Origin: Syncephalis fuscata S228
Taxonomy: Eukaryota; Fungi; Zoopagomycota
Direction: 5' to 3'
DNA: 64,000 nucleotides
Assembly (NCBI GenBank): GCA_025786725.1
Contig: JAHLTZ010000006.1
Span: forward strand, 744,001-808,000
Shown: in pieces, positions 1-64,000 of the stretch
Position numbering within the stretch: the stretch's first letter is position 1
How the letters are laid out: every line of letters starts with the position of its first letter
The notes under the pieces: model-generated
The model's input: the letters and a program-made list of their open reading frames with translations, nothing else
Databases searched by the model: none
What the model was told of the DNA's origin: nothing
Translations under genes and position numbers: made by a program

Positions 1-179
1 AATCAATCCTTAAGTGGAAATCCCCCCAGTTTTTTTAGTTAACAAATTGCAAACCAAAACCAAAACCAAACAAGTAGATCCGGAAACAAGACCTTGGCCA
101 GAATAGTCGAGGAAAACCAATTGGGGCCAACTTCAAAAAATAGTGATGTGTAGCATCATTCAAAAGAAGATGGCCCCGC

Positions 180-321
180 GTGAAATTTATATAGGTGTAT
201 TTTACGCAAAAACGTGGCAGTCCATTCGTTAATTTGGAAAACTCCAAATATAGTGGAGAGCAGCGCAAATTAGCAAAATTATGCGCAGTGGGGCTCACAA
301 GCTCTTCGAAATAAAATATAA
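180..321. repeat. ~140-bp diverged direct repeat, copy A (intronic in the micro-exon gene)
   Basis: gtgaaatt...acgcaaaaacgtggc...gcaaatt...ctcacaagctcttcgaaataaaa matches 1485-1633. Confidence 0.75.
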
Positions 322-325
322 TGCT

Positions 326-826
326 ACTTACATACTGTTATAATATTAATTTGATACAAACAGTACATGGATATAATCAGCAAGTAGTTAGTTCATATAC
401 AATACAACTTACTAGCTAGTAATATTAAATTATTAATGCACACGCAATACATGGATGTAATTAGTGTATAGTCAGTTAATATGGAATATTACTTGCCATC
501 TATTCCATTAAGTTATTGATACACATAGTGCACGATATATGATTAATTTATAAATTATCAACATATAATACAACTTACAGCCTATTAATATTAAGTTATT
601 GATATACACAGCACATAATATATAATTAGCCAATGCTTAATTGATATACAATATAACTTACATTCTATTAATATTGAGTTTTTGATAAACATGATGCATA
701 ACATGTGATTAGTGCATAATCAACTAATATACAACACAACCTACTTTCCGCTAATATTAAGTTGTTGATAAATACAGTACATAATATATAATTAGTATAT
801 ATTTAGTTAATATATAATATCATCGC
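326..826 (-). repeat. Degenerate tandem array, ~6 units of 81-84 bp; each unit is one intron plus one micro-exon
   Basis: Recurring + strand motif caacttac-NNN-ctattaatattaagttattgata...acataatatataattag at ~331, 412, 496, 578, 661 and 744. Confidence 0.85.
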
Positions 827-1825
827 CAACCAAAAGAAATAAGGAATGGCGGAGATGACGAATGATTGAGGAAAAGAGATGCTGTTAGAAAACAAACGAT
901 TAATATCAGTAGAAAAAGAAAAAGATGTACAGATTCCAAGTCAAAAAATAACAGAAAACAGAGACAAAAGTTATATGACGATGGAAGACGTGGGAATAAC
1001 AGTTACAAAAAGCAACCAAACAAAAGAGGATGGTGCAGGCAAGTATAGGCGCGTCTGCAATCAGCAGTCCAAGAATTAAAGTAATGGGCACAGCGCAGAG
1101 TAAATGGAATCAGACACAAAAATACAGCCAGAAACAATGATAGTATTAAGAAAAACAAAGAAAATAAAATGAGATAATGACAATCATGTAGGCAATAATA
1201 GCCAATAAGAACAAGTATAATGATTTCAGATAGCCAGCTCATACCGGACGCAGTAGAAAGAGGCGGAAATGCGAAGCAGAGACTGAAAAGTGAAAAAAAC
1301 GAGTATGACAGAAAGGAAAGCCATGACGAAATTGAAACAGCAATAGCCAGTAATTAGGTATCCTCAAGTGTTAAAGAAGTTCTGTAACAAAGGCCAAAGC
1401 CAGTAGAGCCATAGGCAAATAATACATCCAAGATTATATCAAATGGAGCTTTGGCAGAGCGTCAGTTAATATAACGGCCTTAGTGTGAAATTAATAGAAC
1501 TCAGCTTCACGCAAAAACGTGGCGGTCTACTTAGTTTTAAAAACGCTGTACATTTAGCAGAAACGGAGAAGCAATGCAAATTCTCAATTATATGTAATAG
1601 GGATTCACAAGCTTTTCAAAATAAAAATAAAATAAATACAATACCACTTACTATCTATTATAATTATTGTTTAGAAATACTATTAGTAAATAAAATGCTA
1701 TGCCATATTTATTGATATTGCAACATACCACCACGACGAACTAAGGCTGGTTTAGCATCAACCATGGATGTACTAGCTACAAGCGCAACGGCAATGGTGC
1801 AAACGACGGCAATGGAAAGCTTCAT
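332..1825 (-). CDS. Secreted peptide micro-exon gene (signal peptide + array of 3/6-nt exons); 3' end lies beyond the window start
   Basis: Exon 1 (1825-1729) encodes MKLSIAVVCTIAVALVASTSMVDAKPALVRRG+g and ends at a GTATGT donor. AG/GT(GC)-bounded micro-exons follow: 1654-1652 ATA, 750-745 CGGAAA, 664-662 AAT, 581-579 GCT, 499-497 ATG, 415-413 CTA, 334-332 TAT. The spliced frame stays open (..RRGDTEKCYAI..). Confidence 0.7.
830..1450 (+). mobile_element. Decayed LTR-retrotransposon integrase-like relic inside the long intron of the micro-exon gene
   Basis: Purine-rich, frame-broken sequence. Fragments NGIRHKNT / QPETMIV resemble integrase GIxHxxT..HPETNG, and RLKSEKNEYDRK resembles the post-core helix. 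Confidence 0.35.
1485..1633. repeat. ~150-bp diverged direct repeat, copy B
   Basis: gtgaaatt...acgcaaaaacgtggc...gcaaatt...ttcacaagcttttcaaaataaaa matches 180-321. Both copies sit just inside a minus-strand GTAAGT donor. Confidence 0.75.
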
Positions 1826-2099
1826 GGTGATATTGATTTGTTAAGACAAACAACTAAAAGAGATAGTAGAATGTGGCTGGTATAGAGTGGTAGGTAGTGG
1901 GTGTATAGCAAGAAGTAAAGTGTGATTGGTATAAAGTGGAGAGTAGTGTGTGTTTAGAAGAAAGTAGAGTGTGATGATGATATCGCAGTTGGTTGTGTAT
2001 ATTTTGTGGGCTATTTAAATCTATGGTTATGCTGAGGTACTGGTATACTGTAGTATACGAGACATACGATTGATGTGTAGTATGAACCAATAAAACAAT

Positions 2100-3100
2100 T
2101 CAAATAATGATTGAAATACACATGTACCAATAGATTTGTGGCATGACACCATGGTTCCAGTCTTGATTTCAACCTGCCCGGTCTTTACTTCAATCTACCA
2201 TTCATTTACACGGATAACACAGCAATAGTAATAATCCAGCACATATGCGATAAAAATAGACATTCGCCTGTATTTTTGTTACACAGTCTAACTATTTGGT
2301 AAAAACAAGTATGTTGTTTGGTTTTGTAAACACAGTAAAGACGCCTTTGCTGCCATTTCTACCGATTCGGTCCTCAATGTCTGCATGCATACAAGATAAC
2401 AGACAGTACTGGTGCAAAAACAAGTTTAATATATCAAACTGGCATTTTTATACACACTTTTACTGCTGTACATAGGTCAGCCATAATTTTTAAATTATAA
2501 GTGTATTGATTGGTACATGTATACATTTCACTCGACACTATGCCCATTGTTATCGGGTAATCATTGCTTTGAATTCGCAAATGCATCAAATCCAGGCATA
2601 TCGTACTACATGTTGTGCAACTGCTATCATTCAAATGACGACTAATTCAAATCGCCTGAAATTGGCTATACAATAAGTACTGTTTGTAGCATGATGCATC
2701 ATGGCATTTTAAGCAATGGAACATTTCAACAAACTATTCTCGCGATCAGTTTTCAATTGTAAACTAAATTACATTGTCTAAATTCTATGCAATGCAATAT
2801 GCAGACGGAGACTGGGTATGTCAAACAATTTTAGTCAAATATTATCAGCTTCGAGTGCATAATGGCTGTGGATCGTATATCAACCGGCAATCATTCAAGG
2901 CCCAAGTGCTGTTCACATTTTTGAAGCCACTTCTAACAAGTTAAGTAAAATGGAATGTAAACGAACAAATCAAAGCAGAAACCAATAGAAAAGTATTGGC
3001 AGCTCAAAACTTACTGGTTTAGCTTACAGAAAATCATTATTGTTATACCATGTTAGACTGCGTTCATCAAGCAGAAACATTGTACATAGCATTTAATAAA
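2100..3100 (+). mobile_element. Decayed Ty3/gypsy pol relic (RNase H to integrase)
   Basis: Broken-frame fragments occur in the expected order: IYTDNTAI (RNase H IYTDHxAL), IQAYRTTCC (integrase zinc-finger region), and ADG..TGYVKQ (QTDGQTERVN-like). Confidence 0.4.
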
Positions 3101-5119
3101 ACTGCACAATACACACATGCTGTTATGCTTTGGATGTATAAGGGGAATACTTGAGGAGAGGGTAAATGAATGAGGAGAAATCAGACAATAGCGGGGTATA
3201 TTGTTAACAAATGTTTACTCATGAGGTTGTTGACCAGTTAAATGAGGATTAATATAGTTACATATCATAAGTAATGATTTCATGCTGTTTTAAGTTATTA
3301 AACAAGAGAAAAGAAAATACCCATCTATTAGATTGAAATGCGCATTCAGAATTATTTATGTCGGCCATTTGTTTTATAAACGCATATACAACTAGTAAAT
3401 AGTAAAGTAGTATTGCTATCATTTTCAATCATAAAATATATAGTTTGTGTTATTTGTAAATGTTTAGCAATTCAATATCAGATATTGTACTAACCAAATA
3501 TCTGTTTAATTCACTTGACAATAAAAATTGCAGGATGTTGTTACGGTATTAAATTACGGTATCGTGGTCATGTGATTATCTACCATGCAATTGATTCATG
3601 ACGCCCACCATGTAATCGAACAACATGCTAACGATAACATATAAGTAGTCGCAACGACAATATACTAAATACTAGTACTAACAATTATAAACAAACAGCC
3701 ATCCAAGGACATAACCAGTAAACACTTGTTATTTACTGACATATAATCAACCATATGAACAAGATTTAAATTCTATTAGCAATGATGTTTACCATGAAAT
3801 ACTAGCTTTATTGGAATTATAATAAACATATCAACATCTTTGATTTTTATATTTTTTTGTTTGCTTCAGTTGTGTTATTCCGTTACTAAAAGCCTAACTG
3901 TGGTAATTAATAATTAAAAGGATAATTATTTATTGCTTATTTTATAATAGCATCAGGCTCATGTTATACTAAAGTAAGCTATCAATTAGTGGCTACTAAT
4001 GTTTAGATGATAAAAGTAAGCATAAACAAGACGGTAGCCATTAAGTTGCTAGTCGTTACAGTGTAATTACTGTAATTATCTGTGATGTTATAAGCGATGA
4101 ATTGTGGTACCATTGCAAATTTATTTATAGCAAGAGAGCCATGTACTTTGAGTCACTAGCATTAAACTGAGGGACAAGAAAGATCAATGATTCGAATAAT
4201 AAACCGTTGATTAGTTTTTAATACTGAGAATTATTATTTGGTAAAGCAGTACTATATTAACTTTGCTTGAATTAATTGGAGATGAGCCAGTCCACGCTAT
4301 TTTCAATATTCAATGTGTTAATAAATGTTAAATAGTATTTACTGTTGTTAAAATATAATAAATAGATAAATGATGGCAATAAATAAATGTTAATCCATAT
4401 TATTATTGTTGTAAAGTATTTAAAGCAAATATACTCTTTAATTTGGTTTGCTATAGCTATTAATACAGTCACTTTTAATATCATGACAAACGCAAAACAT
4501 GTAGGAGTGGAGCAAAATCAACCGTGTGATTTGTATAATCACGTGTTAACAGAAAAAGAATTCCGTCAACACACAAACTCCCAGCCTTGTATATGATTGC
4601 AACAGCGACATATACATTATATTCCCATCACTACTATAAGTAGTATATAAATGAGTAACGAGTTTGGTGAATTATACCGAAATTCCGTTAGTAAATTCTA
4701 TATGATAATTTACTAATAGTAAATACTTTGTATACTGTCCAGTAAATTAATGTAATTTAAAAAAGTTATTATGTCTAATGTATTGATATATATATGAGGC
4801 AAATAAAGCAACATTTGTTATTATTAAAACGCTAATACATAACCCGGCTTTATTTAAGGAACAGTGTGAGAATAATATAATTATATGACGATGCACACGT
4901 ATTTGCCGCATGATTCAAGCTAAGTCGCCTTTTTTGTACAAATGATATCGACATGGTAAAAATACAGCTGTAGCACAGACTTGCCCAAATAGCAGCTATA
5001 AAAACTGACCACGACGTGTTGTAATTTTGCTTTTCATTCGCACCATCAATTATTTAATACTCTGTTTCTACTAGCTTTGCTACTATTTCGACTCTCTATA
5101 GTACTGTTGGATCTTTACC

Positions 5120-7244
5120 ATGGCCGTGCTCTCCACTCTTGCCAGCTCTTTATCAAACATCATCTTTGATTGGAATTTTATTGCAGTTGCTGGTGGCTCA
5201 CTACTGCTATCCAAGGTAATTGATCAGCATTATGTAATAGTAAATAACTCAATCAAAATTAGATAATCTATGAAAGTTTCCTGTCCCCCATGAGCAAAAT
5301 CCCTGGGCCTCCATTTGTCTCCGTTGGCCGGCTTGCTTGGATCTATAAGTTTGTTTCAGGGCAGTTTGACGAATATCTCTACGATATGTCTAAACGATAT
5401 GGCAAGGTGATTCGAGTCGGCAAGTCTTATGATGCTTTATAGTGGCACATGGAATTTAACGTTATATCTATTATATTTAGATTTAAATTTTGTTGCCATT
5501 ACAGACCGGGATGATGTTAAATTGGTGCTTGGATCTACAAAGTTTGCCAAGTCAGACCTGTACCATAGTTTTGACATGCTGTGTCCTAACATATTCTCGA
5601 CTCAGTAGGTGCATATCGAATTTACACTTGTATATACTTACCTGTTACTTACTTATAGAGATATTATACTTCATCGCAAACTGGTATGGAATTATATGCA
5701 GCATGTCATACAGAGATAACTAACAGTTTATAAAGAAACATATGATTGGACCGGTATTTTCGATGCAATCAGTTGCTGAGATCGAACCACTTGTGCATAA
5801 GGCTGGTACTGAACCATTGATAAAACGTCTTGAAAGCTATGCTGCTTCAGGTGTTACATTTGATATCATGGAAATGCTTTACCATACTGCTATGGTATGT
5901 ACTTTTATTGAGCTATCGTGAAATACTAATCAATATATATAGGATGTCATTGGTGAAATATCATTTGGCGGAACTTTCAATGCCTTGAATTCAAAGCCTG
6001 GAAAACAACATTCAGTTATTGAATGGGTCTCAGATGTTACTTATCTTGGGATAATGGTAAATTATATCGATATTGCAGCTATTTAACCACTCATTAATGT
6101 GATTATAGAAAGATAGCCTTGGTCCTTTGTGCAACTCTTTCTTTTTTCCTAGATTTTATAAATCTGAAAAGCTTTTACTTGATGTAAGTAGGACGATGTT
6201 ATTTTATCACTATAGCTTATAAATCATAGTTTGCTCGTTCTATAATCGAGAATCGTATCAAAGAAAATATTAAAGAAAGCGGAGAAGAAGTTAAAAATGG
6301 CTACATAAAGGACGTTTTGCAAAGATTGCTCGAGTCAGAGGATTCAGAAACTGGTGAAAAGTTTGACATTAAGCAGCTAATTTCCGAATCAATCGTACAA
6401 CTGTAGGTTTCTGGCTGTAAGCTATTTCATTAATTAACGTTTTGTCATACTAGTGTTGGTGGCACAGATACTATAGCTATTACTCTAACATGGTGTGTAT
6501 TGATATATACTTAAATTTTTATTCAACATACTAAAAACGTTTATTTAGGGGGTTGCATCTACTGGATAAGCATCCTAAATATGGAAAACTATTGAAGAAT
6601 GAGCTGATAGAAGCTTTTCCAGATCCGCAGCAAACCATTATTCATAACGATGTCAAAAATTTAACCTATTTGAATGCCACTATTTGGGAAATATTAAGAG
6701 TACGTCCCGTAGCACCGGGCACGCAGCGTAAAGCACCGAAAGGAGGTGCTGTTATATCAGGATACCATATATCTGAAGGTGTAAGTAATAACATGGCAAC
6801 AATTATTAATAACTTATCATTTTATAATACTTGCAGACAATTATCATGCCATCATTTAAAGCTATTCACAACGATACAGAAATTTATGGGGAAGATGCAG
6901 AAGAGTTTAATCCTGATCGATGGATTAAAGCAACACCAGAACAGCATCAAAAGATGCGTCAACACTTTTTAGCATTTTCTATGGGTTCCCGTGCTTGTAT
7001 AGGCCAAAAGTAAGCGCTGAATCAGTTAATAATATGCTTCATTTTTTACAGAAAATGCTAATCCATAATTTATTTGTTTAGCTTGGCCTGGATGGAACTA
7101 CGACTGCTGTTAGCCAACTTAATGCGCCGATTTGATTACAATGTGCCTGCAGGCGCTGAAACTGATATGACGCCTGTAACCTACTTTACTTTACAGCCAC
7201 GTGGTCGAAAGTACCTTGTCCAAGTTAAACCTAGCAATGTTTGA
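5120..7244 (+). CDS. Cytochrome P450 monooxygenase (multi-exon)
   Basis: N-terminal anchor followed by SKIPGP, I-helix GGTDT, ExxR (WEILR), PDRW and heme motif FSMGSRACIG. About 12 short introns; stop TGA at 7242-7244. Confidence 0.95.
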
Positions 7245-8018
7245 TTTCTTTGAATATATATATTATTTAATATTGACACTTTATTATTATCGCATTATTT
7301 AATAAACTAAATGGTTTATTTACTTAAATGTGAATATTAAAAAGTTTAAATATTGTTTGCAAAACATCCGTGCAATCATTGACTTTTATATTATTATTGT
7401 AATAAACAATGTATAAACTGTGTAAAAAAGGTTGCAGTAACAAAAGAAAATTCGACAAGAAAAGTGTCATGTGACTATATTTGGCAACAATTGCGTATTT
7501 AAAATAGCCTGATTTAGCAATAGCTTAATTTTATTTTGTTAATTGCCAAACATTATATTAATCGCTAGGTTATACGTAAGCAATTGTTAAATAAAGTCTT
7601 AAAAGAAACAAAATAAATTTTAGCTTAGCAATGAGAACGATAAATTAACATTAGAATATAAAAGAAATAAAGCATCAAGTGGCGCACATATGTACCACCA
7701 AGCACGTGGTGCCAGTCAGCTTATAGATATTCAAAAAAAACTAGCACATGCACTATCAATATACCGGAACTCGCCTTAGCAGCATTTCTATCTCGGTTGA
7801 ATAAACATCCAGAGCATTTTGCGTCAACAGTATGGCCCCTTTACTTTTCCTTGTCAACACTTACACTACTAGTTTAATATTAAATTATTTAGTACTGCTT
7901 TCTATAATTTTTTAATTTTCTAATAAGACGCCACTTTAAATCATTTTCATATCTGTACATCAAACGCTGTATATTCTTTTTTGCTGAAAAGTACACTCTT
8001 CGTTTGGGATAATTATCA

Positions 8019-9019
8019 ATGCCAATATACTATAATAACGATGTTTTGGGATTTGGATGGCAGAAAAATGCCACAAAAATACTAGGAATCCCATTACATC
8101 CTTTTGGAGAACTGGACTCTACAACTTTCTTACTACAGCAACTAAATACAAATAATTTCAACGGCTACGCAATCGGTGTCAACAACCAGTTGTTACTTAA
8201 TACAATAGTTGGTTATATATTCTTAAGAAACTCGATTATAGCTGTTAGAATGATCATCGAGAGACCGCGTATTCTTTCCGGCTGGTTTTGTTTAATATCA
8301 TCATTATCCGGCGTTAGCTGGGTCATTTGTGTGGCCATGGGGATACTTTACGCCATTTTAAATTGTCGAGGTGTAATTTGGTGGCTGGTTTTCAGCCTCA
8401 CTATATCATCAATAAGCAACTGTATGATCGTATTGCAAAAAGCATATCTAGTACTATTCCGTAAGCGTTGGATTCTAATCGTTGGTATTATATCTACCAT
8501 ACCACAAGTGGCCATTTTTATTATTACGTGGCGAGTATGCCCAATTATTTATGCTCTTAATCGCGGATGTACATTCTATTATCCTCCATATCTCCCATGG
8601 ATTTGGATGGGCGTCGAAGCACCTAGCCAGCTAATGTTTTCGTCGATTTTCTCATATGTTGCATATAAGCAGTATCAAACATTTGGCTCTAATGCATGGA
8701 AGCGACTGGCACGTGACGGAATACAAACCTTGTGTTTGGTGATTCTGTGCAAACTGTTATGCGGATTAATCATTGTATTTGATATTTTTGGTGGGCTTTC
8801 TGAAATGTTTGTTCTTGTTGATTGGTAGGTAGAATGACATAAAGCTGTACAACAGACTTACGCCATTGCTTTAGGCTCGTGTCTTCAACAGTTTTAGTAT
8901 ACCATTGCAGAAGTATGAGAAATACAAGCAGTTTATCGAATAAGCCAAAAACGTCGCATATACTTCACCTTTCTCAAATTGTTACTGCTAGTGAAACCGT
9001 TTACCACGAATACAATTGA
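8019..9019 (+). CDS. Seven-transmembrane GPCR-like orphan receptor, copy 1 (2 exons)
   Basis: Seven hydrophobic segments, Cys at the start of TM3 (NCRG) and in loop 2 (RGC), LQKAY after TM3. One intron at ~8825-8874. Confidence 0.8.
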
Positions 9020-9658
9020 GCATGTCGAAATACTGGACTGGTTATAAATCGTATTCTGCGACATAACAATTATTTGTGTACACGTTAAATATACTGACTA
9101 ACCAACAAAATCAACATTAGCTGAATAAAGAATTGTACAATGTATTGTTGTTAATGGCAAATACACAATAAGTTCCAGCTAAGCTAATTATTTTTTGCAT
9201 AAATCCATTGATTCTAATTTACTGTAACCAAAATCGGTTTACTAAATTGCGGCTATCACAATGTCAAAATAGCAACCTGCATGTTATTGCGCAGCCCAAA
9301 CTATATGGAAGCCACAGCCAATCAACAATGGGACATACATGTGCTACTCATGTCTCTGTGTAATATGGCATAGTCCTCGTCTGCCTACTTTCGGGTTTTC
9401 GTTTGTTGTTTTGCCACTGTTATTGTAAGCATCACTTCCATAATTAACTGCCGCTTTAGCGCTTGTGCTACATATTAGCGATGGGCAGCGCGGCTTTTAC
9501 AAGAATATTCCATTTCCTGACAGAACATGTACAACTGTTTACTAAAAGTAGCTTTAAACACCCGGTTTTTTGTTTATTCATTTATTCCCAGCACTGTTTT
9601 TATTATTCCATGCTTTTCACTAATTTTTACTTAAAATTAACACCTAAGATTGCCATCT

Positions 9659-10707
9659 ATGCCTGTAAAATATGATGATCAAGATTTGGGAGTGGGTTGG
9701 CAACAAAATGCCACTTATCTGTTTGGCATTTTATTGCATCCACTCGGTGAAATAGAACCCATTGACTTTTTGCAAAATCATTTAAACGGCAAAGATTTGG
9801 TCCAGAGTCTTGTTGGACTTCAACGCCAAGTTGTATTCGATGTGATTATAGCTTGCTTATTTGCAACCAGCTTTAACACCTCCATTCAAATGGTGATCAA
9901 ACGGCCGCGTCTCCTCAAAGGATGGCTCTGTCTAATTCCATCTTTGTTTGGCGTAAGTCGGGCTTTGTGCGTAATGGCAGCAATGTTGTTTTCTATTGTA
10001 CCGTGTCGAGTATCCGTCTGGTATTTGGCATTTTGCCTTACCATTTCCTCAATAAGTAACAGTGCGATTATACTACAAAGGCATACCTGGTGCTATTTCT
10101 TCAACGCTGGGTTTTGGTTCTTGGCTATGCATTTACACTGCCTCAAACATCTATTTTCATTGTCACGTGGTGTTTTTGTCCAGCTATATACAACATCGAT
10201 CGAGGATGTGCCTTTTACTATCCACAATATCTTCCATGGATTTGGATGGCCACAGAAGCTCCCAGTCAAATGATGTTTACATTTATTTTCTCTTATACCG
10301 CGTACCAACAATACGTAATGTTTGGTGCTGACGCTTGGAAAAAACTTGCACGTGGCAGAATACAAATTATGTGTCTGGCAATATTATGTAAGGTAGTCTG
10401 TGGCACAGTCGTTGTATTCGACATATTTGGTGGATTTTCAGAGATGCTTGTTCTTGCTGATTGGTAAGTGTAATAAGCTGCTTTACGCAAAATATTATTT
10501 ACATGCATTGTTTTGATTAGGGTGATATCATTAACAATTTTAGTGATGCATTGCAGCAGTATTAAAAAAGTTAAGACTACTATTACTCGTTCGAAAACAA
10601 ACCATATGCAGAACATCTCTCTTGTTGACGTTGTAAAGAATGTTTTTGAAAAGAGACGGTTTAAAGTCCATCGTCGTAAATCATCCGATATATTACTCCC
10701 GCGATGA
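9659..10707 (+). CDS. Seven-transmembrane GPCR-like orphan receptor, copy 2 (apparent 1-nt deletion at ~10078)
   Basis: Colinear paralog of 8019-9019 (GWQxNAT, LHPxGE, YLPWIWMxxEAPSQ, AWKxLAR) with the same intron position. CAAAG in place of CAAAAG breaks LQKAY. Confidence 0.8.
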
Positions 10708-11509
10708 AAAATAAGCTATCAGAGAAGAAGCACTACGCATCCAATATTAGCATGGATCCAAAAAATGTCAATAGCTATTACTAGTAGTATTTAATTACAC
10801 TAATAAGACTACCGTTTATGAAGCAGATTCAACTATTTTGTACAATTAACTAAACAATAACACTTTATTTAATTACAATAGTTCATACTGTTAACTACTT
10901 ACTTAATTTTAACATATTGCAACTAGCTGTATTTAATATAATCACACTCGCATTATTTATTTTAATAATAGTATCATGGCATCAATAAGCAAATCATTGT
11001 TATCATAGAGTTATTATTATTGCTATTATCCTTTATGCATATGTTTTATTCATTTATATAGCTATTATTGTATACTCCTGCCAAAATATATACATATTTG
11101 ATCAAGTATAATTTGATGATGAAAATAAAGCAACAATTATAAAGATATATGAGTAAAAATGTGAGTTAATTATTTTCTTCTCTTAGAATAAGCTAATCAG
11201 TTATCTAACTGTTTTTAGCTTGTGGAAATTCTACCTAGATATAATAAAAAATATGCAGTTTATATTCTTTAGTGTTTTGTTTATTCTGGTGTTTAAACTA
11301 AAGAATTTTAGCGTAAAAAATCATATAATTTAGATCAGTTGTGTAAAATAATTTATTGCGCTGAACTAAGGGGAGTCAAAGTAAAGTTTGGCCATTACTC
11401 TTTTCAGACCAGCAATTGCGCTTCCTTGTTTCGTATATTCAACTTATTTACATTCTGTCTATAGCCACTCAGCCCTTGTATACATCTGGTCAACTACCTC
11501 AACACAAAT

Positions 11510-14500
11510 ATGTCTTTATCTAATCAACGAAGACGTGGCAAAAAGGCCACTGGCTTACTTCAGGTACAGTAACAAGGAATCTCCTCCTTTGGTAGCTGTT
11601 TATTCGTATACTATTAAGCTTTACTGATGCTGTATTCCACGTTAACGCTAGGTCGTAATACTTCAAGTAATGCTTAATGTGCCGGCTACCAAACTATATG
11701 TGCGATTATCTCTTGGTGGCAAGTAAAATGTTTAGTTATACGCTGATTTATTCATATTGTAAATACTAACTCTAATATTACCAATATCTTTTAAATATTA
11801 GACCAGATTTATCAAACTTCCGTTTCAGAACAAGAGACTGGTCGATGGCATGAAGGATTTGAATTTGATGTTTCCTTTCATAATCAACTATTTGGTGTTT
11901 GTCAAGTAAGTGTTTATATTATCTATAGCCATTTACTATACTAACATTCTATATATATACATATGTAGTTAGACTTGTATGATATGCGATATTTACTGCC
12001 AGATAGACATTTAGGACGAGCCGAGATTTCTTTGGCACATCTTAGATCCATGCCTGATCAATTTACTACGTAAGTTGATGTATAGCCATCTAACCTGCGT
12101 AACAATATGTAATAACGGCCATCTGCGATAGATTCTATGAATTCTGGGATAGACGGCATACAGTGGCCAATTTAGGACAGGCTGCATTGACTCGTACATT
12201 ATCGTCTAATTTAGGAGCAGTTCAAGTACGCATTGGTCATCGATTTACACAACCGACCAATCGCTATTCTATTGGAGCAGATTTTCATATTTTATCGGCA
12301 TCGCCTAGCATGTACGCTCATTTAGATCAACGATTTCAGCGCCGTTTACGAGCAGCAGTATCTAAAGCGGCTGAACGTGAATTCATTAAAAATGAACAAG
12401 AAAGCGGCGATGATACACCGGCCGATGGTGATCAAGCAAGCTTTCAATCGTTATCTGACGATGATAGTCTAAATAATGAACTAGAAGAACAGAATCTAGT
12501 TGATTTTAGTGGTATCATGTCTCGTGGTGAAAGTCGTATTTCAAATCGCTCTATTATGGAATCTCTTAGCAATTTACTAGTAACTGAAGAGACTCGCCAA
12601 GTATTAAAGGCTATCATGCGTCTTTATATGATATTTGTAGGTTTTAATCTATTTAATAGGTTGTTGTATTTATAGTTTATTAGGGACAAGGTTTAGAGGT
12701 GGGCCATGTAGAATTAATGGCTGGCAGTTCTATTCTACGTAGTTATTTTGCTCAAGTGCCAATGTAAGTGTTTAGCGTATATTGTATATTTATTCAAATT
12801 AGATACTGATTAATTGTATTTAAGAATACGAACTGGCGATACAGTAGATAGATTAATTGACATTGATTTACCAGCTCATTTCTATCGCTTTTGTATGGCA
12901 TCTTATGTAAGTGATTAATATTCATAACTATATTGCAATTGTTCTAATAGCTGTATTAAACGATAGGGATGGCGTGGATTGAACTTTTTTGGTAAAGGCA
13001 ATGGCATTATTAGAGGTATGTAGATGCAATTACTATTCTTTCTATATGTATATGCACTAATAATATCTAAATATAATAGATTCAATTCGAAAGCATTCTG
13101 ATGCAGCCAGTGTTCGAGAATATTTGTCATTAGAAGAAGAGGATCTATTGGCTTACGAATTTAATGGCAGCTTAGTATTCCGTCCTAGTTATTTTATAGG
13201 TACAGCTAAAACGGTTATTTAAGTACTTGATATTTATTAAAGTATATAGCTCGAGATAAAGAAACCAATTCTATTGTACTATGTATTCGTGGCACTATGG
13301 TAACTACAAAATGATGATACTGTATAGTCAATAACTGATTAAAATCAATGATATAGAGTATTATGGATACATTGACTGATCTAGTATGTGACTATCAACA
13401 ATGGAAGGGTGGTCTGGTACATGCAGGCATTCTATCAGCCGCTCAATGGTTCTTTACCGATGTAATACCACAGATGCTTGCCTATTGTCGACAACATGAT
13501 GTACGGCGTATACGTATTCTTGGTCATTCACTAGGTGGATCCACAGCAAGTGTACTTACTATATTGCTAGTGGATTATTTAAGAATGCTTGATAATATTG
13601 ATGCCGATGATGAATATGAAGGAGAGACTGAACCAATTAAACAATCTAGTCATAATGAACAACAACAAGAACAACAACAACCGGAATCGCTACAAAATGC
13701 CACTACTTCAACGAAACCTACGGATAATAACCGTAAACGAAAATCGACTATGAAAAGTAGACTTCTACCGGGTGAAATGGATGTACGCTGCTACTCTTAT
13801 GGTGGTGCATGCTGTGTATCTCTAGATATTTCACGTCAATATACCGATGTCATTGATGCCTATGTACTGGATAACGATCTAGTACCACGTCTTAGTTATG
13901 GCAGTGTAATGGATTTGAAATCAATGATGCTGTGTGCAGCTGGTCTTACCGATCGTCCTTACGAGGAGGTCGTTTCTTTTGGTGTAAGCTATTGCTCAAT
14001 TGGCTATTAAATCGATATGTATGGCCACTAATGTTCTTTTCTTCATTCTGTATTTGGCTATATTTAGTTCCTATCCACTAAAGTGACAGAAGAAGAATGG
14101 CAATCACGCTATCAAATACTGGATGCTTCACGTCAACGATTGACCAATCAAGATACACCACAGAACCCAAAGGTAATTAACAGTACTTGTATTATCTATT
14201 TATTGATGTTTATTATGTAAATATTGTAGCTTTTCCTAGCTGGTACTATCCATCACTTGTATCGTGAATTATCGCACGAATCACCGGCTACTCCGATGAA
14301 TAGTATCGGTCGTAAAAGTAGACTATCTAGTATAGATGGACAGGGCACCTATAGTGCATCTAGTGGTGATGCTATTGCTGAAGAGCTACGTACTGCTCCT
14401 CTTACTGCAGAGCCGGTCCATAAGCAAACAGCGGAAACAGTACAGTCAGCAACCAATGAGCCTAGTATGCGTATGGAAACATCAGATACACTCAAGTACT

Positions 14501-14625
14501 CCGAGGTACTTATTGCTCCTAATATGTTCTTAGATCACATGCCTAGTGCCTACGAAGCAGCCTTTGAACAAGCTAGACAATGCTTTATTCGAGATGCAGC
14601 TACTACTAGTGGGATAGCTGGATAG
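11510..14625 (+). CDS. Class 3 lipase / diacylglycerol lipase-like protein with N-terminal C2-like domain
   Basis: IVLCIRGT, VHAGIL, GHSLGG nucleophile elbow, DLVPRL and DHMP catalytic His. N-terminal beta-rich C2-like exons; many introns. Confidence 0.9.
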
Positions 14626-15754
14626 TAAAGAGCGATAAACCAGCAGCAAACAAATTAAGGCAGTTTTATGATACTTTATGCTTTGTGAAGCAAAACAATT
14701 TTGAATAAATAAATTAGTAATTAATTAGTATAGTTGGTACTATTTATTGTATTTTAATTGAGCAAATAAAAGATTATAGAGTATTGGATGGTTACAATAG
14801 CTATTAAAGTGTGCAATTATTAACATCGATTACTAATGACGAAGCCTTGATCAAGTTATTGCATGACATCATTGAGGCCGAGCTGTTACAATAATTGACG
14901 TCAATAAAATGTCATATGCTTTCTGGTTATTAATATGGCATTACTGACACATTTATCACTGATATTGTTTTTTGGTCAAATACAAACAAGTTTGCACAAG
15001 TTGCTATCCTTGAATATGTCCCTCGTACTACAGTAACCATTTGTTCTACAAGCTAAGCTATATTAGAGGTCCTATGAAGTTTCAAAAAGGGGGCTTAATT
15101 TGGACTACAGCTAACACGTGGAACCAATCGATATCGGAACTTTGAAACACAGCAGTGTAAAGGATTCGGGCCTTTTACAACAGTATAGTAAATTTGCCTT
15201 AGTACTGAGGAGCTGGTTCACGTCTATATTTTTATTTATTTCTTGAGTATATTGTTTATTATAAAATATTTACTATAGAGTGGAATAAACGAACACTGAT
15301 ATAGTGGAGATACAAATTAATAAAATAGCAGTCAAGTAGCACAATCTTTATAAAACTATGTGCTTCACCATTACCAAATCGGTGGTGTAAACTAGTACTA
15401 CTCGTGCCTAGCCACATGCCAATTACTATGTGGGAATAGGTCGGGTCTAGAATAGAATTATAAATACCAGTGTACACTGCCTTTCTTGTTTGCTTAAATT
15501 ATTTGCTCCGCTTTTTTATTTTGTTATTTACTTTGGGTATCTACCTTTAGTATTTCTTTACTATTGTTATTGTTGTTGTTATTGCTGTTGCTGTTGCTTC
15601 TGCTAAAGCTTTAACAACTTCTTTATAATAACTCTAGTTTGATTTTATTTATCCATTTTATACAGCTATTGCATCAAAAGACGTATTCGTATTTTTGTTG
15701 TCAATCTACACTTTGCATTAGATAGCAAATTGATTTTATATTCTATTTGCCATC

Positions 15755-17464
15755 ATGATTCAACACGTCTTGCTATTGGCGTCCATGGCAGGACTGGCGG
15801 CAGCCAAGTGCTGGAAGCCATCTCCAGTGCCGGCCAACTCTAATGTTATTTCGATTTCGCATATTAATGATGTCCACGCCCATTACAGTCCATTTAACAA
15901 ACTTGGCAATGCCTGCACCGCTGAAGACATCGCTGCCGGTATCTGTTTGGCCGGTGCTGCTCGCCTAGTTACCGTATTTAATGAACTAGAAAAGCGCAAT
16001 CCTAACAATACCTACAAATTGGTGGCCGGTGATGAATTCCAAGGCACTGATTTCTACTCTCGGTCCAAAGGCAATATTACCTCCGAAGTAATGAACTATA
16101 TAAACTACGATCTAATGACCATTGGTAATCACGAATTCGACGATGGTCCAAAACATTTGGCCAAGTTTTTCAACAAACTCAACTTTCCTGTAGTCTGTGC
16201 CAATGCTAATTTCACGGGCGAGCCAGAACTCAACGCTATCGTCAAGCCGTATCACTATTTTGAGCGCCATCAATTGGCTGTCATTGGTTTTATCACCAAC
16301 ACCACCGGCTATATTTCGAATTCCGGCCCCAATATCAGCTTCACTGAAGCAGCACCAGCTGTCCAGCGTGTTATTGACTTATTGCACGCTCAAGGTATCA
16401 AGCGTATTATTGCTTTATCCCATAACGGCTACCATGAAGACATGGAAGTGGCAGCACGCACTCAAGGCTTAAGTCTTATTGTTGGTGGTCATAGCCACAC
16501 TTATTTGTCGCCAACACCCGGTGAAGAAGGCAGTGGCGGTCTTTATCCAACAGCTGTTAAGGGCACCGATGGACAAACAACTTATGTGGTACAGGCAAAG
16601 GCATGGGGCGAATACATTGGTCAGCTTGATTTGGTATTCGACGATAATGGCCATCTTGCCAATCTAACCGGTGCACCAATTCATCTAACGCAAGACATTC
16701 CTGAGGATCCAGAGATGAAGCGTATGGTGGATGCATGGCGCGTGGATCTTGACAAGATTAGCAAGCAAGTAGTTGGCGAAGCTACAGGAGAATTTGAACA
16801 AAATAGCTGTCAAGCAAAAGAATGCGATATGGGCAATTTGCTATCCGATAGTATGCTTTATTCACGTCGTGATAATCGTGAAATGCGCGCGGCCATTAGC
16901 AATGCAGGTGGTGTTCGTGCCGGTATTGCTGCCGGTCCTATTCGTATGGAAAATGTCGACACCGTACTACCATTCACCAACTACTTGATGGACATTAAAT
17001 TGACAGGCAAGGAATTGCGTCAATTATTCGAGGATGTATTGGCCAAGAAGAATCGTGAATCTGGCAAGGGTGTTACAAGCTTTGTTCAAGTTTCCGGTCT
17101 TTCTGTGTCTTATGATTTACAGCGACCAATGTATGATCGTGTTACTGATTTGAAGATTCGCAAGATTGGTGCCGCCACCGGTACAAATGTCCATCCTAGT
17201 GATCCAAATGCTTTTGAAGCCGTATCACCCGATACTATCTATTCACTTGTCACACTAGAGTTTTTAGTCAATGGAGGCGATGGTCTATTTGCCAAGTCGC
17301 CAGTACACGAATCAGGCCGTGATACACCTGCTGAAACCCTTGTAGAGTATTTGAAGGATGCCAAGACGGTAACACCTGTTAAATCACATACTCGCCTAAT
17401 CTCTGCCAACAATGGTCTTGTGCCACGTTCATTAACAGAAAGATCTATCCACATCTTTTCGTAG
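15755..17464 (+). CDS. Secreted 5'-nucleotidase/apyrase (metallophosphoesterase + 5'-NT C-terminal domain), intronless
   Basis: Signal peptide; motifs HINDVHAH, AGDEFQGT, GNHEFD, LSHNG, GGHSH, NAGGVR and FLVNGGDG. Confidence 0.95.
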   Translation: MIQHVLLLASMAGLAAAKCWKPSPVPANSNVISISHINDVHAHYSPFNKLGNACTAEDIAAGICLAGAARLVTVFNELEKRNPNNTYKLVAGDEFQGTDFYSRSKGNITSEVMNYINYDLMTIGNHEFDDGPKHLAKFFNKLNFPVVCANANFTGEPELNAIVKPYHYFERHQLAVIGFITNTTGYISNSGPNISFTEAAPAVQRVIDLLHAQGIKRIIALSHNGYHEDMEVAARTQGLSLIVGGHSHTYLSPTPGEEGSGGLYPTAVKGTDGQTTYVVQAKAWGEYIGQLDLVFDDNGHLANLTGAPIHLTQDIPEDPEMKRMVDAWRVDLDKISKQVVGEATGEFEQNSCQAKECDMGNLLSDSMLYSRRDNREMRAAISNAGGVRAGIAAGPIRMENVDTVLPFTNYLMDIKLTGKELRQLFEDVLAKKNRESGKGVTSFVQVSGLSVSYDLQRPMYDRVTDLKIRKIGAATGTNVHPSDPNAFEAVSPDTIYSLVTLEFLVNGGDGLFAKSPVHESGRDTPAETLVEYLKDAKTVTPVKSHTRLISANNGLVPRSLTERSIHIFS

Positions 17465-17739
17465 AAAATAATTTATAAGCTACTTGATAGATATTTCGCA
17501 AGTTATGTTGAAACAGCTAACCAAAACAAGTCGATGAATAGTAATAAACAAATACTTTGACTTTTAATACTTTTACAATGTAATAGTACTGAAAATACAT
17601 TAAACAAAACAATATTTGATTTACATTGATCATTAATCTAACAATTACTTAAACACACACACATATATATAATGAAACAAGGTGACATATATAGTATTGT
17701 ATTGGATAATAAAAGTCGATTTTTCTTTGACAATATATA

Positions 17740-20700
17740 TTAGTCCCAGTCGGAATCTTCATCCTATAAACAACTTTTAATACTAAATTCGTTTATGTTT
17801 TAATAACATATAATACCTCATTTTGTTCCTTTTTCGCCTCTTCTTCTTGAGCCTGACTAGTAGGTGGCTAAACAAACACAAATATTACAATTATAAATAT
17901 AGATTCACTAATATGCAGTATATATATTATCTACCTTCATGCCTGGACGAAGCATACCCATTACAGGTGCCTGACCTGTTTGTGCATGAGCAAACATGGC
18001 AGCCAATTTAGCTACACTTCGGTTACCGCCACCGCCATCACCACCACCTGCAGCAGTACCAATAGTGTTGGAGCGAGTCTCTTCAGTCATAGTAATTTCA
18101 GCTAAATATTAATTAGTTGTTATTGTTATAATAAGATTTAGTAATAATTACCAGCAGTTATACTTGATGTTCTAGCAATAGTATTTCCCTATTTATTGCT
18201 ATTATTAGCCAGTGTTTATTTGTACCATAATAATGAATAAAGCATACCTTGGCTGCTTTACGTGCTGCTAGTTCTTTCTTCCAAGCAGGTATTTCAGCCT
18301 CACCATCGGTGGAAGCCATAGGAATAATACGCACTGGTTCTGGTTCTGGTGCTGGCTCTGGCTCTGGTTCTGGTTCGGCCTTTTGACTTTTAGATGAAGC
18401 TGGACTGGTAGCAGAAGATAGAGACGGTTGTGGTGATGAAGTGGCCGATAGTGATCCAGTAGAAGAAACAGTCAATGGTGACGGATCGGCTTCTACTGGA
18501 GGGGCCGGCATAGGACGACGTGCAGGTGGTGGTGGCCGTGTAGGTGGTGCCGTTTTAATTTCTTTCAAGTAATTAGATGGAGCCCATCCTTCTTTGCCTT
18601 CGTGCTTGACTAGCCACCAGCCATTTTCGTTCTTTTCAACAATCTCTACCTTGATACCTTTACTCAACGACAGTTCACTAGCATCTTCGGGTGTAAAGTC
18701 ATACAATACTTCACATAATAATACTGTAGGAATAGTAGGTAGAGCAGCCGATGGTGGCGGTGGCAATGACCTAGGTGGTGCAGCTACAGCTACAGGAACA
18801 GCAGCCGGAGTAGGTGCAGCTACAGGGGCAGGGGCGGGTGGCGAAGCCTTTGCCTGTACTACTGGCTTAATAGGCGGTGTAGCAGTTTGTGTAGGTACAG
18901 GAGCTGGTGCAGGGGCCGGTGGAGTAGCATTAGCTCTGGCAGCCATTGCTGCTACTACTGCATCCATACCACCAGCTTTGGGTGCCGGTTTAGGTGCTGG
19001 TGGAGTAGCAGCAGCAGCAGGTACTGTAGCTGTTGGTATAGCTGGTGCAGCCTTTGCCGATGAAGGTGAACTTGATACATCATTGGATACACCACCTGAT
19101 CGTGGTGGCAATTGAGGTATAACGCCAGGTGTTGATGTGGCCACTGGTGCAGGTGCAGCCGGTTTGGGTGCAGGAGCGGAACGGCGAACTGGCATTTTCT
19201 TTATAAACAAATACCGTAATTAATATAAATAAGCAAATATAATCAATAATTACTTACTGGTGGTGCAGGTCCGCTGGGCTTTAATAGTTTTCCGCTTGTA
19301 ATGGGTCGTGCTGGTGCATCATTTCTAGCACAGGGTGGATCCGAGACTAGTCAATACCAATTACTGTTATTACCACATGTGTATCATTATTATATGCTTC
19401 TGATTAATAATTACCACTAGTAGCTGGCTGACCAGTTGCCACAGAAACAACATGACTTTTATACGATTCATGTATGCCTACTGTCTCGTTCTTTACAAAC
19501 TTTAATACTGCCGTTTTACCACCAGCCTTTTTAACATATGTGATTCTATTTACACGTTAAATACTCTACAGCTGCCGGTTATAAAACTTACTCTGGTGCA
19601 ATCGCCACCGAAATGCCGCCTTGTGTATATTGAAGGAAATAGGCTACAAGTTCGGTCTTGAATATTGTAAAAAGTACCAAGTCAATTTCCATCGATGTAT
19701 CTTTCAAATGAATAACCTAATGTGTTTTAATTAGTATCTTTATTATAAACCATTAATTTATCGCTACTAATTACCATCGCATCATCTTGAAGTGTTGACA
19801 GACTGATATTGCGAATATTTGTTAATGGTGTTTTCCTTTCAACACGCATAACTGGTAGCTTATTCTCCAATTTGGTAACCACAACGTAAAATGCAGCCGA
19901 GGTCTATTATGCAAATAAATGCACTATTAGCAAATATACGTAACAAACAATTACTGATCTAATTTGCCTACCAGTACAAGAATACGTGGACTAGGCTTAC
20001 TCGATCGAAGTGCTCGTGCGGCTAATATCTGTCCTCGTGCACTAAATGCTACTCTTTCTTGCGCTATACACACATTAATTACTAAAAATCTATTTACATG
20101 TAGTTATATGTTAAACCTACCACTAATACCGCAGATATTACGCAATGCTTTACTGTTCTCGCCCCAGCCACCAACTTCCAAGTAATCACCGAAATAGCGT
20201 CGCATCTAATAAGACTGTAGCGACGGCGTTCCTTACGTCCAGCCAATACTTGATGGCCATAGTCGCGCATTCGTATGTAGGCCAGCTGGTCTTTATTCTT
20301 GCGGAAGCAGCGTTGAATACGACGAGCACACTCATGCTTGTAGCGCATATAGTTACGGAAAGCACGTTGAATACGCATGGCCATGTTATGCCAGTAACGT
20401 TCACGTAAATGTTCCAATGCCCATAGCTAATCATCAATAGTGTAATAATACAATAGTAAATTAGTAATTAATTTTATATTAATAATAATATAATAACGGT
20501 TTTACTAACCGTTTCTGGATGTCGAATAAAACACTTGGTTACACCCATTTGCCATTCATCTGGATTATATTGACATCGCGTAAAATTCTTTCACATCCAG
20601 ATTTTGCATCTCCATTCCAGATATATTCACCGGCATAGGATGTTTTGGATGATAGTAGATAGAATCTATTAGTATAACAAAATATTGATACATCAATAAA

Positions 20701-23700
20701 TATATGCTTCTATGGATGTATTCGCTTACCGTTCAAGGAACTTTTCAAATGTTTGTCGAGAGGCAAATCCTGCTCGTCTAATGCGTACATTTTCCTTTAA
20801 ACCAAGGTATTTGATCTGATGCATTGCCATTTGCTGATCGTATTCTTTAGCACTCTTATTTGGATTTGGTTTAATGCAGCGAATGTATGAAGGTTGGGCC
20901 TGCATAAGATTGGTAACTAGTGCTGCAGCTGATGTCTAAACCCATTATAGTTGGCTACTAATTCATGTATTTGCCACAGCAATAGTAATTACCTTAATCT
21001 TGTCACTGGCAGTGGGTGGTCGTTTCTTCGAGTCTCGGTCAATCTTTTCCGGAAATAGCTCCTTCAGATATGTTTGCTGGCTTGATTCGATTAAATCAAG
21101 TATATCTCGCACCAGTTGATCTTTATTCTTATCCGTCATGCCCTTGATATCGTAGCTTACATCGCCTAGTAATGAATGGACTATAAGTAATCGGTAGCTC
21201 ATTTAATTGTTGGTTGATAATTACCAGCATAGTGGCGAATAAGAATTGTTGACCACGCAGTTGGAAATGAGCATTTGAAGCACAACCGGCCAATCGCTGT
21301 ACAAGTGAGTTATCAGCTGCACCTGAATCAGCATGAGCTGTGGCACAAGCATCATTCATGGCAGCGAATACACCAGGTGGTCGACGTTCTTCAATTAAAT
21401 CGCATACAATTCTATTAAATAGTTGATAAATAACCTTTAATAACGTCAAATAGCTTACTTGTTATTAAAATATTCGATTGGAGTCTAAATAATAATATTG
21501 CTATTAATTATTTATTAATCAATTTCTATTTGTCATAACTTACCCATTGAATCTTTTCTTGACATATTCTTCTTGTTCTGTCTTTAATGTCAACTGAATG
21601 AAGATTTGCTGTAACTGTAATTCATGCATTATTAGTACGCAGTTATGCTATTATTACTATTACTAGCTATTACCTTTTCATTCACGTAGTTGCTGATAAA
21701 AAATACATAGTTTCATTAGTAAAAGTATATGGTTAGTTATTAGACTTACATGCAGAGCTGTTCAAAACTATTATGCTATATTTAGTAGTGTACTATTGGT
21801 TAATTATAGTAATTTATATTTAAACGCTCTAATTTACCTCAAATATTTCAAACCATAAATATCCAATACACCAATAATATATTCTGATTTACTGCGTTCT
21901 TTCATAGCCAGGTTAATCCTTGTTACAATCCATTCAAACATGCGATCATAAATTGCTTTTGATAAAGCATCACGCTGTGCCATGGCCTATTAATTGAGTA
22001 ATTGGTTAATAGTCGATTAGTTCTATTTACTAAATCCTGTATTTTATATTATTTACCTGACTTGGATTTAATGGTACATCATACATTGAACCACGCCGAC
22101 CACCGCGTTGAGTCTCAATTGTTCGATTTAATAAAGCCTAATTTTTAATGGTCAGTACATACATATACACCTATTGGTATACAAGTTATACTCGCCTTCT
22201 CTAATAGCTCCGGTACAACCTGCATTAGATTGGCCACATATGCAGTAACTATACTCGATATTACTAATCATATTCTATCAAGTATGATTACTATACCATT
22301 CGAGTCGGCGATCTTTGATGAATCGTTATCATTTTCCTCAAACGTCACATTGCCTAACCATAAAATAATGGCCAACATTTTGTGAATATCATCTTGTTCC
22401 TGTTTGGTTAGACCAATAACTTGCATTGCTCTCTAATTATTCAATCAACTGATCAGTATTATATAATAACAGTAGTATATCTATTATTTACCAGTGTATC
22501 GGCATAATCAACAATATCATCAATGCCATCAACGTCTAGACATCCAGCCCCATTGGTATATGTATAGCCTTCAGGACCCGTAATTCCCAAATGATCTATT
22601 TATAACGGTGTTTAATACTAATTCATTGTATGGTACTTCAACGTACCTCGGTATTCTTGACTGGCTCCTTTAGTAAATTGATAGAAAATGTGGAAATTTC
22701 GTTCGTTTCGAATCTGTCCCACTACGCGAGCCTTTTCCAATAGATAGTTAGTGATGCGTGCACCTATTGGTTCTCGTTGTCCATTAAATAGAATTTCTAA
22801 ATATTTGCCCTTTAAATCATTCAATGTGTTAATTTAATAGATAGTAGATAATAGATAATAACACTAAATATATTTTATTACACTTACATGCCGACTACTA
22901 TTATTGTTACGCAATGTTTTGGCACATCCAAAGCTTTCTAGCAATGGATTAGTGGCCAGTACCATGTCTTTTATTTCTTGAATTGAGGAAGAGCCTTGAC
23001 CGCCACTCACAGATGCAATATATTGCATAATCTATTATTGTCTATTAACATTGTACCATTTTATTAATGTGGCAATTACCTTTTTGGCTGCTTCTGTTTT
23101 ACCAGCACCTGATTCTCCACTATCAATGTTATATACTTGTTAATAACAATCTGTATTTATATCTCACTACATCTCACCTAATAATTACACATTGATTCTC
23201 TTTATAACTATGCATTTTAAAATAAGCATTCTCAGCAATGGCAAATACATGTGGTGGCACCTAATAATAATTATAATAATACAATTAGATATGTAGTATT
23301 TAATCAACTGTAACTATACTTGCCTCAAGTATATTCTTGCCAATATAATGTTGCAACACTTCATCTGTGTAAATACCCAAATCTCTGAATGGATTAACGC
23401 TAATAAGCACATGACCGATATACGTCTATATTTCATCAAATTATTATTCATTATAATATGTAATACGACTACTATTAAAATACAGAAATACTTACATAAA
23501 TTTCTCCATTTTCAAAACGTTTCTTTAAATTGTCATTGATAGTATCTTCGTTCACTTTCGACAGCAGTGTAAGGTCAGACACGCCTACTTGTCGCTTTGT
23601 AAAATTCTCCTTCCAGTCGGCCTTGGCTGGTGCACGCTACGTACCGTGTGTGTGGGTCAGTGTTTGTCGCGCCAATATGTAGACGGCCACCTACCATTGT

Positions 23701-23706
23701 CGCCAT
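17740..23706 (-). CDS. MYO1: Class I myosin (motor, IQ, TH1, SH3, acidic CA tail); >25 introns, several 1-nt indels
   Basis: GESGAGKT P-loop, [29 protein letters not shown] motifs, SH3 ([14 protein letters not shown]), C-terminus EDSDWD*. Confidence 0.97.
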
Positions 23707-24890
23707 AGTTGAAAGTGACAGCGCTTTGAAAGAGTGACAATTGTACCAAAAGCTAATAGAGACTAGATGCTCGGCAATCTTTTAGTCAAACAGCTGTAGA
23801 AACAATAGAGAGATGACAGTGCGGAACAATAGGCAATGAAATGTGGTAGTTGACGCAATAAAGTGGCGGGAATAGTATTGAGGTGTCGTAGTTATAGAAG
23901 TAACAGAAGTAGTAACCGCAGGTACCCTTGCCATACACACATGGTGTGTGTGTGTGTGGTGTGCGTGTGTACCGTTAATAATGCCAGATGGTTACCGTGG
24001 TGAAGATCCAGAACACATTAAAACATGTGATTTTATTATATGCCTAGTCTATTAGCGCTTTATTACACTGTAATAAATTGTCGAATTAAATTGAACCATA
24101 TGGCTATTGCGCACTTGAGGAAATGTTTTGATTCTATTTATCTATGTGAAAGTGTAGATGTAAAATACAATGGCGAGTATTTCATTTTCATTATATTATA
24201 CATGTATATATTTATTAATACCAAATGTAATACTTTGTATCATTAGTTATATACTAATACAATTACTACATGCTAACATTTAAATAAATCTATTAGATAG
24301 TGTTAAATAAATACACATTATTAATCTACACAAACAATACAACATTAATGGCACATGCATTTGTATAAATAAATGAATAATCGTCATACTTTTAATTGCA
24401 TTAATATAATAGAAATGCAGTATCTCTGCATCCAAGCATAAATAGTAGGAGTGAGAGAAAAGATACGTCAAATGCTACAAAAACTAGACGCTTTTAAATG
24501 CACTAGGTGCCGATAGAATAGAAAGGGAAGGAATAACAATCGGTCTAGTACAAAGTGTATGAGGATTATTACCATTACGGAAAAGAACGCTTAAATCAAA
24601 ACAGGAAAACGATAAAGATTCGAAATGCAAAGTGACGATGTATAAATAATGGAAACGTGCTGCCTATTCGCTTCCATTGCATCATCATCTTCATCATTAA
24701 TATGATAGCTGATGTGCAGGGCAAATTCGACAATTAAATGCTTTGAATAAGCGCAGACTAATAATAATAAACGACTAATGAAAAAAGGAAAAGTCAATCA
24801 CCGATAAGTGTTGTTGACCGATAAACACGCACACACAATATGAAGTCCAAACAACAAATAAAAACATGCATAGCTATCCACAGTCCAGTA

Positions 24891-26578
24891 TTATTGACTG
24901 CCTAGCATGTCACGTAGCACAGAGACACGCTGTTCAAGCATTTGCAGCCATTCACGACGTTCCATCTCCGAGCAATGAGTTACCGCATCCATGAAATGTT
25001 GTTCATCATTTGCAAACGACATAAGCAAATCAAATGAAGCGGTAGATGCCGTCGATGGAGTTGTTTCGTCCAATGGCTTCGTAGCAGTACTACTATCGCT
25101 ACTGGTCAATTGTCGAGGTGCTAAAGTCGGTGAGTTGCTACCGCTACATGCAGGTGTGGACAATAAGGTGCTACTGGTCGTATCAATGGCCGGTGTTGGC
25201 CATTCTCGACGACGACGCTGGTAGCGCGACTGGTGCAATGTAGCCGGACGTGGACATTTGTGCAATTTCTCGTAGAGTCCACAAGCGTTACAAATCACCT
25301 GACCCATCATATTCTTCCTCCAGAGCGGTGTTTGATTCTGGCCACAGTTCTGGCATGTCTGGCCACTGTGTACACCATGGCTGGACATCATGTGGTCAGC
25401 TGTAAAAGCTGAATTGTTGATATCCATGCATGGTGGTGTGCTAGGATGGGTCGTTGGTGCTGAAGACACCATGGGACTAAGCATACGGTGTTGCTGTGCT
25501 TTGGGCGACGATGGTTCAGATACAATTGGCTTGTGTGTTCGTTGTACCTGACCGTTGTTGTACGGATGTATGCGCTTGGTCGAGTTCGCTGTAGTGCTAG
25601 TTGCACGGCCATCACGCAGTGTCACTGGACGATAGACACCGTACTGCTTAAAGTATAGACCGCATGCATTGCACAGTGGATGAGCACGGTCAATAGTACG
25701 ACGCCACAATGGCGTTTCTGTGACATGGCAGTTATAGCACTCCATATTGCGCACCTGCATGTTGCGTCTCTTCGTTTTGACTGGACGGTGCATAGACGGC
25801 GGTGGTCCTTCATCTTCCGAGCCAGAACTAAACGTATTCATAGCATGTGGTACTTGGACCGAGGCTGTAGATCCATTCGATACCATAGATGGCTGGGACG
25901 ATGTCGCCGTATTGGTAAACGATTGAGAGGCTAGCATAGCAGCAGCAGCTTGTTGAGCCGAAGAAGCAATAGCCAACAAATAGGATGAATCTATATCTAG
26001 GTTGGGCATGGTCGATTGTGGTGGCGGTGTAGTAGCATTGTCATTATTATGGGTCGATTGCGACAGAGCCGAGGCTGGAGCAGGTGTCGGTGAACCTTCA
26101 GTTGAAAATAGACTCTGGCTAAATAGCTGACTCCAGTCAGCCAGATCGACCAGCGATAAAGAAGGGGAAGCTAGGGGACTGGTGTGAATATCGGCATTAG
26201 CTGGCGATTGACTACCAGTGGGAGAGGATGCGGCCGGTGATGGCGAATCCGACGAATAGTCTAGCGGTGAGCCAGGCATAAGCATTAGTGAGCCAAACTG
26301 ATCATTCGTTGAGTTCGTGCAATGGCCGATGTGGTGGCAGCAACCAAGGCAGCGGTCGAATCAGCATTCAACGACGTCCAGCGCAACCAATCATCGTCAT
26401 TGGTAGCCAGGCTGGACGGAGTAGATGAGTTGACCATGGCTGTTGCCGTAGTTGGCATCTGTTCTGTTGTGCAGTTTGATGCAGCCGATGCGGCAGCGGC
26501 AGCGGCAGCAGCCATCAACAAAACAGACTCAGAGGACATTGTCATGCCTAGGAACGGATCGTTGCAGGCAGAGTTCAT
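24891..26578 (-). CDS. GATA transcription factor with two zinc fingers (apparent frameshift ~26290-26320)
   Basis: Fingers CYNC-X18-CNAC and CQNC-X17-CNAC, both containing TPLWR. Upstream ORF 26578-26285 has the same composition and abuts the main ORF. Confidence 0.92.
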
Positions 26579-29500
26579 AATGTAAAGTTAACCACGCGAC
26601 GTATCGATGGATCAACTAGAAAAAAATGCAATGGGATGTAAAGCAGTAAAGAAGTAGGCAGCAGCGGTAAGTAGACCAGCAGAGCAGTATCTAAAATATA
26701 GAAAATCAAGTACAGGTTTTAGGCGGTAGAGCTAGCACGCACGTAGTGGTGGTGGGCCAGAGAAGAAGAGCAGTAGTAGACGACAAGCAATAGGTAGGTG
26801 GTGGATGCGCGCGTAAGCAGCAGCAGCCAAAGATTTTTAAAGCAATAAACGAACAAGTAAAAGACTAGAAAGTTGTAACTATTCAGGTAGAATAGAGCAG
26901 ATAAATCTTGCTATAAAGTTAAAGAGTGATTAGTGTTCAATCAACGTCGTTTCCCACGTGGCCACTGGCAGTGAAGTAGAAGAAACCCATGGTGAAGAAA
27001 GAGAAGAGCTTGCGCGAGGCATAAGCTTTAGTAAGTATATGTAAGTAATCACTTCTTAGCGAAAGAAGTGAAAGACTAAACGGTGTTCAATAAAAAAAAG
27101 ATAATAAAACGATAACGGGTTCTCTTGTAGCTTTACGAGAACGGAATGTAGACTGATAACAGTATTTAGAAAGCCATGGCGACGGACCGAGCAATGGTCG
27201 GCGTAGTGCAACAGTATTGAGAATAAGAAGAAAAAGACCAAATGGGTTAAGGAAGCGGAGAAATGGGCGCGCACCTGTAGCGGTGGGCTTTTATGATATG
27301 GCACTAGAGCCTAGATTGGCACATCGCTTCAAAGTCTCGTCTGGGTAAAGGAAAAGACCGGAACGAATATAGCAAGGATGTAGAATGCCTGCCACCATAT
27401 GCGGCGTATCAAGCAACAATTATTAGCCAATCAGCGCAACTTTGTCAGACACGAAACCAGTCGTCGTAAAAGGCAGAAAAGGAGGCGTAGGAAAGAAACA
27501 AAAGACAAGACAAGACAAGACAGGACAATTATCGGTTTATGGATGAATGAACAAGCTGTTGTGATATGGGCTGTGACCATCAAATTGGTTAGTAGTATGG
27601 CGTGTGTTCATAGTAGATCTCTTTTCTCTTGCACACACGCGCCAAATGCATCAGTGTCATCAATGTTATTTTACGGGCATACTGATAAGGCTACGCGGGA
27701 CATCATTCTAATTCAAGGTGAAAGGCTATCGTTAATGTACAGATATACCTCACCAGTTCACCAGTTTTGGCAAAAAAGTAAAAATAAAATTATTTTGTAG
27801 ATTATTGCCCCATACACATCATGAGAAGAATTCGATGCTTATCACTTTTGTAGTTCCGATAACCGTGCCACCAAATTTCTCACCATTATTCTACGATATG
27901 AGAATAGATTTGTACAGTGGCACTCCTCTTATAGATAGAGAGATAATAAAGATTTGTATATGCGGTAGTTTTACTCTTGTTCGCTTAATGTGTATAATGT
28001 GCGTGTGTGTGCGTTTTCTAAACGGGTTGCCTCGGCTTTGCATGTGATTCTGATACTAGGTATTTCTATGGGCCTAATCGACACGCCTTGAGTTCAACTA
28101 TTGTCAGGCATTTTGCAAAATAGACAAATAAACATGAAGACCATCGGTATTTACCGAGCACAAATGAATGACATGGATGTGACGCGATACGCGTTATTAA
28201 CAACACTAATAATACATTTGGCACTTGTTCAATAAACTAGAAATAATGCTGTTGTTGGATCAATACAATACATTGGCGGCCATTGCAGTTTTCGTGGCCA
28301 TTGTAGCATGATGTTACAATACAGTTGCTCTAATATCCAATCAATACTCGCTATTGAATGACGACATCGGCGGAGTGGAATGTGAATTAATGGCGTGTGG
28401 ACGTGAATGTGTGCCGCCCTTGTTGATTTGTTGTTATTGTTGCGGTTCTGTTACTGTGTTTTCCTCCGTTTTGGTTGTTCCGGTTCTTTATTGCACATAT
28501 ACTAGTATGTGAGTGCATTTGCTATTCTTCAAGTAACAACGGAGTCTGGATAAAACAGCTATGTTTTCGTTATTCGGTAGTGCCATGCCGATAATTAAAC
28601 TATAGGCACGTGAATGTATTTACAAATGTAGGCAATTGCATTGTAATTCACAATATTGAACGATGTTTAGTGACGATACTAGTTGGTTGGTTGGTTAATA
28701 GCAGAAATAACGCAGTTAGCTATAGAGCCAATCAATGGCCAATATTATCTAAAGGCGCATTAATTGGTTGCAGGTGGTCTGTAACAATGTATAAGGGGCA
28801 GGTCTCAACATCTGCTGCCACACCGATGGATGACTAGCAAATACTGCCGTTGATTTGGACAATTACAACGAGTTGCAAGGTCAGTTGCCGGCATGGGGTG
28901 TAACGTGTCACCCGACAAGTGCCGTCTAGGTGCATGTGAGCATACTGTAACAAAAAGCTGTAAAGTGCCAACCGTCTTGGTTAGAAATTGTGTGGATATT
29001 GCAGCGCTCATTTGCTCGTAGGTTGGCAAGCAGGCTAGCAGGCTTACAGTAGCTAAATCCCACGGTATGGCAATAACATTGCCCAAAGATGGATGACTCA
29101 ACCAAATATTACTTGTGCAGATTAAACAATAATTACACTATGCGTTATTAACTAATATCGTGCGACAATACTATTAGCACATAATGAGTCACAACTACAA
29201 GATGATGGGATAGAATACAGATAGAAATAAAATACAAACAAAGGATTACATCTCCGAATAGCTTTATCCTCTGGTGCTTTATATAAGTATTTAAAAAGAT
29301 TGGATCAAATAGGAATGAAGCTGATATAATAGATGACGCTATAGATGATCAGAATGACGGAAATAACAAAAGATTTGATCATCTTTTTCTATCTAGCGAA
29401 TTAGTGAAAGATCTTTAGCTGATCAGATGGTGTGATGTTGATTGGCACAAATCCATCTATATTCGTATTTGCAAATGGATTGTTTCAAATCATTCTATTA

Positions 29501-29890
29501 GCACGCCAGATGGTGCCATTTTATTTAGTAGATTGGATTATTACTGTTAAATTGTTACTGTGAAATAATAAGTAATTAATCGTAGAATTAATCGCACAAC
29601 ATTATTATTTAATTATTTATACAAGATAGAGATCATTATTAAATGCTAATTAACTTTAATCTGATTAATATGAATGGATACGATTGAACAAAAAGAGAAC
29701 TACAAAGAAAACAATAAGTATATATAATCGTTAATGTTAAAATGAAACTACAAATAGAGAGTGAGAAATAGAGAAAAAAGAATAGAAATAAATGATACGT
29801 TAGGTAGATGCAAATAGTAGTATTGACAAAGAATAAAATGAAGAATAAATGGATGGTTATTTGTGTGAGTGTGTATGTACGGCATCATAC

Positions 29891-31945
29891 CTATTGCTCT
29901 CGAGATCGTTTTCGACCAATAATGACGGTTAGAATAATATACGCCTGGCAAGCAATGACCTCTTGTTCAAGTGCTTCCATTAATCGGTCCAATTCTTGTT
30001 CTGCCTCTTCGTTAGTAGAAGCGATGCTATCGCTGCCTAAAAGTCGTAGACGTGCCCGTTCCATAAAGACCACGCCCAGATGCATCATCGATTTAACTGA
30101 TGTGCCCGAGTTGGGCTGTTTGGGCGTTGCAGTGGTCAATGTAGTAAATGGTGTGGGTGGCAAGCCATACGTCAATGGATTGTTAATGTCATTGTCGTCC
30201 GTATCATTGGAATGGTATGACATTGGTAAAGGCGATGCCGTTTCTGTAGTTGTAATAATCGGCATATTTTGGTGTTAATAGCCGGCACATGAGATGGTCG
30301 TCGGATATTTTTGTTCGCCCACTATTGGTCAATGGCGTTTCGTACGATGATGATCTTAGCGGTAATGGTGTAGGATAGTCGGATGCCGTATGGACTGGTG
30401 CGGCTGCTGTGGTTATATTATTAACATTGATTTCACTTTTTTGTAACTCTTCACGAATGACTGCTACTAGCTCGTCTCGTCGACTAGCCACTAGATTTTT
30501 AAGATAACGCCAACTGGCTACACCCATTGCACTGGTACCGCTAAGTGGTACAAGCCAGTTGCGATGGCGTACATCACGCCAGCCACACTCAAGCATCTGA
30601 AGAATGACCTTCGATGATGCGCCGATTCAGTGTTGGCCGATTGAGGATTGGGGCCGACAGCCGATGGCAATTCACTCGAGGCAATAGGCGCCGACAAGAT
30701 GGGAAAGGCAGTCGAGGCAGTGATGATCTCATAGCCGGTGCAGAGGTTGTTGAGCCGCCACTACCGGTCGTTGAAGGTGTAGGCAGTGCCGACCATGGCT
30801 GTTGGGCCGAGTTAACGCTATATCTGGCAAAAGAACCGCTGGTATGCTTGTCCTTTGAGCCACTGCGTCTGCGTAGGTGAACACGTCGTCGTTGCTCGAC
30901 ACGGTCCATCCATTTGTTGAATCGATAAGCAATGAATGATCCGCTGTGAATGTGGGCGTCAGTGCCCATCAATTCTAGCCAGCCACCGGGTGAGCAGATG
31001 TTATAGCAACGGCCAAGATGTAGTTCCCAGTCAGTAGATGGTGCCGTATTTAAACGTGTAGAACTACTACGACTTAGTTTTCTCTCCAGTGTAACACTCT
31101 GGCTAGATCTTTTTCGGACAGATTGGCAGCTTGTACCACTAAGAGGAACCGTACCAAGTGGTAGCCAGTGATGTCGAATATAGTCAAAACTATCGTTAGT
31201 AAAAGGGAGATCTAGAATAAATTTAGTTTTTAATATTAATAATAATGGAATTACTTACTTTTTGAAATATCAACTTGCTCAAACCGACAATTGGTCGGCA
31301 TTAGATCTCGTGGTAGTGACCGTGAGTCAATGTCAACACCTAAGAATTCACAATTTGGAAAATTGCTGCTTGTTTCCTAGATATAGCGATGACCAAGTTA
31401 GTGTGCTGACAAAGATAGTAGCTATAAATACTCACCAATACCCAAATGCCAGTGCCAGTAGCTAAATCCAGGCAGCTACGCGGCTGCTCAATTGGTACGT
31501 GCATGGTAAGACCAGTTACCAGTTGCAGAAAATAGTGTTGTTGGTCAAATCTATTGTAACAATGAATGTTAATAAACAGCCAATCAGAACATATTAATCA
31601 TCAACATTACCGATCTGCTTCGGCAAGTTCTTCTGGCGTGGAACGGCGTGGAACTACAGTGCCAGGACTCGTTACGGAAGTTCGAGTCGTCAGCTGAGAT
31701 ATTCGACGGGAGGTATCGTAGCTTCTGCTAGATCGAGACATATCTGTCGGCATTGTATCCGATCGCCGACGTTTTTTGCTACGAATTTTAAAAGGCCGTG
31801 CTGTTTGCGACTCGAGTGTCGGGTCGATTTGTGTCAGTGCAGTGTCATGGCTTAGGCTAGGACGATGGGTAGATCGGCGTTTGGTCCGTAGCATTATCAT
31901 TGGGCTGCCGACATTTTGCTTAAATTTGGACAGTCGACTGCCCAT
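29891..31945 (-). CDS. LaeA-like class I SAM-dependent methyltransferase with low-complexity insertions (several apparent frameshifts)
   Basis: EADRFDQQHY, CLDLATGTGIW, CEFLGVDI, LPFTNDSFDYI, SPGGWLEL; C-terminal IIGRK. Confidence 0.8.
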
Positions 31946-32759
31946 AATAATAATAACAATGATATTGATAATAAAAAGAAAACTAAACGAAATGGATAGG
32001 CATGTAGCAATAGTAGCGCCGATAGCAAAAAGTAAACTAAACTCAAATAACTACAGCTGTCAAGACAAATAAAGAACGGCGATTATCAGGTACTATTTAT
32101 TGGATAACTACAAAGAAAATGGTGCCACGCCTAGTTACATATCAATGTGTATCAAAATAGAAATGAAATGGCGTCTTTATTTAAATTTCTATTGTTGCCA
32201 AATGGCGGCCCGTGTAAAACATGCATCATTAACGCATGCATCGCGTGAATGAATGAATAAAGGCGAGCAAGCAAGTAATTGAGAAATGCAGACAGGCAAA
32301 CAGGCCAATAAACTAGTGGATGGAGAAACGAAGACGAGAAATACACTATGACCGTGAATGTGTGTGTGTGTAGCGATCAACATTTGTGCTACGTTGAACC
32401 ATTCGCCTTCCTTTGCCATAGGCGCTGGAATGGAAAAACTAAATCTTTTAATCCGCATGCCACTAACATACATACACACACGCACACACATGAATAATGA
32501 TTTGGACTAACGAAACCGGTACACAAATTAGTGGTATTGCATAGTGGGCATGGGTCATTTTCAGATAATGCGATGGAGCTTTTTTGGCACTCTGTATACT
32601 TTTTTGTATTATTATTATGGTAACTTTATGTTTTAGGCACAAAGAGAGTCGCGCCCACATAACACATCATTATTTCATTGATTGGCCGAGCACCAGTAAT
32701 AACTTAATAAAAATTTGATATACATCGACAACCAGTAGAACAAAGTAGTAACAGGGGGG

Positions 32760-33410
32760 AGTGAGGTACTGTTTTTGACGATGGTGATGCTGCTGATGCT
32801 GTTCCTCCTGCGTAGCTGCCGCTGCCATTGCAGCCGCTACTCCTGCTACAGATGATGCATTTTGAACGGCTCATGTGCGTAGAGCTACATCAGTACTAAC
32901 CGGTTCAAGTGGTTGGCGCTAGCATTCGTATTCTGACGTGGATTACACATAGCCATGCTAATTGATTTTGCGTATCATTGGCGTAGTCGTTGCTTCTCTC
33001 TGCAGTACATGATGTAAGGTGCACCTAGCCTGCATGGTAGAGAAAATACACAATTAACGCTCCAATAAGGTACTTTCTAACATGCAAGCTCCGTCGTTGC
33101 CGTTGTTGCCGCTGTAACTGCTGTTAGCGTAACCGCAATGATAACGGCCAAATAGCTGTAGCTGATTGTTCACGAGGTTGCGTGCGCGCATTGTTAACTT
33201 CCTTCCACCATTTGATCCATGTGTCATGACGCCACTACCATTGCTGCATCTATTGCCGTTGAAACTATAATGGCTACTCTTTATCGCCGTGGTCACAATA
33301 GCTATCATGCGTGTCCTACCGTTCGTCATGTTACTATAGATATGCAGCTACAGCCACGCGCCTGTTTCTTTTGTTTGTCTTTATGCCATTCGGCGAATGA
33401 TTCAAAATAG
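32760..33410 (-). pseudogene. Decayed Gln/Arg-rich gene relic
   Basis: Coding-like GC content, an intron-like segment at ~33072-33030, and a Q/R-rich frame interrupted mostly by TAG. Confidence 0.35.
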
Positions 33411-34209
33411 TAATGACATTCTTTGATTAATTGCCAGATTTGTACATCATTTAACGTTTGCCGCGCCTCGACTTTGAATGCGCGACATAATGAAGCTATT
33501 CAAAATAACACATAATGCAATGACGTTTGAGTGGAATATTCGGACATCAAAAATGACCAATATGCATGCGGACATGCTGGCTGCAGAATTATAGACTGCC
33601 CTTATGTCAAAAATAACGGCTGTCCGCCCGTTGGTTCAAAATAAATCCGCTCACGTTACGCCTATGGCTGGCCGTGCATGGTACAGATATTACGGCCCGG
33701 CGTAGCATCATAGCTAGCTGAATGGCCCAAATAACCGGTTATCCAAGCAGACTTATAGCAAAAAGTGTTCATTTATTGCTACTATTCACTTCAGCCGGTT
33801 TGTATGGCAATGAAATCAATGTGTTTCAATTTTTACATTGTGCTAACCGGAATCAACAAGTGGTTTGTGGTAGGATGTTGTGAAAATATTCGATTTTAAT
33901 AGTTAGTTATTTATTAATAAAATGTCATATGGTAAAACAGTTGAAACAAAATAGCGCCAAATAGAGTTTTTAAGTATCTTTAGCCATATATTTGCATATT
34001 TTAATAAATTCAAGCAATTTAAAAGCTATTTTACGACATTTTAGTTACATTAATTAAATAAATACCTAAACGGATTGATGGTATAACATAGAAATAGATA
34101 ACGTCTTATCAGATGATTTGAAATCCGACTTTTGTCTATTCTGTTATTGCTTTTTACTTATCGGAAGTACCTCAACCTTTCCATATTCTGTCCAGTTACT
34201 GTTATCTTT

Positions 34210-35411
34210 ATGACCGTATTAAAAGCTGAGAATATAACGCGCACCAAGGACGACGGTACTCCACTGTTTCGCGAGGTGTCATTTGGTGTAGAAGATGGCG
34301 AGATTCTAGTGATTCGTGGACCAAGCGGTGTTGGGTAGCTACAAAAGTATATTTAACATGTATATGGTCATATTAACTCGGTATTTATTAATAAAACCGG
34401 TAGTAAATCAACAATGTTGCGCTGTATTGCTCAATTAGACGATTTGACGATGGTTCGATAACATTAGATGGACAGTAGGTTTTTAATAGAAAGGATTGAT
34501 GCTGCAATTTAATTGATATTCAATACGACAATTGACTAGAATGCCAGATGATTTTGGTATTCCTGTTTGGCGTACTCATGTTGCCTATGTACCTCAACGG
34601 CCAGGTAGTTACTAGAGTGTAGTTTAGACGTACAGAACAGCTAACGTGATAATGCACCTCAATAGCCACACTTCCAGGAACACCGCTTGATTTCTATAAG
34701 CGAGTGTGTACGTTTGCTGCTCAACGACAGCGTTTAAAACAGCTAGCTATCAAACGTGCTGCTGCCACTGCCCCCTCTGAACATACACATCTCACTACAG
34801 ACAATAACAATAAACATACAGCTAATAACACTGGCACAGAACCAGTCAATCAGGATGCTATACTTACAAGTCCAGTAAGTCGGCTGCTATCCAATAATAA
34901 GGTATTTAAATAAGCTAAAACACCTTTGATTATTATCTAGATTGACGTGGGATTAAAATGGAATCTAAGCGAGTCCGTCTGGCATGCCGACTGGTCACGT
35001 CTATCAGGTGGAGAGGCACAACGGGCATCGCTAGCAATTGCTGTAGCATTGGAGCCAGAAATACTTTTACTTGATGGTAATGACAACACTATAATAATTG
35101 GAATAGCAATTGATATAGCTGATTTATTAAATAACACGATAGAGCCAACAAGTGCACTTGATCCAGAAACATGCCGACTGGTCGAGGACACCATACTATC
35201 TCGCAGTGGCGGTTGTATTTGGATAACCCACGATCCATTACAAGCTGATCGTGTAGCTACACAAATCCTTACTTTACGCCGCCTGGCCGAAGGCGGTGCT
35301 GGAGGCGAAGCATACCAAGTATCACAAAATCAATATGGTACATTTAGATCCACCAACACCGACTGTACTATCACGATCGAACCAGACATTCCATTCAAAA
35401 TAGTGTCTTAA
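34210..35411 (+). CDS. Stand-alone ABC ATPase (single NBD, no TM domain), FetA/YbbL / plant STAR1(ABCI17)-like
   Basis: Walker A GPSGVG|KS, Q-loop YVPQ, signature LSGGEAQR, Walker B/D-loop LLLD|EPTSALD, H-loop WITHD. About 5 introns. Confidence 0.88.
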
Positions 35412-35442
35412 TACATTCATGCTAGTACTAAAATAAAGTTTA

Positions 35443-37299
35443 TTATTCTTGAGCGACCATTGTCCATCCACGTCGACGTAGCCGCGGTTCTTTGCGTGCC
35501 CATAGCTCGAGCAAACGAGTTCCTACCATGCCGGTTACTTCGTCGTGTTCGCTGTAGCAAGCACCAGGCAACATCGTCTCCATCATCGTGTAGGTAAATG
35601 CGGGCTTTTCCTCAGTAAGGTCGCCTAGCAGTGCAAATAATGGTTACTATTGTTTACCAATGCTAGTCAATTAACAATACCTTCTTTGTAAGGCTTGATA
35701 AAATCAAATACACAATCCGGGCTACGCTGATGTCTTAGATCAATCTCGCCTCCTTCCTGTTGTTTATAGTTATTATGTAGAATTAATTGTCAACTGATAC
35801 CATTTATATGCTATTCATGTGCATTACCTTACGGAAAATAAGCAGAGTTGCTTTCGAGCGAGCAAAATGTGCCGATGACTGTTTTACAATGCGGTTATCT
35901 GGTGTCTTTTTAATCCAACAAAAGTTTTCTACGTATTTAAATCCCCATTTCATTGCCACGCGTACTACTTGGGCCAGTAGTTCTTTTTCAGCCCATATAA
36001 ATAGAAATCCATAGCGAATCAACTGTTCCACCTTAAGCGTCGACTGATGTGCAATAAATGATCTGTATTAGTAGTGCTATCTCTATTTAATAAATACGTA
36101 CAAATTGTTCTACAGTTAGTTTCCCTGGCGTTGCTGGCTCATTGGGTAGCAGCAATGGGGGATCCATATAGATGGCATGATATCCATTTCCTAGCATGTC
36201 GGTATTCACATCTAGTACATTGGATACTTGATGGTAACTAATAGTCAATATAAACAATATTTATCGTTAAACATCTTTTATTTGATTATGCTATTATACA
36301 TACCGATATCCATCTGATACAGATTGCTCATATTCTTCTAGCGTAATAATGCGATGTGCCCAGGTGGCAGGAATTGGCTTTGGAATACGAATATAAGTGG
36401 GTAACTTGGGTCGATAGTACTGACACACGTCCAAATCATTACAACAATTGTTAATATTAGCCAATTCATTAGCAACTGTACTTACCTGACTTTCTTTTTA
36501 ACTAAATGATAATTGCCCTGCTGATCTTGTACTCGTACTTGCATTGTGCGATATCGTTGTAATACACTATCACGATCCATCATACGTCCATTTCCACCAC
36601 CACCATTATTGCCACTGCTTCCTTGTCCGCCAGTCCGACGTGCTGGACGAGGTCGTCGTGCAAGTGCTGCTGGTCCAAATACCTCATCCCAGTAATCTTC
36701 ATCCATAAATAAATAGTCACTAATAAATGCAGCATTATGAAGTTATATATACACCATTCTATTATTGAACTAATAGCTACATACTCATTTTCTTCGTAGT
36801 CTCCGTCAAACTCGGATCCCTCCATGTCCATACGTAGTAGATCCAATTCATCAAGCATATCGCCATCCTCATGCGTTCTTCTCTGTGCTGCACGAACTGT
36901 AAAGGCGCTAGTTCGTTTAAACACCTCTTCTAACTGCTCCTGAGTAAAGCCAGTACCAATGGCGTCTTCACTGGCGGTTATTGCAGCAATCATGTCTGCA
37001 GTTTCGGGATCAAGCGACATGGGGTCCTCTACATCTGTAACAGGATCGCTCATGCCCAGTGCCGTTGTCATTGTTGTTGAGCCGGCCGTTGCAGCAAATT
37101 CCTCTTGAAGCCGCTCTAGTTCTTCAAACTTTTTCATAATTGCCTCAACTGACTCGCCATCTTCGACATAGCCAACATAGTGAGCATTGCTATGGTAGTT
37201 GTTATAAACCACATAAATACTTTATTAAGAATATGAATTCCAAACTATTTACCTAATCTCTGCCGTTTTTCTCTTACGTCGAGTGCGACGTTCTGCCAT
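35443..37299 (-). CDS. MT-A70 family adenine methyltransferase subunit, probably non-catalytic (MTA9-like)
   Basis: YHAIYMDPPL, GFLFIWA, WGFKYVENFCWIK, KATLLIFRK, HQRSPD, EKP and LLELWAR..GW. N-terminal YVGYVEDGESVEAIMKKFEELE. Confidence 0.85.
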
Positions 37300-37708
37300 A
37301 GTAAATATTGGAAATGGAAACAAAATGCAAAAAACGCGTAAAAAACAATAAAGATAGTGTTTTATTGATAGAGCGAATATAAAAATACAAGTGTAATAAA
37401 GATCAAATAACAATAAAAATTAGTACATTTTAAAGACAAATGTAATTATAATATGTTATCATTGATGCAATAGAACAAACGCGTATAAAATATATTTATA
37501 TATACTGGGTCAATGTTGCTATTATAAATATCAAATGGTTATTATTGTAATAATAATGTTATATAGCAGATGTACATGATGAATATGGCGGCTATACGCT
37601 ACCAAAGCCCAGTATGTTTTATTTCGCTATAGATTTGCAATAGTTTATAGCAAAAAAACATATAGTAAAGTCAATGATGCACTTACTATGTCAGTAAAAG
37701 TGTTAACG

Positions 37709-38035
37709 GCAATGATCAGAGCAAGGAAAGTGATTTGCAAAAAAAGGTCAGATTACAAAAGAGCAATGCAAGTACATAGTGTAGAAGGTGTTTGTACATA
37801 ACTAGTAGCCAGTCAACTACTGACACTATTTAGATGGTATATATGGAGTGTACAAGTATATGCAATGGATATATGCTATCAAGTGTAAAGAAAGAGAAAG
37901 GAAGTGTGATGACGTAGATTGTGAGATGTAAACCTGTCAGTCAATATTTATAGACAGTTGAGTTTAATTGATTAATAAATGGAGTGTGAAATAATAAAAG
38001 TCGATCTACCCAACATGTCAGTACATCATAGAACA
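37709..38035. repeat. ~325-bp near-identical dispersed direct repeat, copy 1
   Basis: gcaa(t/c)gatcagagcaaggaaagtg...gtacatcatagaaca matches 44176-44496. Confidence 0.95.
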
Positions 38036-38062
38036 GATTAATAGTAAATGAATAAATGCATC

Positions 38063-38260
38063 AAGAATAAAAGTTATTTACCCCCAAAACTACTCATTAT
38101 TATAGAACATATATTCAGTATAATGGCGAATGTAATAAAAGATCAATTAAAAGAACAAAAGTCATTTTACCCCTAGAACCACTCATTATTATAGAACATA
38201 TATTCAGTATAACAGCAAATGTATTAAAAGAATAAAAGTCATTTGACACCAAAAACCATT
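38063..38260. repeat. Local tandem repeat, ~2.5 units of ~80-88 bp
   Basis: aagaataaaagt(t/c)att...actcattattatagaacatatattcagtataa repeated. Confidence 0.8.
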
Positions 38261-38438
38261 AAAATAAAACATACCAATTCTCACCGCATTATAGAAGATA
38301 GAGCAATAATTTATATACTAAATAAAAAACATTACATTATTTATTAATAACACGCAAACAAAGCAATGAATAGATGAAATGAAACAGCTAAGTACATAGA
38401 TGGTTAGTATTATGGTTTGTATAATCATTAGTGAGTTC

Positions 38439-40984
38439 TTACCTTTTAAAGCGCCTTCTTGTTGAGACGGCACTTTCGGATGGAAGCACCCGTTTGGCTA
38501 CGCCTTGTGTCTTGTACTTAGAGTAGCAATGGCGTTTTGGTTGGCATCGTCGTTTAAACGTAAGCGACGGCCACCACCGCTTCTTTACAGTTGGTGTAGC
38601 TATAGTTGTAGATGTAGTTGTAGCTGCTAGTACTGGTGATGCTGGTGACGCAGTACTAATTGTAGGCACCGTTGGCGTGGCTGGTGCAGCTACTGTTGCT
38701 GGAGCAGGTGTAAGCGTTGTTGTTGTTGGTGTTGTTGATGCCACTGGTGTTGATGCCACTGGTGTTGTGGAGCAGGTGTAGGCGTTGTTGCCACTGGTGT
38801 TGTTGATGCTACTGGTGTTGATGCCACTGGTGCTGTTGGACCTATTTGACTTGTGGAGGCTTCTTCAAGTGGTACATCTGTATCTATTTGTTCTTCGCTG
38901 TTAAACCAGCCACAGTTTAGCGCACTCTCAGCGGTGTAGCGCGTGCTACTGTCGACATCAAGTAGCCCCTTCACTAAGTCAATTGCTATGCAATATTAGC
39001 TATTGTTAATAAATAAATGCTTTACTTACCTTCACGGCTGAATTGGCTTAGCTCTTATTCAAAATCAACTGGATTGTCTAATATACGTTCAAGACAAACC
39101 AGTGTATCATTTGAATTGCTATAGGGAAATTTACCTATTTATAATATAGAATAGTTAGTATTTTGTTTTTATTTTTGTTTGTACTTACCCCGTAGCATTA
39201 CGTAGAGCATGACCCCCAAGCCCCACATGTCAATGGGTTTGCCGTACCCATTGACGTCAAACGGCGCCGAGGTTAATTGCCGGTGCATTCCTGGAACTGC
39301 TTTGGCACGCTCCAGCAACTGGTGCCGTTGATTGGACCATAATGACGCTTCAGGCGCCATGTATGGTACGGAGCCACAGCAAGTGGGCCACTCGGAGGAA
39401 GGCTCTATGAAGTGAGCCATCCCAAAGTCAGTATATTTGACCTTGGGATATGGGCAATCCTCAGATAACATGATGTTATCCAGCTAATTAGTAGTTAGCA
39501 CAATGCTTGATATTAATTTAATAAATTACCTTAATATCTAATTAGATAGTTAATAATAATGATAATGATAATTAGTAAATGTATTAGCAAATAATTAAAT
39601 ATACTTGCCGCGGTGCACGATATTATTTTCATGCAAAAACTATTGTAATGTTAGTATTTTGATTAGTAAACTTTAGTAATACTTACCTTCGCGCCTTCAA
39701 GTAGTTGCTTGAAGATATATTTTACTTCCATCTCTGGAAGGGGAAGGTGGCATTAACGTAATGAAAGAGATCACCGCCTGCCATGTACTGGATCACCAAG
39801 TACGTGTTCAGGCTGGTGATCCCTCCTCGTAGACCCCGTACAAAAAGAGAGTGGTTTCCAACCGCGTGTAAAGCGCGGACCTCTCTTTTGTAATCCTTAA
39901 AGTCATGGCAATGCAGTGAGACCTTCACCGCAACACGCTCGCGCGTCTTGCGGTCTATCCCAAGCTTCACTTCGCCAAAACTGCCCCTGTTATAAATGAA
40001 TAGTTAGTTGATTGATTTGCCTAATTTAATTACTTACTCCCCAAGGGGCTGATCGTTTGTAATCATCACCCATTTATTCAACACCTATGGTATTGATAAA
40101 ATTGGCACATTAGTAATATTTAAATAGGCTTATAAACTTACCTCTTCGTATTCTTCGCCTTCTTCTATTTTCATAGGTAGGCAACGTTCAATGACATGAA
40201 CATTAAGCGTTACTATTATACAGTATTAGAAGCAATAATAATAAATGATATTTACTACTTACTTTCACCATTGGGTGTTCCAATGGTACAATCTCCAGTA
40301 ATTGTTTGTGAATCATTAGCAAATAATCCAATTCCATCAACTAAACCAAATGTTAGCAACTTTGTTGATATTACTATCTAAACTAGCCTATTAATACTGG
40401 CAGTCCAACATTCTAGATTGCTAGTTAGTAATGAATGTGGTAAATAGTCATTTACTTACTGTACAGCTAACAGTGCCATTGTTCTATATAATACACCATT
40501 AAAAACAGTTTATGAAAGTATATGCTGTACTTACCACTAAGATTTCAAAACAGCGATCTGGCATAGGAACTGCAGTTAAACAATAGTCACTAGTAATACA
40601 CATATAATGTCAGCTTATTTCTTTATAGATTTCATACTGCTGAATAGTTACCAGCAATTACTAGCTCCAATGGTGTAATATTTGTTTTTAACAATATGTT
40701 TGCTTAACGACTATCATTAGCCAACTATATGCTCATCATAAACTCAACTTACTCTTAGACCCTGCCTCGTATACTTCAGCCCAAGCAGTTATACCGGTAC
40801 GCTCTTCTTCAGATAAAACATTCCAGCAATTTGGAATGTTTGAGTACATCAGATCTTCATCACTTAAAAGATCTGATGGCAGTTCTACGGGAACTGCCGT
40901 CGGAGTATGTGGGATCGAGCCCCCCGTAAAGACAAAGGAGGTAGGAATAGAAATGGATATTTGATCAAAGTTCAAAGATGTCAT
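38439..40984 (-). CDS. CAMK-group Ser/Thr kinase (Chk2/Mek1-like) with Pro/Thr/Ala-rich tail
   Basis: GSFGEV, VAVK, HRDIKLDN, DFG, GSVPYMAPE and DMWGLGV. PVAST repeats in the tail, with a frameshift. N-terminal exons are uncertain (possibly a degenerate FHA). Confidence 0.88.
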
Positions 40985-41699
40985 GGTGATAACGATGTTA
41001 AGTACGATGTTCAATGAATAAAGCTTCAAAGTAAAAGTAAGCGTTGAAAATGAAGTGGTAACAAAAAGTAAAGCAAAAGATTCTGTTTATTGCGACATTC
41101 ATAAATTTAAAAACACACAATAATACAATATCAGACAGTATTGAAGGTAATAAAACAATAATACTTTATTGTACAATTAATAGCATTATACTTGTAGTAT
41201 GTTCTGCTTACTGATGCTATAGCTCAGTCCTAAGTTGTATGGCAAACTATTGTGCATATCGGTATTTTATATAGTTACTTGGCTAAGCATGCATGTGCCA
41301 CATCATACTGGTTTTCATGTTGGCCTTTGCAGTCGATATGGTTACGTTTTATTTCTGTTTTTACTTCATAACTTTAACGGACTTTGTAATGTAATATGAA
41401 CAGCGTGTATTTTATTCTATTTAGTAGCATTGAAACTCAATCGGTGAATTATGTTATAGACCATATTTCTAAAGAAAAATAGTCATTTTTATTTAACTAA
41501 TACAGTAATAAATTGTGTGGATCGACTGATTTAATTGTGTGCGAATGGCAAGAATACTTGAGAAAAAGTGAAAATACCTGCTAAGCCCTGACAATATTGA
41601 TAGCATCGGAAAGAACCGCTATTATAGTGGCACAACTGATTAAGAATGGTCGCATTTGGCTATGTTTCAGTTGCATTGGCCAATTGATTCAACTAGCCA

Positions 41700-43320
41700 G
41701 TGTAGATATGCTGATTATGCGCGGAAATGACCGGCAAATGGAAGGCAAAAAGTGAGCAAATATGGAAATAAGGAAGGGATTATAATCTAATTTACTGATA
41801 AGATGGTATCTGGCATTAGAAGGTTTCAGTCAGGTGCAATACGCCAATGAGCAACTACCACGTACTATTTACCAATATTATTTATTCTAATTGGTAGATA
41901 TGTTTTGAAGTTTATAAGGTTGTGTTGAGCTTACTTTTGCTCATTATCTCGCCTTCTCCTGTTTCTAGTTGTTAATGTGCTGTAAACCGTTTGTTAATGG
42001 TTAGCATTAAATCTAGTAGTTACATCCAGTGGTGTGGGGTCCCCTTGTTGGTTGATCACGATATACTGTGTTCTTGCTTTTGAGCTGTGTTGAATGTGCA
42101 ATACAGTATTTGCAGACTGCTGTATTATACTGGCTCAACAATTATATGGCTGCCCGTAATAGGCGGCTGTATACTAGTGTAGTGCGGAGACATGTGGGAT
42201 AACAGGGTGTGCAGCACTGTGTTTAGCAAGTCAGTATTGCTGCACGCTCCCCTCATGTGGATGCGGCGACCTGTGATGGGTAACCATATGTTAGTGCTCA
42301 CCTGTTTGTAACGCGCGCTGGAGGTGTGTTGGTATTGTTCAACTTGCTGAACACTGCCATCACACACTGGATTGATGAGATATGTGGTTTATCTGGGTGG
42401 ATGTATCCATATATCACCTATTGTTTACTTGTGGGCACAGGTTATAAATTGTAATATAGCACTAGTATCAAACCATTTAAATGCCCGTTCCCTGGCAACA
42501 GGCTATAGGGTCTGATGCGCTGTGCTGGAAACTTGCCCGGGATTTTATAAATGAAGCTTGGTATTAATGCTATATTGAGACCTTAATAGTGCATCAGCAT
42601 ATGAAACGTGCTGTTTAGTTGTAATATGTTGTGGTGTTCATGTGTTCAGCTCTAGACACCAACTACAAATGGGTGAATCCATAGTTTGGTGCAGCTTATT
42701 GCTACGCTTGAATTGCCATGACATCTTATAACATTTATTGAACAGTATTGCCATCAAGATAGCAGCTAATATAGAGCTGTACGCATCCGACAAATATTAC
42801 TTACGCCCAAGTCGTAGTATTGCCGGTACTCCAGGTGGACGTATAGTTGCTGCATTAGCTGCTATCTTGTTTAACAACTTTTAACAACATTTCTAGTTTA
42901 TTTGTATAACAAATAACAACAATACACAAACAACTACACGCATGTACACTATAAACTATACGCAAGGAACAATCAACTAGATGTAGGTGCTTATTACTAC
43001 TAAACAATACTAACGCACTTTTATTATAGCTATTCAAGCATTGGTGCCGGATCGACAAGTATATCTGACTGCATTTGTTATCGGACACAAATATTTTGCA
43101 TGCAACTTACAATACCAACTATAGAATTCGTTGGCACAAGCATCGACAACAATACTGTATACTGTCGTTGGTACTATTGTTTGGGCTGGATTCTAAATGG
43201 GACATATACTTATCTGGTTTATATTACTCAACACTAACTGGCATTGCTATTGCGCATCTGCTAAATGCTTTGGTTTGATTGAAGTGGTGGTAATAAAGAG
43301 GGAGGTGGTGGGCATTACAC
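41700..43320 (-). mobile_element. Decayed Ty3/gypsy integrase relic
   Basis: Ordered broken fragments CRCLCQR, IRPPGVPAIL (RLHGVP), QF..SNKLHQTM/GFT (FAYN..H.TTGFTPF), VIYGY and PYFHICSL (PVFHVSLL). Confidence 0.5.
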
Positions 43321-44175
43321 ATATATTACATTGAAATGGTAGATTTAATAAAGAAGCGCATGAGGTGTTTGCTGAATCGACATAACACTGTGACTCCATT
43401 ACTAGTTTGTCTAAAGTTGTGCTTATTTGTTTATAAAACTATAATACTGGTACATGTATTCAATTAAAGTCACTGATACTTGAATAGCTAGATTACAAGT
43501 AGCTACATTCAATACTGCATCTACACCAACTATTTTAATAATAGTGCCATAGTTTATTTATTACTGTCTTATTTATTACATTTAACATGATCCGGTGATA
43601 AATGGCTACATTTAATAGCATCTAATCTATTGAACATGCTAGTTGATGGCGAATGACATCAATCATCAAATACTCATCATTGTAGATTCATTATCCAGTA
43701 TGCATATATTCAGTATACATATAGATTTTTTATTATATACTCAGACTAACATATATTATTCTATCTTTGGGAAGTTATTGGTGCATAGCAGTACAATCAT
43801 CATGCTATAAACTCACTGCATGCTTTGGTTTGCCATAGATCACCGCTGCAGTCGTTTTAGAAGTAGTAGTAGATTGCACTTTTAGTACGGCCACTGAATA
43901 ACATTTCAGTACCATACAGTGCAATCTACTGTCGCTACTGTATATGCTATTACCAGCACAATCTATAGTGGCCATCTATAGCAAATCAAGGCATACAGTA
44001 GCTTTGGCACATATGGTCGCTACATTCGTCGTACTGGCAGTTGTGCATATACAATAGCGTAATTTGCAATGATCCATAGCATAAACAAGGTATACAACGA
44101 GACTTCACAGCATATGCTCAAAATAACATAAAACAAGCCAGGAATGCACTTACCGTGTCAATAAAGCTGCCAAAA

Positions 44176-44496
44176 GCAACGATCAGAGCAAGGAAAGTGA
44201 TTTGCAAAAAAGGTCAGATTACAAAAGAGCAATGCAAGTACATAGTGTAGAAGGTGTTTGTACATAACTAGTAGCCAGTCAACTACTGACACTATTTAGA
44301 TATATATATGAGTGTACAAGTATATGCAATGGATATATGCTATCAAGTGTAAAGAAAGAGAAAGGAATGTGATGAGTAGATTGTGAGATGTAAACCTGTC
44401 AGTCAATATTTATAGACAGTTGAGTTAATTGATTAATAAATGGAGTGTGAAATAATAAAAGTCGATCTACCCAACATGTTGGTACATCATAGAACA
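44176..44496. repeat. ~320-bp near-identical dispersed direct repeat, copy 2
   Basis: Matches 37709-38035 with only a few substitutions and 1-nt indels. Confidence 0.95.
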
Positions 44497-44614
44497 AGTG
44501 AAGCAATAATGTATTAAGAATAAAATATACTCACTTTTCCTATTAATAAGTAAATGAATACACAAATTTATTATATGATAAAATAGTCAAAAAAAGTAAT
44601 TATTAATGAATATA

Positions 44615-45739
44615 TTAGTGGTTAAGTTTCCGTGCACAGTATACTTTGACTGTCCAGTAACTCTTAAGACGATTAGTCTCCTCATTTAGTTTCATCAAAA
44701 ATCCATCTATTTCCTCGTTAGATAGACCAATCTCTTGGATTAGCAAATGGCGTACCGCCTCAACATTGGCGCGCAAGCAATTCCAGCCGCGTCGTCCCAT
44801 GTCGCCGGCCCAGTCGCCGGCTGGAATCATATACTTTTCAGTACGGACATCGCTGAGTCGTGCAGCTTGCATACGTGCCGGCACTTCGTCCACAGCGAAT
44901 AAATCCACGCCGCAGGGATGCATCAGCTGATGGTGCCAGGTATTGAATCGCTCACCGTGCGCACCGACATTGGACAAAGTGCCAGTTGTTTCGACCATTT
45001 CTATCCAGCCGTTGATGGCACAAATACGAGCACATTCATGCACGTAGATCGGCCAGATCTGGTCTGGTATGGCAAGATTCAAGAAGCGATGGTGTACAAA
45101 GTCAAAACTGCTGTCTGGATATGGTAGTCCTATTAGAAAACAACAACGCAATAATAAATATCTGAATTAAATATACATTTGTTTTGCTAGCATAGTAATT
45201 CATCACTTAAAATAAACATGAAAGCAACCATTTACCTTCAAGTATATTAGCAGTGGCAAATTTGCAGTTTGCAGGCTTAAGATCCGTTGTAGGTGGCAGG
45301 ATAATGTCGACACCAGTAAAGTCACAATTTGTATGTTCTGAAGCCATTTCCTATTCAACGGATTAGACTGGTATGTAATTGTTAAACACAGTACTCACCA
45401 TTAGCCAAATACCAGATCCTGTGCCAAGATCAATACAACGTGTCATCTTCTCTGTTGGTGCAAAATAATTAACACCAGTGACAGAGCGCATCAAATAATG
45501 CAGCGAATCCAGTCTGTATATTTGTTGTTAGCATGCATTTAGGTCAAACTCTATACTTGCCGGTCCATTTCCTCAGAATCTATGGGTAGACGATAGGCAA
45601 CACCATCCATGTCCAAGTATTGCCGACCTAGCTGTTCTATAATACGGACGCTATTTATGCCGCCAACATTTGCACTGGAGCCGCGTCGACTACGGCGTCG
45701 CTGGCTAAGCTCTGAAACTTTAGATATATCGTTTCCCAT
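44615..45739 (-). CDS. LaeA-like class I SAM-dependent methyltransferase (4 exons)
   Basis: YRLPIDSEEMDRLDSLHY, CIDLGTGSGIW, LPYPDSSFDFVHHR, GWIEMVE; C-terminal VYCARK. Confidence 0.93.
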
Positions 45740-46499
45740 GTCACTTTATACGCAGTAATAGCACAGCGATTAAAGTTGTGTTTATAACTTGGATCTGATA
45801 CTGCCAGTACTAAAGGTAGAGATACTCAAAACGTTTGAAACACAGATATTAATAAACGACTATTGGATAAAGGTAAATGTTTGTAAATGCAAACTAGAGG
45901 TTCAGCGCTATACGATGCACGTATTGGCAACACGACAAAGCAAGAAAAATGTAAGATTATTGAACTTTTGTGAATAGTGGGCATTTCCCGTCATTTAGCT
46001 GCTGTCGACATTATGCGGAGTGTCAATAAAGACTCAAAAGAGTCAATTAATTAATATATTCTCAGACTGCTGACGATGTATCCGAATTCAACATTTCCAC
46101 CAACCCTGACTCCGCGGCATTTCTTTGACGCTATCTACTTTGGTTTTATCTACCTAAGCGTGATTTGGCAGTGTTGGTATGTGCACGTTTAATAAATTAC
46201 AATTACAATAAGCATTTAAACAAATTAAAATACGTAAAATGATGGGGCAGTTAACACTGAATAGTTATTACATGGATAAAGATGAGAATTTTCAATACCA
46301 TAAATGTTTCCAGAGTATATTGGTATTATTATCTACCTATTCTGAGTTTAACTTTCACGCCTTACTGGGGCAAATTTATAGGTATTAAATGCTAATAATG
46401 ATTTCTTTTAAAGTTTTACAAAGTAGCTTATACTATTATGAACTGAATTAAATTATTTATTAATTAACAAACTATTATTACTAGTTATGTATAAATTTA

Positions 46500-47637
46500 C
46501 TTTTGAGCAGAATCACAAAAATAATTCAATATGCTTTGCTGGTAATGTTTAGACTTAAGCTTTTTACAACCACGGCGAGGATTGATTCTAGTTGTTTTTG
46601 TTATTACTGTTTTGTTGCCGTTGCTGTTTTGTTGCCGTTGTTTTTTTTGTTATTGTTGTAGGTTTACTAAACAAAAATTCGCTAATTGATTCATCCAAGA
46701 TAAAGTTAATTAATGCGTTATTGCTTTGTGGTCCATGAAATATACTACTTACTTTTTAATATTATCAGTGATAGGTTGTGCGTCATAATCCTGTTCTTGT
46801 TTGCGCAAGCAATGTTCAACGTGGCAGTGAAGTGCTGCCTTTGAGCGTGCCTCTAGTGCAATATTACAGACGGGACACGTCGATTGATGAAACTGTGAAC
46901 AATGATTTTTCGTTAATGTTGATGTCATTGTCGTCGTAGATGATAATGCTAATGATGGTGATGATAAATCTCCCTACCAATGCTTAATATCAATTAATAG
47001 AAAACAGTCGGTATTACTTACTGCATTTGTCGTAGCATCTGTTGATTTGTGTAAAAACTATAGCATATATGCTGTATTCGTCATCAACTATATTGATTTT
47101 TCACTACTATTTACCTTTGTAATATTTTCGGTAATCTGTTTGGATTGCATTTCTTGCAACGAGGATAATCGTACACCCATCAATCGTAGTTCAATAGGCT
47201 GCTCTGCCTCAAGTAGCTAGCATTATTGCAATTAATTATATATGCATTAAACTAAAATATAAACAAATGTTTAAGCTACCTGCTTGCCATATAAATATAA
47301 ATCATCCGCTTTGAATATACATTGAGCTAGACTACGTGATCTTGATAATACAGTAAAGTCCGATCGTTTTAGCTTTAGTGTAATTGTTTGTCCCTAGTCA
47401 TTATTAGTATGCAATATATTAATTTATGCTATTGGTAATACTACCTTAATTTGTTTTCGCTCAAGATTTGCAGATAATTTTTCAGCAATCGTTTTTAACA
47501 TATCTAGTTGTCGGTCGATTTTAGATAGATTACGGAATGTACTAGATATAGAGAATAAGACTGGCTCAATAAACTATGTTTCATTTGTTATCCTACCGTT
47601 CTACGCTAATACTTTTACGATCATATTGTCTAATAAA

Positions 47638-47673
<36 letters not shown>

Positions 47674-49851
47674 GAGAATCGGTAAATACTTTTCATGCTA
47701 TTCTACAAGCAGATCCTACATTGATAGATCGGTTGTGCCTAAACCCAAGGCAGCGCGTGATATAAACTCAAATGATTTAGAAGAAAGCAGCAGTTTTAGC
47801 ACGACACGCTGTTTGTACTGTATCAAAACAATAGTAATAAAAGATTAGCAATTAATTGATTATATAGTTATTGTTTCTCTTTTACCATATCTCCACCCGT
47901 CTTTACATCAAGTGCACTAAGTAATTGCTCAGTTACTCGCCCAATACCTATGGTGATCTAATTAGATCATCGTATAATGCAGAAACATAATTATATATAC
48001 CATTTAGTTTACGTATTGGCAGTTCTTTTATAAATGACATGATGGCATCTCGATCATTATTAAGGGTATATTGTCCTATATAGTATTGTTAATCGTGTAC
48101 ATTGTAAACGACAATTGCTTTACCATTAGGTTTATTCATGTCGGAACAGATCTATTTACATTTAGTATTTACATTTTTAACATTGTTTACACTTACTTTG
48201 GCAAGGCGTCTACAAAGATGTGAGTAATTGTGCAAATATTACAATGGTTACTTACTTATTAGCTGCAATGCCTGCACTGGCTAATGTTGTTGTAATTATT
48301 TTATTCAAACAAAATGCCTGTCACCTGGCACTTACCCGTTAATAAAGTTTTTCTATACACATATTAAAGCTACAATCTAATGGAAATATATGGTCTTACA
48401 CTTGAATTTCTTTTCTAATTTGATTCGTCACCTCTTCAGCCGTCTTCTTGCTTTCTTTTATATAACTTGTGATATTCAAATAAGCTGATAGAAATTAGTA
48501 TCTATTTATGCAAATGATAGCAGTGCTATTTGCTTATTATGTTGGTGGAGTATTCTTACATTCATCAATACCAGCCGCGCTGAAATTACCTAGTTTTAGC
48601 ATGTTTATAACCAAAATAGCTAATACTTACAGAAACTGCGGATCATATTTCTATTGGAACTTTAGCAATAATCTAAAACTTAAGCATATCTTACCTCTAG
48701 TACGGTGTGTACTATTTTAGAGATTGCTCTAGCAAATCGTTGATTTAATTTATGCTATCAAATGGCAACGATCTATTGTTCTTACTTATACTTTGCTCCA
48801 TTTGGAGGCAGTATGATTAGTTCTATTTTTACAAATATTAATGTTAAAACAATGACTGTATGATTAATTACCAGGACATAATTTCTAATTTATTGTTACA
48901 ATTACAAGTTAATTAATACCAATTTATCGAGACTAATCAAACCTTAGCAATATATCCTGGCATTGCCGATCGAACGCCAAATTTTCTGAATGATTTCATT
49001 AGATGGCTATTTGTACTTGCAAGATACTAGATTACCGTGCAGCATCTACGTACTATTAGTCGAATAAAAAACAAATAGTTCTACACTTACAATTGGCCGT
49101 GGATAGCATGCTATTTCCCTGGAATTACACTTAATAAATAATGTTATTTGCAATATTCTCTAGCTTACTCCAACTCCCATGGGCTTTTCCTTTAAAGCAG
49201 GATTATCAAGTTCTTCAACTGCCGCGAAAAATGCTAATAATATTTGACAAACATGGTTAAAATAGCATCAGCCGTATTGATCCATTTTTTACCGTCCATA
49301 TCAATATGCACAATTATTTGTGATAAATCTCTATCCATCTCAAGTTGTTTCCAGTCTGCGTCTACTTGTCGACAAATATGTGCTAAATCACGTCCTTCTA
49401 ATCGTTTTTTTCGCTCTAATAGATTCTGTATTTTATGGCAAGCTCTTGATCTTTTCTTCTTTCATTTTCAAAAAATGGCGTTCCCTATGTACAGCGCAGT
49501 AGTTGGATATTCATTAGTTGGATACACATCTAATGCGCTCTAGACCACATTTACTTTTGAAGCTTCATAAATAACACGCCCAATCATGTCCTTGTCAGTG
49601 CTCTCAAGACCAGCTTTATTTGCAGACGGCCCAAGAATGCGTGCCATAAAAGTGTCGTTTTTATCCGAAGGCGTTTCAGTAATCTCGGCTGAATCGTCTG
49701 TTGTATCTTGCCCGAGTGCATCGTCCCACTCCAAGTCTGCTACTTCCTCTTCTTCAACATAGCTTTCAGACTCGCTGCCAGAATTCTCACAAATAGTTTC
49801 ATTTTCTTTTGAGGAAGGTAAAGGTACAGATTCCAAAGGGGGAGTAGTCAT
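46500..49851 (-). CDS. POLK: DNA polymerase kappa (Y family), highly fragmented into small exons; 3' end approximate
   Basis: N-clasp NKAGL..IYEASKG, IVHIDMDAFFAAVEELDNP, RKFGVRSAMPGYIA, IDE, RKSISVERTF, UBZ finger CPVC..HVEHCL, PIP-like QQSILNYF. Confidence 0.93.
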
Positions 49852-51705
49852 TGTGCGAATGTATAGGTAGAGAAGGTAAGTATACTGCTTTACAATGTTC
49901 AAGCGAGTAAATAAACATACAACGCAAAAAGTGCGATAAAAGTTGATATCGACGTGTATTTCCTAGATAAAACTGTCTAGTTTTATAGCTCTTTCCTGCT
50001 ATTCGAGCAAAATACAAAATATATACTTGTCAACCACCTTTGCTATAAAAAGAAGGAATGGGGCTGGATAATCTGCATTGCCAAATATAATGTGGCACTG
50101 CCCCTTAGTCAGCTTTTCCATCGTATTCCTCAGTGAGTTTAGATATGTTTACAAGTATTCTATTTAGCATTCAATAAACACTGTTGCTGATATGATGAAT
50201 TTAGTGCCTAAAAGCTTAGTTGTCAATTATAATATCATGCTCTATGATAATGACATTTGTTTATGCATTGATATCTATCCTTCTTATTTACTAATGACAT
50301 TGTTCTATGAATACACTTGTCTTTACTGTTTGTTACCTATTCTTACTACATTTATTGTTTTGCTGTTAATACTCTTCTATAACTATACTTGATTTTATGC
50401 AATTGGTTTTTATCCTTTGTTTTATTCCACCACTTGGACAATTTCCTTACCAGTATTTTAATTTATTCATAGTCTTTATATGTACAATACCATTTGATTT
50501 ATGACATGTATTATCCTATTGTATATATCGTATCACTTATCAAGTAAATAAAAATAGTCTTTCTTTTGCAAACACTAGACATTTTATTAATGATTTAATG
50601 TAATTTTGTGGTCAAATGACTAAATTTAATAATATTCGGATTCGGGTTTATTAGCTTGAGTGAGACAACGGTCTGTAGGACCTAACCGCGCATTTGCAGC
50701 ATTTGCCTGCCACCCCTAGCTATTTTAATAATATTCAATCTATTGAACAAAATGATGAGTGGTGAGTGACATAAATATCAAATTATAATGCCTTGAATAC
50801 TTTACAGCAACAACAATATAAATCAACATTTATTTGTTTATTATATTTTATTGTAAGTAACATGGAATACTGTTTAGTATATGTTTTGATATTGAAACAG
50901 TGCAGATTAATTAAGACTCTGATTAATTCAAACAGAATTGATATAGCATCGCTTCAGCAAATAACAATTTTCAGTATCAAAAACTGATTGGCTGCTTATT
51001 ATTCGAGTTATGGACCTTTTTTGTCCTTAGTTTGAAGTTAGAGGCTTAAAGTAAAATTGCTCCTATTTTACTATTAAACTATTACGTTCAACTATATACA
51101 TACTAACCTTATTATTATTTCAAATCAAATTAAAAGCTATGCATAACTAGTATGTATTTATTGCATTATAATGTTGATGTATTGCGAAATCTATAGTAAT
51201 TTCAATTTCATGTGACTACCAATTAAAAATACTATTCGGTAAAACGTACATGTAGTAATTGTTGTTTAATTGGGTTGTAGCTGTGTATACCTCGCTCAAT
51301 TTGAATGCTGGTGTTAAATTTGTAACCTCCGTTATTTAAACTCAACGATATTCTAACATTGCCAAGAATAGCTTCTTCAAAATAAAAAATCCAATGTAAT
51401 TTTTCAGTGGTTCAGCTGTTTATTGCCTAATCTAAATAGCATTAATGAAACCAAAATACCCCCTTGACTAGAATTAAACAGTCTCTTTGCATCATAGAAC
51501 GAGCTCTTTAGCTATTTTAATCCGCTAATTTACTGATTATAGTAGTCCACGTGGTTAATTTTAATGGCAGAAAACATAAAGATCAACAACCATACAGGGC
51601 AGCTATTATAAATGTTTTACTTTTTAAGCTGCTTGTCACTTTAATCATACTTTCCGTCATCTTCAGCTACAAGAACTTTTCATTCAATAGAATTCTGTCA
51701 AAATA

Positions 51706-52721
51706 ATGCTTGCTACTAAATTCACCTTTGCTACGATTGCAACAGTTACATTGCTATTAGTATCAGATATCCCAAATGCTAATGGTTTGATTAGAGAGTT
51801 TTTAGGAATTAAGAAAGGTATGGGATATAATAGAATTTAAAACTGTTTGCTATCATATTAAAATTATTTGATTATAGATAACTTTCTTGGGGAGCGTCTA
51901 AATAAGCCAGGCGCTTTTGGAATAAATGGACTATATATTACTAGTTATAATCAAATGGAAGATGTAAGCATTGCTTACGGAGGATATGGTACCAACCCAA
52001 CTCAAGTAGAAGAGATTGATATTGTATGTGGTAATCCCAAAACTGCCAAGAACATTCAGTTTCGAGTATATGAGGTGTGTATTATACAAGTGCAATCTTC
52101 TGTTGCTGTTTATTCATAATATATGTTACAGAGTCTCAGGACCGATTCAAGTTTTTATACTTTACAAGTTCCTAATGGCAGAAGGCTTTTTGTTCCGTTT
52201 AAACAAGTATTTGATACAAAGACTGGAGAACGTTGCTATTTGATTTCCTCACGATGTAGCAATCCAGTGGACTTAGTATATGACAATCTTGGAAGTGTTG
52301 AAACGGTCCAAGGATATATTAGGCAAATTACAGATGGTAAGTTTTAAATATACAACATTAGATTGTACTAACATGACCAAAATCAGCCATACGCTATATG
52401 AGAACAAAGGGCTGGGCTTTCCATATAAATGCAGGCCAAGGTAGGTTGCGCTTACACATTAGTATCATCAAGACTAATATCATTTTAGCATGTCGTAATT
52501 CCGGCAATAATTTAATGTATATGTCATTCGGCAATACTTATTCTAGAAATTTAGATACAATAAATTTATACCAAAGAAAACCTGTCCTCGACAGGATAAA
52601 CAATTTTTTATGGAAACTTTTGGGTAAACTTTATGCAAAAACCATACCCAATGGAACATTGGAACAAGGAATAAAAATGGCCCAACAAAAACAAGGAGAC
52701 TTGTTTTTTCACCTAGACTAA
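51706..52721 (+). CDS. Secreted protein, probable degenerate protein-kinase fold (pseudokinase)
   Basis: Signal peptide MLATKFTFATIATVTLLLVSD; about 4 introns; IDIVCGN, ERCYLI, YIRQITDAIRYMRTKGW and MSFG. Confidence 0.7.
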
Positions 52722-53345
52722 ATGGAGTGTCTACAAATAGCCCTTGTGATATATCAAACAGCATTGCGTTTAATAAATCTATTGGCGTATAGTTTTTTTT
52801 AGTTTGAGTAATGATTTGTGGTTCGAATTTAAACAATAAACATAAACTTAGATTATTTATTTAGAATTAAGTGAATCAATTTTCAATTATTACAGTAAAT
52901 GAATCTTGCTATCCTGTAGTTGTAAGGCAGAATAGCACTTAGTAATCAAATGAGCTGCAATTACAATACAATTTTTGCGCCAGCACCCGTGCACTAACTA
53001 TTTTAATAACAGATATCTGCATGAAAACGCTACCTTACCCCATATTTGTAGCACGGTTACACGCTATAACAAGTTTAAATGATTCACGTGGGAATACGCT
53101 ATTTGAGCAAGCGATTGCTTTTTATGTGCTGGGACTCAACTGATGTTTACTATTTTGCTTTTTATTACCACGTTTACCGCTGTACTTATTGAGCAACGTA
53201 AGAAAATTCAAAACGAATGCAAGACTACTATATAACTAACCTTCAGGTACTTGTAGCATGGTTTCCAGTCTTCTTTTTTACTTTTCGTTCAATTTTTTAT
53301 ACGCAGTGCAAATTTTACCTTTCCATTGAATTGAATATTGTCATA

Positions 53346-54588
53346 ATGAATCTTGGATACAAGCTTTTCCTGGCTGCTACAATCACTGCTTCTATACTTG
53401 TTTTTAACATTGACGATACTGTTAAAGCAACAGCATCAGAGGGAAAAGGCTCAAGTGTAAAACCAAAATATGTTCCATTGCCGAATGGACCAATTGGTTA
53501 CGATCCAGGTATAACGCTATACCAATGCCTATATTACAGTACTAATCCTATGACGCTGAATAGAAACACAAACTTTTTACGGACAAAAGCTCAACGAGCC
53601 AGATGCACTAGGTCGTTTTCACCTAAAGCTCAAGTATCATTTGGCAAGCCAACATCCAAATGTTCATGCCGCAGAAGGATTGCTTGGCCAGCGCAAAGTT
53701 AAGATTTATTGTGGTAATACTAATGATTTTGTAGACCCGTCGACACAAAATCAAGACAACTCTATTCTATTCTATAACGTATGTTTATATTTCATGTTTT
53801 TCATAATAGTTAACAGTGCAACTTTATTATAGAATTGTATAAAAACATCGTTTAATACGATTGAATACAAATGGGTCAGAGATATCGTTGGCTGTCCTTT
53901 AACGTATTTCCCAGTTCATCAAGGACATTTCTGCTATGCTGTTCCAAAAATATTGAATTCTTTTAAAATCAATCAAAAATTTGAGATGGACGATAGCCAT
54001 ACCATGTTAGACGTCAGTCTACATCAAATAATCAAAGATCTGGTTAAAGAACTCGTAATGGGTAGGTGTTATTTCACTATTACAAAAAAGTTTTGCTAAG
54101 CTAATTATGATTAGGTGTGGATTACTTGGCAAAAATTGGATTTTACAGTGACTTCAGAGACAATAGTAAGTTGGCTGTATATTTACTTTTACTTAAACGC
54201 TGACACGTCTATAAGATATCAAGGTTGCACGTTTCAAAGCTTTTGGTAGACGAAACTTTGTGCTCGCTGTTAGATTCGTCAATCCAGCGGCACTGAGGCT
54301 CATAAAGGCATATGACGACACCTATTTAATACCGGCCAAACAATGCTTATTAAATTCTATACCAAAAATACTAGCAATATAAAGCCGACTCCATCCCCAA
54401 TGGATATACAACGCATGGTCGACTCGGCCTTTGCTTCCATGTCCCAACCAGCTTTACGTACTTTTCTTGAAAGTCGTCTTGCTCCCTCACCTCCGCGAGG
54501 ATCGTCTCCGCTAAAACGCCTAGCCTTTCCTGAAAATCAGAAGAAAAAATTAAACAATGAAAGCAATGCTGCTACAAAACAAAATTAA
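53346..54588 (+). CDS. Secreted protein, distant paralog of the preceding gene (probable pseudokinase)
   Basis: Signal peptide MNLGYKLFLAATITASILVFNID; about 4 introns at comparable positions; VKIYCGN, HFCYAV and LVKELVMGVDYLAKIGFYSD. Confidence 0.7.
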
Positions 54589-55920
54589 ATATATTGCTAC
54601 AGCAAAGCAAGTCTAGCTTGTTTAATGGGAAATCAAATTTAAAATTAAATTAGATAATAAAAAACATCAATAACAACTATTACAAATTATTGTATATTCT
54701 AATATATTCATTATGTCCATTATCTGCAATTATATAGAGCACTGTCAATACTTAACGCATAAACTGGATGTGAAGTAAATATGTTTATTATTAGTATAAA
54801 AGGTCGCATTTATAAATAATAAATAAATAGCAGCGACTTTTTCATGCCTTTGTAAGCTGTGCATTATTAGCTGTAATATGTACGATCTGCCAAATACCAG
54901 TTTATTTAATAATATGTACGATAGTCCTAACGGCATAATGCAAACTAAATAACTAAATAGCGTTTTAGAATATTTGCTATAACTATCCTCTACTAAACCA
55001 ATTGGCATATAATAGCAACTATGTTTGGTGTGAGTAGTACTTAATATGATACAAATAGGCCAAACTGTAACTATATTAATAACAACTAAAATTGGCATTA
55101 TGTGCCGTAGTTGATATAAATAATGTACAATGATGACATTAGTGGCTAGTTCGAACCATAAATGGCGATGTATTTGCAAGGTATACCATATACCAACGGT
55201 CATGATGAGTTGTAAAGAAGCATTGTATTACTGCAATACAAGCGTTTCTGCGGCAATCCATGATAGTTACAAATACATCGTAGGTCATGATCGCACCTTG
55301 GATTTCGACCATTGGTCGTCGCGTAACTACAATTGATCTGAGTACATCTATTTTATACTGCCCTGTGCTAATTGTAATAATTACAAATACACACTAATAC
55401 ACTTTACGAATTAATCACTACAGAATATAGAATAAATATCTACACAAGGATAGTATTTATCTAGTTTAACTAGACACTCTTTCTATTAAAAATACGCTTA
55501 AATAATAGGTAGTACTAATTATCAAATTATTAAATTAGCAACACGTCCTAAGTATTAGCATATTATACATATTCATTTATCCTTTATCTCTTATTGTATA
55601 ATTTATGTTATAATAACGCACCTATTTATAGACTATTGATTAGTAATAACACCAATCCTTTTTTAATTGTAGATAATTTATATTTCAATTTATTAATAAA
55701 AGCTGATACGGCAACATAGATTTATGCATATTGTCCATTGGACTAAAATTCAGTAATGCCATTAATAATGATTAATAAAAGAGTAAGCTAAGATAAACAA
55801 ATGCGATTCATCTTTTTTGTCCTATCATTGACTCGCATCGATAGACACTAACCGATCACTAATAGGCACACGTATAAATGAGGATAAAACAAGAAAATAG
55901 AAATAAAGTAACGGTGCAAA

Positions 55921-58900
55921 TTAATCGGCAATCGCACACTCCATAAGTACGACTTCAAGGTCCTTCCAGCCACCACCGACCCGTACGCTTACGTTATCAC
56001 GTAACCGACTGGCAGGTGCACCAGCACCATAGCCATTCTTCGGTGGTGCTGATTGAGTGTCCATTTTGCAGAACCATACTTTGCCACCAAACGAATACCG
56101 ACCCGCACTTACTCGGCGTATAGGCACGCCAATAGGTGCGTTATTAGCAATAGCAGCTACACGAACATCCAACGGATCTTTACGATTAGGAATGTAGTTG
56201 ACACGTAGTTTTGGCGATGTTGCAGCAGCGGCAATTACCACCGCCTGTTCATCCAAATAGTTAGCATCGCTACTATGGTTCGAATGATGATCTGAATAGG
56301 AACGAGCTGATTTCGGTGATGATGCTTCATCATCGTTATCATCGCTACAACCTGTCGCGTTTGTATCGATAGTTGGTGGCGGCAATGGCGTGCCTGCACG
56401 ACCAGCAGCTATAGCATCTTTACCAGGTGCGTAGTAACGTGCAGTGGCCGAGAATAATGAAGGGGCCGGTCGACTAATGGACCCTTCATTAATATCAGTC
56501 TGTTCAAGCGATTCGCGTCGGCCCATTGATGAAGCGGGGCGAATAGCACCAGCTGCATTACGTACATTTGCTGGTATAGGTGTCGATCGGCCATAGCCAC
56601 CTAGCGATGAAGCCGGTCGTGGTGCCGATAAATTAGCCGTCAATCGAGCTGGCATTGGACTGGCTACTGTAGTATGACGACCAGCCGATATACGTGGCAC
56701 AGGTAATGGTGGCGATCGTGGACCTGATGCAGAACGCACTGCCATAGAGGTAGATGCTCGAGTGATAGCTGCACCATGGCTGCTGCGACGTGCATGTACC
56801 GGAGCTGGTGATAGACTATTCGATGTGCTTGAATAACGATCCATTGATGAAGCTGGCCGTGTATCGCGTGAAGCAGCTGTTGTGCTCAGAAATCGCCCTG
56901 GTGCTGTACGGCTATGGGGTAATGGTGAAATAGCACGTGTTGACGCTCTCTGCTGTGGCGGCTGCTGTTTATTACTTGGTGTCGAACGTAATTGATAAGC
57001 TGACGATTGATGGCGTAATACACGAGCACTTGTATTACTAGGTGGGGCTGGCGATGCAGTTCGTGTAATACGTTGACGTGTATTAACATCCGCACTTGGC
57101 GTTTTAGGACGGCGTGTGTTAACATCAGCACCTGGCGTTTTAGAACGACGTGTAGTAGATACATCAGGTGTGTAGGATCGTTGTCTGGCTGATGTAGCTG
57201 CTCTTGCTGTGGGTGCTGCAGATGCACGACCCGACGTTGGTACAGGAATAGACAGTAGATTTGGATTAGGCGTCGAGCGTACGGTATGACTGGTGGCCGG
57301 TCGATTAGCCATCATAAATCCTGGCTGTTTCAAACGAGAGGGCGTCTTTGGCCGTGCTGCCCGTGAAGTGCTTCGTTCTTCTTGGCTGCTATCGGAATGG
57401 CGTGATGGCGATGTACCACGCGACAATGAAGCCAGAATCGATAACTCTGGATATAGATGTGTTTCATCTTCTTCACTATCTGACATGGCTTGTTTTGCCT
57501 TGCCATCTGCCTCCAATTTATCAAGTTCCTGTTGAAGCATATCCACATCCCACATCACTTCCTGTACCTGCTCCCATGACTGTTGCATGTCAGTATAACG
57601 TCGCATCACTTCACGATCGCCTGATTCATTTGCTTCATCTTCAGACTCATCAGGTGTTGCTAAATGTTGCGATGTTGGACGCGATGTACTACCTTCCTTT
57701 GTTGCCATAATACTTGATGATAATAAATGAAGTAGCTTCTCAACAGCTGGCGTGTAATGCTTACGTTTAGCTTGGAATTCAGATAGTGATTGCTTTGCTT
57801 CAGCCGTCATACCAGCCGCAGCATTGGTATATCCCTTCTTGAAATGCTCTTCACAATCACGAAGTGATGTATGGCAGCGTGTTGCTACATTACGTAGTGT
57901 AGAAAGTAACTCATCTAATTGGCCGGCAATGGCCGTAAATGTATCATGACGTCGATTGGCAGCCGCACGTGCACCTTTGAGTGTATTACGTATTGTTCGG
58001 ACACGCGCTTCCAGTCTTTCGTGTATACGCGCATTAGCTGGTGGCATTTCTCTTACCCGTCTTTCAAGGGCAACTAAACGCATTTCAAGTGCATCCAACG
58101 TACCAGCGTTGGTATTACTTGCCCCTAAGGATCGTGTTACATCGACATCGAGTGCATGAAAGATATTCTCCGTTTCTTGGTCACGTTCTTGAATTTCAAC
58201 GGCCAGCTTACGTGCTGTAGATACTCGTTCACGCAAATCACGCCAACTACGCTCAAGTAGATCACAGTCCGTCTCTATTTGATCAGCGGTAACCCCGGCC
58301 ATCGTCTCCAGCTGTAATCGACGTTTAATATCTTTTCCAAGACTGGTAAGACTTTCCATCTGCAAGGTAAAGCGATTAACAGACACGACCAATGCTGCCG
58401 TGCCATCCAGATCTTCTTGTGAGCCAAGTCCACCTGCTTCTAATGAGGCAAGTGCTACGGTAGTTGCGCCTAGCCATAGATTAACTTCTTCTTGGCCAGT
58501 TCGGAACTTGTCCATAAGATCGTTTAGCGATACTTCGGTGCGTGTAGGCATTTCGCTAATAGAATCGAATTTAGCTCGTAATTCATTCAGTGTTCTGGCC
58601 GACACCATAACCTGGCTTTCAGTACGCTTATGTTGTCGATGCCGCCCATGGCTGCTTGTAGTAGAAGAAGGCTGTGACGAAGCATGTTCATTAGAGAAAG
58701 TTGAATTAATCAAAGTATTTAGCGTTCCGGTCGATATGGCATCCTCCAAAGCTAATTTACTACTGCTAACGACCGAATGAATAGAAGCCGACTCTGAGGT
58801 AGCCATGGTGGTGGTGGTGTTGACCGTGTCACTGTTACTCGCTTGACTCGACACTTCCGAGTCGTTACCAGTCAGAAATGACGACGAGGCCCTTAATAGA

Positions 58901-58935
58901 TTGACCAATGGCGGTGATGGCTCTGCAAGTGCCAT
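55921..58935 (-). CDS. Kar9-like helical protein with C-terminal GAR (GAS2) microtubule-binding domain, intronless
   Basis: Spectrin-like helical N-half including KRKHYTPAVEKLL, a basic S/P/R linker, and C-terminal DPLD..VAAI..GRYSFG..VRVGGGWKDL. Confidence 0.85.
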   Translation of the reverse strand: MALAEPSPPLVNLLRASSSFLTGNDSEVSSQASNSDTVNTTTTMATSESASIHSVVSSSKLALEDAISTGTLNTLINSTFSNEHASSQPSSTTSSHGRHRQHKRTESQVMVSARTLNELRAKFDSISEMPTRTEVSLNDLMDKFRTGQEEVNLWLGATTVALASLEAGGLGSQEDLDGTAALVVSVNRFTLQMESLTSLGKDIKRRLQLETMAGVTADQIETDCDLLERSWRDLRERVSTARKLAVEIQERDQETENIFHALDVDVTRSLGASNTNAGTLDALEMRLVALERRVREMPPANARIHERLEARVRTIRNTLKGARAAANRRHDTFTAIAGQLDELLSTLRNVATRCHTSLRDCEEHFKKGYTNAAAGMTAEAKQSLSEFQAKRKHYTPAVEKLLHLLSSSIMATKEGSTSRPTSQHLATPDESEDEANESGDREVMRRYTDMQQSWEQVQEVMWDVDMLQQELDKLEADGKAKQAMSDSEEDETHLYPELSILASLSRGTSPSRHSDSSQEERSTSRAARPKTPSRLKQPGFMMANRPATSHTVRSTPNPNLLSIPVPTSGRASAAPTARAATSARQRSYTPDVSTTRRSKTPGADVNTRRPKTPSADVNTRQRITRTASPAPPSNTSARVLRHQSSAYQLRSTPSNKQQPPQQRASTRAISPLPHSRTAPGRFLSTTAASRDTRPASSMDRYSSTSNSLSPAPVHARRSSHGAAITRASTSMAVRSASGPRSPPLPVPRISAGRHTTVASPMPARLTANLSAPRPASSLGGYGRSTPIPANVRNAAGAIRPASSMGRRESLEQTDINEGSISRPAPSLFSATARYYAPGKDAIAAGRAGTPLPPPTIDTNATGCSDDNDDEASSPKSARSYSDHHSNHSSDANYLDEQAVVIAAAATSPKLRVNYIPNRKDPLDVRVAAIANNAPIGVPIRRVSAGRYSFGGKVWFCKMDTQSAPPKNGYGAGAPASRLRDNVSVRVGGGWKDLEVVLMECAIAD

Positions 58936-60016
58936 AGATACTAGAAAAGAGTTTTGATAAAGGTGGTTCTGTAAGAATGCAAACAAAAAGCACGAAATTC
59001 TCGTTAGAGTGAGTTGAGTTGGTTAGAGACGGCGCATATGACCACGCTAATATTGAAGTTATCAAGGTTAATTTTCAACAAAAGTCCGCAGACATCAAAG
59101 AAATAGAATTTAACAGGCCAAAATGGTCGTTCAGTATGCAATGAGTAAAAAGGAATAAAAGAAAGAAGGGATATAAGAGTAGAAGAAAGAAGAGGGAAAG
59201 ATAGAGTGCTTCAAGTACGCTACAACTAACAACCAACTAAACAACAAAAGCCAGAGATGAAGGCAGTAGTGTATAAGCGACTGTACGTAAGGAGTTACCA
59301 ATAATAAATAATAGAGGAACAATGGTAATAGTGACCTATGATCATTATTACACCGCTCCACTATAATTGATATTACTATTAATACTGACACCAATAGGCC
59401 TGCTACTGTGGTGTAGCAATATGACTATGCAGCTGTTGATCTCTTACACCTGCTACTACGTTGCTACAGCTATTGTTGTGGCTAGTATCAGTCAAGGAAA
59501 AGGGGAGGAGAGCAAGGCGGAGTTCAGTGCAGTGTATTCGAGAAACAAACGGCCCCTTAAACACGCTCCGTTTGAAATAGTAAAGCAATATTTCTGTTAA
59601 TAGTGACTTACATTAATAATAATAGTAATATGTAGTATAATAATAGTAATGTAGTGCTGCTGTATAATGTTTATGGCACGGGATGATAAAAACAAGAAAT
59701 GAATGTAGACGCGAATAGAACAAAAAGTAAGAGTGGGTGGATGTTAGAACACATGTGCAACAGTGTATTTATTCTTGGAGTCATTTAGTTTGTTACTAGA
59801 TAAGCTTTTGGCTCTGTATTTCCTCCCTTCCTTCCATATACATTGACATGTATTTGTATGTATATTACTGTTTATGTGGGTGGGTGTGTAGATCACTAAG
59901 TAGTGTGTGTGTGCAGCCTATCATAATGGTCAACGTGGTAACAGTTACATTCAAAGTTAAACTGTGAATTTAAATATGAACACGTGGTTTACAACTTTTG
60001 CATTTTTATTTTCATA

Positions 60017-61351
60017 ATGAATAAACAGCAACAGCGTCAATCGCTTGCTTTACGACAAAAACAGCAGCTAAAAGCTGTAAGTAAATAGATATATAGTGTA
60101 TTTAATGAATAGAATCCTTTCTAATTCATTGTAACTAGGCATTGGCTAAAACGGCAGCTAGAGATGCAGCACGTAAAGCAGGTGTCGCTATAACTACCGA
60201 ATCAGCTCGGTCAACAAAGAAAGCGGTCGTTGAAGCGGTAGAAAGTAAACCAGCAGTGGCCAGTGCTACCGATACTAAAAAGCGAAAGCACAATGAAGTA
60301 AATTGCTGTATATTTATATACTGTATTAATTAATAGATGTGTTAGAAAGCGGAAAATACTAATAAAAATAAACGATCAAATAATCCAGCCATTCTACAGC
60401 TAAAAAAGAAGAGCCACATCAATAAGGATAAGAGGGATGATGGTGATGATGCACAATTAACGCCACTTCAACAAAAGATGAAAAAGAAGTTGCAAGGGGC
60501 ACGTTTTCGTTGGCTTAATGAACAATTGTATACATCGCCTGGTGATACTGCATTTAAACTGTTTTCTGACCAGCCAGAATTATTTGATCAGGTAAGAAAA
60601 TATTGATATATATATAAACACTTATACAATGCTGTCTGTTAAAGTATCACGAAGGATTTCGGCTACAAGTAACGGAATGGCCAGAGAATCCGTTAGAACG
60701 CTATATAGCCGATTTACAATCGCGTACTGAAAAGTTGACAGTAGCTGATATGGGCTGTGGGGAAGCGATGTTAGCACTGCGTGTCGGCGATGCACATAAG
60801 ATTCATTCGTTTGATCTAGTAGCCGGCAATGAGCGTATTACAGCGTGTGATATTGCAAATGTACCATTAGCTGACAACTCCGTTGATGTTGTAATATTCT
60901 GTCTATCGTTAATGGGTACCAATTTTATTGATTTTATAACCGAAGCTATACGTATTCTACGTTCAGGGTAAGAAAAGTGTCGATGATAGATAGTTGTATT
61001 AATCATTACTACAGCGGACAGCTTAAGGTGGCCGAAGTAATTAGCCGGTTTACAAATGTTGATCAGTTCGTAGCAATATTAGCTTCTATGGGATTGAAAT
61101 TGGAGCGTAAAGTACGAGTATAGATCAAACAAATATATTAATAATGGACAAATACTAATGCAGAATGTGTATAGGATTCAAAGAATAAGATGTTTATATT
61201 TTTTGACTTTGTGAAAGAGACTAGCGATATCGCAAATACGGCAATTGGAAAATCTATCAAGCATACATCAAAGCAAAAGAGACCAAAAGAAAAGAATGGC
61301 ATTGGTAGCGACAAGGCTATACTTAAACCGTGTATTTATAAGCGACGATAA
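60017..61351 (+). CDS. RRP8: 25S rRNA adenine-N1 methyltransferase RRP8
   Basis: GARFRWLNEQLYT, YHEGF..QV..WPENP, VADMGCGEA, IFCLSLMGTN, LKVAEV.SRF, LKPCIYKRR*. Confidence 0.97.
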
Positions 61352-62877
61352 ACAATATTAATATTATCGATTAATAATAAAAGAGATCATCGCATAGATA
61401 TTGAATAACATTGATATATTGACAAAAAGTAGGATTTGTATATTATTATAAAGCAAATAGTCTATTAATGTATAGTCGATATTTACTTAATTAGTAACCA
61501 TATAGTTGGTGGCAGTATCTAGACCTCACAGTGTTATAAGCGAGATTGATGATAATAACTTGCATGCAAATTTATAGATATTTATAAATTAACTAAGTGT
61601 CGCTATTACCCAGTTAATCAATGGATTAGTATAGATACAGTCATGGTATAGCTACTAATTATTCAAAAGTATGTTTGATGTAATAGTTTCTATCCTTGTA
61701 TTTAAAACTATAGCAGCAATACTTACTTGTGGTCTAGCATTTGCATATGTCATAAAATGCTATTAATCGCATGTATATTATTGTCACATTATGCAATACT
61801 TCAAGCTATCTATGATTTCATTACGTCAATTTTAGTCATATCTGGAATATGGCAAGTCATTCTTTGCCATGAACACTGGCTAGCATAGAAACTTTTGTGT
61901 ATCTCCTTTGCTCTTGGGTCGAGTACCCATTAAGTTAATCGTTGCAAATCTGTACATAATTCAACGCATTAAACCAATAAGCCCAGCATGGCTATGCAAA
62001 TGTGACATACAAGGCTGCACGTAACCGGAAATCTGTATACCGCTAACATGACTATACATGTGACATCAACAAATATTTGTCTCTCAACGAATATAAACCA
62101 GTTTCTATCCTTGTATTGAATCGCCATAAAGTGAATTTTTATCCATTCCGGCAATTAATTGCTAAAGTGAACAAGGATAAAAGTGAAGTAGCCGTAGTGC
62201 TGCATTATGCATGTACAGTTTATGAGTTGTAATTGGTATTGCTATTAGGCGATTATGTGCTAGACCAGTTTGGCCTTGATTTCAAAAACAATGATGGCAA
62301 TGATGTTTTTGAGCACAGTATTTTTATTACTGATAGTGTTATTATTTGTTTAGTTAATGATAAAAAATTATGAATAAAACAAATCAGTATAATAATATAA
62401 TAATATACAAATTAATTAAATGTGATTACAGTATTGGTAAAATGAAATATAATAAAATTAGTGAAATCTATTAATTGGCCGTAACTAGTTATAAATCCGA
62501 AATATGCAATATGGGGCGAATTAATGGCAAAAACATTTACGCGAGTAATGTTACTGCCTTACCCTGACGATCAACTTGTATTGTAGTAGCAACCATAGTC
62601 GAGCATTGTGAATTTAAACGAAAACCTGTTCCAAATGTATTGAATGCACTGCTGCTAGTGTACATTCCCTCGATAAAACATCGCTATTTGGCTAGGGTCT
62701 ATGAAGTAAATACTTACCAAATTATATATAAATAGCCCAATATTTGTATGGATAATTGGATATTATTATACCAAATACCATTCTGCCTTCTACTGTTTAC
62801 TTTCTCTTAATTTTCTTATATTTCTATAATTAGGCCATTTATACTTAGTATATTGTTTTTAGTAATTCAAGATTATC

Positions 62878-63072
62878 ATGAAGGCTAACATTATTGCTAT
62901 CTGCGCTGTTGCTATCTTCCTTGTAAGCAGCATAGCTATCGTCGATGCTAAGCCGGTAGAAGGCTCGGAAGAGAGAATACGTGAATTCTGCGCAATGTTT
63001 GATGGACACACCGTAAATGATGTTGAGATTGCCAACGAATGGATGAACAAATGCCCAAAGCGTGGATTTTAA
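62878..63072 (+). CDS. Small secreted peptide (64 aa, two Cys in the mature part)
   Basis: Signal peptide ending VDA|KP, ATCATG start context, and an upstream TATATAAA at ~62725. Confidence 0.8.
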   Translation: MKANIIAICAVAIFLVSSIAIVDAKPVEGSEERIREFCAMFDGHTVNDVEIANEWMNKCPKRGF

Positions 63073-63476
63073 TAATCACCAAAAAGAAAACCAGCCTATA
63101 TCATGAAATCCAAGCAATGATTATAAATTTTAAAACGGATTAATTACATGACTATTGAGGTGGCCATAAAAGACTGTCTATGCACACACTCTTCTTATCC
63201 AGCTATCCAGTTTATTCAACGCTACTTCTTATAATATTAATCCATAGCGAAATAATTTTAGCTAGTTTAGCTCATTGTATTGGTTGACTTTTATAAATAA
63301 ATTAATATATAATTTCACATTGCCTTTATGTCTGTAGTAAATTAAAAGTGTTATATATTATTTATGATAGCACATCTCTACAACTATATTTAATTAACTT
63401 TTATTTTATTGTTTTGCTTAATAGTGTACAAACATAGCAGTCATTTATTGACTCTTTTAACAGTTTACATTTGACA

Positions 63477-64000
63477 TTAGAATCTTTTTACAAGCGACAG
63501 CATCACTGTAATATCATCAGGTTTTCTAACAGAAATTAACGCACGCACTTAATAGTAAATAATCGACTTACCCGCCCATCGGATAGCCTGCATCAAAATC
63601 ACGCGCTGCCTGTGCCCAAGGGGACAAACGGCGTGGATCCTGTGAAAAATTCCACGAAGTCTGTACTAGTCTCCAGGCCACGCGACACAGTGCATCCTCC
63701 AGCTCAGAATCCCATCGGCGTGATTCGGTCAGTATTAGTGGCTCGGTTTCTATTACCTGTATTACTTCATTCTCGTATATATTGTCCATAAAGCCGTCAG
63801 AAGCCAATATAACCAAATCTCCATCCTGTAGCTGATGACTATCAGGAGCAGCATCTTTAGGTAGAATTGGGCCATTTTTAATCGCTAGTTCAGCCACATC
63901 TGCTTCATTTGGCTCGTCAGTAGATGGTGCCGCAATATTGTTTGCATTATTAAAAATCGTTTGCCTAATCGACAATTGATATGGATAGTTGAATCGATGC
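63477..64000 (-). CDS. PTC7: PP2C-family phosphatase PTC7-like, 3' part only
   Basis: HRFNYPYQL, LQDGDLVILASDGFMDN, SPW..A, GG|KPDDITV. Confidence 0.92.

Follow-up and report, generated by a model that had tools for sequence, protein, structure and literature searches.

Syncephalis fuscata belongs to a genus of obligate parasites of other fungi (PMC6784888), which do not parasitise humans, animals or crop plants, and carries a family of about 200 micro-exon genes for predicted secreted, cysteine-rich peptides, the mature parts of which would be assembled from exons of three or six nucleotides. The window, our term for the whole 64,000-nucleotide stretch analysed here, very probably holds the 5′ part of one such gene, 5.1 kb long, within this large family; splicing would include every exon, and new variants would arise at the level of DNA. 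Judged from sequence, the array of tiny exons is a real, coding and family-wide feature, an architecture well supported by coding statistics and by intronless copies.

Anatomy of the window gene

The features of the gene and its flanks, in window coordinates, are as follows.

1729..1825, minus strand: exon 1, 97 nt, signal peptide and short propeptide; ends in phase 1, with an invariant RR (putative Kex2-type site)
1655..1728, minus strand: intron 1, 74 nt, GTATGT...TAG, conserved throughout the family
1652..1654, minus strand: micro-exon ATA, 3 nt
751..1651, minus strand: intron 2, 901 nt, a repeat intron with an older insert of about 800 nt near its 5′ end
745..750, minus strand: micro-exon CGGAAA, 6 nt; acceptor 3 nt more upstream than in 3-nt units
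662..664, minus strand: micro-exon AAT
579..581, minus strand: micro-exon GCT, which completes the first Cys codon
497..499, minus strand: micro-exon ATG, followed by a GC-AG intron
413..415, minus strand: micro-exon CTA
332..334, minus strand: micro-exon TAT
335..744, minus strand: five repeat introns of 78-81 nt, forming the ‘AT-rich tandem repeat’ of period 83
starting left of 332, minus strand: intron after TAT, 450 nt, running out of the window
1..322, plus strand: body and tail of a tRNA-headed SINE, antisense in the intron after TAT; the head, which is shortened, falls immediately outside the window on the left
1357..1449, minus strand: intronic stretch taken as exon 2 by NCBI model KAI9597818.1 (BDF19DRAFT_420694)
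1826..3070, minus strand: 5′UTR and promoter region, common to the family for at least 1.2 kb
1878-1975, minus strand: 49-nt tandem duplication in the 5′UTR or proximal promoter, shifting the −220 motif to about −270
2076-2093, minus strand: conserved promoter motif within the shared upstream region

In order, the introns measure 74, 901, 80, 80, 79, 81 and 78 nt. An earlier note, made from the letters of this DNA, had described the 3- and 6-nt exons, exon 1 and the ATA exon, with the donors and acceptors that we find. It had also spoken of one codon per exon, which is not the case: exon 1 breaks off after the first base of a codon, which puts every intron in phase 1 and makes each 3-nt exon complete one codon with two bases and open the next with its third. 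Nor is every micro-exon different, as it had held, since repeats (GGA-GGA, ACG-ACG) occur further along the gene. The leftward extension that it had proposed for finding the terminal exon took us part of the way, adding 15 further 3-nt exons (locus L031) and the family 3′UTR motif at C328:740667-740684, a position that makes the gene 5.1 kb long. We estimate 37-40 micro-exons overall. Joined, 22 exons of this gene give an open peptide with four cysteines spaced x3, x5 and x3; the gene taken alone is not significant, being open in 50% of shuffles, so the proof of coding rests at family level.

The insert in intron 2 (window positions about 830-1630, roughly 800 nt) starts with a SINE-type tail, recurs at the same position in two other loci (L038 and L042, 80% identical), contains no open reading frame and is possibly a truncated partner element. 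The N-terminus of KAI9597818.1, a Syncephalis fuscata protein, is identical to exon 1; the junction of exon 1 to 1449-1357 in this model, which omits the micro-exons, is most likely a mis-prediction.

One exon further along the gene, in a G-run at C328:742013-742025, is 2 nt long and reflects either an assembly error or a real frameshift. Together with the three long inserts in the introns of this copy and the damage seen elsewhere in the family (stop, frameshifts or lost acceptor, as in L047 and L041), it would suit a real family whose window copy is a pseudogene. We consider that unlikely, although worth keeping in mind: 22 exons are open with regular cysteine spacing, and the promoter and 3′UTR motifs are both intact. 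In addition, exon-1 frameshifts in L023, L041 and L052 and several 2-nt matches in other arrays also fall in homopolymer runs, which suggests indel errors of long-read sequencing.

The rest of the window holds a cytochrome P450 gene (5200-7250, Pfam PF00067), whose introns are of an ordinary kind, 56 nt long and without relation to the repeat, and two copies of a Syncephalis-specific membrane protein family (8019-10467), the second split over two frames; this family has 27 relatives, one of them named 7TM GPCR by its source. Ordinary genes between 13363 and 58986 include those for a class 3 lipase (13363), a 5′-nucleotidase (15755), an SH3 protein (18158), a GATA factor (24891) and a GAS2-domain protein (55921). 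Positions 38063-38231 and 38694-38838 contain an 89-nt duplication and a short coding-like repeat with units of 15-18 nt.

Extent of the family and evidence for coding

In the 29-Mb genome we count 233 copies of the start of exon 1 (none in the control) and 161 of the family 3′UTR motif. The genome scan for arrays that the earlier note had suggested was productive: AAYAG-NNN-GTAAGT gave 3,450 matches against 46 in the control, while versions with an exon of two (93 against 77) or four nucleotides (90 against 80) stayed at background. The genome thus holds at least 3,450 three-base exons, a lower bound. Sixty fetched loci merged into 51 genes with about 1,045 micro-exons, 987 of them (94%) 3 nt long, 55 of 6 nt and three of other length; the 6-nt exons lie mostly near the peptide start and have their acceptor 3 nt more upstream. 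Read from sequence, a complete gene starts with the shared promoter and the signal exon; between 14 and 40 exons follow, all in phase 1 and 3 or 6 nt long, and then a terminal exon, whose stop comes within three codons, and the shared 3′UTR.

Family members have at least 1.2 kb of upstream and at least 0.7 kb of downstream flank in common, and this shared sequence has no abrupt end, pointing to copying at the DNA level. A transposon carrier is unsupported: we saw no sharp boundary or terminal repeat within 1.4 kb upstream or 0.7 kb downstream. Two pairs of near-identical family genes stand inverted on one contig (C1:475325 / C1:534381 and C1:575193-576244 / C1:609505-610559). When 985 short introns were compared, nearest neighbours were mostly 80-100% identical. 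As for the CTAAT-type branch point described previously, a CTRAY motif is indeed present in 804 of 978 short introns, but it lies about 27, 45 and 54 nt from the acceptor, so that sequence alone leaves the branch point unfixed.

Profile searches with exon 1 returned matches from S. fuscata only (17 of 17 and 15 of 15), with no homologue beyond this species; gaps in annotation may conceal relatives elsewhere. Eight proteins (P0031, P0035, P0037, P0040, P0042, P0043, P0044 and P0047) combine the same signal peptide and RR leader with unrelated cargo, which in P0043 is an SVWC (von Willebrand C-type) domain (Pfam E 5e-7). The arrays of L050 and L035 encode Pro-rich peptides with no or two cysteines, in recently amplified, near-identical units.

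Coding statistics were computed on 41 non-redundant genes, with exon order shuffled within genes as a control. Of 926 exons, 925 have a length divisible by three, and intron lengths fall in all classes (341/177/327). Adjacent exons joined in phase 1 produce one stop in 884 junctions, against 52.3±5.3 after shuffling, while phase-2 control junctions produce 78 against 79.5 expected; reading frames 0 and 2 were rejected on these junction-stop statistics. Forty of the 41 genes are open in genomic order and 11 after shuffling. The single junction stop belongs to L047, a gene whose start codon and terminal acceptor are altered too. Cysteine makes up 16.6% of the joined products, and 154 Cys codons are formed across junctions where 73 would be expected by chance; C-x2-C-x3-C opens 20 of 38 products, and the prevailing spacings among 108 are 2 (29 cases) and 3 (45 cases). 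These statistics agree with the earlier reading of a secreted-peptide gene whose mature part would be assembled from 3- and 6-nt exons, and the full-inclusion mRNA, with all short introns removed and exons joined in genomic order, is very probably the target of selection.

Divergence among paralogs varies by part: 19.8% in micro-exons, 8.9% in intron interiors, 2.3% in the signal exon, 1.5% in donors and 0.2% in acceptors, so that the claimed conservation of splice motifs relative to the rest of the unit holds. A stricter, unit-matched comparison gave 12% for micro-exons against 6% for introns, with pN of 0.17 and pS of 0.17 at non-Cys positions (few sites) and pN of 0.03 at Cys. Cysteines are conserved and the remaining residues free; positive selection was not shown by dN/dS, with non-Cys dN about equal to dS (0.17 and 0.17, few sites). 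The introns may be homogenised between copies.

Annotated proteins add to this picture. NCBI model P0046 matches the genome contiguously from residue 34 on only, the residues A-K before it being non-contiguous; the gap to exon 1 fits three introns, so the model appears to be joined across tiny exons, and we infer that it is transcript-based, with the next intron retained. P0029 and P0032 consist of the family leader and a Cys-rich peptide in one contiguous stretch of genome, and the three intronless proteins that we read (these two and P0041) have the same cysteine frame as the array products. Products joined in order score higher against them than shuffled ones, with means of 30.8 against 17.3 for P0029, 32.9 against 18.3 for P0032 and 27.3 against 19.3 for P0041. 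From paired ATG, promoter-motif and 3′UTR-motif coordinates we count some 16-20 intronless copies; just 269-344 nt separate ATG and 3′UTR motif in nine, and about 12 have the −220 promoter motif at its usual distance. Those with promoter motif and 3′UTR include C240:2569, C308:180587, C345:42395, C268:174399, C35:125320, C40:13590, C143:5248 and C212:183162. Three intronless copies are identical at the protein level (P0029).

We find it scarcely credible that only exon 1 and the intronless copies are functional and that the splice-like motifs of the array belong to a non-coding satellite. The array does resemble an 81-83-bp tandem repeat and the NCBI model of the window locus passes over it, but a satellite cannot account for the cysteine frame, the match to intronless copies, exon lengths in multiples of three, or stops that are lost from a single frame and in a manner that depends on exon order; on these four counts it is refuted statistically.

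Probable intron loss, SINE insertion and exchange of units

Like processed retrocopies, the intronless members lack introns and have a contiguous coding sequence; the upstream promoter motif, of a kind usually absent from such retrocopies, is present in about 12 of them. Some copies would have lost all their introns in situ, reverse-transcribed mRNA probably having recombined with the gene; the SINE described below shows that a reverse transcriptase has been active, which makes cDNA-mediated intron loss plausible. The signal-peptide tree lacked resolution, and the three intronless proteins never grouped together in it.

The opposite direction, in which intronless genes are ancestral and an introner-like intron invaded their coding sequence codon by codon, strikes us as quite improbable. 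Hundreds of near-identical spliceosomal introns are a hallmark of introner-like elements (PMC4457414), and the promoter motif that the intronless copies retain is usually missing from true retrocopies. Against invasion, the repeat intron is seen inside this family only (in the search of the 64-kb window and among the best genome matches), the spacing is strictly 3 nt in a single phase, and the nearest neighbour of an intron often lies in the same gene (136 of 985). Each of the three ungrouped intronless proteins is also nearest, or tied nearest, to an array-bearing gene, a weak indication in the same direction.

Twenty-eight introns are long: 25 contain a single antisense insert of about 410 nt, in some cases with a truncated head, and three the older 800-nt insert. 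A tRNA-like head, called as such by relaxed ARAGORN in about 18 of the 28 inserts, and an (AATAA)n tail mark the 410-nt element. Intact target duplications of 15-18 nt that match the host intron's own variant flank 12 of the 28, so these insertions were independent. Entry is always about 20 nt past the donor; the duplication usually begins behind a GTAA that it does not include, so that no second donor is created. The genome has 38 near-intact copies of the SINE, about 30 of them within family genes by position; since loci were partly fetched with a SINE-containing query, the SINE share among fetched loci is inflated.

How, then, do the peptides diversify? The earlier note had suggested exon skipping, and a schistosome-like system, in which alternative skipping of symmetric micro-exons is the main source of diversity and yields many peptides per gene, has points in its favour: all exons are symmetric, so skipping preserves the frame; 401 of 786 single skips (51%) keep all cysteines and their short spacings; and schistosome micro-exon genes are described as diversifying in this way (PMC5825161). 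The junctions speak otherwise. Skipping one exon gives 54 stops in 843 junctions against 49.8 by chance, and for skips of one to four exons alike the stop frequency is that expected by chance, so selection has not been protecting skipped products. Among the single skips 30% cost a cysteine and 7% introduce a stop. Splice sites at both intron ends are uniformly strong and conserved, and exon symmetry is fully accounted for by in-frame duplication of units. We therefore think it very unlikely that skipping is the main source; low-level skipping in the loops could be tolerated.

Change at the DNA level was read from a nearest-neighbour map of the 985 introns. A run of six units in L056 is 95-100% identical to six units of L008 shifted by one register, and the flanks on either side match at 80-90%. 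L051 contains a duplicated six-unit block, L029 equals L030 minus seven units, and L027 has extra units relative to L009. The pairs L022/L024 and L039/L043 are near-identical over 10-12 units and then diverge. In the window gene, most loop-region introns are 80-97% alike but resemble the first five at just 62-78%. Whole 81-83-bp units are swapped in blocks, duplicated in tandem or deleted, always in frame.

Recombination between repeated introns, rather than exon skipping, is on this comparison most likely the diversifying mechanism, and new peptides would arise by unequal crossing-over and gene conversion, with Cys codons held as units are exchanged between paralogs. One unit of intron plus exon amounts to one codon and the introns are 70-100% alike, so residues could be gained, lost, duplicated or swapped without a frameshift; since about 97% of each variable region is one repeated intron, any two of the roughly 200 genes could swap, add or drop residues in frame. 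A more ambitious reading, attractive although we stop somewhat short of calling it probable, is that the array is an evolved system for diversification at codon resolution: a combinatorial peptide library held in DNA and expressed through up to 40 consecutive splicings of 3-nt exons, with successful peptides sometimes frozen as intronless copies via cDNA and a SINE specialised on one safe site in the repeat.

Known systems and the predicted peptide

In schistosome micro-exon genes (MEGs), exons are mostly 15 nt (6-36, up to 81), introns span 0.1-5 kb, and the variants of about 35 genes come from alternative splicing (PMC5825161, PMC10526429). The S. fuscata genes share with them a signal-peptide exon followed by short symmetric coding exons that form most of a secreted, fast-evolving parasite protein, and they too are missed by automatic annotation (PMC5825161, PMC10526429). 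Their exon and intron sizes differ, with 94% of exons at 3 nt and introns all copied from one repeat of 78-80 nt; the genes number about 200 rather than about 35, and skip junctions are unprotected from stops. The convergence proposed earlier is borne out, in that all profile matches come from S. fuscata, with neither sequence homology nor a flatworm lineage, and the guess at a parasitic fungus fits S. fuscata, a mycoparasite.

Isolated microexons of 1-3 nt are known from Coprinopsis cinerea, those of 3 nt amounting to 27 exons in 26 genes (PMC12230235). They show that a fungal spliceosome can include 3-nt exons; they are single and sit in ordinary genes, whereas S. fuscata has up to about 40 consecutively and at least 3,450 per genome. 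Introner-like elements of Dothideomycetes and Micromonas comprise hundreds to thousands of near-identical spliceosomal introns (PMC4457414), a likeness that extends to the 985 short introns compared here. Those elements are scattered in unrelated genes, whereas the S. fuscata introns seen here stand in tandem, 3 nt apart, within one family, and spread by duplication of intron-plus-exon units. We found no repeat intron outside the gene in the 64-kb window, and among the best 40 genome candidates we saw it within the family only.

The family also recalls the conotoxin, defensin and nodule cysteine-rich superfamilies in its conserved signal exon, dibasic site, cysteine frame, hypervariable loops and large size. 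In those superfamilies one or two ordinary exons suffice for the mature peptide, and nothing resembles one unit per codon. The S. fuscata genes are thus MEG-like in layout and conotoxin- or defensin-like in precursor logic, yet members of neither group. The feature is apparently undescribed: in literature largely outside subscription journals we found no account of the S. fuscata system and no fungal equivalent, in keeping with the earlier note.

The signal peptide was judged by eye, as a hydrophobic N-terminus conserved in all copies. By analogy with known pathways, cleavage after VDA and Kex2-type cleavage after RR would release a peptide of about 30-45 residues. Structure and similarity searches used intronless proteins as stand-ins for the mature peptide, and L031 for Rfam; neither peptide nor array had a match in Pfam, PDB sequences, ESM Atlas, Foldseek or Rfam. 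For P0029, the mature part gives a helical model (H12-22, H29-34, H41-44; pLDDT 62), and its weak structural matches (Z 2.3-3.0, rmsd 1.9-2.9, 32-35 residues) include small Cys-rich entries: nigellin-1.1 (2nb2), vicilin-buried peptides (9q1l, 6o3q) and BWI-2c (2lqx). These hint at a disulfide-stapled helical hairpin, and the peptide may fold as such a helix-loop-helix. The Z scores lie within the chance range for helical pairs, there is no sequence homology, and the C-x3-C of the known hairpins differs from the first motif in S. fuscata, mostly C-x2-C-x3-C.

Secretion, family size, variability and lifestyle suggest that the peptides may act on the host fungus or on competing microbes. Alternatively, they could be signals for mating or self/non-self recognition instead of weapons against the host fungus. 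A small, hypervariable, disulfide-held helical peptide with Kex2-type processing would suit some pheromones as well, those of ciliates for example, and the genome has an expanded lineage-specific membrane-protein family, with one member named 7TM GPCR and copies at 8.0-10.5 kb of the window. About 200 dispersed and very different paralogs per genome fit an arsenal better than a mating code, however, and the weak fold matches are plant defence hairpins; signalling is the less likely reading, though a serious one. Predicted secreted peptides of a fungus that attacks other fungi are candidate antifungal leads, and some 200 of them are missed or mis-modelled by current annotation.

The genes represent an extreme architecture, with thousands of 3-nt exons, up to about 40 of them consecutively, in which the spliceosome's handling of successive exons too short for exon definition, and the order in which it takes them, can be tested. 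They also offer a natural case of protein evolution by single-residue units through intron repeats, with probable intron loss in the same family, and suggest that other ‘AT-rich satellites’ in early-diverging fungi may conceal genes.
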